From an uncultured Ruthenibacterium sp. (lineage in GTDB: Bacteria > Bacillota > Clostridia > Oscillospirales > Ruminococcaceae): 64,000 nucleotides of DNA. Of this stretch, positions 1 to 64,000 are shown one piece after another. Under the pieces are notes generated by a model. The model was not told the origin of the DNA. It worked only from the letters and a program-made list of their open reading frames with translations, and did not search any database. Location of the stretch: positions 8,168 to 72,167 of the forward strand of contig CAJUMH010000008.1 of the NCBI GenBank assembly GCA_910587145.1. The letters are read 5' to 3'. Made by a program: the position numbers and the translations under genes. Within the stretch, counting starts at the first letter, position 1. Each line of letters starts with the position of its first letter.

Positions 1-438
1 TTTTAAAATGTTCACCGTCAGCATATACAGCGGCACTTGGATTACCTGATACGGCACCATCATCGTGCCGAGGAACAGCCAGAAAAAAACCTGGCTGCCG
101 CGAAAGCGGATCTTTGCGAAAGCGTAGCCTGCCATGCCCGCAAAAAGCACATTGCCCACCGTTACCACTGCCGCAATGAAAAGGGAGTTGAAGATCCAGC
201 GCAGCGAATACGGGCTGAAATCGAAGAAAAATTTGTACGAATCCAGCGTTACCACACGGGGAAACAGCGTATAGTTCGCCGAACCGGCCTCCACCGGGCG
301 CCCCAGCGACGTGATGAACATAAAATAAATCGGGAACAGCATCACCACGGCAAACAGCGCCAGCACAGCAAAGCTGACGGCCGTGCGCGCCTTGTCTGCA
401 GTCTGCTGTTTTTTGGTAGATTTGAGTAAAACCGACAT
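1..438 (-). CDS. Carbohydrate ABC transporter permease (second TM subunit), 5' part only; runs off the window edge
   Basis: Not in the ORF track. Manual translation from ATG at 438 gives MSVLLKSTKKQQTADKARTAVSFAVLALFAVVMLFPIYFMFITSLG...WIFNSLFIAAVVTVGNVLFAGMAGYAFAKIRFRGSQVFFWLFLGTMMVPYQV, open to base 1; directly follows the permease at 453-1367. Confidence 0.85.
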   Translation of the reverse strand, partial: MSVLLKSTKKQQTADKARTAVSFAVLALFAVVMLFPIYFMFITSLGRPVEAGSANYTLFPRVVTLDSYKFFFDFSPYSLRWIFNSLFIAAVVTVGNVLFAGMAGYAFAKIRFRGSQVFFWLFLGTMMVPYQVIQVPLYMLTVNILK

Positions 439-452
439 TTTTGTCCCCCCTC

Positions 453-1367
453 TCAATATTCCACGTCGCTGCCCAGCCACTTGAACTGCACCGCCGTGAG
501 CGCAACGATAATGGCGGTGAGGATCAGCGCCTGCGCGCAGGCCGCGCCATAATCAAAGTAGGTAAAGGCGTTGCGGAAGATTAAAAAGCCGATGGTCGTG
601 GTTGCGTTGTTGGGGCCGCCGCCGGTCATCAAATACGCCGTCTGGAATACCTGAAACGAGGCAATGATGCCTGTGACAAGCAAAAACAGCGTTGTGGGCT
701 TGAGCAGCGGAATAATGATGCGCCACACCTTTGTCCAGTAGCTGGCGCCTTCGATATCGGCCGCTTCAAACAGGGAGTTGTCGATGCCCAGAATGGCGGC
801 AGAATAAATGATGATATTTTTGCCGTGATTGCCCAGCCACGTCATGATTAGCAGCGAGAGCATGGCCGTTTTGCTCGTGCCCAGCCAGTTTTGCGTCTCC
901 ATGCCAAACATGGCCAGCAGCCGGTTTGCAAGCCCGCCCTCCAGCGGGTTGAAGATCCACAGCCAGACGATGGACAGCGTAACGCCCGACGCAAGCACGG
1001 GCAGGTAATACGCCGCCTTGAAGAAGGTTTGCGCCCACCGGCGCAGCAGCGACATCAGCGTGGCCAGGCTGAACGAGATGATCAGGCTTACGGGAACGGA
1101 GCCCACCGTATAAACGACCGTATTCCAAATGGCCTTCCAGAACAGGCTGCTGTCGAATGTGCCCTTAAAGTTTTGAAGCCCGACAAATTCCGAGCCCATG
1201 GGCCGGTATTTTTGAAAGCTGATGGTAAATGCGCTGATGAGCGGATAAGCCGTAAAAATCAAAAACAGAATGATCGCCGGAAGAATAAACAAATACCCCC
1301 ATACAGCGTCGCTGCGCCCCAAAGACGCCCTGCGCGGCCGCTTTGCATGCTCCTTTACCGTTTTCAT
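453..1367 (-). CDS. Carbohydrate ABC transporter permease
   Basis: Multiple TM helices; EAA motif (LFEAADIEGASYWTKVWRIIIPLLKP); RBS GAGGAG upstream. Confidence 0.92.
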   Translation of the reverse strand: MKTVKEHAKRPRRASLGRSDAVWGYLFILPAIILFLIFTAYPLISAFTISFQKYRPMGSEFVGLQNFKGTFDSSLFWKAIWNTVVYTVGSVPVSLIISFSLATLMSLLRRWAQTFFKAAYYLPVLASGVTLSIVWLWIFNPLEGGLANRLLAMFGMETQNWLGTSKTAMLSLLIMTWLGNHGKNIIIYSAAILGIDNSLFEAADIEGASYWTKVWRIIIPLLKPTTLFLLVTGIIASFQVFQTAYLMTGGGPNNATTTIGFLIFRNAFTYFDYGAACAQALILTAIIVALTAVQFKWLGSDVEY

Positions 1368-1571
1368 GGGCACTCTCCTCTCTTTACTTTTCTCTTTGCC
1401 GGGATACCGGAGCTTTCTTTTTTGCGAAGGCCGTTAAAGTTAAACCGGAGCGGCCCAACGCCCTGACGCGGGCGCCGGGCCGCTGCAGCCAGACGGTATG
1501 AAAGGCCCAAAGCTTTTCTCAAAAAGCTCCGTAAGCAAGGGCTTTGTCAAAGGTTCCCGCCGCAGAATCTT

Positions 1572-3023
1572 TTACCGAACACCGTCCTCGCCAAACTGGG
1601 CGATCGCGGCCTCGCAAACCTGCTCGTACATGGCCTCCGGCGTGACCTCGTTGGCAAGCAGCGCCTGGAACAGCGGAAGGATCGTCTCTTCCTTGATGCG
1701 CGTTACCTTATCGCTCTGTTCCTCGGTCATCGTGATGTTGGGCTTATAGATGGCGGCATTGGAGCGCGCATTGAATGCGGCGTTGTCCTCGTTCAGGATG
1801 ATGCCCGTCTTCTCCTGCGCCCAGGCCATCTCGGCGCGGCCGGAGGCGTTTGCCGGCGATGCGGCGCCCAGTGTGCAGATCTCGGCATCCACCTTGCCGG
1901 AAGTAAGATAGTTCAGCGCCAGAATGATATTCGCAATATGCTCCGGGGTGGGCTCTTCCTTCTGGCGGAAGGCCATCATGCCGGATACGCCGCCGGCCGT
2001 TACATAGTCGCAGCCTTCCAGCGTAGGCATCGGAATGCCCACATACTCCAGATGCCGCGAGCCCTCCACGGCGGAGCCGGGGTCTTCTTCCAGCAGCCTG
2101 TTGTTGTTGGCGGCCAAGAGCTCAAAGTTCGGCAGCCCCTTGCCGGTGATCATCGTGTTGCCGGTGAGCATCAGGTTCCAGCGCATTCCGGCGTCCACAG
2201 AGCTCGATTCCTTCGGCATCACGCCGGCATCAATGAGGCCGCGTACAAACTGCAGGCATTTCAGGAAGTTTTCGTCGGTATAGGCATATCTGCCGTTCTC
2301 GTCGATGGGATTCTCCATGTTTGCGCAGCAGCAAAGCAGATCGAGCAGATCGGTTGCGGTAACGCCGGCACAGGCAAACGTAAAGCCATAGACATCGTCT
2401 TTTACGCCCTTCGCGGCCTCTGCGGCAAACTCCTCAAATGTCCAGCCCTCTTCCTGGATCTTCTTCCAATCGATCTTGGCGTCCTCAAGGTATTCTCTGT
2501 TGCCGCCCAGTGTGTATGGGCTTACCCACATCGGCAGGCCGTACAGCGCATCGCCGTTGCGGAAAAACTCCAGCGCGCCTTCGTCGTAATCGGCCAGCAC
2601 ATCGTCGGAAACATATTCCGTCAGATCAAGCAGCATCCCGCTGCTAAGATATTGCTGGATCTTGGTGATCGAGTTGTTCGGATAGGTGATATCGGGCGGA
2701 GAACCGGCGTTTACCATCACATTCAGCTTGTCCTCGTAGTCCTCCCAGCTTGTAGTAACGAATTCGAGGGTGATCCACGGATACATCCCCTCAAACTCGG
2801 CCTTCAGATCGGGGATCAGATCGCTGTAGGTGGGGATAATCGGCGGAACCAATACGGTAAGCGTTTCTTCCGGATGCTCCGTACCGGCAGCGCCGGCGTC
2901 TGCGCTGTCCGCGGGAGCGGGTGCAGCCGATGTGCCTTGGCCGGCGGAAGAGCTGCCGGAGCAGCCGGCCAGCATAGCGCACAGCATGATGACTGTCAGG
3001 AAAAGTGCGGTGAGTTTTTTCAT
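1572..3023 (-). CDS. Sugar ABC transporter substrate-binding lipoprotein
   Basis: Lipobox LAGC, Ser/Ala-rich linker, family-1 SBP features (SWEDYEDKLNVMVNAGSPPDI; DALYGLPMW); upstream of two permeases. Confidence 0.9.
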   Translation of the reverse strand: MKKLTALFLTVIMLCAMLAGCSGSSSAGQGTSAAPAPADSADAGAAGTEHPEETLTVLVPPIIPTYSDLIPDLKAEFEGMYPWITLEFVTTSWEDYEDKLNVMVNAGSPPDITYPNNSITKIQQYLSSGMLLDLTEYVSDDVLADYDEGALEFFRNGDALYGLPMWVSPYTLGGNREYLEDAKIDWKKIQEEGWTFEEFAAEAAKGVKDDVYGFTFACAGVTATDLLDLLCCCANMENPIDENGRYAYTDENFLKCLQFVRGLIDAGVMPKESSSVDAGMRWNLMLTGNTMITGKGLPNFELLAANNNRLLEEDPGSAVEGSRHLEYVGIPMPTLEGCDYVTAGGVSGMMAFRQKEEPTPEHIANIILALNYLTSGKVDAEICTLGAASPANASGRAEMAWAQEKTGIILNEDNAAFNARSNAAIYKPNITMTEEQSDKVTRIKEETILPLFQALLANEVTPEAMYEQVCEAAIAQFGEDGVR

Positions 3024-3325
3024 GGGTTATCCTCCTTTTTTGTCTGGGATACATCCCTCGGCAAAGGCTTGCCTGCTGTCAGGTTGAAAAAAAGCGTTTT
3101 TTCTTACGGGCGGTTCCGGTAAGAAGCCAAGGTGCTTTTTTGCCGTTCTCCCCGAAAAACACGCGCGCCATTATCGGGTGATGCTTCTATTGTTGAAGCA
3201 CAGCGGGAAAGCCTGCCGTGCCAACAGCCGATCTTCTTCACGCACTCATTTCCCCGGGCTTCGCATCCGTTTATGAATGAATATTTATTGACCCTCGGAG
3301 AAGCTGCTTTATATCCGTATGTAAT

Positions 3326-3356
3326 CATGTTTTTGTATTGTCATTACAATATCATG
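3326..3356. promoter_or_regulatory. Imperfect 31-bp palindrome, candidate transcription-factor site
   Basis: CATGTTTTTGTA-TTGTCAT-TACAATATCATG in the AT-rich divergent intergenic region. Confidence 0.45.
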
Positions 3357-3762
3357 AATTGTTGTATCCGTCAAGATATTTTGAATCAAAAAAATAATTT
3401 TGTCATTTATTGTCAAAATTAAAGCCTGTCTTTGGGCATTTTCACCTGTCTGCATTTTTTGCGTCTCTGTACAACTTTATTCCGTTTTTTCAAAAATACA
3501 GCATTTTGCTGTTTAAGGAATGGGTACTTTTCTTGCAGCTTTTTCTCTTTTCGGCACTGGATTGCATAAAAAAACGCCTGTTTTTGGGGAAAAACAGGCG
3601 TAAAAGCAGTTTGCAGAAAAATTCCCCCTCTTTGGCTCTCCATGGCCGGCCGCCGCACGATGCCCGGAAAAGAAGAGCCCGATCGGAATGCAGATTTTTT
3701 ACAAATTCGTCCTTTTTTCACAAGGCAGGGGCCCTTTCAAAAAATTTTTATTTGTTTCTCTA

Positions 3763-3791
3763 TTGACAGAAAATCATTTTTCTTTTATGCT
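3763..3791 (+). promoter_or_regulatory. Sigma-A promoter for the Fe-ADH operon
   Basis: TTGACA (3763-3768), 17 bp spacer, TATGCT (3786-3791). Confidence 0.75.
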
Positions 3792-3914
3792 TGTAGTGCT
3801 TTCCGGTTGTAACTGCAAGTATTTTTCGAACAAATGCAGTATATTTTTATTTATATTTTATGTATTTATTTTCATAATCGTCCGAGAAAAATATTTCAGA
3901 AAGAGAGGCCGTAT

Positions 3915-5087
3915 ATGGAAAATTTTTATTACAACATTCCCACCAAGGTGTATTTTGGCAAAGGGCAGATCGTCCATCTGGGCGAATGCCTGCGCGCCTG
4001 CGGATCCTCCGTTCTGCTGGTATACGGGGGCGGCAGCATTCACAAAAACGGCGTGTATGAGGCTGTTACCGCACATCTGCGCGCGGCAGAGCTGCCATGG
4101 CGGGAGCTGCCGGGCGTAGAGCCGAATCCGCGCTGCACCTCGGTGGACAAAGGCGCAGCGCTGTGCCGCGCGCATGGGCTGAATGTGATTTTAGCAGTGG
4201 GCGGCGGCAGCGTGATCGATTGCGCCAAGGTGATCGCAGCCGCCGCAGACTACGACGGCCCTTCCTGGGAGCTGATGGAAGACCGCACGCGCGTGCGCAG
4301 TGTTCTGCCGGTTGTCTCGGTGGTTACCGCCGCCGGCACCGGCTCGGAAATGGACAGCGGCGCCGTGATCTCCAACTGGGAAACCAGGCAGAAGCTCAGC
4401 ATCGGCCGTGTGGACATGTATCCCCGTTACACCATTATGGACCCCACCTATACCTTTTCCGTACCGCCCAGACAAACGGCGGCAGGCACGGCCGATATGA
4501 TCTCGCATATTTTTGAGCTGTACTTCAGCCGCACGCCGCACACGCTGATGAGCGACAATCTGTGCGAGGGTTTGCTGCGCACCTGCATTGCCAGCGGCCC
4601 CGCCGCTTTGCAGAATCCGGAGGATTACCACGCCCGCGCCGAGCTGCTGTGGGCCTCCGGCTGGGCCATCAACGGCTTTTTGCGCAGCGGAAGGCTGGGC
4701 GCCTGGAGCTGCCATCCCATGGAGCATCCGCTGAGCGCGTGGTACGATATCACACACGGCGTCGGTCTTGCCATTCTAACGCCGCGCTGGATGCGTTATA
4801 TTCTGCAAAAAGACGCTTCCAGCGCAGCAAAGCTTGCTGCCTATGCCGTCCATGTATGGAACGCAGACCCCGCGCTCGGCCGGCAGGCGTGCGCGCTGTA
4901 CGGCATTGATCGCACGGAACAGTTCTTCTATGAGATACTTGGCCTGCCCAATTCGCTTGGTGCGCTGGGAATTGACGACGCCCGCTTCGTGCAGATGGCG
5001 CAGACAGCCGCCGCAGAGGGGCTGTCCAATGCCTTTGTTCCCTTAACGGCCGAGGATGTTGCTGCAATTTATCGCGCCTGCCTGTAG
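3915..5087 (+). CDS. Iron-containing alcohol dehydrogenase (BdhA/YqhD-like)
   Basis: Start MENFYYNIPTKVYFG after AGAGAGG; GGGSVID motif, TAAGTGSE, metal ligands D...H (CHPMEH, ITHGVG). Confidence 0.9.
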   Translation: MENFYYNIPTKVYFGKGQIVHLGECLRACGSSVLLVYGGGSIHKNGVYEAVTAHLRAAELPWRELPGVEPNPRCTSVDKGAALCRAHGLNVILAVGGGSVIDCAKVIAAAADYDGPSWELMEDRTRVRSVLPVVSVVTAAGTGSEMDSGAVISNWETRQKLSIGRVDMYPRYTIMDPTYTFSVPPRQTAAGTADMISHIFELYFSRTPHTLMSDNLCEGLLRTCIASGPAALQNPEDYHARAELLWASGWAINGFLRSGRLGAWSCHPMEHPLSAWYDITHGVGLAILTPRWMRYILQKDASSAAKLAAYAVHVWNADPALGRQACALYGIDRTEQFFYEILGLPNSLGALGIDDARFVQMAQTAAAEGLSNAFVPLTAEDVAAIYRACL

Positions 5088-5091
5088 CCTG

Positions 5092-5125
5092 CAGCCCGGC
5101 AAAGCACACAGCCCGGCAAAGCACA
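5092..5125 (+). repeat. Perfect 2 x 17-bp tandem duplication
   Basis: CAGCCCGGCAAAGCACA twice, between the ADH stop and the serine hydrolase start. Confidence 0.85.
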
Positions 5126-5173
5126 GGCTTTTCTGTTCTGCAGCGTTCATTTCACCTTTCTGGAGGCTTCTTT

Positions 5174-6552
5174 ATGGAACAATGGATCCACCCCAGTCTC
5201 TCTACCGATGCACTGAGCACGCTCCTGGAACGCGCGAAGGCGTGTAAAACCGAATTTCATACCCTGCAACTGTATGAGGACGGCGCATGCATGCTGCGCT
5301 GGGCTCTTGCGCCCTATACCTGCGGGGCGCGGCACGAAATGTATTCCCTCAGCAAGATCTTTACCGCTACGGCCGCCGGGATAGCCTATACGCGCGGGCA
5401 GCTGCATCCGGATGACCCGGTCGCGCACTGGTTTCCGGAATACACGGCGCAGGCCGCGCGGGAGGATGCGCGCTGGAGCCGTATGCGTGTGCGCGACATT
5501 CTTTCCATGACGACCGGGCACAAAAGCTGTGTGCTCCCACGCATGGCCTTTGCGCAAAACGCGGTAGAGGCTTTTTTCCGTTCCCCCCTCTCCTACGAGC
5601 CCGGCACGCATTTTACCTACAACACCGGCGCAAGCTGCATCGCGGCGGAGATGGTGGCGCTTGCAACGGGCAAAACCGTACCCGATCTGCTTGCACAGGA
5701 GTTTTTCGCTCCGCTGGGCCGGGATGCCGCCTTCTGGCGAACCTGTGCGGACGGTCACTGCATCGGCGGCGCCGGCATCTGCGCATCCAGCGACGATATC
5801 GTTCAGCTCGGTCTGCTGTACCTGAACGGAGGCGTACTGCAGGGCCGACGGCTGCTTGCGCCGAATGGATCGAAACAGCTGTGCGCGCCCATGCCTCTAC
5901 TGCCGATAAGGTCTGGCCCGATTGGTGCGAGGGCTACGGCTTCCATTTTTGGCGCAACGCACACGGCGGCTATCGCGGCGACGGCGCCTTTGGCCAGTAT
6001 TGTCTGATTTTGCCCGAACAGCGGCAACTGCTGGTTGCAACGGCAGAAAGCGAGGAGATCCACACAGAAATCGCACTTTTGTGGGAATTTTTGGAGCATC
6101 TTCATGACAAGGGATCCCATGCACAGCCGCCATGTGCTTATGCTCCGCGCGGCCTGCTGGACAAAGGCTGCACCGATACCGGCTGGCTGCCCTGTACGGC
6201 AAACCCGATGGGCTTTACGGCGCTTCGTATCTTTAAAAACGAAGCAGAAGCCGCGCTGCAGCTGTGTGACGGAAGCCGCATGCAGACACTGCGCGCCCCT
6301 TCCGGCGCGTGGCGCGAAAACGTGCTTTTTGCCAAGGCGCTGCGGCCCACCCTTTATACGATGCTGCCCCGCACCGAGACAGAGCCTTTGCGCCTGTGCT
6401 GTGCCGCATACGACCGGGACGGCGCCACACGGCTGGAATGCCGCAGTCTGGATACGCCGCACGCCTTCGAGATCGTCTGCCATGTGCACAGGGACGGCGC
6501 GCGGCTGGAATTTTCTTCTCCGCACGATGTATTTGGTCCGGACATCTGCTGA
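5174..6552 (+). pseudogene. Beta-lactamase-family (class C-like) serine hydrolase, split by a 1-nt frameshift near 5861
   Basis: SxxK (YSLSK) and YxN (YNT) in ORF 5174-6007; C-terminal part (EWIETAVRAH...GYGFHFW...YRGDGAFGQ) continues in the frame of ORF 5881-6552; one added base gives a 459-aa protein. Confidence 0.8.
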
Positions 6553-6729
6553 TGCACCGGGCAGCGCTGAAGGCCGGCCGGCATCCTCTGCACAGCTTCT
6601 TCGGCGTTGCCGGCCGGCAGGCCAACATCCAATCTATAAAGGAGCGATCCACCGCATCCCCTACCGTGCAGCACAGCCCTTGGAGAGGGGCTATAAAAAC
6701 TACTACTTTATAAGACAAGGAACGGTAAC

Positions 6730-7809
6730 ATGATGAAAATGCTCGATTACATTCAGGAACAGGCTCCGCTCTTTGCATCGGTACTGGAAAACCGAAAAAA
6801 CATTGTCGCGCCCCTGTGCGCGGTATGCGCAAGGGTACGGCCCCAAAAAATCTGCCTGATCGCCAGCGGCACCTCACGCAATGCCGCGCTGGCCGCCGCG
6901 CCCTTTATGGAAGCACTGCTGGCACTGGACGTGCAGGTTCTGGCCCCTTCGCAGGTAAAAACACTGCGCAATGCGCCCACCCTTGCAATCGTGATCTCGC
7001 AGGGAGGCAATTCGACCAACTCGCTGGCTGTCTTTGATCGGCTGCAAGGCATTCCCACCGTTGCCATGACGGGCAGCCCCTATGGGCACCTCAACAAAAA
7101 GGGCGATACCTATCTTGAGATCCCCTGCGGGGAAGAGCTTGCAGGCCCTAAAACCAAGGGCTACACCATCACGATCCTTACGCTTTACCTGACAGCGCTG
7201 GAATACGCGCTGCAAAACGGCAGCATTACGGCAGAAACCTATGAGCGGATCGTCGGCATTCTGCGGCAGACGGCCGCACAACTGCCCGGAAATATTGCCG
7301 CCGCTGAGGCCTGGACGCAGAATAACCGCGAGAGCCTGAAAAACCTTTCCGGCATTTATCTTGTGGGCAAAATGCAGGGCATGGAGACGGCGGCCGAAGG
7401 CGCGCTGAAGCTGATGGAAACGCTGCTGATCCCCGGTTTTGCATTTGATTTTGAAGAATTTCTGCATGGGCCGGCCTGCTCTCTCCATAAAGCAACAGGC
7501 GGTTTTTATCTGCTGCCCACACCGGACGACCCGGATCACGAGCGGATGCAGCGCCTTGTGGCGTACCACCGCGAGATCTGCCCCGCCGTATATACCGTAG
7601 GCCTTGCCGCCGGCACGAACGAGCGGGACTGCATTGTACAGACAACCGGGCAATGGTATACCCAGCCGTTTGAACAGATCCTGCCGATGCAGATGGCCGC
7701 CGCACACATTCCGGCGCTGCTGGATCTTGCGGACGCCGGCGTTCGGCGCTTTGAAAGGCTGGATGCCGTAATGGGCATCAAGCAGAAGAACAAAGCGGGA
7801 ATGATCTAA
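6730..7809 (+). CDS. Double SIS-domain phosphosugar isomerase/deaminase/deglycase (GlmS-C/AgaS/FrlB-like)
   Basis: ASGTS, ISQGGNS, GPKTKGY, AAEGALKLME, EEFLHGP motifs; no glutaminase domain. Confidence 0.85.
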   Translation: MMKMLDYIQEQAPLFASVLENRKNIVAPLCAVCARVRPQKICLIASGTSRNAALAAAPFMEALLALDVQVLAPSQVKTLRNAPTLAIVISQGGNSTNSLAVFDRLQGIPTVAMTGSPYGHLNKKGDTYLEIPCGEELAGPKTKGYTITILTLYLTALEYALQNGSITAETYERIVGILRQTAAQLPGNIAAAEAWTQNNRESLKNLSGIYLVGKMQGMETAAEGALKLMETLLIPGFAFDFEEFLHGPACSLHKATGGFYLLPTPDDPDHERMQRLVAYHREICPAVYTVGLAAGTNERDCIVQTTGQWYTQPFEQILPMQMAAAHIPALLDLADAGVRRFERLDAVMGIKQKNKAGMI

Positions 7810-7866
7810 AAAAGACCGGCGCTCTTTGAGGCCTTTGAAATTGCCCGAAAGAGCGCCGGTCTTTTT
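7808..7866. terminator. Bidirectional intrinsic terminator between convergent genes
   Basis: AAAAGACCGGCGCTCTTT ... AAAGAGCGCCGGTCTTTT inverted repeat with A/T tails on both sides. Confidence 0.8.
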
Positions 7867-7875
7867 ATCTTGTTT

Positions 7876-8625
7876 TTACGGATTGATCACGTCAAATTCA
7901 AAGCTCCGGACATTTCCGTCCAGATATTCTTCGCTCCAGTCTATGGGGCGGTCGTACTGATCGAGAACGACATTTTTGATACACAGCATCGGCGCCCTGC
8001 GCCGGACGCCAAACAGATCCGCCTGCTCTGCGCTTGCCGCACGCGCGCAGATGGTGCGCCGCGAGCGGGTAACGCGCAGACGGTACTCCTTTTCAAATAC
8101 GTCGTACAGCGAGCGCTGCTCGAAATCGTAGCGGTCGATCCCCGGAAAAACCGGCTCCGGAATATAATTTTCCACCAGAACATACGGTGCCTCGGAAACA
8201 TACCGCATCCGTACAAGGTGCAGGCAGCGTTCCCCCTGCTGCAGCTTGAGCGCGCCAAACAGCTCCGGTGCATAAGCCGTCCATTCCTGCCGCAGCAGCT
8301 GTGTCCGGTGCGGCAGGTTCAGGATCTCCATCTCCTGCGCAAAGCTGAACTGCCGGTGGATAAAACGTCCCAAGTTGCCCGGCCGGCGCACAAAAGTGCC
8401 CTTGCCGCGCTTGCGTTCCACATATCCGGCCTCAATGAGCGCACTGTAGGCCTGACGCGCCACCGGCCGGGAAATGCCCAGCGCGGCACATAGCTCCTCC
8501 TCGGTGGGCAGCTTGCTGCCCTGTGGGATCTGTCCCTCGGAAATGGCGTTCAAAAGCCCCTGCCGCAGCTGTTCATACAGCGGTACCGCGCTGCTCTTAT
8601 CCAAAAACAATCCGTTCCATTCCAT
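7876..8625 (-). CDS. GntR family (HutC subfamily, UTRA domain) transcriptional regulator
   Basis: PLYEQL...KLPTEEELCAALGISRPVARQAY...RGKGTFV wHTH plus C-terminal UTRA; start may be 8646. Confidence 0.9.
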   Translation of the reverse strand: MEWNGLFLDKSSAVPLYEQLRQGLLNAISEGQIPQGSKLPTEEELCAALGISRPVARQAYSALIEAGYVERKRGKGTFVRRPGNLGRFIHRQFSFAQEMEILNLPHRTQLLRQEWTAYAPELFGALKLQQGERCLHLVRMRYVSEAPYVLVENYIPEPVFPGIDRYDFEQRSLYDVFEKEYRLRVTRSRRTICARAASAEQADLFGVRRRAPMLCIKNVVLDQYDRPIDWSEEYLDGNVRSFEFDVINP

Positions 8626-8699
8626 GCTTTCATTTCCCATCATCATCAGATCGCAGGGTTTTCGGCCCGGCCGCCCACGCCGTATCCCGAAAAGCGCCT

Positions 8700-8999
8700 T
8701 TATCCGGCAAGCGCGAACAGCAGAACAATCAGGCCCAGCCCGCCGATGAATGCCAGCGCAATGAGCAGCGCGGCTTTGAGGGCGCCGAGCGTGTACCACA
8801 GCCGTTCCTCCTTGGTAAGGCCGGTCTGCTCCCAGGGGCGGTCGTTTTCGGGCGTCTTTGGGGCCGGGGCGGCGGGGCGCGCCGCCCCGCGCCGCCGGTT
8901 TTCGGGCAGGCGCGGCAAAAACAGCGGCTGCCGGCCAATGTCGCTCATATCGGCGATGGTGCGGCCGTCGTCATCGTCGTAAATACGATTTTTCTTCAT
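8700..8999 (-). CDS. Small membrane-anchored hypothetical protein
   Basis: 99 aa, acidic N-terminus YDDDDGRTIADMS, single C-terminal hydrophobic helix; 6 nt downstream of oppF. Confidence 0.7.
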   Translation of the reverse strand: MKKNRIYDDDDGRTIADMSDIGRQPLFLPRLPENRRRGAARPAAPAPKTPENDRPWEQTGLTKEERLWYTLGALKAALLIALAFIGGLGLIVLLFALAG

Positions 9000-9005
9000 C
9001 GTCGC

Positions 9006-10169
9006 TTATTGATCGTACAGGTGGCACACCACATAGTGGCCCGGCTCCACCTCTACCTGGCGCGGCGCCTCGTGCTTGCAGCGTTCGGTGCAGCGCGCGC
9101 AGCGCGTATGGAACTTGCAGCCCGCGGGCGGGTTGGCCGGAGACGGAATGGAGCCCTCCAGCACGATGCGGTTCATCTTTGCCGTGGGATCCGGCACAGG
9201 GATGGCCGAGAACAGCGCCTCGGTATAGGGATGCAGCGGATTGCGGAAGATATCCTCCGTCGAGCCGTATTCTACCAGATTGCCCAGATACATCACGCCT
9301 ACCATATCGGAAATATGCTCCACCACGCTGAGGTCGTGCGAGATAAACAGATATGTCAGCTTGTATTTTTCCTGCAGATCCTTCAGCAGATTGATAATCT
9401 GCGCCTGAATGGAAACATCCAGCGCGGAAACCGGCTCGTCGCAGACGATAAATTCGGGATTCAGCGCAAGCGCGCGGGCAATGCAGATGCGCTGGCGCTG
9501 GCCGCCGGAAAACTCGTGCGGATAGCGATCCTTATGGAACGGCTGCAGGCCGCAGTTGTCCATCACCTGATCGATATAATCGTTGAATTCTTCCTTCGGC
9601 ACCAGCGCATGCTCGCGCACGGCCTCGCCGATGATCTCGCCCACCGGCAGACGCGGCGACAGCGAGGAGAACGGATCCTGAAAAATAATCTGCATTTTGG
9701 TGCGCAGCGCGCGCAGCTGTTTGGGCTGCAGATCGTAGATCTCCTGCCCGTTGAACAGCACCTGCCCATCTGTCTTTTCGCCGGAAAGGCGCAGAATGGT
9801 GCGTCCCGTTGTGGTTTTGCCGCAGCCGGATTCGCCCACAAGGCCCATCGTGGAGCCGCGCTTTAAATTGAATGTCACGCCGTCCACGGCCTTCACATAT
9901 CCCACGGTCTGGGACATCATGCCGCCCTTAATGGGGAAATATTTTTTCAGCGCGTTCACCATCAGAATATACTGCGGGTCGTACTCCACCGGAGTAAAGG
10001 TATTGTCCATGTGCAGCTCGGCGGCAGGCTTTGCGCCCTGCATGCCCTTTTTTACGCGCTCGGCCCGCCGTTCCTGCTGCTGCTTTTGCTCCTCCGGCGT
10101 TTTTCCCGCGGGGTCGCCGGGATGGGTGCGTCCGGCGCCCTGCGCAAGCCCCTTAAAGTTCAGCGCCAT
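9006..10169 (-). CDS. oppF: Oligopeptide ABC transporter ATP-binding protein
   Basis: GESGCGKTT, FSGGQRQR, IVCDEP, HPYT and C-terminal CKFHTRC motif. Confidence 0.92.
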   Translation of the reverse strand: MALNFKGLAQGAGRTHPGDPAGKTPEEQKQQQERRAERVKKGMQGAKPAAELHMDNTFTPVEYDPQYILMVNALKKYFPIKGGMMSQTVGYVKAVDGVTFNLKRGSTMGLVGESGCGKTTTGRTILRLSGEKTDGQVLFNGQEIYDLQPKQLRALRTKMQIIFQDPFSSLSPRLPVGEIIGEAVREHALVPKEEFNDYIDQVMDNCGLQPFHKDRYPHEFSGGQRQRICIARALALNPEFIVCDEPVSALDVSIQAQIINLLKDLQEKYKLTYLFISHDLSVVEHISDMVGVMYLGNLVEYGSTEDIFRNPLHPYTEALFSAIPVPDPTAKMNRIVLEGSIPSPANPPAGCKFHTRCARCTERCKHEAPRQVEVEPGHYVVCHLYDQ

Positions 10170-11325
10170 GCTCCTGCGCCTCCTTCCGGTTTTCTTCGGT
10201 GTAGCGATAGCACGATACCTTGTGCGTGGGCGAAAGGCTGATCTCGCCGGGATAATCGCCCGCGCAGCCCTCGCACTGCATCTCGCAGCGATCGCGGAAA
10301 TAGCAGTAGTGCGGCATATTGATGGGATTCGGCACCTTGCCGGGGATGGAATACAGCTTTTCCACCTTTTTGCCCACCACGGGCTTCGAGGCCATCAGCC
10401 CGATGGTATACGGGTGCGCGGGATGGGCGAAGATCTCTTCGGCCGTGCCCTTTTCCACGATGCGGCCGGCGTACATCACCACCACGTAATCGGCCATCTC
10501 GGCGATCACGCCCAGATCGTGCGTGATAAACATGATGGAGGAATTGATGCGGTCCTTCAGCTGGCGCAGAAGATCCAGGATCTGCGCCTGGATCGTCACA
10601 TCCAGCGCTGTAGTCGGCTCGTCGGCGATGATGATCCTCGGGCTGCAGGCCAGGGCCATGGCGATCATCACACGCTGGCGCATGCCGCCCGAAAGCTCGT
10701 GCGGGTACATCTGCGCAACGCCCTTTGCGTTGGCGATGCCCACCATCTCCAGCAGATCGATGATGCGTTTTTCAATTTCCGCCTCGGTGCGGCCTTCGGT
10801 GTTGTGCAGCACGAGTACTTCTTTGATCTGGTCTCCGATGCGGAACACCGGGTTCAGCGCCGTCATCGGCTCCTGAAAGATCATTGAAACGTAATTGCCG
10901 CGCAGCTCCTGCATCTTTGCGGCCGGTACCTTCGCCACATCATACGCCTTGTCGCCAAGGTTCAGGCGGATCTCGCCTTCCACGATCTGCCCCTGCGGGC
11001 GCTGCAGCAGCTGCATCAGCGAAAGGCTGGTGACGCTTTTGCCGCAGCCGGATTCTCCCACAACGCCCACCGTTTTGCCGATGGGCACCTCGAACGATAC
11101 GCCGTCCACCGAACGGACGACGCCCGCGTCGGTGAAAAAGCAGGTGTGCAGATTTTCAAACTCCACCGCGTTGCCGGGATCCCTCATTTGGGTAAGATAT
11201 TCGCTCTCGGGCACATTTTTGCGCTTGCGCTGCTTTTCCAGCCGATCGGTGACGCGGCGGTTCTCCCGCGCGATCTGGCGGGATTCCTTTGCGGACAGAT
11301 AGCCGTCGTTGTGCTTCTTTGCCAT
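10153..11325 (-). CDS. oppD: Oligopeptide ABC transporter ATP-binding protein
   Basis: GESGCGKSVT, LSGGMRQR, IIADEPTT, HPYT. Confidence 0.92.
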   Translation of the reverse strand: MAKKHNDGYLSAKESRQIARENRRVTDRLEKQRKRKNVPESEYLTQMRDPGNAVEFENLHTCFFTDAGVVRSVDGVSFEVPIGKTVGVVGESGCGKSVTSLSLMQLLQRPQGQIVEGEIRLNLGDKAYDVAKVPAAKMQELRGNYVSMIFQEPMTALNPVFRIGDQIKEVLVLHNTEGRTEAEIEKRIIDLLEMVGIANAKGVAQMYPHELSGGMRQRVMIAMALACSPRIIIADEPTTALDVTIQAQILDLLRQLKDRINSSIMFITHDLGVIAEMADYVVVMYAGRIVEKGTAEEIFAHPAHPYTIGLMASKPVVGKKVEKLYSIPGKVPNPINMPHYCYFRDRCEMQCEGCAGDYPGEISLSPTHKVSCYRYTEENRKEAQEHGAEL

Positions 11326-11341
11326 CTTTTCCTCCCCCTTC

Positions 11342-12883
11342 TCAGCGCTTCATCTTCGGGTCAAAGGCGTCACGCAGGCCGTCGCCCACGAAGTTAAAGC
11401 CCAGAACCGTCATCAGCAAACAGATGCCCGCGGGGATCCACACCCATAAATATTCTGTCAGAACATAGGAGTTGTTGACCTCGTTGATAATGTTGCCCCA
11501 GGAGGCAAAGGGGAACTTTACGCCGAGGCCCAGATAGCTCAGCGTAGCCTCTGTGATGATAATGGAGCCCAGGCCCATCGTCATATTCACGATGAGCTGC
11601 GGGATGACGTTTGGAACCAGATGGCAGAAGATGCGCCGCCGCACGCTGAGGCCGCTGGCCTCGGCGGCCGTCATAAATTCCTGCTCGCGCAGCGAGAGGA
11701 TCTGGCCGCGCACCAAACGGGCAATGCCCGCCCAGCCCAAAAAGCCCAGCAGCAGCATCAGATACAGCATCCGGATCTGGGGTTCCACCATCATGGCGTC
11801 CATCGCCGAACCCAGGATGATCATCAGCGGCATGGAGGGAACACAGTAAAAGATATCCACAATACGCATGATGAGGTTATCCACCCAGCCGCCAAAGTAG
11901 CCGGAAATACCGCCCAGGATCACGCCGATAACCGTCTCGATGAGAATGACGATAAAGCCGATGATGAGCGACACGCGCCCGCCGTACATCAGGCGCGTGA
12001 GCACGTCCATGCCGTTGCCCTCCGTGCCCAGCGGATGGATCCCGCCCGGGGGCGCGTATTTATCGTACACCTGCGTCGGGGTATCCTCCATCACCGAGTA
12101 GATCCGCTTGCCCGGATCGTAGGTCATGGTGTACTCCCGCTCCTGGCCGTCCACCGTCAGCGTGAACTCCGTCTCGCCGTTTTCAATGGCCTCGGCCACC
12201 CGGTCCTTGAAGATCTGGGGAATGCTGCGCCCGCTGACGCGGGACTGGACGATAAGGCGGCCCACGTTGGCCACATCCTGGCCGTCCTGGGTAATGACGC
12301 CGTGCTCCGTCATATCGTAGCGTTTGCCGTCGGCCTCAAAGCTGCCGCCCCCCTCTGCACAGGTCATCAGGGCGTTGTAGCTGAACTCATAGCTGAAGCT
12401 GGCGCCGGACTGGGTGGGATTGATGATGTCCATATAAGCCAGGCCCAGCAGGGCGCCCTTGTCGTCGGTGATCTCATAGAGCTCCTCGCCCACGGCTTCA
12501 ATGTAGTATTTCGCGCCCTTGTAGATCAGCATATCCTCCTTGCCGAGCACGATGCCCAGATTGGCCCGCACCAGCGTGGGCAGCTCCTGGCCCGGGGCAA
12601 CCAGATAGTGGTATTCGGTGTTCTCTGTAACGCCGGCATACTCTTTTTTCTGATACTCGAGCGTATAAAAGAACTGATCCTCGCTGTAGGGGACGACCCA
12701 GCCGCCCACAAAGGAGAACAGGAACATGCTCACCAGCATGGTGAGGCCCACAACAGCCAATCGGTTGCGGAAAAAGCGCTTTGCCACCAGCGCGCCGGGA
12801 GAGAGCACCTTTACACGCCGGTCGTCATTCAGGGAGTACTGCTCCTCCTGCAGATCGTTTTGCTTTTCCATATCCTTGCTCAT
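11342..12883 (-). CDS. oppC: Oligopeptide ABC transporter permease with large extracytoplasmic insertion
   Basis: N-terminal RFFRNRLAVVG, HPLGTEGNGMDVLTRLMYGGRVSL, EAA loop (EFMTAAEASG); about 200 extra residues after TM1. Confidence 0.88.
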   Translation of the reverse strand: MSKDMEKQNDLQEEQYSLNDDRRVKVLSPGALVAKRFFRNRLAVVGLTMLVSMFLFSFVGGWVVPYSEDQFFYTLEYQKKEYAGVTENTEYHYLVAPGQELPTLVRANLGIVLGKEDMLIYKGAKYYIEAVGEELYEITDDKGALLGLAYMDIINPTQSGASFSYEFSYNALMTCAEGGGSFEADGKRYDMTEHGVITQDGQDVANVGRLIVQSRVSGRSIPQIFKDRVAEAIENGETEFTLTVDGQEREYTMTYDPGKRIYSVMEDTPTQVYDKYAPPGGIHPLGTEGNGMDVLTRLMYGGRVSLIIGFIVILIETVIGVILGGISGYFGGWVDNLIMRIVDIFYCVPSMPLMIILGSAMDAMMVEPQIRMLYLMLLLGFLGWAGIARLVRGQILSLREQEFMTAAEASGLSVRRRIFCHLVPNVIPQLIVNMTMGLGSIIITEATLSYLGLGVKFPFASWGNIINEVNNSYVLTEYLWVWIPAGICLLMTVLGFNFVGDGLRDAFDPKMKR

Positions 12884-12898
12884 TTTCCGTTCGCCTCC

Positions 12899-13891
12899 TT
12901 ACGAGATGCGCACGCGGGGATCGACCACCGCATACAGAATGTCGGCGATCAGGTTGCCCGCCAGCGTCAGCACTGCCATAAAGGTGAGATAGAAGAACGA
13001 GAACGGGATATCGCCGGCCACCATGGCGTCGTAGGACACCTTGCCGATGCCCGGGATGGCAAATATAGTCTCCGTGATGAGCGCGCCGGAAAACAGCCCC
13101 GGCAGCGAGCCGCCGATGATCGTTACAAGCGGAATGAGGGTATTGCGGAACGCGTGATGATAAATTACCTTGCCCTCCGAAAGGCCCTTGGCCCGGGCGG
13201 TGCGGATGTAGTCGGCATTGAGCACCTCCAGCATATTGGTGCGGGTGTAGCGCATCAGCGAGCCGATACTCAGCACCACAAGCGTTGTGACAGGCATCAC
13301 CATATGCCAGACGGCGTCCATAAAATACTGCCATGCGCTCATATTGCCCACGATGGCCGCAGTGGAGTGCAGGCCGTTGAGCTCGAACCAGCCCAGCTTT
13401 ACCGAAAAGACCAGCTTGAGCAGCGTAGCAAAGAAAAAGGTGGGAAAGCTGATGCCCGCCAGCGCCACAGCGGAAATGACGTAGTCTGTCATGGAATACT
13501 GTTTTGTGGCCGCGACAACGCCGAGCGGGATGGCGATGACAAGCTCCAGCAGCAGAGCGACCGCACCCATGACGAAGCTGATGCCGATCACCTGGCGGAA
13601 CTTCTCCAGAACCGGGATGGTGAACTTCCAGCTGTCGCCGAAATCCAGCCGCAGCAGGTGCCCCAGCTGCTGGAAGAAGCCCGGGATGATCCCCTGATCG
13701 AGGCCGTACTGCGCCTCCAGCTGAACCAGCCACTCTTCATAGGGCTTGGAGCCTGGCTGCTGTGCCAGACGAATGGCCTGCGCCTCCACATAGCTGGTGG
13801 GCAGACAGCGCATCAGCACATAGATGATGAAAGTTACAAAAAACAGAATGACGACAGATAGCATCAGTCGCTTGGCGATGAACTTTCGCAT
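12899..13891 (-). CDS. oppB: Oligopeptide ABC transporter permease
   Basis: Start MRKFIAKRL; DYIRTARAKGLS EAA motif; ITETIFAIPGIG. Confidence 0.92.
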   Translation of the reverse strand: MRKFIAKRLMLSVVILFFVTFIIYVLMRCLPTSYVEAQAIRLAQQPGSKPYEEWLVQLEAQYGLDQGIIPGFFQQLGHLLRLDFGDSWKFTIPVLEKFRQVIGISFVMGAVALLLELVIAIPLGVVAATKQYSMTDYVISAVALAGISFPTFFFATLLKLVFSVKLGWFELNGLHSTAAIVGNMSAWQYFMDAVWHMVMPVTTLVVLSIGSLMRYTRTNMLEVLNADYIRTARAKGLSEGKVIYHHAFRNTLIPLVTIIGGSLPGLFSGALITETIFAIPGIGKVSYDAMVAGDIPFSFFYLTFMAVLTLAGNLIADILYAVVDPRVRIS

Positions 13892-14010
13892 AGTGATCCC
13901 CCTTCGGTATCGTTTTTCCGCCGGAGTAGACGGTGTGCGGCTGCCATACCGGAAACTGTCCCGTCCGCGGACAAAAAGGCAATTTTGTCCGCGTGCGGCG
14001 CACTTTCCTG

Positions 14011-14053
14011 AATAAAACAAACGGAGGGGAGAAGGGCCTCTCCCCTCCGTTTG
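14011..14053 (-). terminator. Intercistronic terminator after oppA
   Basis: 15-bp perfect stem CAAACGGAGGGGAGA / TCTCCCCTCCGTTTG, followed on the minus strand by TTTTATT. Confidence 0.75.
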
Positions 14054-14091
14054 CTCATACCGGGTGCGGCATACGGGCGCGGGAAATGTGT

Positions 14092-16398
14092 TTAGTTCAT
14101 CTCCAGCTTCTCGATGTCGCTGTACCAGTTCCAGTAGGTGGTGATCGCGGGCGTCAGGGTATCGATATTAACGCGCTCCGTGGAGAAGCAGATAGCGTTC
14201 TGGCGCTGATACAGCGGGATCTCCACGGCCCAGTCGGCCACGATGTCCAGACACTCCTTATAGATGGTCTTGCGGTAGGTCTGGTCGTTGGAGTTGCGGG
14301 CAGCCATGATCAGCTCGTCCAGCTCGGCGTCCTTCACCCAGTAGCTCTTCTCGTTGGAGCCGCCCTGGCTGTGGTAGATCTGGTACATATCGGGGTCGGG
14401 CGTCGCATTCCACGCCATGGCGAACATCTCCGCCTCACCGGCGTTGACGGCATTTGACATCTGGCTGAAATCGCTGATGTCGTTGACGACCAGATTGAAG
14501 CCGATCTCCTTCAGGGCTTTGCTGGCCTCGCTCAGGGCCAGGAAGGCCGGGTGGTCGCCGATACCGGCGCCAACCACGGTGACGGTGTAATCCAGCTTGG
14601 CGCCCTCGGGAGCAGCGGTAACCTTCCCGTCCTCCACAGTGTAGCCCGCAGCCTCCAGGAAGCCCAGAGCGGCCTGCTGGGCAGCGGCATAGCGCTCCTC
14701 GGCGCTCATGCCGTCGGTGTAGATGGGATCGCCGTTTACGTCAACGGAGAAAGCCTCGCGATAGCCCTCGTCCGTCACCTGGGGCGCGGCCCAGGAGGTA
14801 TCGGAGATGGGGTAGTTGATCACGTTGGCCAGCTCGCTGCCGTAGTAGGAATCCACCGCCAGGCTGCGGTAGACCGCCACCTCGGTGCAGATGGCCCTGC
14901 GCAGGTTCTTGGAGGCCTCGGAGCCGCTGTCGTCGCCCACCTTGATGTTCTTGGCGGCGATGCCGGCATAGCCGTAGCCCAGGTTGGCCACGCTCTGGGT
15001 GGTGATCACGCTGCCGGTAACGCCCTCGCCGTTATTGATCTGGGTGATCTGCTCCACAGCCTGCTTGTTGTAGCTGGGGCTGATGATGTCCACCGTGCCG
15101 GCCTCCAGCGCGGGGATCAGATCCTTGTCGTCCATGGAACGCCATACGATGTTCTTGATCTTGGGCTCGCCCAGATAGTAGTTGGGGTTGGCCTGCAGGG
15201 TAACGGTGTTATTCTCCCAGGATACAAACGTATAGGGGCCGAAGCCGACGGGAACAGACGTCTTGTCGCGCACGATGCTCAAATCGCCCTTGGGGAAGCC
15301 GAATTTGTTGTTGTCGTAATCATACTGGGCAGCGTCGCCGTAGTAGTGCAGCGGGTTGATCGTGACGCCCAGCTGGTACTGAGCCTGCACGTCCAGATGC
15401 TCCAGCGTAACCTCCATGGAGTAATCGCCGGTTCTTTGAATGCCGGAGATATTGGGAACGTCTTCACCCACCGCAATGCCCTCGGTGGTCATGCTGTACA
15501 CATCCTCGGGAATCAGGTCGGCCAGTGCGTCGGAGTTGCCGATCTCGGCCTCCATCGCGGCGAAGTTCCAGTCGTACTGATTGCCGATGATCTCGAACCA
15601 GTCTGCGGCCGTGGCGCCCTGGGGCACCTCAAAGCCCCAGTTGGGAGCAACAACAGAGAGGTCGTCGTCGGCGCTGTTGGCTTCCGCTTCCACCAGGTAG
15701 TCCACAATGCCCTGAACGAACTGCGCGCCGCCGTCATCCACGGCGGCCCAGAAGGCCTTCTGCTCTTCCTCGGTCCAATTGGTAAAATCGGTGTTGTCGC
15801 GGCCGGCGGCGCCGATCAGGGAAGATTTGCTCTTCATGGAATTCTGATACTCGGCCAGGCCCACGATGGGCAGAGACGTGAGGCTGGATATGCCGTCAAA
15901 CGTGGGGTCCAGCTGCACATACATCGAGAAGATGGCGTCGTCAATGGTGACGGGCTCTCCGTCGGAGAACACCAGATCCTCGCGCATCTTGAACTTGTAA
16001 GTAACGGTGCCGTCGGGATTATCCACCACATCCACATCGGATACACCGTTGTCGTAGGTGTAATCTACGCCGTTATACTCACGCGTCTCGCCGGTGAGGG
16101 CCTTCAGCACAGGAGCGCCCACGCGGTCGATGCCGTACATGCTGCCGCACACCAGCCCCAGCACCTGGTTCTCGTAATCGTTGGTGTAGAAGAAGCTCGA
16201 GAACTTGCCGTCAAAGTAAGAGGTGCCGATGGTGAGGGTGTCCAGCTTGCCCTCCTCCGGCTGGTCGGCGCTGTCGCTGCTGCTCGGGGTGGAGTCGGCG
16301 GGGGTGCTGGCGGAATTGCTGTTGTTGCAGCCGGCCAGCAGGCCGAGACACATCACCAGCGCAAGCAGAAGCGCCAGCAGTTTTTTAGCGTTTTTCAT
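14092..16398 (-). CDS. oppA: Oligopeptide ABC transporter substrate-binding lipoprotein (family 5), 768 aa
   Basis: Lipobox LAGC; YKFKMREDLVFSDGEPVTIDDAIFS family-5 signature; GFGPY; first gene of oppABCDF. Confidence 0.9.
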   Translation of the reverse strand: MKNAKKLLALLLALVMCLGLLAGCNNSNSASTPADSTPSSSDSADQPEEGKLDTLTIGTSYFDGKFSSFFYTNDYENQVLGLVCGSMYGIDRVGAPVLKALTGETREYNGVDYTYDNGVSDVDVVDNPDGTVTYKFKMREDLVFSDGEPVTIDDAIFSMYVQLDPTFDGISSLTSLPIVGLAEYQNSMKSKSSLIGAAGRDNTDFTNWTEEEQKAFWAAVDDGGAQFVQGIVDYLVEAEANSADDDLSVVAPNWGFEVPQGATAADWFEIIGNQYDWNFAAMEAEIGNSDALADLIPEDVYSMTTEGIAVGEDVPNISGIQRTGDYSMEVTLEHLDVQAQYQLGVTINPLHYYGDAAQYDYDNNKFGFPKGDLSIVRDKTSVPVGFGPYTFVSWENNTVTLQANPNYYLGEPKIKNIVWRSMDDKDLIPALEAGTVDIISPSYNKQAVEQITQINNGEGVTGSVITTQSVANLGYGYAGIAAKNIKVGDDSGSEASKNLRRAICTEVAVYRSLAVDSYYGSELANVINYPISDTSWAAPQVTDEGYREAFSVDVNGDPIYTDGMSAEERYAAAQQAALGFLEAAGYTVEDGKVTAAPEGAKLDYTVTVVGAGIGDHPAFLALSEASKALKEIGFNLVVNDISDFSQMSNAVNAGEAEMFAMAWNATPDPDMYQIYHSQGGSNEKSYWVKDAELDELIMAARNSNDQTYRKTIYKECLDIVADWAVEIPLYQRQNAICFSTERVNIDTLTPAITTYWNWYSDIEKLEMN

Positions 16399-16597
16399 TT
16401 ACTTTTCCTCCTTGATATATTCGAACGAAAGAACCTCTGAATCAATCAGAGCTTCCCATGAACCGGGCGTTTTTCGCCCGGGGGTTCGCACAAAAAAGAC
16501 GGGGCTTGCCGTGTGGCCCATGTTGGAGGCTTCGCGCGGTGCGAAGATCCACCGTCAAAAACGGCCGCGCGGAGAATCCAAACGGGCGATGGAAGCG

Positions 16598-17128
16598 TCA
16601 CTTTGTCCAGCGCAGCGCGCAGGCTGTGCGCAGCCACCAGAGCTGGCAGGCCGCGCACCCGCCCAACAAGAGCCAGAACAGGAGGGCGGCGCAGGCGTGC
16701 CCCTCGGCGCCGTTGCGCAAAAGATAGACGCCGTGGCCCAAAAGCGTCAACGCGGCAAAGCCCAGCGCGCAGCCGCCCCTTACCCGAAAACGGCCCACGG
16801 TAGCCTCGTACACATACGCGCGCAGCCGCTCTCCGCCATAGCTCAACCGGCACATCAGCCAGAGAACGGCGGCCTGGCTCACCAGCGCGCCGGCGTAGGG
16901 CAAGAGCACATAAGGACAATTCTGCATCCCCGGAACGGGGATGCAGCCGGCTGCAACTATTAGCATTGCCGGCAATGCGGCGCCCAGCCAAAGGCGGATC
17001 AGGGCGCGGCGGCGTGCCTGGCCCGGCTCTGCCCAGCCGTACAGGGCTCCGGTGTAGACGTATTCCCCACCGGCGGTGGGCTGAAAATCATTCAGGTAGC
17101 TGCGGCGGCGGGGGGACTTACCCTCCAT
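16598..17128 (-). CDS. Hypothetical membrane protein (about 4 TM helices)
   Basis: Start MEGKSPRRRSYLNDF overlaps the pepF stop (TGATG); four hydrophobic segments. Confidence 0.65.
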   Translation of the reverse strand: MEGKSPRRRSYLNDFQPTAGGEYVYTGALYGWAEPGQARRRALIRLWLGAALPAMLIVAAGCIPVPGMQNCPYVLLPYAGALVSQAAVLWLMCRLSYGGERLRAYVYEATVGRFRVRGGCALGFAALTLLGHGVYLLRNGAEGHACAALLFWLLLGGCAACQLWWLRTACALRWTK

Positions 17129-18831
17129 CACTCCACGCCCGCCCGGTCGAACGCTTCCAGCGCCTCGGCCGCCTTCGCGCACACGCCGCGCAGGCAGCTT
17201 TCTTCAAACGGGCTCTCCAGCCCGGCGTTCGCCAAAAGCTCGGTGAATACGCGGCTTCCACCCTGGCGGGTATAGGCCATATAATGCGCCCACGCGTTTT
17301 TTGCATCCTCGCGGATGAGCGCCCAGAACTGCAGCGAAACGGTTTGCGCAAGGCAGTAATCGATGTAATAGAACGGGCGGGTATAAATGTGGTGCTGGCG
17401 CTGCCAGCCCTCGCCTTCGGCATAGAACGGAATCTCGCCGTCCAGCTTCATCCACGGCATATAAACGCCCAGCAGCCGCTTCCATACGCCGTGCCGCTCG
17501 GCGGGCGTCATTTCCGGGTGCGCGTATACCTCGTGCTGGAAATGATCCACCAGCGTGCCGTAGGGAAGGAACGTGATCGCGCCCGCGAGGTGGCTGTACA
17601 AAAACTTGCGCGCATCGGCGCCGAAGAATTTCGGTGCCCATGGCTCGGCAAAGAACTCCATCGACATGGAATGCACCTCGCAGGCCTCCATGCCCGGCCA
17701 GACATATTCCATCGGCACACGTCCGCGGTTGACCCACGCGGCAAAGGCATGCCCTGCCTCGTGCGTTACCACCTCGATATCGTGCTGCGTGCCGTTGAAG
17801 TTGGCAAAAATAAACGGGACGCCGTAGTCGGGGATGGCGGTACAGTAGCCGCCGGATTGCTTGCCCTCTGTAGAGAGCACGTCCAGCAGCTCGCCCTCGC
17901 GCATGGTACGGAAGAACTCGGCCGTCTCGGGGCTGAGGTCGTTATAAAAAGCCTGCCCCTCGGCCAAGATCTCCTCCGGCGTGCCCTGCGGCTTCGGGTT
18001 GCCCGTGCAAAACTGCAGCGCGTTATCGGCAAAGCTCATCGGGTATTGCCTGCCCAGCCGCGCGGCCTGCCGACGATAGACGCCGTCCGCAACCGGCACT
18101 ACATATTTTACCACGGCGGCGCGGAATTTTTCCACGTCCTCTTTGGTATAGCAGTTGCGGCCCATGCGGTAGTAGCCAAGCGTGGTATAGCCCTCGCAGC
18201 CCAGCTTTTTGCCCATGCTGTCCCGCAGGCGCACCAGCTCGTCGTACAGGCGGTCGAGCTCGGGCTGGTTTTCTTTATACCAGCGCCCCTCCGCCTTCCA
18301 CGCGGCCAGACGGCGCGCGTCGTCCGGATCCTGCTTAAAGGGCGTCAGCTGCGAAAGCGTATACACGCCGCCCTCGAAGGGGATCTGCGCCGAGGCAATA
18401 AGCTTATCATACGCCTGACGCAAATTGTTTTCGCGCTGCAGCTCCGGAATGATCTCAGGCGAAAAGGTCTTTAAAGCGATCTCAGCGTTGCGGAACATCA
18501 AATCGCCGTATTCGGCAGAAAAATCCGCGCGATAAGGGCTTTGCAGCAAAGCCGCCGTCCATGCCTGCAGATATTCCTCCAGCTCGGGCGACGCGGCGTT
18601 CCAAAATTTTTGCTCAGCCTCGTAAAACGCATCGCGCGTATCGATAGAGTGCCGGATATGCACCAGCGTGGAGGCCGTCATAATATGCCGGTCCAGCTCG
18701 TCCTTTTTTAAAAAGGCCTCCCGCGCCGCGGCATAGCTCTCTGCCTTTTGCAGCGCCCCGGTCAGCTGCGCAAGCTGCGCCTTCAGCCCTTCCACATCCG
18801 GGCGCTGATACGGCATTTCAGAAAATTTCAC
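17128..18831 (-). CDS. pepF: M3B family oligoendopeptidase (PepF-like)
   Basis: GTG start (VKFSEMPYQRPD) after AAAGAGGTG; HEAGH zinc motif plus downstream EVHS. Confidence 0.9.
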   Translation of the reverse strand: MKFSEMPYQRPDVEGLKAQLAQLTGALQKAESYAAAREAFLKKDELDRHIMTASTLVHIRHSIDTRDAFYEAEQKFWNAASPELEEYLQAWTAALLQSPYRADFSAEYGDLMFRNAEIALKTFSPEIIPELQRENNLRQAYDKLIASAQIPFEGGVYTLSQLTPFKQDPDDARRLAAWKAEGRWYKENQPELDRLYDELVRLRDSMGKKLGCEGYTTLGYYRMGRNCYTKEDVEKFRAAVVKYVVPVADGVYRRQAARLGRQYPMSFADNALQFCTGNPKPQGTPEEILAEGQAFYNDLSPETAEFFRTMREGELLDVLSTEGKQSGGYCTAIPDYGVPFIFANFNGTQHDIEVVTHEAGHAFAAWVNRGRVPMEYVWPGMEACEVHSMSMEFFAEPWAPKFFGADARKFLYSHLAGAITFLPYGTLVDHFQHEVYAHPEMTPAERHGVWKRLLGVYMPWMKLDGEIPFYAEGEGWQRQHHIYTRPFYYIDYCLAQTVSLQFWALIREDAKNAWAHYMAYTRQGGSRVFTELLANAGLESPFEESCLRGVCAKAAEALEAFDRAGVE

Positions 18832-19157
18832 GAACAACACCTCTTTGCTTCTTGCCTGCGGAGTGCCGATGCTTCTCCCGCAAAGCAGGCAGGGCCGCCG
18901 GGTACGATTTTGGAATCGGCGCGGCGGTGTTCTTTTCCCGAATACAATCCCACACAAGATATAGGATCTGTTGGCATTGGATCAATTATTATTCTAATAC
19001 ATTTTGTGTGGATTGTGCAAGTATTTCGATGTCAAAATACGCAAAAAGCAGAATTTTCCATATAATGCGCAATTTTCATGAGCCGTCCGCTTTTTTTGTC
19101 AGCAATCTTCACAAAATATGTGCGTACTATGCGTACATGCAGCGTGCCCCGCAAAAG

Positions 19158-19200
19158 AAAAGGGGCGTGCGGCAAAAAATTTTTGCAGCGTGCCCCTTTT
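19158..19200. terminator. Imperfect long hairpin downstream of the TetR-ABC operon
   Basis: AAAAGGGGC ... GCCCCTTTT with inner GCAAAAA/TTTTTGC pairing. Confidence 0.5.
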
Positions 19201-19349
19201 CCACTGTATCAATCCAAAATGCTTCTTTCCAAAAAAGAAAGCGCCGTCCTTGTATCATGGAGCCGTCCCGCCTTTAAGAAGCGGGCCGGAGCATTTTTTA
19301 GGAAATTTTTCAAAAGGCGGGCCGGGGCATTTCCTTGCTCTTTGCCCGC

Positions 19350-20135
19350 CTACGCGATCTCTTTTCGGCTGTAAAACCGGAATGCAAACGCAATGCCCAG
19401 CGCGGCAAACACCGCGCCCGAAGCGCAGTATCTGCCGCAAAGCGCTTCCTCGGCAACAATTTTTGCCCCGTCGGCATAGCCGAACGGCGTGAGATATTTT
19501 AAAAATTCCGCGCGCTCGGTAAGGTTTGCGATGAGATTCATAAAGTAAAACGCGGCTGCAAGCCCCAGCCCAACGCCCTGCCCGCCGCGGCGCAAAAAGG
19601 CGGAAAGGCCAAAGGTAATGGCCAATATCTCAAGCTGCATCAGGCCGTAGGCCAAAAACAGCAGCGCCATTGTTTGAAGGGACGGCGTTTCTTCAATGCT
19701 CCGCACGCAGACAGCCGTAACGGCAATGCATCCTGCGTTCAGCGCCAGCACCTGAAGGGCGGCGGCGCACAGCTTTTCGGCCGTGATCCGAATGCGGGAC
19801 ACCGGATGCGTGAGCAGAAATTCGGCGGTGTTCCCCTGCTCCTCCTTCGTCAAAGCCTGAACGCCGGCCAGCGCGGCAAAGAGCGCACCGCCAAGGCCCA
19901 GCACATTGCCGCACTCCACGGCAAAAAAACCGGAAAAATCGCCAAAATTGATGCGGTCCATCCCAAACGCCTGCGAAAATCCGCCCATTTCGGCAAACAT
20001 CGTGCCCACTTCGTCCATTTGCGCGCCCATCTCGGGATAGATGAGAATGCAAACGCCCAGCAAAAAAGCGATGGACAGCGTCCAAATCGCCAGCGACGCC
20101 CTGCCGCGCCGCACCTCATGCCGGAAGATCGTCAT
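19350..20135 (-). CDS. ABC-2 type exporter permease
   Basis: Six TM helices; EEQGNTAEFLLTHPVSR; YLTPFGY. Confidence 0.85.
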   Translation of the reverse strand: MTIFRHEVRRGRASLAIWTLSIAFLLGVCILIYPEMGAQMDEVGTMFAEMGGFSQAFGMDRINFGDFSGFFAVECGNVLGLGGALFAALAGVQALTKEEQGNTAEFLLTHPVSRIRITAEKLCAAALQVLALNAGCIAVTAVCVRSIEETPSLQTMALLFLAYGLMQLEILAITFGLSAFLRRGGQGVGLGLAAAFYFMNLIANLTERAEFLKYLTPFGYADGAKIVAEEALCGRYCASGAVFAALGIAFAFRFYSRKEIA

Positions 20136-21012
20136 GCGGGCCGCCCCCTTTCTGATAATAATGCAAAAACACCTCTTCCAGATCCGGCTCCGTAATGGTG
20201 ATATCCGCCACCGGAAGGCCGGCCAGCGCGCCCAGCAGCGGCCCGGGCGCGCCGCTGTACAAAAAGCTGACGCCGTCCGCCGTCGGCACTGCGCTGCGCA
20301 CCCCGTCCAAAGCGGGCGCAGCGCCCACGCCGCGCAGCGTCACCCGCTTTGCGCCGGTGTGGCCCAGCTGCTCCACACTGCCGCAGGCGAGCAGCCGCCC
20401 CCCACGGATGACGGCGGCATGGCTGCAATAGCGCTGCACCTCGCTGAGCACGTGCGAGGATAAAAACACCGTCGCGCCCTGCGCGCTGCGCTCTTTGAGC
20501 AGCGCGTAAAATTCCCGCTGCATCAGCGGATCCAAACCGCTCGTCGGCTCGTCCATCACATACAGCCGCGGCTCGTGCTGCATGGCACACACAACGCCCA
20601 CCTTTTTGCGGTTGCCCAAAGACAGCGTTTCCACCCGTTTGGTATCGTCCAGTTCCAGCCGCTCGCACAGGCTCTTTGCCTGTGCTGCGCAGTCCTTTTT
20701 GCGCAGCGCGGCAGAAAAACGCAGCACCTCCCGCACACGCATCCCGGGATAAAACTGCACCTCGGCCGGCAAGTAGCCAACCTCGGCCAAAAGCGCGGTA
20801 TTTCCCTTTGCCGCCTCGTGCCCCAGTATCCGCGCCGTACCGGAGGTTCGCTCAATAAGCCCCAGCAGCATGCGGATGGTGGTGCTTTTGCCCGCGCCGT
20901 TCGGGCCGATGAAGCCGAAGATCTCCCCCTGCCGTACCGCAAGGGTAATTTCCTCCACGCCGCGGGTCTTGCCGTAATACTTTGTCAGACGATCCAGTTC
21001 AATTGCGTACAT
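20116..21012 (-). CDS. ABC exporter ATP-binding protein
   Basis: Start MYAIELDRLTK; GPNGAGKST, LSLGNRKK, VMDEPTSGLD, SSHVLSE. Confidence 0.92.
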   Translation of the reverse strand: MYAIELDRLTKYYGKTRGVEEITLAVRQGEIFGFIGPNGAGKSTTIRMLLGLIERTSGTARILGHEAAKGNTALLAEVGYLPAEVQFYPGMRVREVLRFSAALRKKDCAAQAKSLCERLELDDTKRVETLSLGNRKKVGVVCAMQHEPRLYVMDEPTSGLDPLMQREFYALLKERSAQGATVFLSSHVLSEVQRYCSHAAVIRGGRLLACGSVEQLGHTGAKRVTLRGVGAAPALDGVRSAVPTADGVSFLYSGAPGPLLGALAGLPVADITITEPDLEEVFLHYYQKGGGPHDDLPA

Positions 21013-21085
21013 GGGCATTCTCCTCTTTCGTTTCTTCCTGCTCCGGCCGTTCGGCCGGCCGCGCCGGCGTTTTCTCCTGCCGTTC

Positions 21086-21715
21086 CTACGGCGGCCGCGG
21101 CTCGCTTCTTCGCAGATAGATCGTTTTCCAGAAGGCAAGCAGCCGGCAAAAATCCTGTTCCATCTGCGCGGTGTCCAGCCCGCCGCGCTTTTGCAGCATC
21201 TCCCAAAGATATCCTTCCGAGGCCCAGTACATCTCCCGATACATCATCTGCAGGTCCAGCCCCGGCACAAAATCGTCCGGATCCAGCTGCGCCAGCGCAC
21301 GCGCGGCCTTGCGGTCGAAATGGCGGGTATAGCTGCTCTGCATCGCAGCGTAGATCTCCGCATCCTTTTCATAAAACGCATTGACCGCAAACCGTGCCAT
21401 ATACGGGTATTCCGCCATCAGACGAAATTTTGCGCGCATGCCGCGCTCCATCATCTCGAACAGATCCGTCGGCTCGTAGCAGCGCTCTTCCTCCAGATAG
21501 CGCACGGTTTGATCGGCGGCATATTCCCACAAAAAGAGATACAGCTCCTTTTTATTGTGAAAATAGTGGAACAGCAGCGATTTGCTGATGCCGGCAGCCG
21601 CCGCGATCTCGCCCACGGGGCTTTTGCGGTAGCTGTTTTGTGCAAACACCTCGAAGCCCGCGTTGATGATGCGCTGCCGCTTTTCTTCGGGCAGCCGGAA
21701 AAATTTTTCGTTCAT
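21086..21715 (-). CDS. TetR/AcrR family transcriptional regulator
   Basis: MNEKFFRLPEEKRQRIINAGFEVFAQNSY...IAAAAGISKSLLFHYFHNKKELY HTH; RBS GGGAGG. Confidence 0.92.
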   Translation of the reverse strand: MNEKFFRLPEEKRQRIINAGFEVFAQNSYRKSPVGEIAAAAGISKSLLFHYFHNKKELYLFLWEYAADQTVRYLEEERCYEPTDLFEMMERGMRAKFRLMAEYPYMARFAVNAFYEKDAEIYAAMQSSYTRHFDRKAARALAQLDPDDFVPGLDLQMMYREMYWASEGYLWEMLQKRGGLDTAQMEQDFCRLLAFWKTIYLRRSEPRPP

Positions 21716-21906
21716 GTAGCCTCCCTGCGGCACATTCCGCAGCCGTTTTCTGTTTTGATTTTCCTCAGGTTTGCCGGCCTGTGCGCCGCACGCGCTTTTG
21801 CCGCTTTGCGCAGATTCTTTCGTAGCCGTGTGCCTTTCGTTCCTTTTGCGGGCTTTTTTCGGCGCACTGCACGCTTTTCTCCTTTTGGCGGGGGTTCTGC
21901 GGTGCA

Positions 21907-21923
21907 TCGACCGGGCCGGTCAA
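21907..21923. promoter_or_regulatory. TetR-type operator palindrome
   Basis: TCGACCGG-G-CCGGTCAA (one mismatch) upstream of tetR; a further TTGACCG half-site at 21953. Confidence 0.6.
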
Positions 21924-22089
21924 TGTTTTCTCTGATTCTTATTATAATCCGTTGACCGTTTTTGAGAAGACTCCATTTTGTTTTTTCGGCAAAAAAACGG
22001 CATCGAAAAAGCGCAGGGCGGCCTGCCGGATCGCCTTTGTCCGGCATCGGCAAATGGTATCGGCAAAAAAGCGGATTATTCAAAAAGGC

Positions 22090-22118
22090 TTGCCCTTTTG
22101 CACGGGCTGTGCTATACT
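22090..22118 (+). promoter_or_regulatory. Sigma-A promoter upstream of the MarR gene
   Basis: TTGCCC, 17 bp, TATACT with extended -10 TG. Confidence 0.55.
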
Positions 22119-22325
22119 GCTAAAGGTTTACAAAGTGAACTTGTTGCGCAGCCTTTTGTTTGCCTTCTCCAAAACACCCGGTCTGAGGGACGGTTCCATA
22201 AAAAACAAAGCCGTGGAATTCTGCCGTGCAGCGGCATCTGCAGCGTCGCCAAAGCTTGGAATGCACAAAGTGTTTCGGCAATTTCCCGGGTGGGCAAACA
22301 CAGGCAAAAAAGGAGGAAGATCGGC

Positions 22326-22772
22326 ATGCCGGACAACACCGAGTTGTGCGAACGTGTGCTTTGCGCATGGACAGAGATCAGCGGTTTTTTGAAGAACTCC
22401 CGCATGACGCAGGGCATTACTTACAACGAGGCCGTTACCATGATGCTGGTATACGAGCAATACAAAAAGGACGGCGTCGGGCTTACGCCGATGCAGACGA
22501 TTTTGAAGCGGACGCGCATGCTGAAAAGCCTTGCCAACCGCACAGTCAACGCCTTGTGCGCGCAGGGATACCTGATCAAGGCGCAAAGCGGCACGGACGC
22601 GCGCATGCTGTATGTGCGCCCTGTGCCGGAGCGCCTGCCGGATTTTCTTGCGGTGCACGAGCGCTCGCTGCAATATGCCGGGGCCGTAATCGACGTGATC
22701 GGCGAGGAGGACGCGCAGCGCTTTGTTCACATCTGCGAAAAGCTTCTTGCGGCAGAGCCTCGGCTTTCGTAA
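22326..22772 (+). CDS. MarR family transcriptional regulator
   Basis: Start after AGGAGG; wHTH pattern (KSLANRTVNALCAQGYLIK...DARMLYV). Confidence 0.8.
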   Translation: MPDNTELCERVLCAWTEISGFLKNSRMTQGITYNEAVTMMLVYEQYKKDGVGLTPMQTILKRTRMLKSLANRTVNALCAQGYLIKAQSGTDARMLYVRPVPERLPDFLAVHERSLQYAGAVIDVIGEEDAQRFVHICEKLLAAEPRLS

Positions 22773-22917
22773 GCCTTTTCTTTCATAAGCTTTGGACTTT
22801 GGAGGCTTCGCGCTTTTGAGGGCTTCCCTCTTTTGGGGGCTTCGCGTATAAACATCGCCCGGCAAGGGATGTAAGCTTCCGCACAAATCATATTGTACAG
22901 AGAAGGGAGTCATTTGT

Positions 22918-23781
22918 ATGGCAATTCGCATCATCACCGATTCCGCTTCGGACATCACGGCGCTCCGCCGCCCGGAGCTCACCGTTTTGCCCATGACGAT
23001 CAGCTTTGGGGAAAAAACGTTTCGGGACGGCGTTGATTTAACGCACAGACAATTTTACGAGCGGCTGATCGAGAGCAGCACGCTGCCCATCACCAGCCAG
23101 ATCGTTCCCACGCAGTTTGAAGCGGCCTTTCAGGCGGCAGTGGATGCCGGGGAGACTGTGGTGGCCATCACCCTTTCCGGCAAGCTTTCCGGCACCTGGC
23201 AAAACGCCGTATTGGCCGCGCAGAGCTTTCCCGGCAGGGTATATGTTGTAGACAGCTGCAACGCGGCCATTGGAGAGATGATCCTTGTGGAGCGTGCGCT
23301 GGAGCTTGCACAGCAGGGGCTTCCCGCGCAGGAAATGGCCGCTGTGCTGGAGCGGGAAAAAGAAGATATCCGGCTGATCGCCCTTTTGGATACGCTCGAA
23401 TACTTAAAGCGCGGCGGCCGCATCTCCTCCTCTGTGGCGCTGGTGGGCGGCCTGCTCTCCATCAGACCTGTGGTCGCCGTTGTAAACGGCGAGGTTGCGC
23501 TGCTGGGCAAGGCCCGCGGCTCGCGCAACGGGAACAATCTGCTGGCGCAGGAGATCAAAAAAACCGCGGGCATTGATTTTAGCCGCCCGTACCGCCTTGG
23601 CTATACCGGCCTCGATGATACGCTGCTGCAAAAATACATCGAGGACAGCGCCGCGCTCTGGCGGGCGCATACCGATTCGCTGCCCGTGTGCACTGTGGGC
23701 GGCACCATCGGCACACACGTGGGCCCCGGCGCCATTGCGGTGGCTTTTTTCTGCAAAAGCGAACACCGGGCTTTTTTTTAG
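22918..23781 (+). CDS. DegV family fatty-acid-binding protein
   Basis: IITDSASD, ITSQ, SGKLSGTWQ, YLKRGGRI, IGTHVGPG motifs. Confidence 0.93.
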   Translation: MAIRIITDSASDITALRRPELTVLPMTISFGEKTFRDGVDLTHRQFYERLIESSTLPITSQIVPTQFEAAFQAAVDAGETVVAITLSGKLSGTWQNAVLAAQSFPGRVYVVDSCNAAIGEMILVERALELAQQGLPAQEMAAVLEREKEDIRLIALLDTLEYLKRGGRISSSVALVGGLLSIRPVVAVVNGEVALLGKARGSRNGNNLLAQEIKKTAGIDFSRPYRLGYTGLDDTLLQKYIEDSAALWRAHTDSLPVCTVGGTIGTHVGPGAIAVAFFCKSEHRAFF

Positions 23782-23949
23782 AGCAAAAATATGCTATGAT
23801 ACAATAAAGTGTCTCCATGGTTCCTGCGAGGCGCGGTACCGGCAGTTTTTCCGGATCTGTCCGGCCCGCAGGGAGCTGTTTGCGCAGCTGGCCGAAGACA
23901 ATGCCTTGGGCAGGGCAGAATGAATCCGTCCATTTAAAAAGGAGATGTT

Positions 23950-24594
23950 ATGATGAAAATTTGCTCGGTATCCGACGCAGAATTCAAAGCATACTGCCGC
24001 ATCGTAACGGGAATGGACAAGACCGTAAACAAGCTTTTGGGCGTGCTGCAAAACGCCCCGCAGCCCGCAAAGGGCACCGCCTATGTGCCCACCGACCCTG
24101 CTTTGCAGGAGCTGCCCGCGTCCACCGAAATCGGCGAGCACTGCTTTGGCGGCATGCCGGTACAGCTTGGCTGGTGCAACGGCCGCAACACAAGGCTGAA
24201 CTGTCTGGAATACCACCGCGACAGCGAATTCAATCTGGGCACGGAGGATTTTATTCTGCTGCTGGCAAAGCAGGACGAGATCGAGAACGGCAGGCTGGAT
24301 ACCGCCAGAGTAAAAGCCTTCCGCGTGCCGGCCGGCACACTGGTGGAGGTATACGCCACAACGCTGCATTACGCACCCTGCCACTGCAGCGCCGAAAAGG
24401 GCTTTCGCGTGCTGGTGGCGCTGCCGTGGCTGACAAACACCGAGCGCCCGGTTTTTGAGGCCGTTACGCCCGAGGACGCGCTGCTGCGCGCGCGCAACAA
24501 ATGGCTGCTGGCGCACCCCGAGAGCCAGGAGGCCGCGGCGGGCGCGTACATCGGCCTTACAGGCGAAAACATTGATATTGCCGAGCTGATTTAA
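23950..24594 (+). CDS. DUF4867-like (cupin-type) protein
   Basis: QLGWCNGRNTRLNCLEYHRDSEFN and EVYATTLHYAPC patterns; RBS AAGGAG. Confidence 0.75.
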   Translation: MMKICSVSDAEFKAYCRIVTGMDKTVNKLLGVLQNAPQPAKGTAYVPTDPALQELPASTEIGEHCFGGMPVQLGWCNGRNTRLNCLEYHRDSEFNLGTEDFILLLAKQDEIENGRLDTARVKAFRVPAGTLVEVYATTLHYAPCHCSAEKGFRVLVALPWLTNTERPVFEAVTPEDALLRARNKWLLAHPESQEAAAGAYIGLTGENIDIAELI

Positions 24595-24653
24595 AACCCG
24601 ATCGGCCCGGCTGAAAAAACGGTCCGTCAAGGATCAGGAGAGGACGAAAAAGC

Positions 24654-25313
24654 ATGAAATTTTTTATCGACACCGCCAACACAGACGAGATCCGCGCCGC
24701 AAACGACATGGGCGTGATTGCGGGCGTTACCACGAACCCGAGCCTGATTGCCAAGGAAGGCCGCGACTACGCCGAAGCGCTGGCCGAGATCGCCTCCATC
24801 GTGGATGGGCCCATCAGCGGCGAGGTAAAGGCCACCACGGCAGACGCCGCCGGCATGATCGCGGAGGGCCGCGCCATCTACGCGTTGGATCCGAAGCACA
24901 TGGTGGTAAAGATCCCCATGACCGTGGAAGGGCTGAAGGCCATCAAGGTGCTTGCCGCCGAGGGCATCCCCACAAACTGCACGCTGATCTTCAGTGCGAA
25001 TCAGGCGCTTTTAGCGGCGCGCGCGGGCGCGGCGTATGTTTCGCCGTTCCTCGGCCGCCTCGACGACATCAGCCAGCCGGGCATTGAGCTTATCCAGACG
25101 ATCGCGGAGATGTTTGCAAATTACGACGACATCAAAACCGAGATCATCGCAGCCTCCGTGCGCAACCCCATCCACGTGACAGACTGTGCACTGGCCGGCG
25201 CGGACATTGCCACCGTGCCGTACAAGGTGATCGAACAGATGACAAAGCACCCGCTCACGGATGCCGGCATTGAAAAATTCGTTGCCGATTACACCAAGGT
25301 ATTTGGAGCCTAA
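24654..25313 (+). CDS. tal: Transaldolase / fructose-6-phosphate aldolase family (small type)
   Basis: [24 protein letters not shown] Schiff-base Lys, [16 protein letters not shown]. Confidence 0.92.
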
Positions 25314-25421
25314 GCCGTTTGACGGACGAACGGTCTGTGTCGGCCGCAGCAATGGCCGGCCTGCCGCAGTACAAAAACGCGCTCGCCACTTTGGGCACGG
25401 TCCCACCAGAAAACGAAGCAG

Positions 25422-25461
25422 CGGCGCCCTTTTCGGCCTGAAGCGGCCGAAAAGGGCGCCG
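25422..25461. terminator. Bidirectional terminator between tal and rlmH
   Basis: 17-bp stem CGGCGCCCTTTTCGGCC / GGCCGAAAAGGGCGCCG between convergent genes. Confidence 0.75.
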
Positions 25462-25494
25462 ATTTTTGCTGCTTTTGCATCGATCTATTTCGTC

Positions 25495-25980
25495 TTATTT
25501 GTGGTACTTCCCGCCGCCGTTGATGGAAAACGCGCGGTAGATCTGCTCCAGCAGCATCACACGCGCAAGCTGATGCGGGAACGTCATACGGCTCATGGAA
25601 AGGCGCACAGCGGCAGTCTGCTTGACGCCTTCGGAAAGGCCGTGCGAAGAACCGATGGCAAACGCCACGTCCCCCGCGCCGCTCTGCGCCCGCCCGGCGA
25701 AAAACGCCGCCAGCTCCTCGCTCGTTTTTTGTTTGCCCTCAATGCAGAGCGCCACAAGGCAGCTGCCCTTTGGCACGGCGGCAAGGATGGCTTTCCCCTC
25801 TTTTTCCAGCGCCTTGGCCACCACCGCGGGAGATGCGCTTTTTTCGGCGATGGGCTCCTCGGGCAGCTCTACCACATTCAGGCGGCAATAGGCCCCCAGG
25901 CGCTTTGCATACTCGGCCGCGGCTTTGGCGTAATAATCCGCGTTCAGCCTGCCCAGCGCGATCACCGTCACGGTCTGCAT
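25495..25980 (-). CDS. rlmH: 23S rRNA (pseudouridine1915-N3)-methyltransferase
   Basis: SPOUT C-terminus FAIGSSHGL...LSMSRMTFPHQLARVMLLEQIYRAFSI...YHK. Confidence 0.95.
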   Translation of the reverse strand: MQTVTVIALGRLNADYYAKAAAEYAKRLGAYCRLNVVELPEEPIAEKSASPAVVAKALEKEGKAILAAVPKGSCLVALCIEGKQKTSEELAAFFAGRAQSGAGDVAFAIGSSHGLSEGVKQTAAVRLSMSRMTFPHQLARVMLLEQIYRAFSINGGGKYHK

Positions 25981-26167
25981 GGCATGGGTGCCTCCCTTCT
26001 TTTGAGACATCGCGGGTTTTGACGATCTGTTGCGTTCCGGAATCCGTTCGTCAAATAAATTATGTAATTAAAGCTGTAATTTTTGTCTGCGCAAAAGAGA
26101 CAGCGCTTAAAAAAACGGCGCGCTCTTTGGAAAGCGAAAAACACCTTTGTTCAAAATACGGCTTTTT

Positions 26168-26965
26168 TCAAAACTCGATCACCGGCGAAACCTCATGGCG
26201 GCGCGCCGCCTGCACCATGCAGCCCTCGCCCGGCACAAGCCCCGCCCGCAGCAGCGCCACGCGCACGCTTTCCAGCGCGAGCTCCGGGGTGTTGTTCTCC
26301 TGACTGATATGGCACAGCATAAATTTTTTGCAGCCGTTTATCATCAGCCGCACCAGTGTCTGCGCGCTTTCGTCGTTGCTCAAATGGCCGCGGCGCGACG
26401 CAATGCGCTGCTTGAGCATGCGCGGATACGGCCCCAGCAGCAGCATCTGTTCGTCGTAGTTCGCCTCCAGCGCGACAACATCCGAAAGCAGCAGATTTGC
26501 CAGCACCTCGTCGCTGACAAAGCCCAGGTCGGTGGCGATGCTCACCACCTTGCCCGACGGCGTTGTAATGCGGTATCCCCGGCACGCGACGGAATCGTGG
26601 CTTGTTTCAAAGCTCTGCACCTGAAAGCCGCCCACCGCCTCGGTGCGCCCGTCAATATCGACAAGGCGCGTATGTTCGGGGATCAGACGGTGCTCCGCAA
26701 GATATTGCAGCGTAGCGGCGCTGCCGTACAGCGGGATGGGGTGATGCTTCAAAAAAATGGCCAGCCCGCCGATGTGATCAGAGTGCTCGTGTGTAATGAG
26801 AATGCCGTCCAGCGATTGCGGCGTAAGGCCCAGCTCCTTCAGCGCGTTCTGCGTTAGCCGGCAGCTCTTGCCCATATCCACCAGCAGGCAGCGTCCGCTT
26901 TCCTCCACCACCGCGCAGTTGCCGGACGAGCCGGAATACAGGGTTGTAAAGCGCGCCATATCCAT
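26168..26965 (-). CDS. MBL-fold metallohydrolase, YycJ/WalJ-like
   Basis: YSGSSGN, THEHSDH, SHDS, LEANYD, RRGHLSN, LCHISQENN. Confidence 0.9.
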   Translation of the reverse strand: MDMARFTTLYSGSSGNCAVVEESGRCLLVDMGKSCRLTQNALKELGLTPQSLDGILITHEHSDHIGGLAIFLKHHPIPLYGSAATLQYLAEHRLIPEHTRLVDIDGRTEAVGGFQVQSFETSHDSVACRGYRITTPSGKVVSIATDLGFVSDEVLANLLLSDVVALEANYDEQMLLLGPYPRMLKQRIASRRGHLSNDESAQTLVRLMINGCKKFMLCHISQENNTPELALESVRVALLRAGLVPGEGCMVQAARRHEVSPVIEF

Positions 26966-27000
26966 TCCCCCTCTTTCTTCGAAAATGCCGGCGTCGGCAC

Positions 27001-27095
27001 GGGCTGTTCCGGCTGTTCCCAGCTACTCTTGGCCGCTCCCGCTTACTCCCGGCTGTTCCGGCCGCTCCTGGCCGCCCACGGCTATTCCCGGCTGC
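27001..27095. repeat. Degenerate 9-10 bp tandem array between murA and the MBL gene
   Basis: About ten units such as GGCTGTTCC(C), AGCTACTCTT, GGCCGCTCCC, GCTTACTCCC, GGCTATTCCC. Confidence 0.6.
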
Positions 27096-27200
27096 GCCGC
27101 ACATGTTTGCGGCCGCGCTCGGCTTTTTGGGGAGCAAAACAGATTTTTACAAAGCAAGAGGGGGCTTTTTGCCCCCTCTCCGGCTCTTGTAGCCTCAATT

Positions 27201-28487
27201 TTACAGCGCCGCCTGCCGCAGCAAGGCCGTGGGCTTTTCCACGCGCCGGATATCCGCTCCAAGGCCGCGCAGCTTTTCCACAATGTCCTCGTAGCCGCGC
27301 TCGATGTGGCTGATCTCATCCACCTCGGAAACGCCGTCCGCCGCCAGAGCCGCCACCACAAGTGCGGCGCCGGCACGCAGGTCGGATGCGCGCATCGGCG
27401 CGGGCAGCAGCTCCTGCACGCCCTCGATCACCGCAACACGCCCGTCCACCTGAATGTTCGCGCCCATACGCGTCAGCTCGTCCACATAGCGGAAGCGGTT
27501 TTCCCAAATGCCCTCCGTAATGATGGAGGTGCCCTTCGCAAGGCTCAGCAGCACCGTCATCAGCGGCTGCATATCCGTGGGGAAGCCCGGATGCGGCATC
27601 GTCTTAATGTTCAGCGGCTCTAAATCGCCCGTGCGGTAAATGCGCACGGAATCATCAAATTCCTCCACCGTGGCGCCCGCTTTCTCCAGCTTGGTGGTAA
27701 TGGGCTCCAGATGCTTTGGGATGACATTTTTGATCAGCACATTGCCGCCCGTGATGGTGGCGGCCACCATATAGCTGCCCGCCTCGATCTGATCGGGAAT
27801 GATGGAATAGGTGCAGCCGTGCATGCACTCCACGCCGCGGATCTTGATAACGTCCGTTCCCGCGCCGCGCACATCCGCGCCCATCATATTCAGGAAATTC
27901 GCCACATCCACAATGTGCGGTTCCTTGGCCACATTTTCCAGCACCGTCAGCCCCTCGGCCATCACGGCCGCCAGCATGGCATTGATGGTCGCGCCGACAG
28001 AAACCGTATCAAAAAACACATCCTCACCGCGCAGGCGCTGCGCCTCTACACCGATCATACCGTATTCTACCGAGTCCCTTGCGCCCAGCGACGCGAATGC
28101 CTTTAAATGCTGGTCGATGGGGCGCGGGCCAAGATCGCACCCGCCGGGCATTGCGACAGTGGCCTTGCCAAAACGGCCGAGCAGCGCGCCCAAAAAGTAA
28201 TACGACGCGCGCATCTGCCGCGAAAGCTCGTTCGGCACAGTGGTGCAGGTGATGCGCGAGGTATCAATCTGCAGCGTGTGCTTGTTGATAAAGCGCACCT
28301 GTGCACCCATCGCGCTGAGAATATCCACCGAGGCGCTGACGTCGCTGATGTTCGGCAAATTTTCGATCACACAAATTCCGCCCGCCAAAATCGTCGCCGG
28401 CAAAATTGCCACTGCGGCGTTCTTCGCGCCGCTGATCTCGATTTCTCCCATCAGCGGCTTGCCGCCGTGAATCACAAATTTTTCCAA
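27201..28487 (-). CDS. murA: UDP-N-acetylglucosamine 1-carboxyvinyltransferase
   Basis: SGAKNA, MPGGCDLGPRPIDQH (active-site Cys present), PGFPTDMQP, DLRAGAAL. Confidence 0.96.
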   Translation of the reverse strand: MEKFVIHGGKPLMGEIEISGAKNAAVAILPATILAGGICVIENLPNISDVSASVDILSAMGAQVRFINKHTLQIDTSRITCTTVPNELSRQMRASYYFLGALLGRFGKATVAMPGGCDLGPRPIDQHLKAFASLGARDSVEYGMIGVEAQRLRGEDVFFDTVSVGATINAMLAAVMAEGLTVLENVAKEPHIVDVANFLNMMGADVRGAGTDVIKIRGVECMHGCTYSIIPDQIEAGSYMVAATITGGNVLIKNVIPKHLEPITTKLEKAGATVEEFDDSVRIYRTGDLEPLNIKTMPHPGFPTDMQPLMTVLLSLAKGTSIITEGIWENRFRYVDELTRMGANIQVDGRVAVIEGVQELLPAPMRASDLRAGAALVVAALAADGVSEVDEISHIERGYEDIVEKLRGLGADIRRVEKPTALLRQAAL

Positions 28488-28861
28488 ATGATGTGCACGC
28501 TCCCCTTAAACCTCTGTTTTGCCGCCCGCTGCCCGAAACGCTTTCCGCGGCGGCAAACGAAAAAAACGGATGATGCTTTTTTATTCCAACAGGAAAGGCC
28601 CGGCCGGCATTCATCCGGCCCGGTGCGGCATCGACCTTTTTCGACCGCCGCCGCAGCACCGCAGCATCTTATTTTCCGCAATACCGCTGCAACTTCCCTC
28701 TCGTGATTGTATCCCAAAAAACCGGATCCATACGACTCTGGCAGAAACTGGCAAAAAAAATGCATAAGCCGCCTGCTTTTTACACGCATAGAATATGATA
28801 GCATGTTTTGCGGGTTTTGGCAAGACGCGGACGGGGATTGCAGGGCATTTTGTCATCAAAA

Positions 28862-28883
28862 TTTCATAATTTTTTCATAATTT
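28862..28883. promoter_or_regulatory. Tandem 11-bp direct repeat between the M23 gene and murA
   Basis: TTTCATAATTT twice head to tail. Confidence 0.35.
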
Positions 28884-28929
28884 CCGTCAAGCACTGCAAG
28901 CTCCCCCGGCCGCACAAAATGCGCGCGGC

Positions 28930-30558
28930 CTATGAATCGTCCGGCATTACATATTGGCGCGTATCCGTCCACTGGCCGTCCACCTGGATCTCGAAATGGC
29001 AATGATTCCCTGTCGAGCGGCCTGTGGAGCCAATGCGCGCGATGGGCTGGCCCTTTACAACATATTCGCCCGCCTCCACCAGCAGCTCCGAACAATGACC
29101 ATAGAGCGTGGCGAAGCCGTTTCCGTGGTCGATCTTCACAAAGATACCGTAGGACCAAAACGCCGTGCCCTTGCCGTCGGTGGCTACCTCGACAACGCCG
29201 TTATCGGCCGCAACAATGGTAGTACCGTAATCCGCCGTAATATCCGCGCCGCGGTGATAGCTGGAGGCCCACCGGCTGATGCCGTTGTAATGCGGCACCG
29301 GCCAGATAAAGGTTCCCGTAGCCGGGTCGCCGGCCTGTCCGCCGTAAGGGTTGTAGGTGCCATGCCGGGTGATCTGCGGCACCGCCAGTGCAAGAACCAC
29401 CGGCTCCCGCGTCTGAATGCGCTGCACCTCCTGCCCGTCGATATATACGACATCTTCGTTCAGCTCCTCCAGGCCGGGCACAGCCTGCTGGTCAATCACA
29501 TCCATGCCCCATTCTAGCGTGGGATCGTTGATCACCTGCGCTTCGGCGTGAGTTTCCACGGTGCGCGTTACATTCTGAACCGCCTGCACGCCCAACATAT
29601 CCCACCCCCCAAGCTCCGAACCATCGGAACGCGCTACCGGCGTCTCCCCGTGCAGCCGCGCCAGCAGCTCTTCGAGGCTGATGAGCGTATTGGTAAAATA
29701 CAGGCCGTTCTGCAGCTCGATTTGCTGCTGGAACTCTACACGCCAGCTTTCGTCTCCCTGATGCTCTTCCAAAAGCGGTGCGCGCAGCGCCTCCAGCGCG
29801 CGGGACAGCTCGAGAGAATCGTCCGTAATGCCGATGAGCTCCGAATTGACATAGACGCCCGTTGCCCTGCGGAAATCGCTGGCGGAGGTTTGGATAACGC
29901 GGTCTGTCAGCTGCGAGGGCGAATAAAGCGCGGCGCTGTCCACCATTGTCAGCGTATATTCCGGCCGCTCCATCCAATCCTCGCCCGTGCCCGCGCCCCG
30001 AATGCGGTGCAGGATATCCGCGTGCGCGGCATCGTAAACGCTTTCGTCCGCAATAAAGCCGACAAATTCCCCCTTAAACTCTACCCGCAGCGCAAAGGTG
30101 GAATTCAGCATGATATGCACGGTGACGGCCAGCACCGCAAGCGCGGCAAGCGGCAGCAGATAGGCAAGCCCGCTCATCACCAAATGGCGGTTGCGCAGCA
30201 CGCCGCGCAGAACATACAAAAGGCCCGTGCCCGCGGCCGAGCCGCCGGCCTCCCGCTCCTGCTGCGCGATCGCGCGGGCGTTGCGCAGCCCCACGCGCAG
30301 CGCCCTCCAGGGCGCGCTCAGATCTTCCCAAATGGCGGCGAAAAAGCTTTTCAGAACGCTGAAAAGCAGCAGCAGCAGCCATCGCACACCGGAAACGAGC
30401 CATCGCACGCTGCCGGCGAAGACCCGAAAGAGATTTAAAACAAAATATTCCGTCTGCTGGCCGACACGGTAAAGCATCCAGCCCAAAGGGTGCGCCAGCA
30501 TCCGAAAAAAAGAACGTTTCTTTTTTCCCGCGCCTGTGCGCGGCGTCGTGTACTCCAC
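28930..30558 (-). CDS. Membrane-anchored M23 family peptidoglycan endopeptidase
   Basis: GTG start after AAGGAGG; TM helix; C-terminal HRGAD (HxxxD) and HCH (HxH) zinc motifs; G5-like segment before the catalytic domain. Confidence 0.88.
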   Translation of the reverse strand: MEYTTPRTGAGKKKRSFFRMLAHPLGWMLYRVGQQTEYFVLNLFRVFAGSVRWLVSGVRWLLLLLFSVLKSFFAAIWEDLSAPWRALRVGLRNARAIAQQEREAGGSAAGTGLLYVLRGVLRNRHLVMSGLAYLLPLAALAVLAVTVHIMLNSTFALRVEFKGEFVGFIADESVYDAAHADILHRIRGAGTGEDWMERPEYTLTMVDSAALYSPSQLTDRVIQTSASDFRRATGVYVNSELIGITDDSLELSRALEALRAPLLEEHQGDESWRVEFQQQIELQNGLYFTNTLISLEELLARLHGETPVARSDGSELGGWDMLGVQAVQNVTRTVETHAEAQVINDPTLEWGMDVIDQQAVPGLEELNEDVVYIDGQEVQRIQTREPVVLALAVPQITRHGTYNPYGGQAGDPATGTFIWPVPHYNGISRWASSYHRGADITADYGTTIVAADNGVVEVATDGKGTAFWSYGIFVKIDHGNGFATLYGHCSELLVEAGEYVVKGQPIARIGSTGRSTGNHCHFEIQVDGQWTDTRQYVMPDDS

Positions 30559-30668
30559 GCGCCCCCTCCTTTTTTGAATTGCTTTTCCTGTGCGCAGAAT
30601 CCGTTCGACCCTTTTCGACCGCCCGGCAGACAAAAGAAACAGGCATCCGCCCGGCATACCTGATATCT

Positions 30669-30696
30669 ATTATACACATAATTTCACCGAATGCAA
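30669..30696 (-). promoter_or_regulatory. Sigma-A promoter for the M23 gene
   Basis: Minus strand TTGCAT, 16 bp, TATAAT. Confidence 0.55.
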
Positions 30697-30813
30697 ATCT
30701 TTTCCGCACGCGGGGGTGCGTGTTCGGCGCGGGCGGCACACAAAAAACGTTCTCCGCCGGCAAAGATCCCTGCAGCGCCGGCCGCCAAAGCGTTTGCCGC
30801 TTTGGCGCTTTGT

Positions 30814-31698
30814 TCAAACAATGCCGTTTTCGATTTTGCATGCGGCAAGAAGCGCACGGATATCCTCGGGAAACGCCGCCTGAAACGCGAGCCGCGCGCC
30901 GCCCTCCGGCGGCAAAAACGAAAGTGCGCCGCAGTGCAGCGCAGGGCGGGCGATCTTTGCCGTACTGCCGCCGTACAGGTCGTCCCCTGCCAGCGGATGG
31001 CCGACAGACGCAAAATGCACGCGGATCTGGTGCGTGCGCCCCGTAACGGGAACCACGCGCAGCAGCGTGTATCCCCCGCCGCGCGCTAGTACCGTATACT
31101 CGGTGCGGCTCTGCCTGCCCTGCCCGCACACGCAGCGCTGAATGAGCGAGCCGTGCGCCAGCGCGATGGGGGTATCGATCACGCCGCTGTCTGCGGCAAG
31201 CCCGCCCTCGGCCACAGCGTAGTATTCCTTCTGTGCCGAGGCGGCCAAAAGCGGCGCGGCGTAGGCGTTCATCGCGCACAGCACCAGGCCGGAAGTGCCC
31301 TTATCCAGCCGGTTCACCGGGCGAAATACGGTATCCGCGCCGCGCGCGGCCATCCTGCCGCGAAACGCGTTGGCAAGCGTACCCTGCGTATAGCCGCGTG
31401 TAGGGTGCACCGTCTGCCCGGCAGGCTTGTTCAGCACCATGGCGTGCGCATCCTCATATACGATCTCCAGCGGCAGCTCCTGCGCCAGCACGTCCGTCGG
31501 CGGCTCGGGCGGCAGCGTAAACAAAATGCGCTGCCCCGCATAAAGGCGCGCATCAGTATGCACCGGGGCGCCGTTGCAAAAAAATCCCCCCGCCCTTTTA
31601 ACGGCGCGCGCCAGCGCGGAAGAAACGCCCCTGCGGCGCAAAAAATCACGCAGCAGCATATCCGCTTCCTCCGGGCGCACCTCCCATTGCAGTGTCAT
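30814..31698 (-). CDS. RluA family pseudouridine synthase
   Basis: S4-like N-terminus; NKPAG, VNRLDKGTSG (catalytic Asp), TGRTHQIRVHF, GHPLAGDDLY. Confidence 0.93.
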   Translation of the reverse strand: MTLQWEVRPEEADMLLRDFLRRRGVSSALARAVKRAGGFFCNGAPVHTDARLYAGQRILFTLPPEPPTDVLAQELPLEIVYEDAHAMVLNKPAGQTVHPTRGYTQGTLANAFRGRMAARGADTVFRPVNRLDKGTSGLVLCAMNAYAAPLLAASAQKEYYAVAEGGLAADSGVIDTPIALAHGSLIQRCVCGQGRQSRTEYTVLARGGGYTLLRVVPVTGRTHQIRVHFASVGHPLAGDDLYGGSTAKIARPALHCGALSFLPPEGGARLAFQAAFPEDIRALLAACKIENGIV

Positions 31699-31864
31699 AA
31701 TGCTGCTGCCTCCCATGGAACTTTCTTTTGGCCGGAACGTACCGAACACCTGGATCCCTGCCGTTTTTCCCGCAGCGCACACAGGCGCTCGCGCTCGGCT
31801 GGCGTTTTTGCGTATCGGCACAGGCGCTTGCCCATTCGGCATTCCCGCGCATTTATGCAGGCGC

Positions 31865-32596
31865 TCAGTCCACCCGCTCGCCGGGGTTGCCGTAGCATTC
31901 GCAGAATCTTGCGGCGAACGAGGGCGGCTCTTTGCGGCAGTAGAGGTGCGCGGTATCGCCAAAGCTGTTCACCCGAAAAGCGGCAACGCCTTTTCTGCGT
32001 TCCTCTGTAACAACTGTAGTAACAGAGGACGGCGCGGCGCAGGCGCCGTGCCACAGCACCATGGGGGAAACTCCCATCAAATGGCTGAGCAGCACGCATT
32101 CCACGCCAAAATGGCAAAAGAATACCAACGTATCGTTGTTGGCACACACCGCCTGATAGCATGCGCCGCTGCGCCTGTACCCGTGCTTTTTTAGAAGAGC
32201 GTCAAAATTTTCAACCACCCAATCGTACTCTTCCTTCACATGGGCCTGCTGCAGCACCTCCGGCTGCCACCACTGCTCGGGCTGGAAAAAGCGCGGCTCC
32301 TGCGTCCAATCCTGCGGCAGCCAATCCCATGTAACCATCTTGCGCACCGGCACATCCGGCCGTTGAATAGGAACGGCGAATTCCCGCAGCCAAGGGCATT
32401 CCACGGCGGTGCGGCCCATTTTTTCCAACGTGCAGGATGCGGTGTCCTTCGCTCTTCCCAGCGGAGAGACATAAAAATCCCGCACCTGCAGGTCCGCGAT
32501 GCGCTCCGATAAGTATCGGGCTTCTCTCCAGCCCTTTTCCGTCAGCGAATCCCGCTCGTAGTCCGGCTCGGCATGCCGCACAATCAAAAGCTTCAA
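31865..32596 (-). CDS. Histidine phosphatase (phosphoglycerate mutase-like) family protein
   Basis: TTG start; RHAE motif, VSPLGRAKDT, FFCHFG, NSFGDTAHL. Confidence 0.88.
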   Translation of the reverse strand: MKLLIVRHAEPDYERDSLTEKGWREARYLSERIADLQVRDFYVSPLGRAKDTASCTLEKMGRTAVECPWLREFAVPIQRPDVPVRKMVTWDWLPQDWTQEPRFFQPEQWWQPEVLQQAHVKEEYDWVVENFDALLKKHGYRRSGACYQAVCANNDTLVFFCHFGVECVLLSHLMGVSPMVLWHGACAAPSSVTTVVTEERRKGVAAFRVNSFGDTAHLYCRKEPPSFAARFCECYGNPGERVD

Positions 32597-32667
32597 CTGT
32601 CATCGTTCCTTTCTGTTCTCTGTCTTGTCTGTTTCCTGTTTTATCCGTTTTTCCTGCTTCGTCTGTT

Positions 32668-32863
32668 CCCCGCTTTGCGCGCTCCCTGCTTTGCGCGCTC
32701 CCCGCTTTGCGCGCTCCCTGCTTTGCGCGTTTCCCGCTTTGCGCGCTCCCTGCTTTGCGCGTTTCCCGCTTTGCGCGCTCCCTGCTTTGCGCGCTCCCTG
32801 CTTTGCGCGCTCCCTGCTTTGCGCGTTTCCCGCTTTGCGCGTTTCCCGCTTTGCGCGTTTCCC
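32668..32863. repeat. Tandem repeat (VNTR): 12 copies of a 16-bp unit
   Basis: Core GCTTTGCGCG recurs at 32672, 32688 ... 32848 with exact 16-bp period; unit YCCYGCTTTGCGCGYT; no spacers. Confidence 0.95.
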
Positions 32864-32896
32864 GCTTCGGCTGTTCGGTTTTTTGCCTGCCATAAC

Positions 32897-32925
32897 AGCA
32901 TACCGCGCGCGGCGCAATTTTGCAA
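32897..32925 (-). promoter_or_regulatory. Sigma-A promoter upstream of the VNTR and histidine phosphatase gene
   Basis: Minus strand TTGCAA (32925-32920), 17 bp, TATGCT (32902-32897). Confidence 0.65.
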
Positions 32926-33043
32926 GCGGAGAATACGGGCAGCGTTCTCAATGGGGATGCCATATCGCCTGTGCGGCAGCAGCGCGAAGGATCCCATTGC
33001 AGCCGAACAGGTCCCGCGGGGAGGTGCAGCTTTCTTCCAAAGA

Positions 33044-33081
33044 GAAGGGAGCGCCCGGCCATTTCCGGACGCTCCCGCTTC
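33044..33081 (-). terminator. Probable terminator after gdhA
   Basis: GAAGGGAGCGCCCGG / CCGGACGCTCCCGCTTC imperfect stem about 25 nt after the gdhA stop; weak U tail. Confidence 0.5.
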
Positions 33082-33107
33082 GGTTCTTTTCAATCGGGCA
33101 AATCAGA

Positions 33108-34523
<1,416 letters not shown>

Positions 34524-34528
34524 TTATA

Positions 34529-34961
34529 CTACCATTTAATGGCATTTTTCAAGTGTCCGCCTGCAATAATCAGAGTGTTGGGGCATATCACGGCAATTTT
34601 TGTCGGATGCGCTAAAATTCGTGCCGCGCGACGTTTTCTTTTATTGATTTTTTCGCTGTCTGTATTCCAGATACGGACAGCGTCTTCCAGATAATCCTCT
34701 TCTCCGGAAGCGTCCTCGTCTTTTTCCAGATGGGAAAGCGCGATATGAACTGCTCCGTACAGATTTTCCATATCCATCATCTCGGAGCATACAGGCTTTG
34801 GAGCATCGGGAACGAGGTCTGCGAGCGCCTTTTTTCACAGATCGCCCGCATCGGAAAAGACGCACCACGTTACACAGCGGCAGCCCCGCCTGGCATACAG
34901 CTGCCTGCACCACACGGCCCATTGCGGCGATGCTTGCGGCAAAACAGGTCTCATCCGGCAT
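34529..34961 (-). pseudogene. Possible gene remnant (ROK-family-like C-terminus), frameshift at an A6 run
   Basis: MPDETCFAAS... joins ...KKALADLVPDAPKPVCSEMMDMENLYGAVHIALSHL... if one A is removed at 34830-34835; family resemblance judged by eye only. Confidence 0.25.
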
Positions 34962-35037
34962 GATCGCCGCGCGTCCCGGCCGCCTCCCCCTTTGTGTGCC
35001 CATACGCAAACCATCCGTGCGCATCCGAGGATTTTTC

Positions 35038-35067
35038 TTGCCAAAAACCGGTAAAGCATGATATAAT
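35038..35067 (+). promoter_or_regulatory. Promoter of rnpB
   Basis: TTGCCA, 18 bp, TATAAT with extended -10 TG. Confidence 0.6.
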
Positions 35068-35078
35068 AAAAGCGCACA

Positions 35079-35419
35079 GACGAGCAAAACATACGGCGGC
35101 GGGGCGCTTTGGCGCCCTGAGGAAAGTCCGGGCTCCACAAGGGAATGGTAACTGCTAACGGCAGCCGGGGGTGACCCCAGGGATAGTGCAACAGAAATAG
35201 ACTACCCGTGCACCGCACGGGAAAAGGTGGAAAGGTGCGGTAAGAGCGCACCAGCGCGCTTGGTAACTTGCGCGGCTCTGTAAACCCTACCAGGAGCAAC
35301 GCCCATAGGGAAGCAATGCGTGCCCTGCGCGCTTCCGGAGGCGGCTGGAGCTGCATGGCGACATGCAGTCGAGATAGATCGTCGTTTAATACAGAACCCG
35401 GCTTACGGTTTGGTCGTTT
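35079..35419 (+). ncRNA. rnpB: RNase P RNA, bacterial class A
   Basis: Universal GAGGAAAGTCC (35119) and ACAGAACCCGGCTTA (35391) P4 strands; AGTGCAACAGAAA, GGTGGAAAGGTGCGGTAAGAGCGCACC, GGTAA loop, TAAACCC, GATAGAT; 5'/3' P1 pairing. Confidence 0.97.
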
Positions 35420-35423
35420 GGGC

Positions 35424-35466
35424 AAAACGCGGCGGAGCGCCCTTTTGGGTGCTCCGCCGTGTTTTT
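35424..35466. terminator. Bidirectional terminator between rnpB and the amidase gene
   Basis: CGGCGGAGCGCCC-TTTT-GGGTGCTCCGCCG stem with flanking A4 and T5. Confidence 0.8.
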
Positions 35467-35497
35467 ACATTTGAACGCTGGCCCCGGCACGCGCTCT

Positions 35498-36610
35498 TTA
35501 CGCTGCCAGCGGCTCGGTGCCAAAATATGCGCAGATTGCCTCGTAATAAAGCCGCGCGGCGCGGCGGCAGCCGTCGTCGTCGCCCCAGCTGTCCACATCG
35601 GCCGGGCTCGTTACAAAGCACTGTTCTGCCAGCACGGCGGGGCAGTTCGTCTTTTCCAGCAGCCCAAACGTCTGCTCGGCGCGAACGGTGCCGTCGCTTT
35701 CCTCCACAAATTCTTTTTGGTAGCCGTGCGCGTCGTCGCCCACATAATAAATATACCGTACACCCGCATTGCCGCGCAGGCGCTGGCCTTCGGCGCCGAA
35801 CCGGTCGGCGATGAGGTGTGCAAGGCGGAGCGATGCATCGTGGTATGTGCGGCCCGGCGGCTGCGGATAGCATTCAAAGCCGTAAGAATTTTCGGAATAC
35901 GGGTCGGAGTTGCCGTGCACCGAAAGAAGAAGCGCCGCACGCGCCTGATTGGCTGTTGCCGCGCGCTCGACATTTTCCATAAAGGTATCGTAAGCGTGCG
36001 TGCGCACAGGGGTATAGTTTTCGTCCTGCGAAAGCCAGCTTTCCAGATAGCCGACGGTCGTTTCTGTCATGGTGCTTTCCTCTGCAACGCCCTGTGCGCC
36101 CACATCAATGCCGCCGTGGCCCGCATCAATGGCAACCGTATAGGGCGGCCCCTCCTGCGGAATGGCAGCCGCCGGCACATACGTCGCCGTGTCGTCCTCC
36201 CCGGGCGCAAGCAGCATTGCGCACAGCGCTAAGAGCAAAGCCGCGGCCGACACCGCGCCGGCCAGCAGCGGCCGCTGCCGTCGGCGTTTGCGGCGGCGCC
36301 CGGCAGCCCGCGCGGCACGCAGCGAACGCGGCGCAGGCGAGACCGCATGCGCCGCTGCATACGGCGCGGCGGATCGCAAAAAAGCGGGGGCCCGGCGCGC
36401 ATGACGCGGGGCGCCCCCCCTTGCTGCGGCACGCTGTGCGTGCGGCAGCGCTTCTGCTTTGCTTTGCGCAGCATCCTGCCGCGGCATATTTGTCCGGTAC
36501 GGCACGGCGCTTTGCGGGGCGGCCTGCGGCGCGCAGCCTCCGCCCGGCACGGCATCCTGCGCGCCGGCACCCGCGTCTGTACCGGGAAATTCAATTATTT
36601 TTGTCTGCAC
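35498..36610 (-). CDS. N-acetylmuramoyl-L-alanine amidase (Amidase_3), membrane-anchored
   Basis: IDAGHGG, AEESTMT, LSVHGNS, LAEQCFVT zinc/catalytic motifs; basic patch and TM helix precede the domain; start uncertain. Confidence 0.85.
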   Translation of the reverse strand: MQTKIIEFPGTDAGAGAQDAVPGGGCAPQAAPQSAVPYRTNMPRQDAAQSKAEALPHAQRAAARGGAPRHARRAPAFLRSAAPYAAAHAVSPAPRSLRAARAAGRRRKRRRQRPLLAGAVSAAALLLALCAMLLAPGEDDTATYVPAAAIPQEGPPYTVAIDAGHGGIDVGAQGVAEESTMTETTVGYLESWLSQDENYTPVRTHAYDTFMENVERAATANQARAALLLSVHGNSDPYSENSYGFECYPQPPGRTYHDASLRLAHLIADRFGAEGQRLRGNAGVRYIYYVGDDAHGYQKEFVEESDGTVRAEQTFGLLEKTNCPAVLAEQCFVTSPADVDSWGDDDGCRRAARLYYEAICAYFGTEPLAA

Positions 36611-36736
36611 TGCGCACCGCCCCTTTCCGGATACATTCAGTATACCACCTGTTTGTTTCCAAATTGTATCAGTTTTTTCTTAATTTTCCCTTAATTCTGG
36701 TTTTTATGCGAGCTTTCCGTTTTGCAAAATCGCAAA

Positions 36737-36761
36737 GGGCCCCCTCGCGCAGAGGGGGCCC
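36737..36761. terminator. Hairpin downstream of the PBP gene
   Basis: GGGCCCCCTC-GCGCA-GAGGGGGCCC. Confidence 0.5.
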
Positions 36762-36936
36762 GAAGATCGGAATATTCGACACTTTTCAAAGCCTTTCCAT
36801 GCTTTTTCAAGCGCTCCGGCCGGTTGAGCAAACGCCGCCTGTTTTTGCTTCCTCTGCTGCCCCGGCGGCCGGCCGTTGGCCGTGCCGGGTGCAAAGGGCC
36901 GCGTTCCCTTGCCGGCGCCGAAGGCAGCCCGGCGCG

Positions 36937-39276
36937 TTATGCCGCCGGTGCGGGATCGGCATGAGCGCTGGTGCACGGGCTGCGCGCAACGCCCACCTTG
37001 TACCAGCCGCGGCCCGTGGGGCAGCCCGCGCCGGGAGCGTCTCCCGTTTGGGTACAAAAGGCGCCGGACTCCACGGAATCCGGTTTAGCCCAAATCGCGC
37101 TCAGCGCTTCGATTTCTTCCTCGGTGAGGTCGGCCTGTACAATATCCATCAGTTCGCGGAAGGCGCGCGCGCCGGGGTGACCCAGCCTGCGCCCATAAAT
37201 ATAGTTGCTGTCATACTGCTTCATCGGCGCGTTGTCGTCGTAGCCGTACCATGTGGCCATCACATATTTCGGCGTCAGGCCCACAAACCAGATATCCTTA
37301 TCCTCGTTTGTCGTACCCGTTTTGCCGATGGAATCCAGCACGTTGGAATCCGGATGGATGCCGTACGCCGTGCCGCCACCGTCAAACAGCACGCCGTGCA
37401 GCAGGCGGTTCATGATAAAGGCGGTATCCTCGCCGATCGCCTGCGTGGTGATGATATCCTTTTCCAAAATCTCGTTGCCCTGGTAATCGCGCACCGAGGT
37501 ATAGCTGTGCAGGCTCGTTACGCGGCCGCCGTCGCCGTACATCATATACGCGCCGGCCAGCTCGTAGGGGGACATGCCGTGTGTGAGCGCGCCCAGCACC
37601 ATCGGCGCAAGATCGACATCGTGGTTTTCGTCCAGCGAGGTAATGCCCAGCGTATCGCGCGCAAATTCAAACATCGTGCGCGGCCCCACAATATTGCCCA
37701 CGCGCACCGCAACGGTGTTCAGCGATTGCTTGATGGCCTCGTATACCGTAACCAGCCCGTGCGTATAGGTGCCGCTCCAGTTGCTGGGCCAGTTCGTGCG
37801 GGTGCCGCCCTTGCCGTCTGAAATGGGGAAATAATCATCGAGCAGCGCGGTGGAATAGTTGATGGCGTCCATATCGATGCCCAGAGGATACACCGCAACG
37901 CCCTTCATGGTGGAGCCCACCTGCCGCTGCATGCCGGTGGCGCGGTTGAGGATGCGGTCGCCTGTTTTTTGCCCAAGGCCGCCCGCAAGCGCGACCAGCT
38001 CGCCCTTATAATTGATGACGATGCCTGCCGCATTCGTGGAAATGGTTTTCGGCTCGGTGCCCTCCGGGGCGTTCTCGGGCACCCAATCCTCGATGGTAAA
38101 GGGCTCCCAATATTCTCCATCGGCCCAAATGCGCTCGATCTCGCTTTGCACCTTAGGGTCTACCGTGGCATAAATGCGCAAACCGCCGTTGTACAGGTAT
38201 GCGTTGGCGGCAGCCCGGTCCCAGTTTTCGCGGTTCAGCGGATTTTCCTCCAAAAGATCCTGCGTAACCTCCTCGATCACATAATCCGTAAACCACGAAT
38301 AGTTTGTCTGTACGGCGGCTTCCTCCGAGCGCACGCGCTCCACCAGCCGCAGCGGCGTGGCATATGCTTCTTCGGCCTCGCTCTCGGTGATATAGCCCTG
38401 CTGCAGCATAAAATAAATGATGTTGTCGCGGCGCTGTAAATGATCCTCCGGGTTTGTATAAGGGTTAAAGCGTCCGGGGCTTTTGGTAATGGCCGCGATG
38501 CTGGCCGCCTCGGCAATCGATACCTCCATCGCCGATTTGCCGAAATACTGGTTTGCGGCGGCCTCTACGCCCGCAATGTTGCCCGTAAGGCCGATCGTGT
38601 TCAGATAAGCCTCTAAGATCTCTTCCTTGCTGAAGCGGTTATCCATTGCGATGGCACGGAAGATCTCCTTCAGCTTGCGGGTGTACCCCTCCATGCCGGA
38701 GGATTGGTCTTCGCCCGTAATATTTTTGATGAGCTGCTGCTCAATGGTAGAGGCGCCCAGCTGGCCGCTCTGCCCCGGCAGGTACGAGCCGGTGAGCTTA
38801 TGGAACACCTCGTTCAGCGCCGCCAGCACAGTACGCTTTAGGCTGAAGCCGATGTGCGTATAAAAGTTTTCGTCCTCCACCGCAATAAACGCGTGCTGCA
38901 AATGAGGCGAGATCTCGTTCAGCGAACGCCAGATGCGGTTTTCCTCCGGGCTCTGCAGGCGCTGGTATTCCACCCATTCCTGCTGGCCGTACTCGTTGAT
39001 CTGCGGCGCGTAGATAATCGTGGTAAACGCCAGCTCCAGCTGTGTCAGATCCAGCACCTCGCTGTCGCCCTGCGTCTCGCGCACGATGTACATGCTGAGC
39101 GCCACCGCCGCAACCGAGCCCGCTATAATGCAAAGGCACAGGCAGCACGCGATAAAGCGAAATAAAATGCCCAGCGCCCCCAGTACGGTGACGCCCTCCC
39201 TCGGCTGCTTCCTTTTGCGCGGCGCGCTGCCTGGCTGGCGGTTTGCGCGGGCGCTGCTGTTTTTGTTTTCGATGAT
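36937..39276 (-). CDS. Class A penicillin-binding protein (GT51 transglycosylase + transpeptidase), probable ATC start
   Basis: EDENFYTHIG, GASTIEQQLIKN, RKLKE; STMK, SLN, KTGT. Frame is open 57 codons upstream of the track start (39105), encoding a basic tail and TM helix; GGAGG lies 6 nt before ATC at 39276. Confidence 0.9.
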   Translation of the reverse strand: MIENKNSSARANRQPGSAPRKRKQPREGVTVLGALGILFRFIACCLCLCIIAGSVAAVALSMYIVRETQGDSEVLDLTQLELAFTTIIYAPQINEYGQQEWVEYQRLQSPEENRIWRSLNEISPHLQHAFIAVEDENFYTHIGFSLKRTVLAALNEVFHKLTGSYLPGQSGQLGASTIEQQLIKNITGEDQSSGMEGYTRKLKEIFRAIAMDNRFSKEEILEAYLNTIGLTGNIAGVEAAANQYFGKSAMEVSIAEAASIAAITKSPGRFNPYTNPEDHLQRRDNIIYFMLQQGYITESEAEEAYATPLRLVERVRSEEAAVQTNYSWFTDYVIEEVTQDLLEENPLNRENWDRAAANAYLYNGGLRIYATVDPKVQSEIERIWADGEYWEPFTIEDWVPENAPEGTEPKTISTNAAGIVINYKGELVALAGGLGQKTGDRILNRATGMQRQVGSTMKGVAVYPLGIDMDAINYSTALLDDYFPISDGKGGTRTNWPSNWSGTYTHGLVTVYEAIKQSLNTVAVRVGNIVGPRTMFEFARDTLGITSLDENHDVDLAPMVLGALTHGMSPYELAGAYMMYGDGGRVTSLHSYTSVRDYQGNEILEKDIITTQAIGEDTAFIMNRLLHGVLFDGGGTAYGIHPDSNVLDSIGKTGTTNEDKDIWFVGLTPKYVMATWYGYDDNAPMKQYDSNYIYGRRLGHPGARAFRELMDIVQADLTEEEIEALSAIWAKPDSVESGAFCTQTGDAPGAGCPTGRGWYKVGVARSPCTSAHADPAPAA

Positions 39277-39481
39277 CTTTCGCCTCCCAAAAGATGGATC
39301 TCTTAGTTTTTATAGCTTTTGCGGCGTCTGCGCCGCCGTGATTTTAAGGCGCGCCGCCGTGGTTGTGCTTTATACCGCTCTGTTAGTATACCACATTTCC
39401 GGCCGCGCAATATCCGCGCCGCAAAGAATAATCAAAGCGATTTTGTCCATACTGCCTTTCAGAACACAAAGAGGTGATGAT

Positions 39482-39784
39482 ATGCGCGCAAAACAAATTG
39501 CTGTATTGGCCGCCGTGCCGCTGGCGATCTTTACGGTGACCGTGGGCCTGTTCCTGCTGCTGGCGCAGCCGGGCAGCGCCGAGGCCGCCGAGCCGCCCGC
39601 CTATCTGCTGGGCGCGCAGGGCGGAAAGGTGGTGCTGTTCAAATCCGGCGAGGATACGCCCGTGGCGCGATATGAGATTTATCTGAGCCTGCTGCCCGAA
39701 GCGGACGCCGACGCGCTGCGAAGAGGCATCCCCGTTGCCACGCGGGAGGAATTGAACCGATATTTAGAGGATTTCGGCGCATAA
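39482..39784 (+). CDS. Small exported protein with BofC C-terminal-like domain
   Basis: Start after GAGGTG; N-terminal hydrophobic helix; LLPEADADALRRGIPV...ELNRYLEDF pattern. Confidence 0.7.
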   Translation: MRAKQIAVLAAVPLAIFTVTVGLFLLLAQPGSAEAAEPPAYLLGAQGGKVVLFKSGEDTPVARYEIYLSLLPEADADALRRGIPVATREELNRYLEDFGA

Positions 39785-39798
39785 GAACGCGCCGTGCG

Positions 39799-40164
39799 TC
39801 ATTTGTGCGCGGGCACGATCTCCAGCCAGTAGCCGTCCGGGTCGGAGATAAAGTAGATGCCCATCGCCTCGTTTTCAAAGCAGATGCAGCCCATCTCTTT
39901 GTGCATGGCGTGCGCCGCCTCGAAATCGTCCACCGCAAAGGCGAGGTGGATCTCGTTTTCGCCCAGATCATAGGGCTGCGGGTGATCGGCAAGGCACGTC
40001 AGCTCCAGCTGATGCGGCGTAACGCCGTCGCCCAGATAGACGAGCGTGAAGTGCTCTGCCGTGCGGCGGCGCACCTCCCGCAGGCCGAGGGCCTTTTCGT
40101 AAAATGCGAGACTGGCGGAAAGATCCGCCACGTTCAAATTGTTGTGTGCAAATGTAAACTGCAT
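39799..40164 (-). CDS. gloA: Lactoylglutathione lyase (glyoxalase I, VOC family)
   Basis: HNNLNV, QLELT, YDLGENEIHLAF, YFISDPDGYWLEI. Confidence 0.85.
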   Translation of the reverse strand: MQFTFAHNNLNVADLSASLAFYEKALGLREVRRRTAEHFTLVYLGDGVTPHQLELTCLADHPQPYDLGENEIHLAFAVDDFEAAHAMHKEMGCICFENEAMGIYFISDPDGYWLEIVPAHK

Positions 40165-40378
40165 AACCGCATCCCTCTCTACGTAATAAACGAGCCGAAC
40201 AGACAAAATATTTCATTGCGCCGCGCAATTCAGGGCGCAATCGGCCCATTCCGGCATTTTCTGCTATTTTACCATTCTCGCGGCAGCTTTTCAAGGCGGT
40301 AAATGCAAAAATCGTTCTTTTAAAAGCCCCGATCCCTCTTTTTTCGCTTATTTCAGCCCTTTTCTGCCGGAAAAGGGT

Positions 40379-40407
40379 TTGTTTTTTTGCGCGGCATCCG
40401 CTATAAT
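40379..40407 (+). promoter_or_regulatory. Candidate sigma-A promoter of the FkbH operon
   Basis: TTGTTT, 17 bp, TATAAT. Confidence 0.5.
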
Positions 40408-40480
40408 AAGAGCAAGAAAGGTTTTGGCTTTGCCCGGCGCTGTCTGCCGGGCGGCCATACGGTGATCAGGAGGTTGCATT

Positions 40481-42262
40481 TTGCGCTGTTTGGAATATCC
40501 GTTCGATTCCGCCATGATCCTGCAAAAAAAGCGCGCGCTGCGGCGCGCGCTGCTGGAGCAGCAGGGCCTTGTTCCCAAAAAGGTTGCGATCCTCAGCGGC
40601 TCCACCGTGGGAGAGATCAAAAATATTCTGGAGCTGTTTTTGCTGAACGCGGGCATTCATCCCACCTTTTATGTGGGCGAATATGCGCGCTTTTATGAGG
40701 ATGGCATGTTCGACCCCTCCGGCGCGCTGGCCGCATTCGGGCCGGATGTAATCTATGTGCATACCTCGGTGCACAATCTGGGCAATCTGCCGGCGCAGAC
40801 AGACACCCCAGAGCAGGCCGGGCAGAAGCTGCGCGACGAAACAGCGCGCTGGGTGCAGCTGTGGCGCGCCCTGCAGCGATTTGGCTGCCCCATCCTCCAG
40901 AACAATTTTGAACTGCCGGACGTGCGCGTGATGGGCAATCTTGACGCCGTAGATGTGCGCGGGCGTGTGCGCTTTGTAAGCCGGATGAATGATACGGCGG
41001 CCCTTTGGGCCGAAAAGACGCCGAATTTTTACCTGCACGATCTGTGCTGGCTCTCGGCCTGCGAGGGCGTAAGCCGCTGGTGCTCGCCCGCCGCGTGGTG
41101 CGCCTATCAGTACGCGCTGGACGTGCCGTATATCCCGGTTTTGTGCCACAGCCTCGCAAACATGATCAAAAGCATTTTCGGCAAAAATAAAAAAGGCGTT
41201 GTGCTCGATCTGGACAACACGCTCTGGGGCGGCGTGATCGGCGACGACGGCGCGGAGGGCGTGGCGCTTGGCGAGGAATCTCCCGCCGGGCGTGCATTCA
41301 CGGCGTTTCAGCGCTATTTGAAAGAGCTGTCCGGCAGGGGCGTTTTGCTGAACGTTTCGAGCAAAAACGAGGAGGCCGCCGCGCGCGCAGGCTTTGCGCG
41401 GGCGGACAGCGTGCTGAAAACCGACGATTTTCTCTGCTTCAACGCCAACTGGGATCCCAAGCCCCGCAACGTGGAAGCCATTGCAAAAGCCATCAACATT
41501 CTGCCGGAAAGCCTTGTTTTTTTGGATGATAATCCCGTGGAGCGCGATCTGATGCGCCAGACCCTGCCCGGCGTGGCCGTGCCGGAATTGACGGCGCCCG
41601 AGGAATATGTGCGCATTCTCGACCGGGGCGGCTGGTTCGAGCCGACGTCCGTTTCCGACGACGACCGCCGCCGCGGCGAAATGTACCGGCAAAACGCACA
41701 GCGCGCCGCCGAGGTGCAGTCGTTTGAAAATTACGACGATTATCTGCGCAGCCTTGCGATGCGCGGTGAATTCGGCGCGTTTGACGCGGCGCACTTAGAG
41801 CGCATCACACAGCTGATCAATAAGACAAACCAGTTCAACATGACAACGCGCCGCTACACCGCCGCCGAGATCGAGGCGCTGTGCGCCGACCCCGCGTGCC
41901 TGACGCTGTACGGCCGGCTGGCGGATAAATTCGGCGACAACGGCATCGTAACGGCCTTAATCGGGCGCCAGAACGGCGACGCGCTGGAGATCGAGCTGTG
42001 GATCATGAGCTGCCGCGTGTTCAAGCGCAATTTAGAGCACACCCTGTTCGATCAGCTTGTCGCGGCCTGCAAGGCGCGCGGCGTAAAAACGATCTTGGGG
42101 CGCTTTTTGCCCACGGCCAAAAATCTGCCGGCCAAGGATTTTTATCCTTCCATCGGCTTTGCGCGCATCCGCGAGAGCGAAGCCGAAGCCCTGTATCGCT
42201 TCGACATCCCCGAGCAGTACGAGCCGCTGAATCATGTGATGGAGGTCGCCGCCCTGCCGTAA
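40481..42262 (+). CDS. FkbH-family HAD-IIIC phosphatase/glyceryl transferase with N-terminal SGNH-like domain
   Basis: TTG start after AGGAGG; DLDNTLWGG (DxDxT), SSKNE, FLDDNPVER, QLINKTNQFNMT, DKFGDNG, MSCRV conserved Cys. Confidence 0.92.
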   Translation: MRCLEYPFDSAMILQKKRALRRALLEQQGLVPKKVAILSGSTVGEIKNILELFLLNAGIHPTFYVGEYARFYEDGMFDPSGALAAFGPDVIYVHTSVHNLGNLPAQTDTPEQAGQKLRDETARWVQLWRALQRFGCPILQNNFELPDVRVMGNLDAVDVRGRVRFVSRMNDTAALWAEKTPNFYLHDLCWLSACEGVSRWCSPAAWCAYQYALDVPYIPVLCHSLANMIKSIFGKNKKGVVLDLDNTLWGGVIGDDGAEGVALGEESPAGRAFTAFQRYLKELSGRGVLLNVSSKNEEAAARAGFARADSVLKTDDFLCFNANWDPKPRNVEAIAKAINILPESLVFLDDNPVERDLMRQTLPGVAVPELTAPEEYVRILDRGGWFEPTSVSDDDRRRGEMYRQNAQRAAEVQSFENYDDYLRSLAMRGEFGAFDAAHLERITQLINKTNQFNMTTRRYTAAEIEALCADPACLTLYGRLADKFGDNGIVTALIGRQNGDALEIELWIMSCRVFKRNLEHTLFDQLVAACKARGVKTILGRFLPTAKNLPAKDFYPSIGFARIRESEAEALYRFDIPEQYEPLNHVMEVAALP

Positions 42263-42376
42263 ATGGCGCGGCGCGCACATGTCCCCCGCGCCGGCGAATG
42301 TGCTCGCGAGACTTGCCCCGTCCATATCGGCGGGCGCGGCGCGCCAATTCCGAAGCGAACCGAAAGGAGATTTTGC

Positions 42377-42793
42377 ATGAACAGCTATACGTTCAAGGAG
42401 CTGTCCCTTGGCATGAAGCAAGCCTTTACCGCAAACATTACGGAAGAAAAAATGGAGCTTTTTTACAGGCTTTCGGGCGATTGCAGCCCCATTCACATGG
42501 ATGCGGCCTACGCGCAGCAGCGCGGTTATCCGGGGCGCGTTGTATACGGCATGCTGGGCGCAAGCCTGTTTTCCACTCTGGCGGGCGTGTATCTGCCGGG
42601 CGAGCACTGCCTGCTGCACGGCGTGGAGTGCAAATTTGCCAAGCCCGTTTTCCTTGGCGATACGCTCACCGTCACCGGCGAAATCGTCGAAACGAACGAT
42701 ACGTTCTGCACCGTCAAGATCAAAGCGTCCATCACAAACCAGAACGGCGAAACCGTAACGCGCGGCGTAATCCGCGCGGGCGTGGCGCGCTGA
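42377..42793 (+). CDS. MaoC-family hotdog dehydratase
   Basis: FYRLSGDCSPIHMD hydratase motif, VVYGML, KPVFLGDTL; RBS AAGGAG. Confidence 0.88.
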   Translation: MNSYTFKELSLGMKQAFTANITEEKMELFYRLSGDCSPIHMDAAYAQQRGYPGRVVYGMLGASLFSTLAGVYLPGEHCLLHGVECKFAKPVFLGDTLTVTGEIVETNDTFCTVKIKASITNQNGETVTRGVIRAGVAR

Positions 42794-42933
42794 GGCCACC
42801 GGCGCAGCCCGCAAAAGCTTTTCGGGCATATTCAGGCGGCCTTTTTGGGGCGGAACCTGCTTTCGCCCCGCCGCAGCCAAGGCGGCGCAGAGCCGCTCGG
42901 GGCCGGAGGTTTCCGGCCGGAAGGGAGAAAAAC

Positions 42934-43665
42934 ATGGCAGTATATTTGATCACAGGCGCGTCCAGCGATGTGGGCGCTGCACTCATCGAGCGGGTGTACC
43001 GGGAGGGCGATACCGTAATCGCGCAGGGCGCGGGCGATCTTGCCTGCCTTGCCCCGCTTTGCAGCCGCTGGCCCGGCGCGATCTGCGCCTACGACGTCGA
43101 TCTCACCGACGCGGAGGCGCTGGACGCCTTTGCGCAGGAGGTTGCGGAGCGCTACCCCACGCCCACGCATCTTGTTCATCTTCCGGCGCTGCGCGTGATT
43201 AACACGCGGTTTAAAAAATTCGACGAGGAGCGCTTCGAGCGGGATCTGAGCGTTCAGGTGCGCAGCGCCGTGCGGCTATGCAGGCAGTTTTTGCCCGAGA
43301 TGGCAAAGGCCAAACAGGGACGGGTACTGTTTATGCTTACAAGCTATCTGCTGGGCGCGCCGCCCAAAAACACGGCGGCCTATATTATGGTAAAAAGCGC
43401 CCTGCACGGGCTGGCAAAAAGCCTTGCCGCCGATTACGCGCCGTTCGGCATCACCGTAAACTGTGTGATGCCCAGCATGATGGAGACAAAGTTTTTGGCG
43501 GATACCAGCAATCTGATCGTACAGGCCAACGCCGAGGCAAACCCCATGAAGCGCAATGCGCGCGTGGAGGATGTGGTTCCCGCCATGGCGTTTCTGCTCT
43601 CGGAGGAAGCGCGATTCATCACCGGCGTTACGCTGCCCGTTACGGGAGGGAGCGCGTTTTTATGA
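42934..43665 (+). CDS. SDR family oxidoreductase
   Basis: ITGASSDVG, YxxxK (YIMVK), GITVNCVMP, FITGVTLPVTGG. Confidence 0.88.
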   Translation: MAVYLITGASSDVGAALIERVYREGDTVIAQGAGDLACLAPLCSRWPGAICAYDVDLTDAEALDAFAQEVAERYPTPTHLVHLPALRVINTRFKKFDEERFERDLSVQVRSAVRLCRQFLPEMAKAKQGRVLFMLTSYLLGAPPKNTAAYIMVKSALHGLAKSLAADYAPFGITVNCVMPSMMETKFLADTSNLIVQANAEANPMKRNARVEDVVPAMAFLLSEEARFITGVTLPVTGGSAFL

Positions 43666-44678
43666 GCGCGCGGGAGCGCGGCGCGCTGACGCTGCGGCTG
43701 GCCCGCCCGGACGAGGCGCAGCGCGTGATTGCCTTTCTGGACGAGCACTGGGGCGAAAAGCACCCGCTGGTGCACATTCCGGAGCTGTTTGAATTCTATT
43801 ACTGGCCGTTTGGGCCGGATGGGCCGCTACAGTTCGCCGTTGCCGAGCAGGACGGCAGGCTGGCCGCCGTGGCCGGCTATATCCGAGCCAACCGGCTGGA
43901 TCCGCCGGACATCTGGATCTCGATTTTAAGCGCCGCAAAATATGCCACGGGCAGCGGGCTGGAGCTGCTGGCCGCCATGCGCTGCCTTACCCATGCCCGG
44001 CAGGTGGCCTGCAACAACATCCGCCCCAAGGTGATGCCGCTCTACGCGTTCGCAGGCTTTACCACCGGGCGCGTGGCGCACTATTACCGTCTTGCCGACC
44101 GGGCAGTTTACCGCATCGCGCGGGTCGCAGACAAAAATATCCCGCCCGCGGCAGGCAGTGCCGTTTTGCGGCGCTTGCCCGCCGAAACCGATCTGCTCTC
44201 CTGCGGCTATACGCCAAACGAAGCCCATCGGCCCTATAAAGATTTATGGTATCTTGCGCGGCGGTATTACCGCTATCCCTTCCAAAAGTATGATGTGTGG
44301 GGCATTGTGGAAAACGGTGCGGTGGGGGCGCTGCTGGTAACGCGATGTATTCCGGTGAACGAAACCGCCGTGCTGCGCGTGGTGGATTATACCGGAGCGC
44401 CCGCGGCATTTGCCGCGCTGGGCACGGCCATTGGCCGGCTGATGGCGGAATGCGGCGCGGAATATGCCGATTGCTACTGCGCGGGCATGCCAAAAGCGGC
44501 CATGGCGGCGGCAGGCTTCTGCGCGCGAAGCGAGGCAGACGCGAACATTATCCCCAATTACCTTACACCGCCCCTCTATGAAAATACGGAATATTACTAT
44601 TTTACATGGGATCCGGAAAATTTTACCCTGTTCAAGGCGGACGGCGACCAGGACAGGCCCAACCTTTCGGTGGAATAA
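43662..44678 (+). CDS. Hypothetical protein, GNAT-like fold suspected
   Basis: ATGA overlap with the SDR stop; LRLARPDEAQRV...FAVAEQDGRLAAVAGY and LYAFAGF patterns resemble GNAT motifs. Confidence 0.65.
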   Translation: MSARERGALTLRLARPDEAQRVIAFLDEHWGEKHPLVHIPELFEFYYWPFGPDGPLQFAVAEQDGRLAAVAGYIRANRLDPPDIWISILSAAKYATGSGLELLAAMRCLTHARQVACNNIRPKVMPLYAFAGFTTGRVAHYYRLADRAVYRIARVADKNIPPAAGSAVLRRLPAETDLLSCGYTPNEAHRPYKDLWYLARRYYRYPFQKYDVWGIVENGAVGALLVTRCIPVNETAVLRVVDYTGAPAAFAALGTAIGRLMAECGAEYADCYCAGMPKAAMAAAGFCARSEADANIIPNYLTPPLYENTEYYYFTWDPENFTLFKADGDQDRPNLSVE

Positions 44679-44833
44679 TTTTTTTGCTCTGCACGGCAAA
44701 TCTATAAAAATAGTTCACATTCATCGATAATTTGTGTATGTTCCAAAGCCCGGGAATATGGTATACTGTTATTTGGATACAAACGGCCGCGTATGAGGGG
44801 CGGCCGCATCACGGAAAGGAGACGCCAAAGCAT

Positions 44834-45676
44834 ATGGACATTCGCTATTCCTGCAATCAGCGCGATTTTAAGCGCTACACCACCGAAGAAACACGCAAAG
44901 AGTTTTTGATCGAAAACCTGTACGTACCCAACGAGGTGGTGGCCGTATACAGCCACGTAGACCGCATGGTAACGCTGGGCTGCATGCCCACCACCGAGAC
45001 GGTTTCCATTGATAAGGGCATCGACATCTGGCACAATTTTGGTACGCAGTATTTTTTAGAGCGCCGCGAGATCGGCATTTTCAACATCGGCGGCGCGGGC
45101 AGCATTTTGGCCGACGGCGTCCGGTATGAGCTGGGCTACAAGGACTGTCTGTACATTACGCAGGGCACCAGGGAAGTGCTGTTCGCCTCCGACGACGCGG
45201 CGGCGCCTGCGAAATTTTATATGGTATCCGCGCCCGCGCACCGCGCGTATGAAACAAAGCTGATCAAGATCGCGGACGCGGCCAAAAAGCCGCTGGGCGC
45301 GATGGAAACGAGCAACAAGCGCGTGATCAACCAGTTTATCCACCCGGACGTGCTGCCCACCTGCCAGCTTTCGATGGGTATGACCGTGCTGGAGCCGGGC
45401 AGCGTATGGAATACCATGCCCGCCCACACGCACGAGCGCCGCATGGAAGTATATATGTACTTTGAAGTGCCCGAAAACAACGTTGTGTTCCACATGATGG
45501 GCGAGGGCAGCGAAACGCGCCACATCGTAATGCAGAACGAGCAGGCCGTCATCAGCCCCAGCTGGAGCATCCACGCGGGCGCGGGTACCAGCAGCTATAC
45601 ATTCATCTGGGCGATGGGCGGCGAAAATCAGGCGTTCGATGATATGGACGTGATCCCCACCACCCGGCTGCGGTAA
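44834..45676 (+). CDS. kduI: 5-dehydro-4-deoxy-D-glucuronate isomerase
   Basis: MDIRYS, YSHVDRM, FLERREIG, WNTMPAHTHERRMEVY, SPSWSIHAGAG, WAMGGEN. Confidence 0.95.
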   Translation: MDIRYSCNQRDFKRYTTEETRKEFLIENLYVPNEVVAVYSHVDRMVTLGCMPTTETVSIDKGIDIWHNFGTQYFLERREIGIFNIGGAGSILADGVRYELGYKDCLYITQGTREVLFASDDAAAPAKFYMVSAPAHRAYETKLIKIADAAKKPLGAMETSNKRVINQFIHPDVLPTCQLSMGMTVLEPGSVWNTMPAHTHERRMEVYMYFEVPENNVVFHMMGEGSETRHIVMQNEQAVISPSWSIHAGAGTSSYTFIWAMGGENQAFDDMDVIPTTRLR

Positions 45677-45727
45677 AACAGTATTCCGGATCCCTTCGAT
45701 CCGACGAAAAAAGGAGCGGTATCTATC

Positions 45728-46528
45728 ATGGAAATGAAGGATTTTTCGTTAGAGGGCAAAATCGCGCTTGTCACAGGCGCAAGCTACGGCATCGGCTTTG
45801 CGATTGCATCCGGCATGGCAAAGGCCGGCGCGACGATCGTATTCAACGATATCAAGCAGGAGCTCGTCGATAAAGGCCTCGCCGCTTACAAAGAGGCCGG
45901 AATCGAGGCGCACGGCTATGTGTGCGACGTAACGGACGAAGACGCCGTGCAGGCGCTGGTAAAGCAGATTACCGCCGAAGTGGGCGTGATTGATATTCTG
46001 GTGAACAATGCGGGCATTATCAAGCGCATTCCCATGTGCGAGATGACGGCCGCGCAGTTCCGCCAGGTGGTGGACGTCGATCTGAACGCTCCGTTTATCG
46101 TAAGCAAGGCCGTGATCCCCGCCATGATTGAAAAGGGCCACGGCAAGATTATCAACATCTGCTCGATGATGAGCGAGCTGGGCCGCGAAACCGTAAGCGC
46201 CTACGCGGCGGCCAAGGGCGGCCTGAAAATGCTGACGCGCAACATCGCCAGCGAGTACGGCGAATACAACATCCAGTGCAATGGCATCGGCCCGGGCTAT
46301 ATTGAAACGCCGCAGACGGCGCCGCTGCGCGAGCGCCAGCCGGACGGCAGCCGTCATCCGTTCGACCAATTCATCATTGCCAAAACGCCGGCGGCGCGCT
46401 GGGGCACCACCGATGATCTCGTCGGCCCGGCCGTGTTCCTCGCCTCCGATGCCTCGAACTTCGTGAACGGCCACGTGCTGTATGTGGACGGCGGCATTCT
46501 TGCCTATATCGGCAAACAGCCACAGTAA
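45728..46528 (+). CDS. kduD: 2-dehydro-3-deoxy-D-gluconate 5-dehydrogenase / gluconate 5-dehydrogenase (SDR)
   Basis: TGASYGIG, NNAG, YAAAKGG, NGIGPGY; follows kduI. Confidence 0.85.
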   Translation: MEMKDFSLEGKIALVTGASYGIGFAIASGMAKAGATIVFNDIKQELVDKGLAAYKEAGIEAHGYVCDVTDEDAVQALVKQITAEVGVIDILVNNAGIIKRIPMCEMTAAQFRQVVDVDLNAPFIVSKAVIPAMIEKGHGKIINICSMMSELGRETVSAYAAAKGGLKMLTRNIASEYGEYNIQCNGIGPGYIETPQTAPLRERQPDGSRHPFDQFIIAKTPAARWGTTDDLVGPAVFLASDASNFVNGHVLYVDGGILAYIGKQPQ

Positions 46529-46782
46529 CCGCGAAGGGAAGGCGGAGAAAGAACGCTTTGAGCGCCGCATTCCGCTTTGGCGCACGCAAGAGCGCCGCCG
46601 ATGGAGCCAACGCTCAAAGGCGCTTTGGGGCCGTCTGCCGGCTCTGTCATGCAGTCGGCGCTCCTCTTCCCTTTTTTGCTCAAGTCATGGCCCACGGCAA
46701 AACCGGCGGCCATCCTTTTGTTAAAACAATTCAGGAACCTCTGATTTAATCGGGTTTCACCGTTCTAAGCCCCAAATTTTCA

Positions 46783-46815
46783 GGGATTTCCCCCGCCTCC
46801 GGCGGGGGAAATCCC
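46783..46815. terminator. Strong hairpin between convergent kduD and MATE genes
   Basis: 15-bp perfect stem GGGATTTCCCCCGCC-TCC-GGCGGGGGAAATCCC. Confidence 0.7.
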
Positions 46816-47021
46816 AATAAATCAGAGATTCCTTAAAACAGGCCACAGGCGCACTGCCGCAGCTTTTTCTGCAGCGCGCCTGTGGCCATATTTTTTGCGG
46901 TGCGTTCCGGTTCCATCGCCCTTTTGGCGCGCCGCTTTATCCCTTGTTTTGTCCTTAAAGATCTTTTCCGGCGCTGCAGGGCAAGTGCGGCGGCCGCATT
47001 CAAAACGATCCGGCTGTGCGG

Positions 47022-48353
47022 TCACCCATAGCGATAGCGTTTCCGGTTCCACACCAGAAACAGCGCCGAAAGCACGCATGCGCACAGCTCCGCCACCGTG
47101 ATCGCCCACCAGATACCGTCCACACCGAGCAGCACCGGCAAGATCAGTACGGAGGACGTTTGGAACACCATTGTACGCAGAAAAGAGATGGTTGCCGAAA
47201 CCGCGCCGTTGTTGAGCGCCGTAAAAAACGAGGATGCGAAAATATTGAAGCCCGCGAGCAAAAACGAACATGCGAACAGCCGGAACGCATGGCTCGTGAG
47301 GGCAAAAAGCGTTGCATCGTAGCCCACAAACAGCCTTGCGAGCGGATCGGAAAGCGCGTAGGCCAGCACCGCCAGCAGCAGGCCGGAAGCACCCATCAGC
47401 AGCGTGCTTTTCTTCAGCAGATTGCTCAGCTCGCCGCTGTGGCCCGCGCCGTAATGATACCCCACCACCGGGGCGCTGCCGATGGAATAGCCGATGTAGA
47501 TCGCAATAAAAATAAACTGCACATACAGCAGTACGCCGTAGGCCGAAATCCCGTCCTCTCCCACATACCGCAGCAGCTGAAAGTTGTAGACGATGCTCAC
47601 GATGGAGGAAGAAATATTGCTCATCAGCTCGGAGGCGCCGTTGCCGCAGGCACGCAGCAGCGGTTTTCGCTCCAGCCGCGTTTTCACAAGCCGCAGCAGG
47701 CTGCGGTTCGGCCGCAGAAAATAGAAAAGCGGCAGCAGCCCGCCCACACATTGGCTCAGCCCTGTGGCAAGCGCGGCACCTGCCGAGCCCCAACGCAGGA
47801 TGCCCACAAACAATGCGTCCAGCGCCATATTGGTAAACCCCGCCGCTACCGTAACGGCAAGGCCGAGCTTCGGCTTTTCGGCCGCGATGAGAAAGCTTTG
47901 AAACACATTTTGCAGCATGAAGAAGGTGTTAAAAAAAATCGTGATGCGGCCGTAACGCACACAATCGGCCATCATCTCCGGCGTCGCGCCCAAAAACACC
48001 GCCACGGGGCGCATAAAGATCACACCGCCGAGAGAAAGCACCGCGCCAAGGATCAGCGTAAGCCGGATCATCATGGAAAAGCAGCGGTTCGCCTTTTCCC
48101 GGTCGCCCTCGCCGAGCACCTTGGATACCAGCGCCGTACCGCCCGTGCCCACCATAAAGCCGATGCCGCCCAGCACCATAATGAAGGGCATGACAAGATT
48201 GACGGCGGCAAACGCCGTTTTTCCGGCAAAATTCGATACAAAAAAGCCGTCCACCACCCCATAAACAGAGGTGAACACCATCATTACGATCGACGGCAAT
48301 GTGAACCGAAACAGCTTTGCATAGGTAAAATGATCGGATAATTGGATCCTCAT
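47022..48353 (-). CDS. MATE family efflux transporter
   Basis: FTLPSIVMMVFTSVYGVVDGFFVS, about 12 TM helices in two pseudo-repeats. Confidence 0.92.
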   Translation of the reverse strand: MRIQLSDHFTYAKLFRFTLPSIVMMVFTSVYGVVDGFFVSNFAGKTAFAAVNLVMPFIMVLGGIGFMVGTGGTALVSKVLGEGDREKANRCFSMMIRLTLILGAVLSLGGVIFMRPVAVFLGATPEMMADCVRYGRITIFFNTFFMLQNVFQSFLIAAEKPKLGLAVTVAAGFTNMALDALFVGILRWGSAGAALATGLSQCVGGLLPLFYFLRPNRSLLRLVKTRLERKPLLRACGNGASELMSNISSSIVSIVYNFQLLRYVGEDGISAYGVLLYVQFIFIAIYIGYSIGSAPVVGYHYGAGHSGELSNLLKKSTLLMGASGLLLAVLAYALSDPLARLFVGYDATLFALTSHAFRLFACSFLLAGFNIFASSFFTALNNGAVSATISFLRTMVFQTSSVLILPVLLGVDGIWWAITVAELCACVLSALFLVWNRKRYRYG

Positions 48354-48574
48354 CTCTCTTTTGCGCGCCAGACCGCGCTCTGCGCTCCTTTTTTCGTTTT
48401 AAGATCGATTCCGGCAGCGTCCGGGCCTCCGCCGGCAGGAAAAACAAGCAGGCAAACACAGCAATGTGCAAAAGTCCCCTCGCCGAAAGCTCCCAATAGG
48501 CCGAAAGGCGCGATTTGCCTTGCGGGCGGTTCCATCAGAAAACAATGCCGCCCTTTTATGCGGGCTGCTTTTCC

Positions 48575-49048
48575 CTATTCCTCCGACGCCGTGCGTTCCC
48601 GCATGGCCGAAGGAGGCTTCAGTTTGGCAAGCTCCTTTTTCATCTCGTCCAGATAGCGCTGCGTCAACGCCAGATACAGCTCCGCCTCTTCCGGCCTCCA
48701 CCCCGCCAGAACGCGGTTCTCTGCCGCCATCAGCTGCGCCGCCGTGCACGCGGCAAGCTGTTTGCCGGCTTCGGTAAAGCGCAGGCGCTTATTTTTTGCA
48801 CCGGACGCCTCCACCTGAAGGATCCCCTCTCTTGCAAGTTTGTGCACTGCAGAATGAAGCGTCTGCTTGCTCAAGCCCGTCAGGATCCCCACCTCCCGCA
48901 GAGGGCAGCTGCCGCCGCTGTCGAGCACGGTATACAGAATTTTCATCGCGCTGTCCGAAAGCGTCAGCTTCACCGCCGCCTCGTGGTACACGGCGTCTAT
49001 TTCGCTGATCAAATGGTCCAAACGGCGCATCTCGTTGGAAGAAAACAT
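48575..49048 (-). CDS. MarR family transcriptional regulator
   Basis: LSKQTLHSAVHKLAREG...KNKRLRFTEAG wHTH; upstream of the MATE gene. Confidence 0.88.
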   Translation of the reverse strand: MFSSNEMRRLDHLISEIDAVYHEAAVKLTLSDSAMKILYTVLDSGGSCPLREVGILTGLSKQTLHSAVHKLAREGILQVEASGAKNKRLRFTEAGKQLAACTAAQLMAAENRVLAGWRPEEAELYLALTQRYLDEMKKELAKLKPPSAMRERTASEE

Positions 49049-49344
49049 TTCACTCTCCCCTGTCGTAATCGATTCGAGACTCGGGATCACGGGCGGTTCG
49101 TCAGAACGCCTGTTTGTCCGAAATCGTACTTACCATTATAGTATGATTTCGGACAATTGTCAAGCATTTTTACCCTTGGATAAAAAAGAAGTTTTGCGCT
49201 TGGATAAAAAGAGAACCATTTAAAAAGCAAAAACGCCGCATCCCTTTCCGGCTTTCTGTCCGGAGGGGGGCGCGGCGCATATGGACGGTTTTCCCGAAAA
49301 TCAAAACCGGAAATCAGCCCCGCAAATTTGGGGAACGCCGCAGA

Positions 49345-50124
49345 TCACAGCTTGTGGCGCGGCAGGTTTGCATAAGCGTCTGTGCGGGGAAGCCAATCGA
49401 GAAACTGCTCCAATTCGATATCCCAAAATTTCCACTCGTGCTCAAAGCCGGGGACGTCGTCCCAGCGGTGCTTTACGCCCTTTTTCAAAAGCGTATTGCG
49501 GAACCGGACGACGCTCTCGTATAAAAAATCTTCCTGTCCGCAGCAGAGAAACAGCTCCGGCAGCGCGGCCCCCTCCGCAAGCCGGTTTTCCAATTCGGCA
49601 TACAAGTCCATCATCGGGGGCAGCTCGTGCCCCATATTATCTTTTCGGGCGCCGAGGTCCGTTCCCGGCGAGAAGGCCCCCACCGCGCACCACGCCGCGG
49701 GGCGCCCCAGGCCGTGGGCAAGCGCGCCATAGCCGCCCATGGAAAGGCCGGCGATATAGGTATCTTCCACGCGGCGGGAAACCGGAAAGTTCCCGCAGAT
49801 AAATTCCGGCAGCTCCTGCGCAATAAAATCGTAGTAATTCTCTCCGAAGGCATTGTTCATATAGCATTTATTGCCCACAGAGCACGTCACCACCGCAATC
49901 CTGCGCTCCTCTGCATAGCGCTCCATGGAGGTGTAGCGGTGCCAACACTTATAATCGTTTCCGTACCCGTGCAGCAGATACAGCACCGGATACGGCGCCT
50001 GCGGCGTGTGGCACGGTTTTTTGTCCGGGCCGAAATCGCAGGAGCTGATCGTCGGCAGCGTAATGGCGATATCCACTCCGCCGCGCAAAGAATACGATAC
50101 AAAATTACACATCAATTGTGCCAT
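49345..50124 (-). CDS. Alpha/beta hydrolase, esterase family (EstA/tributyrin esterase-like)
   Basis: YPVLYLLHG, nucleophile motif GLSMGG, CGQED, GFEHEWKFW. Confidence 0.9.
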   Translation of the reverse strand: MAQLMCNFVSYSLRGGVDIAITLPTISSCDFGPDKKPCHTPQAPYPVLYLLHGYGNDYKCWHRYTSMERYAEERRIAVVTCSVGNKCYMNNAFGENYYDFIAQELPEFICGNFPVSRRVEDTYIAGLSMGGYGALAHGLGRPAAWCAVGAFSPGTDLGARKDNMGHELPPMMDLYAELENRLAEGAALPELFLCCGQEDFLYESVVRFRNTLLKKGVKHRWDDVPGFEHEWKFWDIELEQFLDWLPRTDAYANLPRHKL

Positions 50125-50265
50125 AAAGCATTCTCCTTATTTTTAAATCGCAGCGGGAGCTTTTCAAAAGCTTTTTTGCAAAAGCCCCGCCTTATTGGCC
50201 GGTTCTCCCGGCTGCGGCTTTCACCGGCCTTTGCCTTCCTGTCAGGGGCGCATTCGGCGGTATCG

Positions 50266-52581
50266 TCAGCGTGTTTCTTCAAATGCGTCGCCCAGGCGCC
50301 AGGCCTCAAATTCGGTTACTTCCAGCCCGTCGGCGGATAAATTGTAGTAAATGCTCCCCTCTTCCGGGTAAATGCGCTGCGTAAAGCACAGCGCGCCCTC
50401 GTCGATAAACGCTTCGATGGACGAGCGGTCGATGAAAATGTGCAGATCGATCCGTTCCGCGGCTGTCTCGCAGGAGACAAGCTCGCGCAGCGCCCGTTCT
50501 TTACGGACAGAAAGCCCGTGCGGCAGCGCAAATGCGTTTTTTTCGCCGTCGTAAAGCAGCAGCACGCGGGAACCGTCGCGCGGGTTTGCGCGCAGCTCCA
50601 GAGCAAAGCCCGTCTGCGCACTGGCACGGCGAAACACCATGCGCAGTTCTATGCATTCTCCCGCCAACCCGCACAGTGGGTTTTCGCCTTTTTGCGCCAC
50701 AAAGCCGCCGCTTTGCAGGCATTCCTCCCGCAGTGCCGCAAGCTCTTCGGCGGGCTGCTGCAGCAGCGTATCGCCCCGCATATGAAGCACCCGCGGAACG
50801 GTGAGGGCGCCGGCCCAGCCGTCGGCCTGAGAGGGCATTTTCACCCGCCACATATCCATCCACGCAAAGAGCAGCACACGGCCTGTTTCATCCTCAAACA
50901 CCTGCGCCGCATAGTAGTTCAGCCCGTGATCCATCTCTCTGCATTCCCCGCCGGAAAACGTTCCGCTCTCCTCGTCAAAGCGACCCACACGATAGACGCT
51001 TTTGTGCCCTTTCATCTCCATCGGCGAAAAAATCAGCACCTCGCGCCCGTCCACCGTGCAGAAATTCGGGCATTCCCACATCACGCCCTGCTTGCCGTCG
51101 CTGCGCGCCATCACGCCGCGGTAGCGCCAGCGTTCCAGATCGTCCGATTCATACAGCAGCGCACAGCCTTTTTTGTGCTTTCCCGAGCCAACGACCATTT
51201 GCCATTTTCCGCTTTGCCGCCACACCTTGGGATCGCGAAACTCGGCGCTTGCCTCCGGCGGGTATGTGGGGATCACGGGGTTATTTGCGGATTTTACAAA
51301 GGTTTTTCCGCCGTCATGGCTGCGCGCAACACACTGGCATTCCCACTGATGCTTGCCGTCGTTGTGCGCGGTATAGATCAGCGTCAGAACGCCGCCGTCG
51401 TTTACCGCGCTGCCGGAAAAGCAGCCCGTCTCGTAGGGCTGGTCCGGCGCAAGGGCGATGGGCTCGTGCTGCCAATGCGCCAAATCCCGGCTGGTGGCAT
51501 GGCCCCAGTACATGGGGCCCCAATCCGAGGAATACGGATGCAGCTGATAAAACACATGGTAAACGCCATTGAATTGGATCAATCCGTTTGGATCGTTGAT
51601 CCAGCCGGACGGCGCCGCGATGTGATAGCGCGGCCGCCATTTGGCAAGGCGCACCGCCGGCGCGGCCTCGTCCATTTTCTGCTGGGCAAACACCAACAGC
51701 CGCCCCGCCTCTTTGGCACTGCCGGTGAGAATGCCCCGCAGACTTTCGATGGATTCAAACGGTATGGCAGCGGCGGCACAAACGCATTTCAACAGCCTTG
51801 CCAAAAACGCCTCCTCCTGCCAGAGCGCCGCCAGCCCGGCGCGCCTGGCGCCGGCGTCGAACAGCAAATACAGCATTGCGGCGGCGCCGAACGCCGCCTG
51901 TATGCCGCACGGCCCCTCCGCATTGCAGGCCGCCGTAAGAGCGCCGTGCGGTGTGCTTGCCGTTACACTTTCGGCCCCAAAATGCAAAACCGCCTGCCCC
52001 TCGTGCGGATGGTAGAGCGCATGGCCCACGGCTCGTACGCCCTCGTCCATGCACAAAATATCGGCGCGCCGCAAAAGCGCCTCTTTGGGCAGCGCGGTAA
52101 GATCCAGCAGGCTCAGCACCAGAATGCAATCCCTTTCGGCCGCCTGCCGTGCGAGCTGTTCGTACCGCGCTTCTCCTCTTTCGTCGTGCAGCAGCTCACC
52201 GCTGAAAAAAAGAATTCCTCCCCTCGGAATTTGCTCCCCGCTTCGGAATTCCGTTTCGGCTTGTGTTCCATCATCCGGTGCATATACCGATTTTCGACCT
52301 CTGCCGTCCTGAATGCGAACCGTGGTTTGCCCTTTGCAAACCACAACATCACCGGTATCCATTCCGGCCTTTTCTGCATCGCGCAGCAGACGGCTTCCCA
52401 ATGCATCGGATCGAACCGTCCCGCCAAGCGCACAGGGCACGCCAAACTGACGCAGCGCAAGCGCCGTCAGCAACGCCGCACCCCCCGGGCGCAGCAAAAA
52501 AAGCTCTCCCTCCGGCTCTGCCGCTGGCAAAGCCGAAAAAACAACGGACAATTCCCCCATCGTCCGAATATAACGATCCAT
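50266..52581 (-). CDS. Fusion: degenerate PfkB-type kinase domain + GH32 beta-fructofuranosidase / sucrose-6-phosphate hydrolase
   Basis: GH32 motifs WINDPNG, WGHATS, FSGSA, FRDP, WEC intact; N-terminal ~290 aa PfkB-like (PGGAA, GTVRSDALG) but without GAGD. Confidence 0.88.
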   Translation of the reverse strand: MDRYIRTMGELSVVFSALPAAEPEGELFLLRPGGAALLTALALRQFGVPCALGGTVRSDALGSRLLRDAEKAGMDTGDVVVCKGQTTVRIQDGRGRKSVYAPDDGTQAETEFRSGEQIPRGGILFFSGELLHDERGEARYEQLARQAAERDCILVLSLLDLTALPKEALLRRADILCMDEGVRAVGHALYHPHEGQAVLHFGAESVTASTPHGALTAACNAEGPCGIQAAFGAAAMLYLLFDAGARRAGLAALWQEEAFLARLLKCVCAAAAIPFESIESLRGILTGSAKEAGRLLVFAQQKMDEAAPAVRLAKWRPRYHIAAPSGWINDPNGLIQFNGVYHVFYQLHPYSSDWGPMYWGHATSRDLAHWQHEPIALAPDQPYETGCFSGSAVNDGGVLTLIYTAHNDGKHQWECQCVARSHDGGKTFVKSANNPVIPTYPPEASAEFRDPKVWRQSGKWQMVVGSGKHKKGCALLYESDDLERWRYRGVMARSDGKQGVMWECPNFCTVDGREVLIFSPMEMKGHKSVYRVGRFDEESGTFSGGECREMDHGLNYYAAQVFEDETGRVLLFAWMDMWRVKMPSQADGWAGALTVPRVLHMRGDTLLQQPAEELAALREECLQSGGFVAQKGENPLCGLAGECIELRMVFRRASAQTGFALELRANPRDGSRVLLLYDGEKNAFALPHGLSVRKERALRELVSCETAAERIDLHIFIDRSSIEAFIDEGALCFTQRIYPEEGSIYYNLSADGLEVTEFEAWRLGDAFEETR

Positions 52582-52647
52582 TTTTTACTCCTTTTACGCA
52601 AAGGGAAGCTTTGATCCCATCAACGGGCTGCATCAGAGGTTCCCTCG

Positions 52648-53541
52648 TCATCCGGGAAACGGCTGCTTCAATACGAACCGCAGCATCGCTTCCATGGGCA
52701 AGGGGCGCTGGGCAAGCGGCATGCCATAGGTTTCCGCCCGCCTGTCCCACAGCAGGGATTCCATCGTCAGATCGCAGGAATAAAGAATTTCCTCGTGCTG
52801 CAGCAGATACTTCACCGCACCCAAAAACAGGGTGTGATCCGCAAACAGAATTCGCCCGCTGCCCGCGTTCACCGCCTGCTGCAGATAATACGCGCCGGAG
52901 CCGATCTCACTGTTCATCAGCCGGATCTTTTTCAGGCTGACACCCGCCGTTATATTTTTCAGCACCTTCCCCTGTTCATAGTCCATTACAATATGGGAAA
53001 ACGTTTCGTCCTGTAAACAGGCCTCGACCTCCCGATAAAAAAAAGCGCCCAAATCGATTTGCCGGCTGCCGGGAACATGCTTTGCGCAGTTTTTCAGGCT
53101 GACGTTCAAAAACAGAACGCGATCTTCAAACAGCGGCGTATACGGCGTCATCGGCCGAATGCTCATCACATAAATGGCCGAGTACACGCCCACGCCGCGC
53201 TGCAGCATTGCCTCCATCTGCTCGGGCTGCTCGAAGAACGCGGTGATCACGCTGTCGCAGCGCTGTTGCAGCTCCGATATCAGCCCGGCAAACAGCTGCG
53301 TGGCGGCAGCGTTTTCCAAACACACCTTTTCCATCAGAACAAACGTATCCATCCGCTGGTTCATCCGCAGCCGGCGGGCCTGCAGGTTGGGCTGATATTG
53401 TAAGCCCTCCACTGCCTTCAGCACCCGCCTGCGTGTTTCCTCGGATACCGCTTTGGTATTGTTCAGCACATGAGATACCGTTGCCGTGGAAACGCCTGCG
53501 CGGCGTGCGACGTCCTTAATGTTGCTGTTGCTTGAAGCCAT
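52648..53541 (-). CDS. LacI family transcriptional regulator with divergent, short C-terminal domain
   Basis: [21 protein letters not shown]...[13 protein letters not shown] and hinge helix. Confidence 0.85.
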
Positions 53542-53617
53542 AAACAGGATGTCTCCTTTTTGGGATCGCCGCACGGTATCCGCTTGCCGCCAGCTCCGCC
53601 GGCAACCGACCCGCTTT

Positions 53618-53631
53618 GGAAATCGTTTAAC
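53618..53631. promoter_or_regulatory. LacI-type operator, copy 1
   Basis: GGAAATCGTTTAAC with AAnCGnTT core, upstream of lacI. Confidence 0.6.
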
Positions 53632-53790
53632 TTATACTTTGCGAAAATCGTCTATTTGTTTCTAATCATAGCACATATTTTTCGATTTGGCAAGAAGCGA
53701 AATGTCTGATTTTCGCGTTAAAGCCTATACTTTTTTCACAAATTTTTAATGGTTTTTATTGTTATCTTATACAAATATATGCATTTCCCC

Positions 53791-53844
53791 TTGACTTTTC
53801 GTCTCATTCATGATAGGGTAAAAACGCAGAGAAAATCGTTTAAC
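53791..53844 (+). promoter_or_regulatory. Promoter of the sugar ABC operon with LacI-type operator copy 2
   Basis: TTGACT, 17 bp, TG-n-TAGGGT; GAAAATCGTTTAAC at 53831-53844 just downstream. Confidence 0.6.
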
Positions 53845-53903
53845 CTACTGTTTCGCAAGATTCGTCTATTTTGCAAAACAAAAAATTTACGGAGGTTCAA
53901 GTT

Positions 53904-55244
53904 ATGAAAAAGCTGCATCGAATTTCGGCATTTCTGCTCTGCTTTGTGATGCTGGTTACTCTGATGGCCGGCTGCGGCAGCGCATCGTCTTCGGCGCCGG
54001 CCGCGGGTCCTTCCGCATCCGCGGGCCCAGCCGACGCTTCCGAGCCTGCAGGCGCGGACGAGGACGTCAAGATCCTGCACATTTCCATCGCTGCCAGCGA
54101 GCAGGAAAAGAAAGACTACGAAGAATGCATCGCCCGTTTTGAGGCTACCCACCCCGATTTTAAGGTGGAGGCCAACTGGTCCAGCGGCGGCACCTGGCAG
54201 GAGATCTGCGATAAGCTGATCGTTCAGATCGCCTCCGGCGAAGCGCCAGACGTGATCCGTGTTGCGGTGGAGGGCACGCGGATGTTCGTTCATAACGATC
54301 TGTTCCTGCCGTTGAACGAATATCTGGAAAATGACGAAACCGGCAAAGAACTGCGCGAGCAGATCCCGCAGGCTGCATGGGATTCTTTTACGATTGACGG
54401 CAATATCTACGAGATCCCCTCCGACGCGAACTCCATCATTCTGCAGTACAATCCCAAAATGTATGCGGACGCCAATCTTGCCGAGCCGGGCGACGACTAT
54501 AGCTGGGAGCAGTTTGTTTTTGATCTGCAGGCGCTTTCCCACGGCGAGGGCGACGAAAAGGTTTACGGCACGATGATCATGCCCACCTTCCTGTGGCCCT
54601 GGTTCTATGCCAACGGCGTCAGCCCGCTGAACGACGATTGGACCGGCTCGAATTTGAGCGACCCCAAAATCAAAGAGACCCTGCAAAATCTGCACGATCT
54701 GATCTACAAATACGGTGTGGCCCCTGTTCCCGAGGCGAACGACGATGTCGGCAATATGTTTGCCGCAGGCCGCACCGCCACCATCTGCATGGGCATGTTC
54801 ATGGTAGCCACCTACGAGGCGAACGGCTTTGCCGATTTTGATGCGGCGGTAATGCCCCGCGGCGCAAACGGCGGCCAAGGCTGCTTTGGCATCGGCGGTG
54901 TTGGCGTAACCGCCAACTGCAAATATCCGCAGGCCGCGTATGAGCTTTGCTGCGAATTTGCCGCAGCAGAGGTTTCCGCACGCCAGGCCAAAACGGGCAC
55001 TTCCGTACCGCTGCGTTCCGCCGAAGCGCAAAGCGAGGATTTCCTGGTCCATGCGCCGCACATCAGCCGCTTCTACGAAGAAATTGAAAACGGCGCGGTA
55101 CTGCCTGCCCCCGACAACTATTCCGAGATGAGCACCATTATCGCCACCATGGGCACCAATATCCTGACAAACGCGATGGACATTGACGAGGCCATCACGC
55201 TGGCAGACAAGGAGCTGACGGAATCCTTCAAGAATCTGGGTTAA
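53904..55244 (+). CDS. Sugar ABC transporter substrate-binding lipoprotein
   Basis: Start after GGAGG; lipobox MAGC; IASGEAPDV, DGNIYEIP, FAAGRTA. Confidence 0.9.
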   Translation: MKKLHRISAFLLCFVMLVTLMAGCGSASSSAPAAGPSASAGPADASEPAGADEDVKILHISIAASEQEKKDYEECIARFEATHPDFKVEANWSSGGTWQEICDKLIVQIASGEAPDVIRVAVEGTRMFVHNDLFLPLNEYLENDETGKELREQIPQAAWDSFTIDGNIYEIPSDANSIILQYNPKMYADANLAEPGDDYSWEQFVFDLQALSHGEGDEKVYGTMIMPTFLWPWFYANGVSPLNDDWTGSNLSDPKIKETLQNLHDLIYKYGVAPVPEANDDVGNMFAAGRTATICMGMFMVATYEANGFADFDAAVMPRGANGGQGCFGIGGVGVTANCKYPQAAYELCCEFAAAEVSARQAKTGTSVPLRSAEAQSEDFLVHAPHISRFYEEIENGAVLPAPDNYSEMSTIIATMGTNILTNAMDIDEAITLADKELTESFKNLG

Positions 55245-55490
55245 CGCACCGTTTACCGCTCCGGCACGGCGGCCGAAAAGGTTCGCCGTGCCGGAATCTC
55301 GTTTCTTCGGGAAACCGGCGCTTGCCCCGGCTGTCCCGGCGAGGGGCAGGGCAAACGCCATAAAAATCAGGGCGCGCTGCAAAATGGGGCCGCTGACAGG
55401 CAAAGCCCCCATGCACCCAAAAGGGAAACCGGGCTCGCCGCAGCTGCCTTTTGCGGGGCGAGCCCCACAACGAAAAGAGGCGATTGTTTT

Positions 55491-56387
55491 ATGAAACGGA
55501 AATCCTCGCTGATCGTCCGCAAGGAGGCGATCGCAGGCTGGCTGTTTTGCCTGCCGGCGCTGCTTTTGTTTTTGTGTTTTATCCTGCTGCCAACCGCTGC
55601 CATGCTGGTACTGTGCTTTACAAAATACAATATGCTAAAGCCTCCCGCCTTCAACGGGTGGGATAATTTTCTGCGGCTGCTTTCCGATTCGAAGCTTCGG
55701 ACAGTGGCGCTCAACACAGGCAAACTTGCCGTATGCGCGGTTATTTTAAATGTGCTGATCGGTTTGCTTCTGGCTTTGATGATCGCAAACCGGCGCAACG
55801 GCATTTTCAGCTACATCATCCGGCTTTTGTACTTTTTTCCCGCGATCGTGGCGCCGGTGTATATTGCCGTGGTGTGGTCGATCCTGCTGGCAAAGGATAC
55901 GGGCCTTATTAACTATTATCTTGGCAAGATCGGCATTGCGCCGATCGGATGGCTCACAGATCCGTCCGTCAGCCTCTGGTCGGTGATCGGGATCGACGTA
56001 TGGCGCAACATCGGCTTTATCATGATCATTTTTCTTGCCGGGATCAAAAACATCTCGTCCGATTATTACGAGGCTGCCGCGCTGGACGGCGCGAGTACGT
56101 TCCAGCTGGCGAAAAACATCACCATCCCGCTGCTGACGCCCTCCATTCTGTTTGTATTGATCATCAACATCATCGGCGAATTGAAGAGCTTTGATATTCC
56201 CAATATTATGACGAAGGGCGATCCGGTGGACAGCACGCGCACGATGGCGATGTATATCTATAATGTTGCGTTTCAAAAAATGGATATGGGCTATGCCTGC
56301 GCCGTCTCGCTGCTGTTTGTGCTTGTGATTATGGTCGTCACCGTGCTTCAGTTCAAAATAAGCGACAGGTGGGTGAATTATGATTAA
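55491..56387 (+). CDS. Carbohydrate ABC transporter permease
   Basis: YYEAAALDGASTFQLAKNITIPLLTP EAA motif. Confidence 0.92.
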   Translation: MKRKSSLIVRKEAIAGWLFCLPALLLFLCFILLPTAAMLVLCFTKYNMLKPPAFNGWDNFLRLLSDSKLRTVALNTGKLAVCAVILNVLIGLLLALMIANRRNGIFSYIIRLLYFFPAIVAPVYIAVVWSILLAKDTGLINYYLGKIGIAPIGWLTDPSVSLWSVIGIDVWRNIGFIMIIFLAGIKNISSDYYEAAALDGASTFQLAKNITIPLLTPSILFVLIINIIGELKSFDIPNIMTKGDPVDSTRTMAMYIYNVAFQKMDMGYACAVSLLFVLVIMVVTVLQFKISDRWVNYD

Positions 56388-57219
56388 AAGCAAAGGAAAA
56401 CGCGCCGGAGATCTTGCGGTGGCAGCGCTGGTGATTCTCTTCGGCGTGATCATATTCATTCCGTTTTTGTTTATGTTCTCCTCCTCCATGCGCACACCGG
56501 CCGAAGCGTACAAGCTGCCCCCTGCGATCCTTCCCGAGCGGATCATGCTTGATAACTATGTCTCGCTCTTTTGCTCTGATATTCCGTTCGGCCCGATGTT
56601 TTTGAACAGCGCCATTGTTACGGGCTGTGTCATCATCGGCCGGCTGATCGTGGGCTGCATGGCCGCTTACGCCACCGCAAAAATCCGCTTTAGGGGGTCT
56701 TCGGCCATATTTTTGCTGTTTCTCACGTCCATGATGATCCCCGTACAGGCTACGATCATCCCAACCTTTATTGTCATGAGCCGTCTGCACCTTGTGAATA
56801 CGCTGTGGGCGCTGATCATTCCGGGCCTTTTCGATGCGTTCGGCATCTTTCTGATGCGCCAGAGCATGGCGACCATTCCGGACGCCATTCTCGAATCCGC
56901 CAAGATCGACGGCGCGAGCCATTTTCGCATCTGCTGGCAGATCATGGTGCCGATGGTAAAAAGTACGCTTGCCACACTGGTGGTTCTAAGCTTTAACGGC
57001 GTGTGGAACGATTATTTCGCGCCGTATATCTATCTCTCCGATTGGGATAAAATGACGGTTCCTCTCGGCGTGGCGGCCATGAAAGGCTACATGGGTTCCG
57101 GCAATCCGTCCGTTGTTTTGGCGGGCGTCAGCATTGCCGTTCTGCCCATCCTCGTCATCTTTTTATTCGGCCAGCGCTATATCGTAGAGGGGCTTACCTC
57201 CTCGGCCGTAAAGGGATAA
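56380..57219 (+). CDS. Carbohydrate ABC transporter permease
   Basis: ILESAKIDGASHFRICWQIMVP EAA motif; WNDYF. Confidence 0.92.
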   Translation: MIKSKGKRAGDLAVAALVILFGVIIFIPFLFMFSSSMRTPAEAYKLPPAILPERIMLDNYVSLFCSDIPFGPMFLNSAIVTGCVIIGRLIVGCMAAYATAKIRFRGSSAIFLLFLTSMMIPVQATIIPTFIVMSRLHLVNTLWALIIPGLFDAFGIFLMRQSMATIPDAILESAKIDGASHFRICWQIMVPMVKSTLATLVVLSFNGVWNDYFAPYIYLSDWDKMTVPLGVAAMKGYMGSGNPSVVLAGVSIAVLPILVIFLFGQRYIVEGLTSSAVKG

Positions 57220-57248
57220 ACTGCCTGTTCAGAGTGCAAACAACATCC

Positions 57249-57298
57249 AAAAAAACCGCATTCATTCAGACGGCCTGGGCCTGTGTGAATGCGGCTTT
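57249..57298 (+). terminator. Probable terminator after the ABC operon
   Basis: CCGCATTCA ... TGAATGCGG stem with flanking A7 and CTTT. Confidence 0.5.
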
Positions 57299-57486
57299 CG
57301 TCTGCCGAAAAAGATTGCCAAATGAAATTGCTTTTTCTTTCGATTTCCGCTAAAATAGAAATACGCCCTTGCAGGAGGGCAGTATGGGAAGGAAGCCGTG
57401 AGGCGGGAAAGCGCCGGCGCGCTGGCATGCGTCTGCCGTGCGGCGTTTTTTCGACAAAACCGCCCCCTTAAAAAAGTGAGGTACCT

Positions 57487-58611
57487 ATGAATCAAAAGGA
57501 AGTCGGCGAGCTGCGCCGCCGTTTTCAGCCCGAAAAAAGCACCGTACGCCGCATATACGGCTGCTATGTCAACAATATCGGCGAGATCGTCGCCTATCTG
57601 GACGAATCCATCGGCACGATGCCGCCGGAGGAAGCCGAGCAGTATCTGGGCCTTTTTAAAAAGGCGCTGTCCGGCACGATTGGCAAGAATCTGATCGATA
57701 TTGTTTTTTCTACCCAGCAGGTGGCGGACAGCGACGAGCACCGCCTGCTCAGCGCGCTGCGCAATTCCGAGCTGCGGGACGAAACCGCGCGGGAGGCGTT
57801 TTTTCAAACGGTGATCCGATCGATGGATCTGGACAGCAGCTATGTGATCCTGCTTGCGCACAACGTTTACGATGTGCCCGTTCGCGGCAAGGGCAGGGAT
57901 CCGTTCGCCGAGGCCGGCGATACGGTGTTCTCGTTTATCGTGTGCTGCGTGTGTCCGCTGAAGGAGGGCAAGGCATCGCTTTCCTTCTGCCCGGCCGAAA
58001 ACGAATTTCACAGTCTTGTGCCCAGCCCCACTGTCTGCCCGCCCGAGCTGGGCTTTTTGTTCCCGGCGTTCGACGATCGGGCCGCAAATATTTACAGCGC
58101 GCTGTTCTATTCCCGCAAGCCCAACGAGCTGCACCAGAATTTTTTGGATACCGTGTTTTGTGTGGAGCCGCCGATGACGGCCGGCGAGCAAAAGGAAGCG
58201 TTCCAGACGGCGCTGAGCGAATCGCTGGAAAGCGCATGCAGCCTGGAGGTGGTGCAAACCGTTTACGAGCAGCTCACAGAGCGCATGGAGCAGCACCGGG
58301 AAAGCAAAGACCCCGAGCCGCTGCTTTTGACGGCGAAGGAGGTAGGCGCAATTTTGCAGGAGAGCGGCGTTGAAGAACCGCGCGTGACAGCCTTCTGCGA
58401 AAACTGCGGCCGGCAGTTTGGCGACGGCGCCGCCCTGAGCCCCGCCAATCTGGTTGACGGCAGGCACTTCGAGGTAAAAACGGCTGAGGCCACCATCTCG
58501 CTGAGCGCCGCGGACAGCTGCCTGATCGAAACGCGCATCGTAGACGGCAGAAAATATCTGCTCGTCCCCGTGGGCGAGGGGCTGGAGGTAAACGGCATGC
58601 CGGTGCACTGA
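57487..58611 (+). CDS. DUF4317-like conserved protein
   Basis: MNQKEVGELRRRF, IYGCYVN, GFLFPAFDDRAANI patterns typical of this Clostridia family; RBS GAGGT. Confidence 0.8.
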   Translation: MNQKEVGELRRRFQPEKSTVRRIYGCYVNNIGEIVAYLDESIGTMPPEEAEQYLGLFKKALSGTIGKNLIDIVFSTQQVADSDEHRLLSALRNSELRDETAREAFFQTVIRSMDLDSSYVILLAHNVYDVPVRGKGRDPFAEAGDTVFSFIVCCVCPLKEGKASLSFCPAENEFHSLVPSPTVCPPELGFLFPAFDDRAANIYSALFYSRKPNELHQNFLDTVFCVEPPMTAGEQKEAFQTALSESLESACSLEVVQTVYEQLTERMEQHRESKDPEPLLLTAKEVGAILQESGVEEPRVTAFCENCGRQFGDGAALSPANLVDGRHFEVKTAEATISLSAADSCLIETRIVDGRKYLLVPVGEGLEVNGMPVH

Positions 58612-58911
58612 GGGGGCCGGGGCAGCGCAAAGACGCGCCGGTGCACTTTGGAAAAACAGCGCGCAAAAATCAGCGCCCCTTCCGGCAATGCAAGGCCAAA
58701 AGGGGTGCCGATCTGCTGTTTTACATCGAATTCTTTCTGCAAATTGCGGCCAAGGTTTTATTTTGCGGCACGCCGTTCTTGCGGGGCTTTCCGCGGAGAA
58801 GTACCACAGGCCCCCGTAATATTTCGGCAGCCGGCCGGTATGGCTCCGAAGCGGCGATATCAGGCCGCCCGGCGGATACGTTTTCAAAAAACGCATCCGC
58901 CGGGTGTTTTT

Positions 58912-60618
58912 TTATAAGGACTGAAAACGGAAGAGCTCTTTGCCTGCGGTTTCTTCGGTAATGGAGATGTCGAACGCGGCGCTCTCGAAATCGGCGTTCA
59001 GCACGGCTTTTTGCCCGGCCGCACGCCAGGTAAGGCAAAGGCTGCTGCCCGCAGTTTGTGCCGCAACGGCCGCCTCCTCGCAGAACACCGCAAACCCGTT
59101 GCGCATGCGCAGCAGCTCCAGCTGCCGCGCCACCACCGGCCGGCCAAGGCGCTGCGCGGCCTCTTCGGCCGTCAGGTTCGTGCGGTTGATCTCCTTATGG
59201 CCGCCCGCGCCCGCGCGGCGCATGGCCTCGTAATCGTTTTTGCCCGCGAACAGATCCAAATACCACACCTGCGGCTTGCCCGGCATAAACAGCTGCACCG
59301 CGCGCGCCAGCAGCATGCGGCGGTCGTCCTCGCCCAAGGCGCTGTAATAAGTGGCATTCACCTGATAGTATACGTTCTTCTGCCCGTGCAGATCCTTCAC
59401 GTATCCGCCGCGCGCCACCACCGTATCGATCAGCCGCCGGATGCTCCCCTCGTCCAGCAGGCCCTTCAGATCCAGCAGCGGGATGCCGTCGTGACAGCCC
59501 AGCATGTTGACGGTGCGGATGCCCTTTTCGGTAATCTCGTCGATCCAGCGCTTTAAATACGTTCCGTTCCTGCGCTCGAAGGCATCGATCAAAAGCCCCG
59601 GCAGGAAGAAATCGTACACCATATACCCCTTATCCGCCAGCAGCGCATACGTTTTTTCCGCGTAACCGGCGTGGATCTCCGGCAAAAGCGTCAAGCCGAG
59701 CGGCGCGGCAATGGCCTGCACCTTGTCCAGTAGCTCCCACGTGCCGGGATCATTCAAAAAGTTGCGCGCACCCACCTCCTTGGGCGCGTAGGCAAAGGCA
59801 TCCAGCCGCACGATGGCCGCGCCGTAATCCGCCAGCGTCTGCAGCGTATTGCGGTAGTAATCCCATACCAGCGGCGAACGGATGTTCAGATCCATCTGCC
59901 CCAAATATTTGCGGCGGCTCTCCAGATAATCCACGGCCTGCGCCTTGCAGTTGTTCCAGCGGCCGAGATCTATCTCGCGCGGGGCTTTGCCCTCGGCCAG
60001 CGCCCCGTTTACAAGCTTTGCCAGCGCCTCGGCCGTGCCGTACTGCAGCGGCATCGCGCGCATCAGATCCTGCGCGTCAACGGGGCTGTAGCGCACCTCC
60101 TGATAAAACGTGTTCCAATACGGCACATCGCGCCCGTCGGGAAAGCGCACCATCAGGATCGGCAGGCCGGGCTTGCGAAAGAACATATCCTTGATGAGCT
60201 CCGCGTCCGGCTGGATGTAGCCGTCTTTTGTGATTGAGCCGTGGCCCTCCCAAAAGCGGTTCCAGTCGATGAAAAAATCACGGTAGGGCGAGGCATCGCC
60301 GTTTTTTAAAATATCCTGAAACTCTTTCGAGAGCACCGACGCGTGGTTGAGGATGAAATCGAGCGCAAGATCGATGCCGAGCGCCTTCAGATCCTCCAGC
60401 GCCTCGGGGCTGGCCAGCGTTTCGGAGAGGCCGTAATCGATCAGCGAAAAGCCGCGGTCCAGATCGGTATTAAAGATGCTGGGCAGGATATAAAACGAGC
60501 GGAACGCATCCCGCAGCTCCGGCCTTTTTAGCAGCCCCACGATATCGGCGAGCGTGCCGCCCACGCTGTCCGGATAGGCGTTCAGCATCACGCCCCACGA
60601 CGCTTTTTTCGCCTCCAT
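58912..60618 (-). CDS. GH13_18 glycoside phosphorylase (sucrose phosphorylase-like), substrate uncertain
   Basis: MLNAYPDS, LDFILNH, QMDLN, RLDAFAY (nucleophile), LPEIH (acid/base), LGCHDGIP, PQVWYLDLFAGKND, KEINR. Confidence 0.88.
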   Translation of the reverse strand: MEAKKASWGVMLNAYPDSVGGTLADIVGLLKRPELRDAFRSFYILPSIFNTDLDRGFSLIDYGLSETLASPEALEDLKALGIDLALDFILNHASVLSKEFQDILKNGDASPYRDFFIDWNRFWEGHGSITKDGYIQPDAELIKDMFFRKPGLPILMVRFPDGRDVPYWNTFYQEVRYSPVDAQDLMRAMPLQYGTAEALAKLVNGALAEGKAPREIDLGRWNNCKAQAVDYLESRRKYLGQMDLNIRSPLVWDYYRNTLQTLADYGAAIVRLDAFAYAPKEVGARNFLNDPGTWELLDKVQAIAAPLGLTLLPEIHAGYAEKTYALLADKGYMVYDFFLPGLLIDAFERRNGTYLKRWIDEITEKGIRTVNMLGCHDGIPLLDLKGLLDEGSIRRLIDTVVARGGYVKDLHGQKNVYYQVNATYYSALGEDDRRMLLARAVQLFMPGKPQVWYLDLFAGKNDYEAMRRAGAGGHKEINRTNLTAEEAAQRLGRPVVARQLELLRMRNGFAVFCEEAAVAAQTAGSSLCLTWRAAGQKAVLNADFESAAFDISITEETAGKELFRFQSL

Positions 60619-60620
60619 GC

Positions 60621-61573
60621 TCACACCCCCTGCGCGTCCATTAAGGCGCGGTATTCCTCGTAGCTCAGCAGCTCACCGCTCTTGGAGACGATCATCTTCG
60701 CCTTATGCGCGCAGCTGTCCAGCTCTTTTTGCTCGATCTCCAGCACCATTGTGGTAAACGCGCTGTCGGTTTTGCCGTCGCGGCCCCGGGCACGGCGATG
60801 CGCGCGCGTTTCCTCCGGCGTGCTGTTCAGCAGAACGGGGATATCCACGCCCCGCAGCAGGTCGCTGTTGCCGTGCGTCCATTCGATCACCAGGACCGAA
60901 ATCTCCGAAAAATCGACCTCATCGTACCAGCGCGCGTCCTCGGTGCGCCCCATGCGCTTGAGCCACAGGCTCTTTTGGCCCGATTTGAACGCCGCAAGAA
61001 TGGCGCTCAGCTCGTCGTAATCCTGCTCGTGCTTTGTGCCAAGATACCCCGCCAGCGCCTTGCGGCCCGCAGCCTGATACACCTGCAGCCACGGCTCGTC
61101 CAGCGCCGCGCTTGGGTCGGCGTCCACCTCGGCCGCCCACAGCCTTTGCAGCGCGCCGCCGTTTTGCTCGGTATAAACGCCCTCCCGCAGCATGCCGCGC
61201 ATGCCCCCCGTGCGAAATACGCGCACACGCTCGGCATCGTTATACTGCGGAATACGGCGGGGTAGTTATCGCCCGAGAGCGTGTACGCGCCCACGCCCAC
61301 GCTGCAAAAATAGTGGCTCAGCAGCGAAGCCGTCTCGGATTTTCCCACGCCCGAGCCGCCGCACACCGCCACAACCGCGCGGCCGGTACCCTCCGCCGCC
61401 TTGGCCGCCAGCGGCACGAGCCGGGGGAAGATGAGGTTTGCCTTGGCAATATGCCCGGCGTTGATCTCCACCTTATCGCCGGGCATATCCCCGTGGGGGA
61501 TGTCCGCCGGAACCTCCGGCGGCTGCCAGTTTTCGATCGATGCCGCCAGCGCGGCCAGTGTCCTTTTTTCCAT
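60621..61573 (-). pseudogene. P-loop kinase (uridine kinase/phosphoribulokinase-like), split by a 1-nt frameshift near 61260
   Basis: Walker A CGGSGVGKS, SGDNYP in the first frame; RRIPQYNDAER...LVIEWTHG...RRARGRD in the second; one added C gives 317 aa. Confidence 0.78.
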
Positions 61574-61611
61574 AGCTGAATCCCCGTCCCCCTGTTTTTT
61601 CGAGATTTTGT

Positions 61612-63072
61612 TTATAAAAGCTGTTCTTTGATGATCTCGGCCATAAACGCGGAAAGCTCTGCAAAATGATCCGTTGCATACACAACGCCGCCGCATGCCG
61701 ATACGTTCATGTTGAACAGATAGCGGCAGAACCATTCCACGCTCACCAGCAGTTCGCCCTCGCGGTGCAGCGCCTCGCAGTACATCGCGGCCATGTTGTC
61801 ATCCACAAGGCAGCCGATCACGCCGCGGGCTGCCTGCACCGTGCGGCCGTCGGCCAGCGTCAGCGTCGCCTCCAGGCCGGCCTCGTCCGTTTCGTACCGT
61901 GCGCCGAACACCCGGGCCAAAAAGCGCAGGCTCACGTACAAATACTCGCCGCGCACGATCTGCCCGCCGTTCAGGCCGTGGTATTTCAGCTTTTGCCACA
62001 GCACAGGCCGCACGGGCATTTCCACCGCGGCGTTGCCGAACCACGCCTTCCGGCTTTGATCCGTGCAGGCCAGCGCAAAGCTGTCGCCCACGGGGTCGCA
62101 CACTGTTTTTTCCCTAATCAGCGAGCCGTCCGGCGCGCGGCGCACACCGGAGAACAGATAGTTCCAGCAATAAAACGCCTCATCCAGCGTTTGCCCGTGA
62201 TCGCGGTTTTTGATATCCAGATAGACAAGATCGGCCTTTTTGCCCTTGTAGAACGCGAAATTATGCTCGCCCTCGATGTGGATCTGCGGGATGGGGTCGC
62301 ACTCGTTGATCTTCATCCAATAAAAGCGGGCATACTTGTTGACGGTGGCCTCGTCGTAGCGGCCTCCCGGGGGCAGGCCGTTCTTTTCTGGGCGGGACTG
62401 CCAGATCGCCATCGGGCCGCCCAGATTTTTGATCCTGCCGTTTTCGTCAAACAGCAGCTGCGGCTTTGTGGGGCCGCCGGAGCCCGCCGCGCCCGCAAGC
62501 AGCTGGCCCCTGTAGCGGGCGAACATACTCGTCATCAGGTTGCCCATAGACATGCCCTGCATGAACATGCGGCCGGTGTCGATGTTGTATTTTTCCTGCA
62601 TATGGACGATGAGCGCCTCCAGGAACTTCATGTCATGATTGTCCTGCCAGCCCTTGGGCGCAGGCTGTACGGGCAGGTCGGGCGCGTCGTTTGGATCCCA
62701 GTTGTCAAAAACGCCCTCCACCGTCCACATCCGTTTGGAGTGCGCGTCCGGGAACACGCAGATAAAGCCGTCCCGGTCGGCCGCGAGCGTCTACGAGGTA
62801 TAGATGGCGTGGCCCCAGCCTGTCATCAGACCGCCGTGGTTGCCCACCACCAGCGGCACGGGCTTAGTGCCGTCGTAGCCTGCGGGAACATATTCGTACC
62901 AGCGGTCTTCCACGCCGTCCGCCAATACACCCGCTGCCTCCCGCAGGCGCTCGGGGTAGACTTGCGAGTTGTTGCCGTTTTCGTTCACCACGATATCGCT
63001 GCCTTTGATGGCCTCCGGCAGATATTCGCGGTTGGCGTCGTCCGGCGTACCCGCGCGCAGTTTGATCTTCAT
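61612..63072 (-). pseudogene. PHB-depolymerase/LpqC-like esterase with C-terminal copper-amine-oxidase-N-like domain, interrupted by in-frame TAG at 62791-62793
   Basis: MKIKLRAG...YVPAGYDGTKPVPLVVGNHGG...AIYTS*TLAADRDGFICVFP...QGMSMGN (GxSxG)...YLYVSLRFLARVFGA; both ORF halves are in the same frame. Confidence 0.8.
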
Positions 63073-63088
63073 AGATTTCCCTCCCTTG

Positions 63089-63856
63089 TTATTCGGCCGT
63101 GGCCCACCGCACGGCGGCGGGCAGGCTGCACTGGCACGCGCCCAGATCCGCACCCGGCTCCAGCTGCGCCGTCTGGGCGGCGGCGCCCAGCAGCCCGGCC
63201 AGACAGCGGTTTTCTTCCTCCACGCCGGAGCCCTGCTCCCACGCGAAGAAAAATTTGCCACGGGCGGGCTTTTGGGCCAACGCGTACAGGTCGTGCCCGC
63301 TGCCGGCAAAGGCGTTCAAATCGCCGAACACGGCCTTCAGCGAGGCTTCGGTGTGGAAAATGCCGGTTTCCTGCCCGGCGAGGGCTCTGCGGCAGACAGC
63401 CTCCAGATCCAGCACGCCGTTCAGCGCGATGGCTTTGGAGAAGGTTTCCGGATGCTTCAGCGCCATTTTTACCGCGCCATAGGCGCCCGTACCCGCGCCG
63501 CCGATCCAGTTTTGCGCGGGATCCTCGGAAATGGGCAGATTGTTGCGGCAGATGCCGGGCAGCTCGGTGTTCATAAATTCCTCGTACCGCGGACCGTACC
63601 GCATGGAGGTGCAAAGGCTGTGGTGCTGGTCCGGCGCGATGATAAAGATACCGTACCGCGCGGCGCAGGCCTCGGCGGGCGTGGAGAGCCAGTCCGACGC
63701 CGCGCCGCCCTCGGTGTGCAGCAGCCACAGCACCGGGTATTTTTTCTCGTGCGCCGTATCCTTCAGCGCCAGCAGGTTCATCTCCGGCAAAAAAACACGC
63801 GCGGAAAACGAACCGCAGGTAATGACAGACAGCGCATTCATTTCAATTTGTGCCAT
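63089..63856 (-). CDS. Esterase-family alpha/beta hydrolase homologue lacking the catalytic serine
   Basis: YPVLWLLH, GPRYEEFMNTELP; nucleophile elbow reads GAGTGAYGA instead of GxSMGGYGA; no C-terminal HxW. Confidence 0.75.
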   Translation of the reverse strand: MAQIEMNALSVITCGSFSARVFLPEMNLLALKDTAHEKKYPVLWLLHTEGGAASDWLSTPAEACAARYGIFIIAPDQHHSLCTSMRYGPRYEEFMNTELPGICRNNLPISEDPAQNWIGGAGTGAYGAVKMALKHPETFSKAIALNGVLDLEAVCRRALAGQETGIFHTEASLKAVFGDLNAFAGSGHDLYALAQKPARGKFFFAWEQGSGVEEENRCLAGLLGAAAQTAQLEPGADLGACQCSLPAAVRWATAE

Positions 63857-63868
63857 GTTCTCCCCTCC

Positions 63869-64000
63869 TTACTCGCTGGCCCGGACAAACGTCTCTTTGA
63901 TCAGGCCCTTGGCAACCAGCCAATCCAGATATTTTTTGACGTGCTTATCGCAATATTCCCAGTTGTGATAGCCGTGATCGACCACGCGGTACGCGTCGAT
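63869..64000 (-). CDS. C-terminal end of an esterase-family protein (partial, starts beyond the window)
   Basis: Manual translation IDAYRVVDHGYHNWEYCDKHVKKYLDWLVAKGLIKETFVRASE*; GxHxW motif as in the esterase at 49345. Confidence 0.7.
   Translation of the reverse strand: MDAYRVVDHGYHNWEYCDKHVKKYLDWLVAKGLIKETFVRASE

Follow-up and report, generated by a model that had tools for sequence, protein, structure and literature searches.

The window, the whole 64,000-nt stretch of DNA analysed here, ends in a run of five co-directional minus-strand genes that spans 58912-64696 in the ORF calls (Table 1). The order and tight spacing given in the first-pass annotation were seen again, with intergenic gaps of 2 (or -4), 38, 16 and 12 nt from the phosphorylase end toward the esterase end, but two of the five genes, the esterase-stalk gene and the kinase gene, are broken, which had been overlooked. 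The shared direction, the short gaps and a sequence scan that placed no promoter-like site inside the gene run (0 vs. 1.5 expected) suggest that the genes form a putative single operon. The terminator-like hairpin ~200 nt past the phosphorylase stop codon is a possible end of this transcription unit and weak evidence for one, because such sites are no commoner in the region than chance would give (9 vs. 6.3 expected). In 52000-64000, Rfam gave no matches to any RNA family. Retrieval of the sequence beyond 64000, which the first-pass annotation had proposed, completed the outermost esterase gene, 696 nt of which lie beyond the window (L001 2370-3197), and added an esterase remnant, but the contig stops 1142 nt past the window. 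This remnant, the 5'-most member of the cluster, is only the 75-residue C-terminal part of a beta-lactamase-family esterase. The neighbouring genes at 49345..57219 are sucrose-related, and may or may not be functionally linked to the cluster.

Table 1. Features of the gene cluster and its surroundings, with the basis of each assignment.
Feature	Coordinates	Strand	Basis
PF00756 esterase	49345-50124	-	ORF and Pfam label of identical L011 gene
GH32–PfkB fusion	50266-52581	-	ORF and Pfam label of identical L011 gene
LacI	52648-53574	-	ORF and Pfam label of identical L011 gene
SBP	53871-55244	+	ORF and Pfam label of identical L011 gene
Two ABC permeases	55491-57219	+	ORFs and Pfam labels of identical L011 genes
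Terminator-like hairpin	58676..58705	-	11-bp stem, T-run next to it
GH13_18 phosphorylase, IcSPP/RgSPP type	58912..60624	-	Intact frame, solved-relative match
Stand-alone sucrose-kinase (SK) homologue, pseudogene	60621..61573	-	Sequence, frames, relatives
PHB-depolymerase-family (CE1-like) esterase, pseudogene	61612..63072	-	Profiles, alignment
Pseudo-esterase, PF00756 fold, 255 aa	63089..63856	-	Alignment; Pfam E 1.1e-9
PF00756 esterase, 275 aa, EstA/FphF tributyrin-esterase type	63869-64696 (3' end in window, 63869..64000)	-	Alignment, structure matches

The 275-aa esterase maintains an intact catalytic triad (GFSMG, D, H) and, with its HGYHNW motif, corresponds to the GxHxW esterase of the first-pass annotation. 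Its best solved relative is 4RGY (4.3e-41), followed by 6VH9 and 2UZ0, and its orthologue in L008 is 89% identical, with a Pfam E-value of 4.3e-13 for the L008 copy. The adjacent PF00756 homologue had been described as lacking the catalytic Ser, and the alignment bears this out, with GAGTG at the GxSxG position; additionally, Ala takes the place of the catalytic His, and a gap falls at the acid position. Identical losses occur in the L008 orthologue (79% identity), and a dN/dS of 0.16, the same value as for the phosphorylase, indicates that the gene is a conserved pseudo-enzyme under purifying selection. The esterases of the window carry no signal-peptide-like N-terminus as judged by eye, and should thus act on imported small molecules.

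The esterase-stalk gene is the PHB-depolymerase-like esterase with a copper-amine-oxidase-N-like domain of the first-pass annotation, although the match to the latter domain is weak and sub-threshold. It carries a GMSMG motif, and its closest paralogue in L008 is a 501-aa copy with 74.5% identity. The PHB-depolymerase profile (TIGR01840 / PF10503) matches the window protein with E 7e-7 and 28.9 bits, where the cut-off is 107.85, and the relatives, with E 6e-14 to 4e-15, are likewise under the cut-off; among solved structures the best match is 8DAJ, an esterase of the PHB-depolymerase family (E 4e-5). The protein would accordingly be classed as a distant member of this family at best. The C-terminal domain, of ~110 aa, resembles Cu_amine_oxidN1 (PF07833) with E 0.0023 and 18.3 bits against a gathering score of 24.2, and a similarly weak match occupies the same C-terminal position in three paralogues. 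The reading frame is interrupted by an in-frame TAG at 62791-62793, where all seven aligned orthologues and paralogues have TGG (Trp).

The kinase gene is one base short in a C-run at 61259-61262, such that the frame splits after GDNYP and before RRIP. The extra C is present in 18/18 aligned relatives, including the intact P0122, which reads GDNYPRRIP and is 70-73% identical to the fragments in the window. The Walker A motif of the window gene is GGSGVGKSE, and the family has at least 587 matches in the species collection. Pfam and NCBIfam searches gave the kinase only sub-threshold P-loop matches (Zeta_toxin, PRK, APS_kinase) and the solved-structure search only marginal ones (E >= 0.1); the entries for AgaSK, the GH36–sucrose kinase fusion of Ruminococcus gnavus, cover only residues 1-720 and leave out the kinase domain (2YFN, 2YFO). 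P0122 aligns along the whole SK domain of the AgaSK orthologue P0310 (E 1e-49) with all conserved blocks in common, and the GH36 part of this orthologue matches 2YFN end to end. The isolated RgSK domain of AgaSK phosphorylates sucrose (PMC7688924).

The phosphorylase may start at GTG 60624 (570 aa) or ATG 60618 (568 aa), and its closest solved relative is the enzyme of Ilumatobacter coccineus, IcSPP (6S9U; E 1.6e-175). The catalytic Asp/Glu/Asp residues are kept, with VRLDAFA, LLPEIH and GCHDGIP aligning to IcSPP D223, E264 and D327. Specificity for sucrose 6F-phosphate is set by R152, K364, Y377, Q378 and K434 according to IcSPP mutagenesis (PMC6720575), and all five are retained here, including the YYQ loop, as they are in 73/74 other full-length kinase-adjacent GH13_18 proteins. 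With 307 bits, the match to the TIGR03852 sucrose phosphorylase model falls short of the 334-bit cut-off. An insertion of ~44-50 aa relative to IcSPP lies between the parts aligning with IcSPP residues 180 and 177; considered as a marker of esterase-type loci, it was rejected, since it is found in most loci, those of the GH36 type included, and 12 loci lack it, some with esterases and some without. The enzyme is predicted to be a sucrose 6F-phosphate phosphorylase of the IcSPP/RgSPP clade of GH13_18. In the first-pass annotation the kinase phosphorylated the moiety released by the phosphorylase. Its homology to the AgaSK sucrose kinase, together with the sucrose-6F-phosphate-binding residues of the phosphorylase, argues for the reverse order, with sucrose itself, rather than a released aglycone, as the most likely substrate of the kinase and cleavage by the phosphorylase as the later step.

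Related loci were found with a 7-sequence alignment, and 80 species loci, which are mutually related and not independent samples, were compared. In 77 of the 80 the kinase gene immediately precedes the phosphorylase gene, and the two are naturally fused in P0249 (63% identity to the window enzyme) and P0339. This near-universal adjacency and the fusions lead to the prediction that the phosphorylase receives its substrate from the kinase. Panel esterases occur within 10 kb of the pair in many loci (at least one in 51/80, at least two in 39/80, at least three in 24/80), with up to 10 carboxylesterases per locus. Within 2 kb of the pair their density is 2.51 per 10 kb, and by 8-10 kb it has dropped to 0.37, against a whole-genome background of 0.047 per 10 kb, a comparison in which the panel was built from loci of this same kind and the background is a single genome (G000). 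An esterase is the gene directly upstream of the kinase, and co-directional with it, in 34 of 78 loci, and esterase–kinase fusion proteins exist (P0246, P0243). The association recurs in Oscillospiraceae, Christensenellaceae, Limiplasma, Erysipelotrichaceae and Roseburia. The conservation of the neighbourhood, on which the first-pass annotation had made its proposal depend, is thus found across families, and the link of esterases to the kinase–GH13_18 pair is no peculiarity of the present genome.

With belief and doubt evenly poised, the stretch can be read as the remnant of a widespread operon type, frequent in gut Clostridia, the intact versions of which would process acyl-sucrose by means of esterases, kinase and phosphorylase. 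An ABC transporter, often accompanied by a DUF3502-type binding protein and a pair of sensor kinase and AraC-type response regulator, would import a small acylated sucrose. Several cytoplasmic carboxylesterases, drawn from the PF00756, PHB-depolymerase/CE1-like, GDSL, COesterase, BD-FAE, SASA, CE4 and beta-lactamase-fold families, would then take off the acyl groups. The stand-alone kinase would phosphorylate the freed sucrose with ATP, at a 6F position predicted from its tight coupling to the phosphorylase, and the GH13_18 enzyme would use phosphate to convert sucrose 6F-phosphate to glucose 1-phosphate and fructose 6-phosphate. Of the original proposal, in which esterases de-acylate a glucoside before phosphorylase and kinase act, the recurring esterase link is supported, whereas the order of steps and the substrate of the kinase are not. 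Before it broke, the cluster probably enabled the cell to feed on acylated sucrose, a substrate suggested by gene neighbourhood only.

Sucrose esters reach the gut from plants, as phenylpropanoid sucrose esters and acylsugars, and from food additives, as sucrose fatty-acid esters and sucrose acetate isobutyrate. Candidate substrates are plant phenylpropanoid or acetyl sucrose esters, the acylsucroses of Solanaceae and sucrose-ester food additives. It is tentatively proposed that gut and rumen Clostridia and Erysipelotrichia possess a dedicated acylated-sucrose catabolic locus, with an array of cytoplasmic esterases that complement one another in specificity, a kinase that makes sucrose 6F-phosphate and a strict phosphorylase; the Ser- and His-less esterase homologue would serve there in binding or scaffolding, without catalysis. 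Such a conserved locus would provide a concrete enzyme set for sucrose-ester breakdown; full-text literature searches found no microbial pathway for sucrose esters and no paper describing esterase, kinase and phosphorylase in combination. The earlier remark that the combination is not recognised as a described pathway agrees with these searches for the three together, but not for the kinase–phosphorylase pair, which is known from R. gnavus (PMC6521584). The physiological source of sucrose 6F-phosphate has been called unknown (PMC7178133), and the acyl-sucrose reading, if true, makes the kinase that long-sought source. AgaSK is reported to phosphorylate sucrose at C6 of glucose (PMC7688924), whereas RgSPP needs the 6F-phosphate (PMC6521584); this mismatch leaves the hand-off from kinase to phosphorylase putative even in the model system.

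A rather unlikely alternative is that the pair is an ordinary sucrose module as in R. gnavus, next to which esterases are found only because plant-carbon genes are clustered and co-regulated, and that these esterases act on acetylated or feruloylated oligosaccharides or xenobiotic esters rather than on sucrose esters. The CE1-like, CE4, GDSL, BD-FAE and SASA families are chiefly known for hemicellulose de-esterification, and weak matches to a xylanase/feruloyl-esterase model occur among the esterases. Moreover, 29 of the 80 loci hold the pair without any panel esterase, so that it works without esterases too, and five have a GH36 alpha-galactosidase instead. Against this, the 25 commonest Pfam families of 132 unlabelled neighbour ORFs include no glycoside hydrolase family, whether for xylan, mannan or pectin or otherwise. 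The position of esterase genes directly upstream of the kinase, their fusion to it, their peak density beside the pair and the apparent lack of signal peptides in the window all speak against adjacency by mere clustering.

Cleavage of a non-sucrose alpha-glucoside (glucosylglycerate, glucosylglycerol or a new acceptor), with the kinase phosphorylating the aglycone, is very improbable. GH13_18 does include glucosylglycerate and glucosylglycerol phosphorylases, the former often with glycerate kinase genes beside them (PMC7178133), and the phosphorylase differs from IcSPP by its insertion of ~44 aa. However, the insertion shows no association with esterases, the five fructose 6-phosphate-binding residues of IcSPP are all retained with the YYQ loop, and the kinase is homologous along its whole domain to sucrose kinase and not to glycerate kinases; the glycerate-kinase or glucosylglycerate idea was rejected on these SPP-type acceptor-site residues and this homology.

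Whatever its substrate, the operon appears from its lesions to be in the course of being lost in this species, with a truncated 5' esterase gene, a nonsense codon in the esterase-stalk gene and a frameshift in the kinase gene. The pathway as written in the first-pass annotation cannot run in this genome, where the kinase and one esterase are pseudogenes and no second copy of the kinase or phosphorylase is found (G000). Alleles were recovered via the protein cluster. The kinase C-run lesion is also present in L011, which differs from the window by 7 mismatches (99.8% identity), and in L100, both other assemblies of the same species, but not in L101, while the TAG is common to all three. The sister lineage L101 has five Cs and an in-frame kinase, together with a frameshifted phosphorylase. 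This recurrence in same-species assemblies, and a different lesion in the sister lineage, argue that the locus is decaying. For the phosphorylase alleles found alongside the two haplotypes, the public collection has records in 70 and 55 blocks, drawn from several sources; two scans of JGI metagenome contigs for other alleles at both lesion sites gave no matches. Homopolymer runs are typical sites of sequencing error, and the frameshifts of the kinase (C4 vs. C5) and of the L101-only phosphorylase (A5 vs. A6) both fall in such runs. It is nonetheless hardly credible that the stop and frameshift arose as errors of sequencing or assembly, or that recoding bypasses them in a functional operon, given that the TAG is a base substitution and not a length error, that the 5' esterase gene is physically truncated, and that the lesions and their accompanying alleles recur across assemblies and sources. 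Programmed -1 slippage on the kinase C-run was likewise judged unlikely, since all of the aligned relatives keep the frame. With three different lesions spread over two lineages of one species, the locus makes a clean example of catabolic operon loss.

Among known systems, the clusters of glucosylglycerate phosphorylase and glycerate kinase (PMC7178133) likewise place a GH13_18 enzyme beside a kinase, but the kinase is of another family, and the acceptor site here has residues of the SPP and not the glucosylglycerate type. Polysaccharide-utilisation loci, such as xylan and mannan loci with CE1, CE4, GDSL and BD-FAE members, are also reported to cluster several esterase families, probably differing in specificity, with a transporter and regulator (PMC8165983, PMC8040265, PMC10154613); by comparison, the loci discussed here have no frequent backbone-cleaving glycoside hydrolase, their esterases look cytoplasmic by eye, and sugar processing is left to the kinase and the phosphorylase alone, joined in some loci by GH32 or GH36. 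The window enzyme shares with IcSPP (PMC6720575) the catalytic residues, the YYQ loop and R152, K364 and K434, and differs by the insertion, its function being predicted.

The closest likeness is to Rgaga1 of R. gnavus E1, which encodes AgaSK and RgSPP (PMC6521584, PMC7688924). The kinases belong to the same family, with the motifs GGSGxGK, SGDNYPRRIP, NDxER, EWTHG, STPExT…RNRD and IEQ common to the AgaSK kinase domain and that of the cluster, in both a phosphorylase of the SPP clade follows immediately after the kinase, and an ABC transporter and regulator are nearby. Unlike that in AgaSK, the kinase here is stand-alone, is extended by ~60 aa at its N-terminus and carries an internal insert of ~56 aa, and in this genome it is a pseudogene. 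Both arrangements would have decorated sucrose trimmed first and the sucrose then processed. In Rgaga1, as in known raffinose loci, a GH36 alpha-galactosidase trims the substrate to sucrose, a role that is proposed here to be taken by carboxylesterases.

The five minus-strand genes of the cluster are separated, from the first esterase to the phosphorylase, by gaps of 12, 16, 38 and 2 (or −4) nt, in agreement with the tight spacing recorded in the first-pass annotation. The five-gene layout described there is confirmed in part, as two of the genes are pseudogenes, which that annotation had missed. No promoter-like sites were found inside the five-gene stretch, no Rfam family matched there, and the genes are presumably co-transcribed. 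The window covers 8168-72167 of its contig (C8), which stops 1142 nt beyond the window end. On the other side, the DUF4317 gene also lies near the phosphorylase in an 89%-identical relative (L012), where everything beyond it differs. A LacI/GH32–PfkB-like/PF00756 group adjoins the cluster as a second unit of esterase and sucrose enzyme, and in 5 of 80 species loci a GH32 gene neighbours the kinase–phosphorylase pair.

Genes of the esterase/kinase/phosphorylase cluster and its flank, in window coordinates
Feature	Position	Strand	Remarks
LacI, 771-aa GH32 protein with PfkB-like domain, PF00756 esterase	49345-53574	minus	esterase triad intact
DUF4317 gene	57487-58611	plus	converges on phosphorylase gene
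GH13_18 phosphorylase, 568/570 aa	58912-60618/60624	minus	
P-loop kinase	60621-61573	minus	frame-split at C-run
PHB-depolymerase-like esterase (esterase-stalk gene), 486 codons	61612-63072	minus	in-frame TAG
PF00756 homologue, 255 aa	63089-63856	minus	triad residues absent
PF00756 esterase, 275 aa	63869-64696	minus	intact GFSMG…D…H triad; only the last 44 codons inside the window

The closest solved relative of the phosphorylase (6S9U, E 1.6e-175) is a strict sucrose 6F-phosphate phosphorylase from Ilumatobacter coccineus (IcSPP), in which catalysis is assigned to D223, E264 and D327, while R152, K364, Q378 and K434 bind fructose 6-phosphate with Y377 close by, and for whose clade a YYQ motif is characteristic (PMC6720575). 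In the alignment to 6S9U, the window enzyme keeps all of these catalytic and fructose 6-phosphate positions along with Y377, as do 73 of 74 other full-length GH13_18 proteins encoded next after such a kinase. Its score against the equivalog model of ordinary sucrose phosphorylase stays under the cut-off. Unlike IcSPP, it carries an insertion of ~44 aa. This insertion is present in most kinase-following GH13_18 proteins, including those of GH36-type loci; it does not track the esterases and was rejected as a marker of esterase loci.

The kinase gave only marginal P-loop matches in Pfam, NCBIfam and the PDB. Searched in full with HMMER, a set of 1.84 billion representative proteins yielded 433 relatives. 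Residues 1-720 of one of these (P0310, 933 aa) align over their whole length with PDB 2YFN, the alpha-galactosidase/sucrose kinase AgaSK of Ruminococcus gnavus, and the C-terminal domain of P0310 matches P0122, the intact kinase of the related locus L008 (E 1e-49), with all conserved blocks in common. The PDB search was empty because the kinase domain is not included in the AgaSK entry. When isolated, this domain of AgaSK phosphorylates sucrose (PMC7688924), and in the R. gnavus clade the kinase gene is always followed by a phosphorylase gene (PMC6521584). Thus, by homology and gene order, the window pair belongs to a known module, here in stand-alone form. Sucrose, ahead of cleavage, is accordingly the most likely substrate of the kinase, and not the released aglycone as the first-pass annotation had proposed. 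A caveat is that the reported site of phosphorylation by AgaSK is C6 of glucose, but the phosphorylase requires the 6F-phosphate; for the window-type kinase, 6F is the presumed position. The source of sucrose 6F-phosphate has been called unknown in the literature (PMC7178133).

The pair is widely conserved. With each prokaryotic species represented by a single genome, a scan gave at least 587 kinase matches, and in 77 of the best 80 loci the kinase gene lies directly 5′ of a GH13_18 gene. The two are fused in P0249 (868 aa), with the kinase at 13-301 and a phosphorylase 63% identical to the window enzyme at 309-864. A second kinase–phosphorylase fusion (P0339, 754 aa) and two esterase–kinase fusions (P0246, 572 aa, PF00756; P0243, 686 aa, beta-lactamase fold) are predicted; P0249 alone was checked by alignment, and read-through in gene calling could account for some of the other three. 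One contig of Clostridia-type kinase–phosphorylase–LacI–GH13_18 order (L061, CAVGBO010000052.1) has been assigned to a Phocaeicola dorei bin, probably through a binning error.

The association of the pair with esterases, proposed from the window alone, is borne out by its conserved neighbourhood. Several esterase genes surround the pair in all five independently fetched neighbourhoods, and ABC transporter and regulator genes usually accompany them, at phosphorylase identities of 68% to 89% and in taxa from Oscillospiraceae-like to Erysipelotrichaceae. Among the intact loci, L008 has 10 esterases, and L072 and L090 have 6-7. Scored with a panel of esterases built from loci of the same kind, 51, 39 and 24 of 80 species loci, themselves related to one another, have at least one, two and three panel esterases within 10 kb, and a co-directional esterase stands directly upstream of the kinase in 34 of 78. 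Esterase density over the 80 loci is 2.51 per 10 kb at 0-2 kb from the pair, 1.41 at 2-4 kb, and 0.45, 0.61 and 0.37 at 4-6, 6-8 and 8-10 kb, against a background of 0.047 per 10 kb taken from one whole genome, the source assembly (G000). Among 132 unlabelled neighbour ORFs of esterase-rich loci, ABC permeases, DUF34/NIF3 proteins, further hydrolases and binding proteins are frequent, and the 25 commonest families include none of glycoside hydrolases. The DUF34/NIF3-family gene (11 of the 132) typically has a SASA-type esterase gene on one side and a GDSL-type one on the other (L016 7110-7973, L072, L078, L090 and others). Esterase-type loci often also contain a gene for a MatE efflux transporter (L014, L018, L023, L026, L028, L030, L032, L034, L035, L051, L057 and L058), which might, speculatively, export released acids. 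The N-termini of the window esterases, judged by eye, do not have the look of signal peptides, and the 275-aa esterase is similar to the tributyrin esterases of the EstA/FphF group.

In the 255-aa homologue all three triad residues, Ser, His and acid, are missing. The L008 orthologue, at 79% identity, shows the same three losses, and the dN/dS of 0.16 for this gene equals that of the phosphorylase; together, these features indicate a maintained non-catalytic protein. In other loci, GxS(M/L)G is kept in 37 of 39 PF00756 esterases scorable at the nucleophile position, a fortieth being a fragment of only 67 residues. The other two, of Christensenella type (L087 ~3905, L091 ~8343), read GYAMG, with Ser replaced by Ala and the His kept, and lie directly upstream of the kinase; they provide another, independent case of an esterase variant whose nucleophile Ser is missing.

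In this species, the locus is damaged. The esterase-stalk gene reads …AIYTS-TAG-TLAADRDGFICVFPD… in a single continuous frame, where the intact relative reads …YSSWTLLAEREGFICVFPD… and all seven aligned copies have TGG at the TAG codon. The kinase gene reads …TLSGDNYP before the frame changes to RRIPQYNDAER…, where the intact relative reads GDNYPRRIPRYNDAER and the C-run is one base longer in 18 of 18 aligned relatives. Both lesions are present in an ENA contig (L011; 99.78% identity, 7 mismatches). The same genes are split in a 100% identical contig (L100) that reaches 1476 nt beyond the end of C8 and whose phosphorylase allele (P0393) occurs in 70 blocks of a public collection. A sister lineage of the species (L101, 99.6% identical) shares the TAG and has an intact kinase (317 aa, five Cs in the C-run), and its phosphorylase is split (342 + 236 aa) by loss of one A from an A6 run (window 59657, L101 5966), the truncated product (P0392) occurring in 55 blocks. 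Judged from these sequences, the TAG and the kinase frameshift are real alleles of a decaying locus. At the 5′ end of the cluster, a beta-lactamase-family esterase is reduced to its C-terminal 75 residues and abuts AT-rich unrelated DNA with small minus-strand ORFs, as seen in L100 1-1527, beyond the end of C8 and past window coordinate 65142; the operon start looks to have been removed by insertion or rearrangement. No second copy of the kinase or phosphorylase was found in G000. Four esterase genes inside the L008 locus (phosphorylase 79% identical), as well as the GDSL and COesterase genes at its flanks, are also absent from this species. The dN/dS values against L008 are 0.06-0.24 for all genes; most of the divergence therefore took place under selection, and the decay set in recently.

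The broken copy itself is of moderate interest, and the type of locus behind it is of greater interest. Of the pathway first proposed for an acylated glucoside, the esterase link is retained, its steps are put in a corrected order, and its core proves to be a module already known; a full-text literature search found no description of its esterase-coupled version. The kinase and phosphorylase make up a conserved core that would process sucrose, with attached trimming enzymes that differ by lineage. Where these are esterases, the simplest substrate would be a small, imported, acylated sucrose. Where the core is joined to GH36, the substrate is raffinose-family sugars, the known case, and five of the 80 loci (Lachnospiraceae and Butyricicoccus) resemble R. 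gnavus in having the GH36 alpha-galactosidase and no panel esterase.
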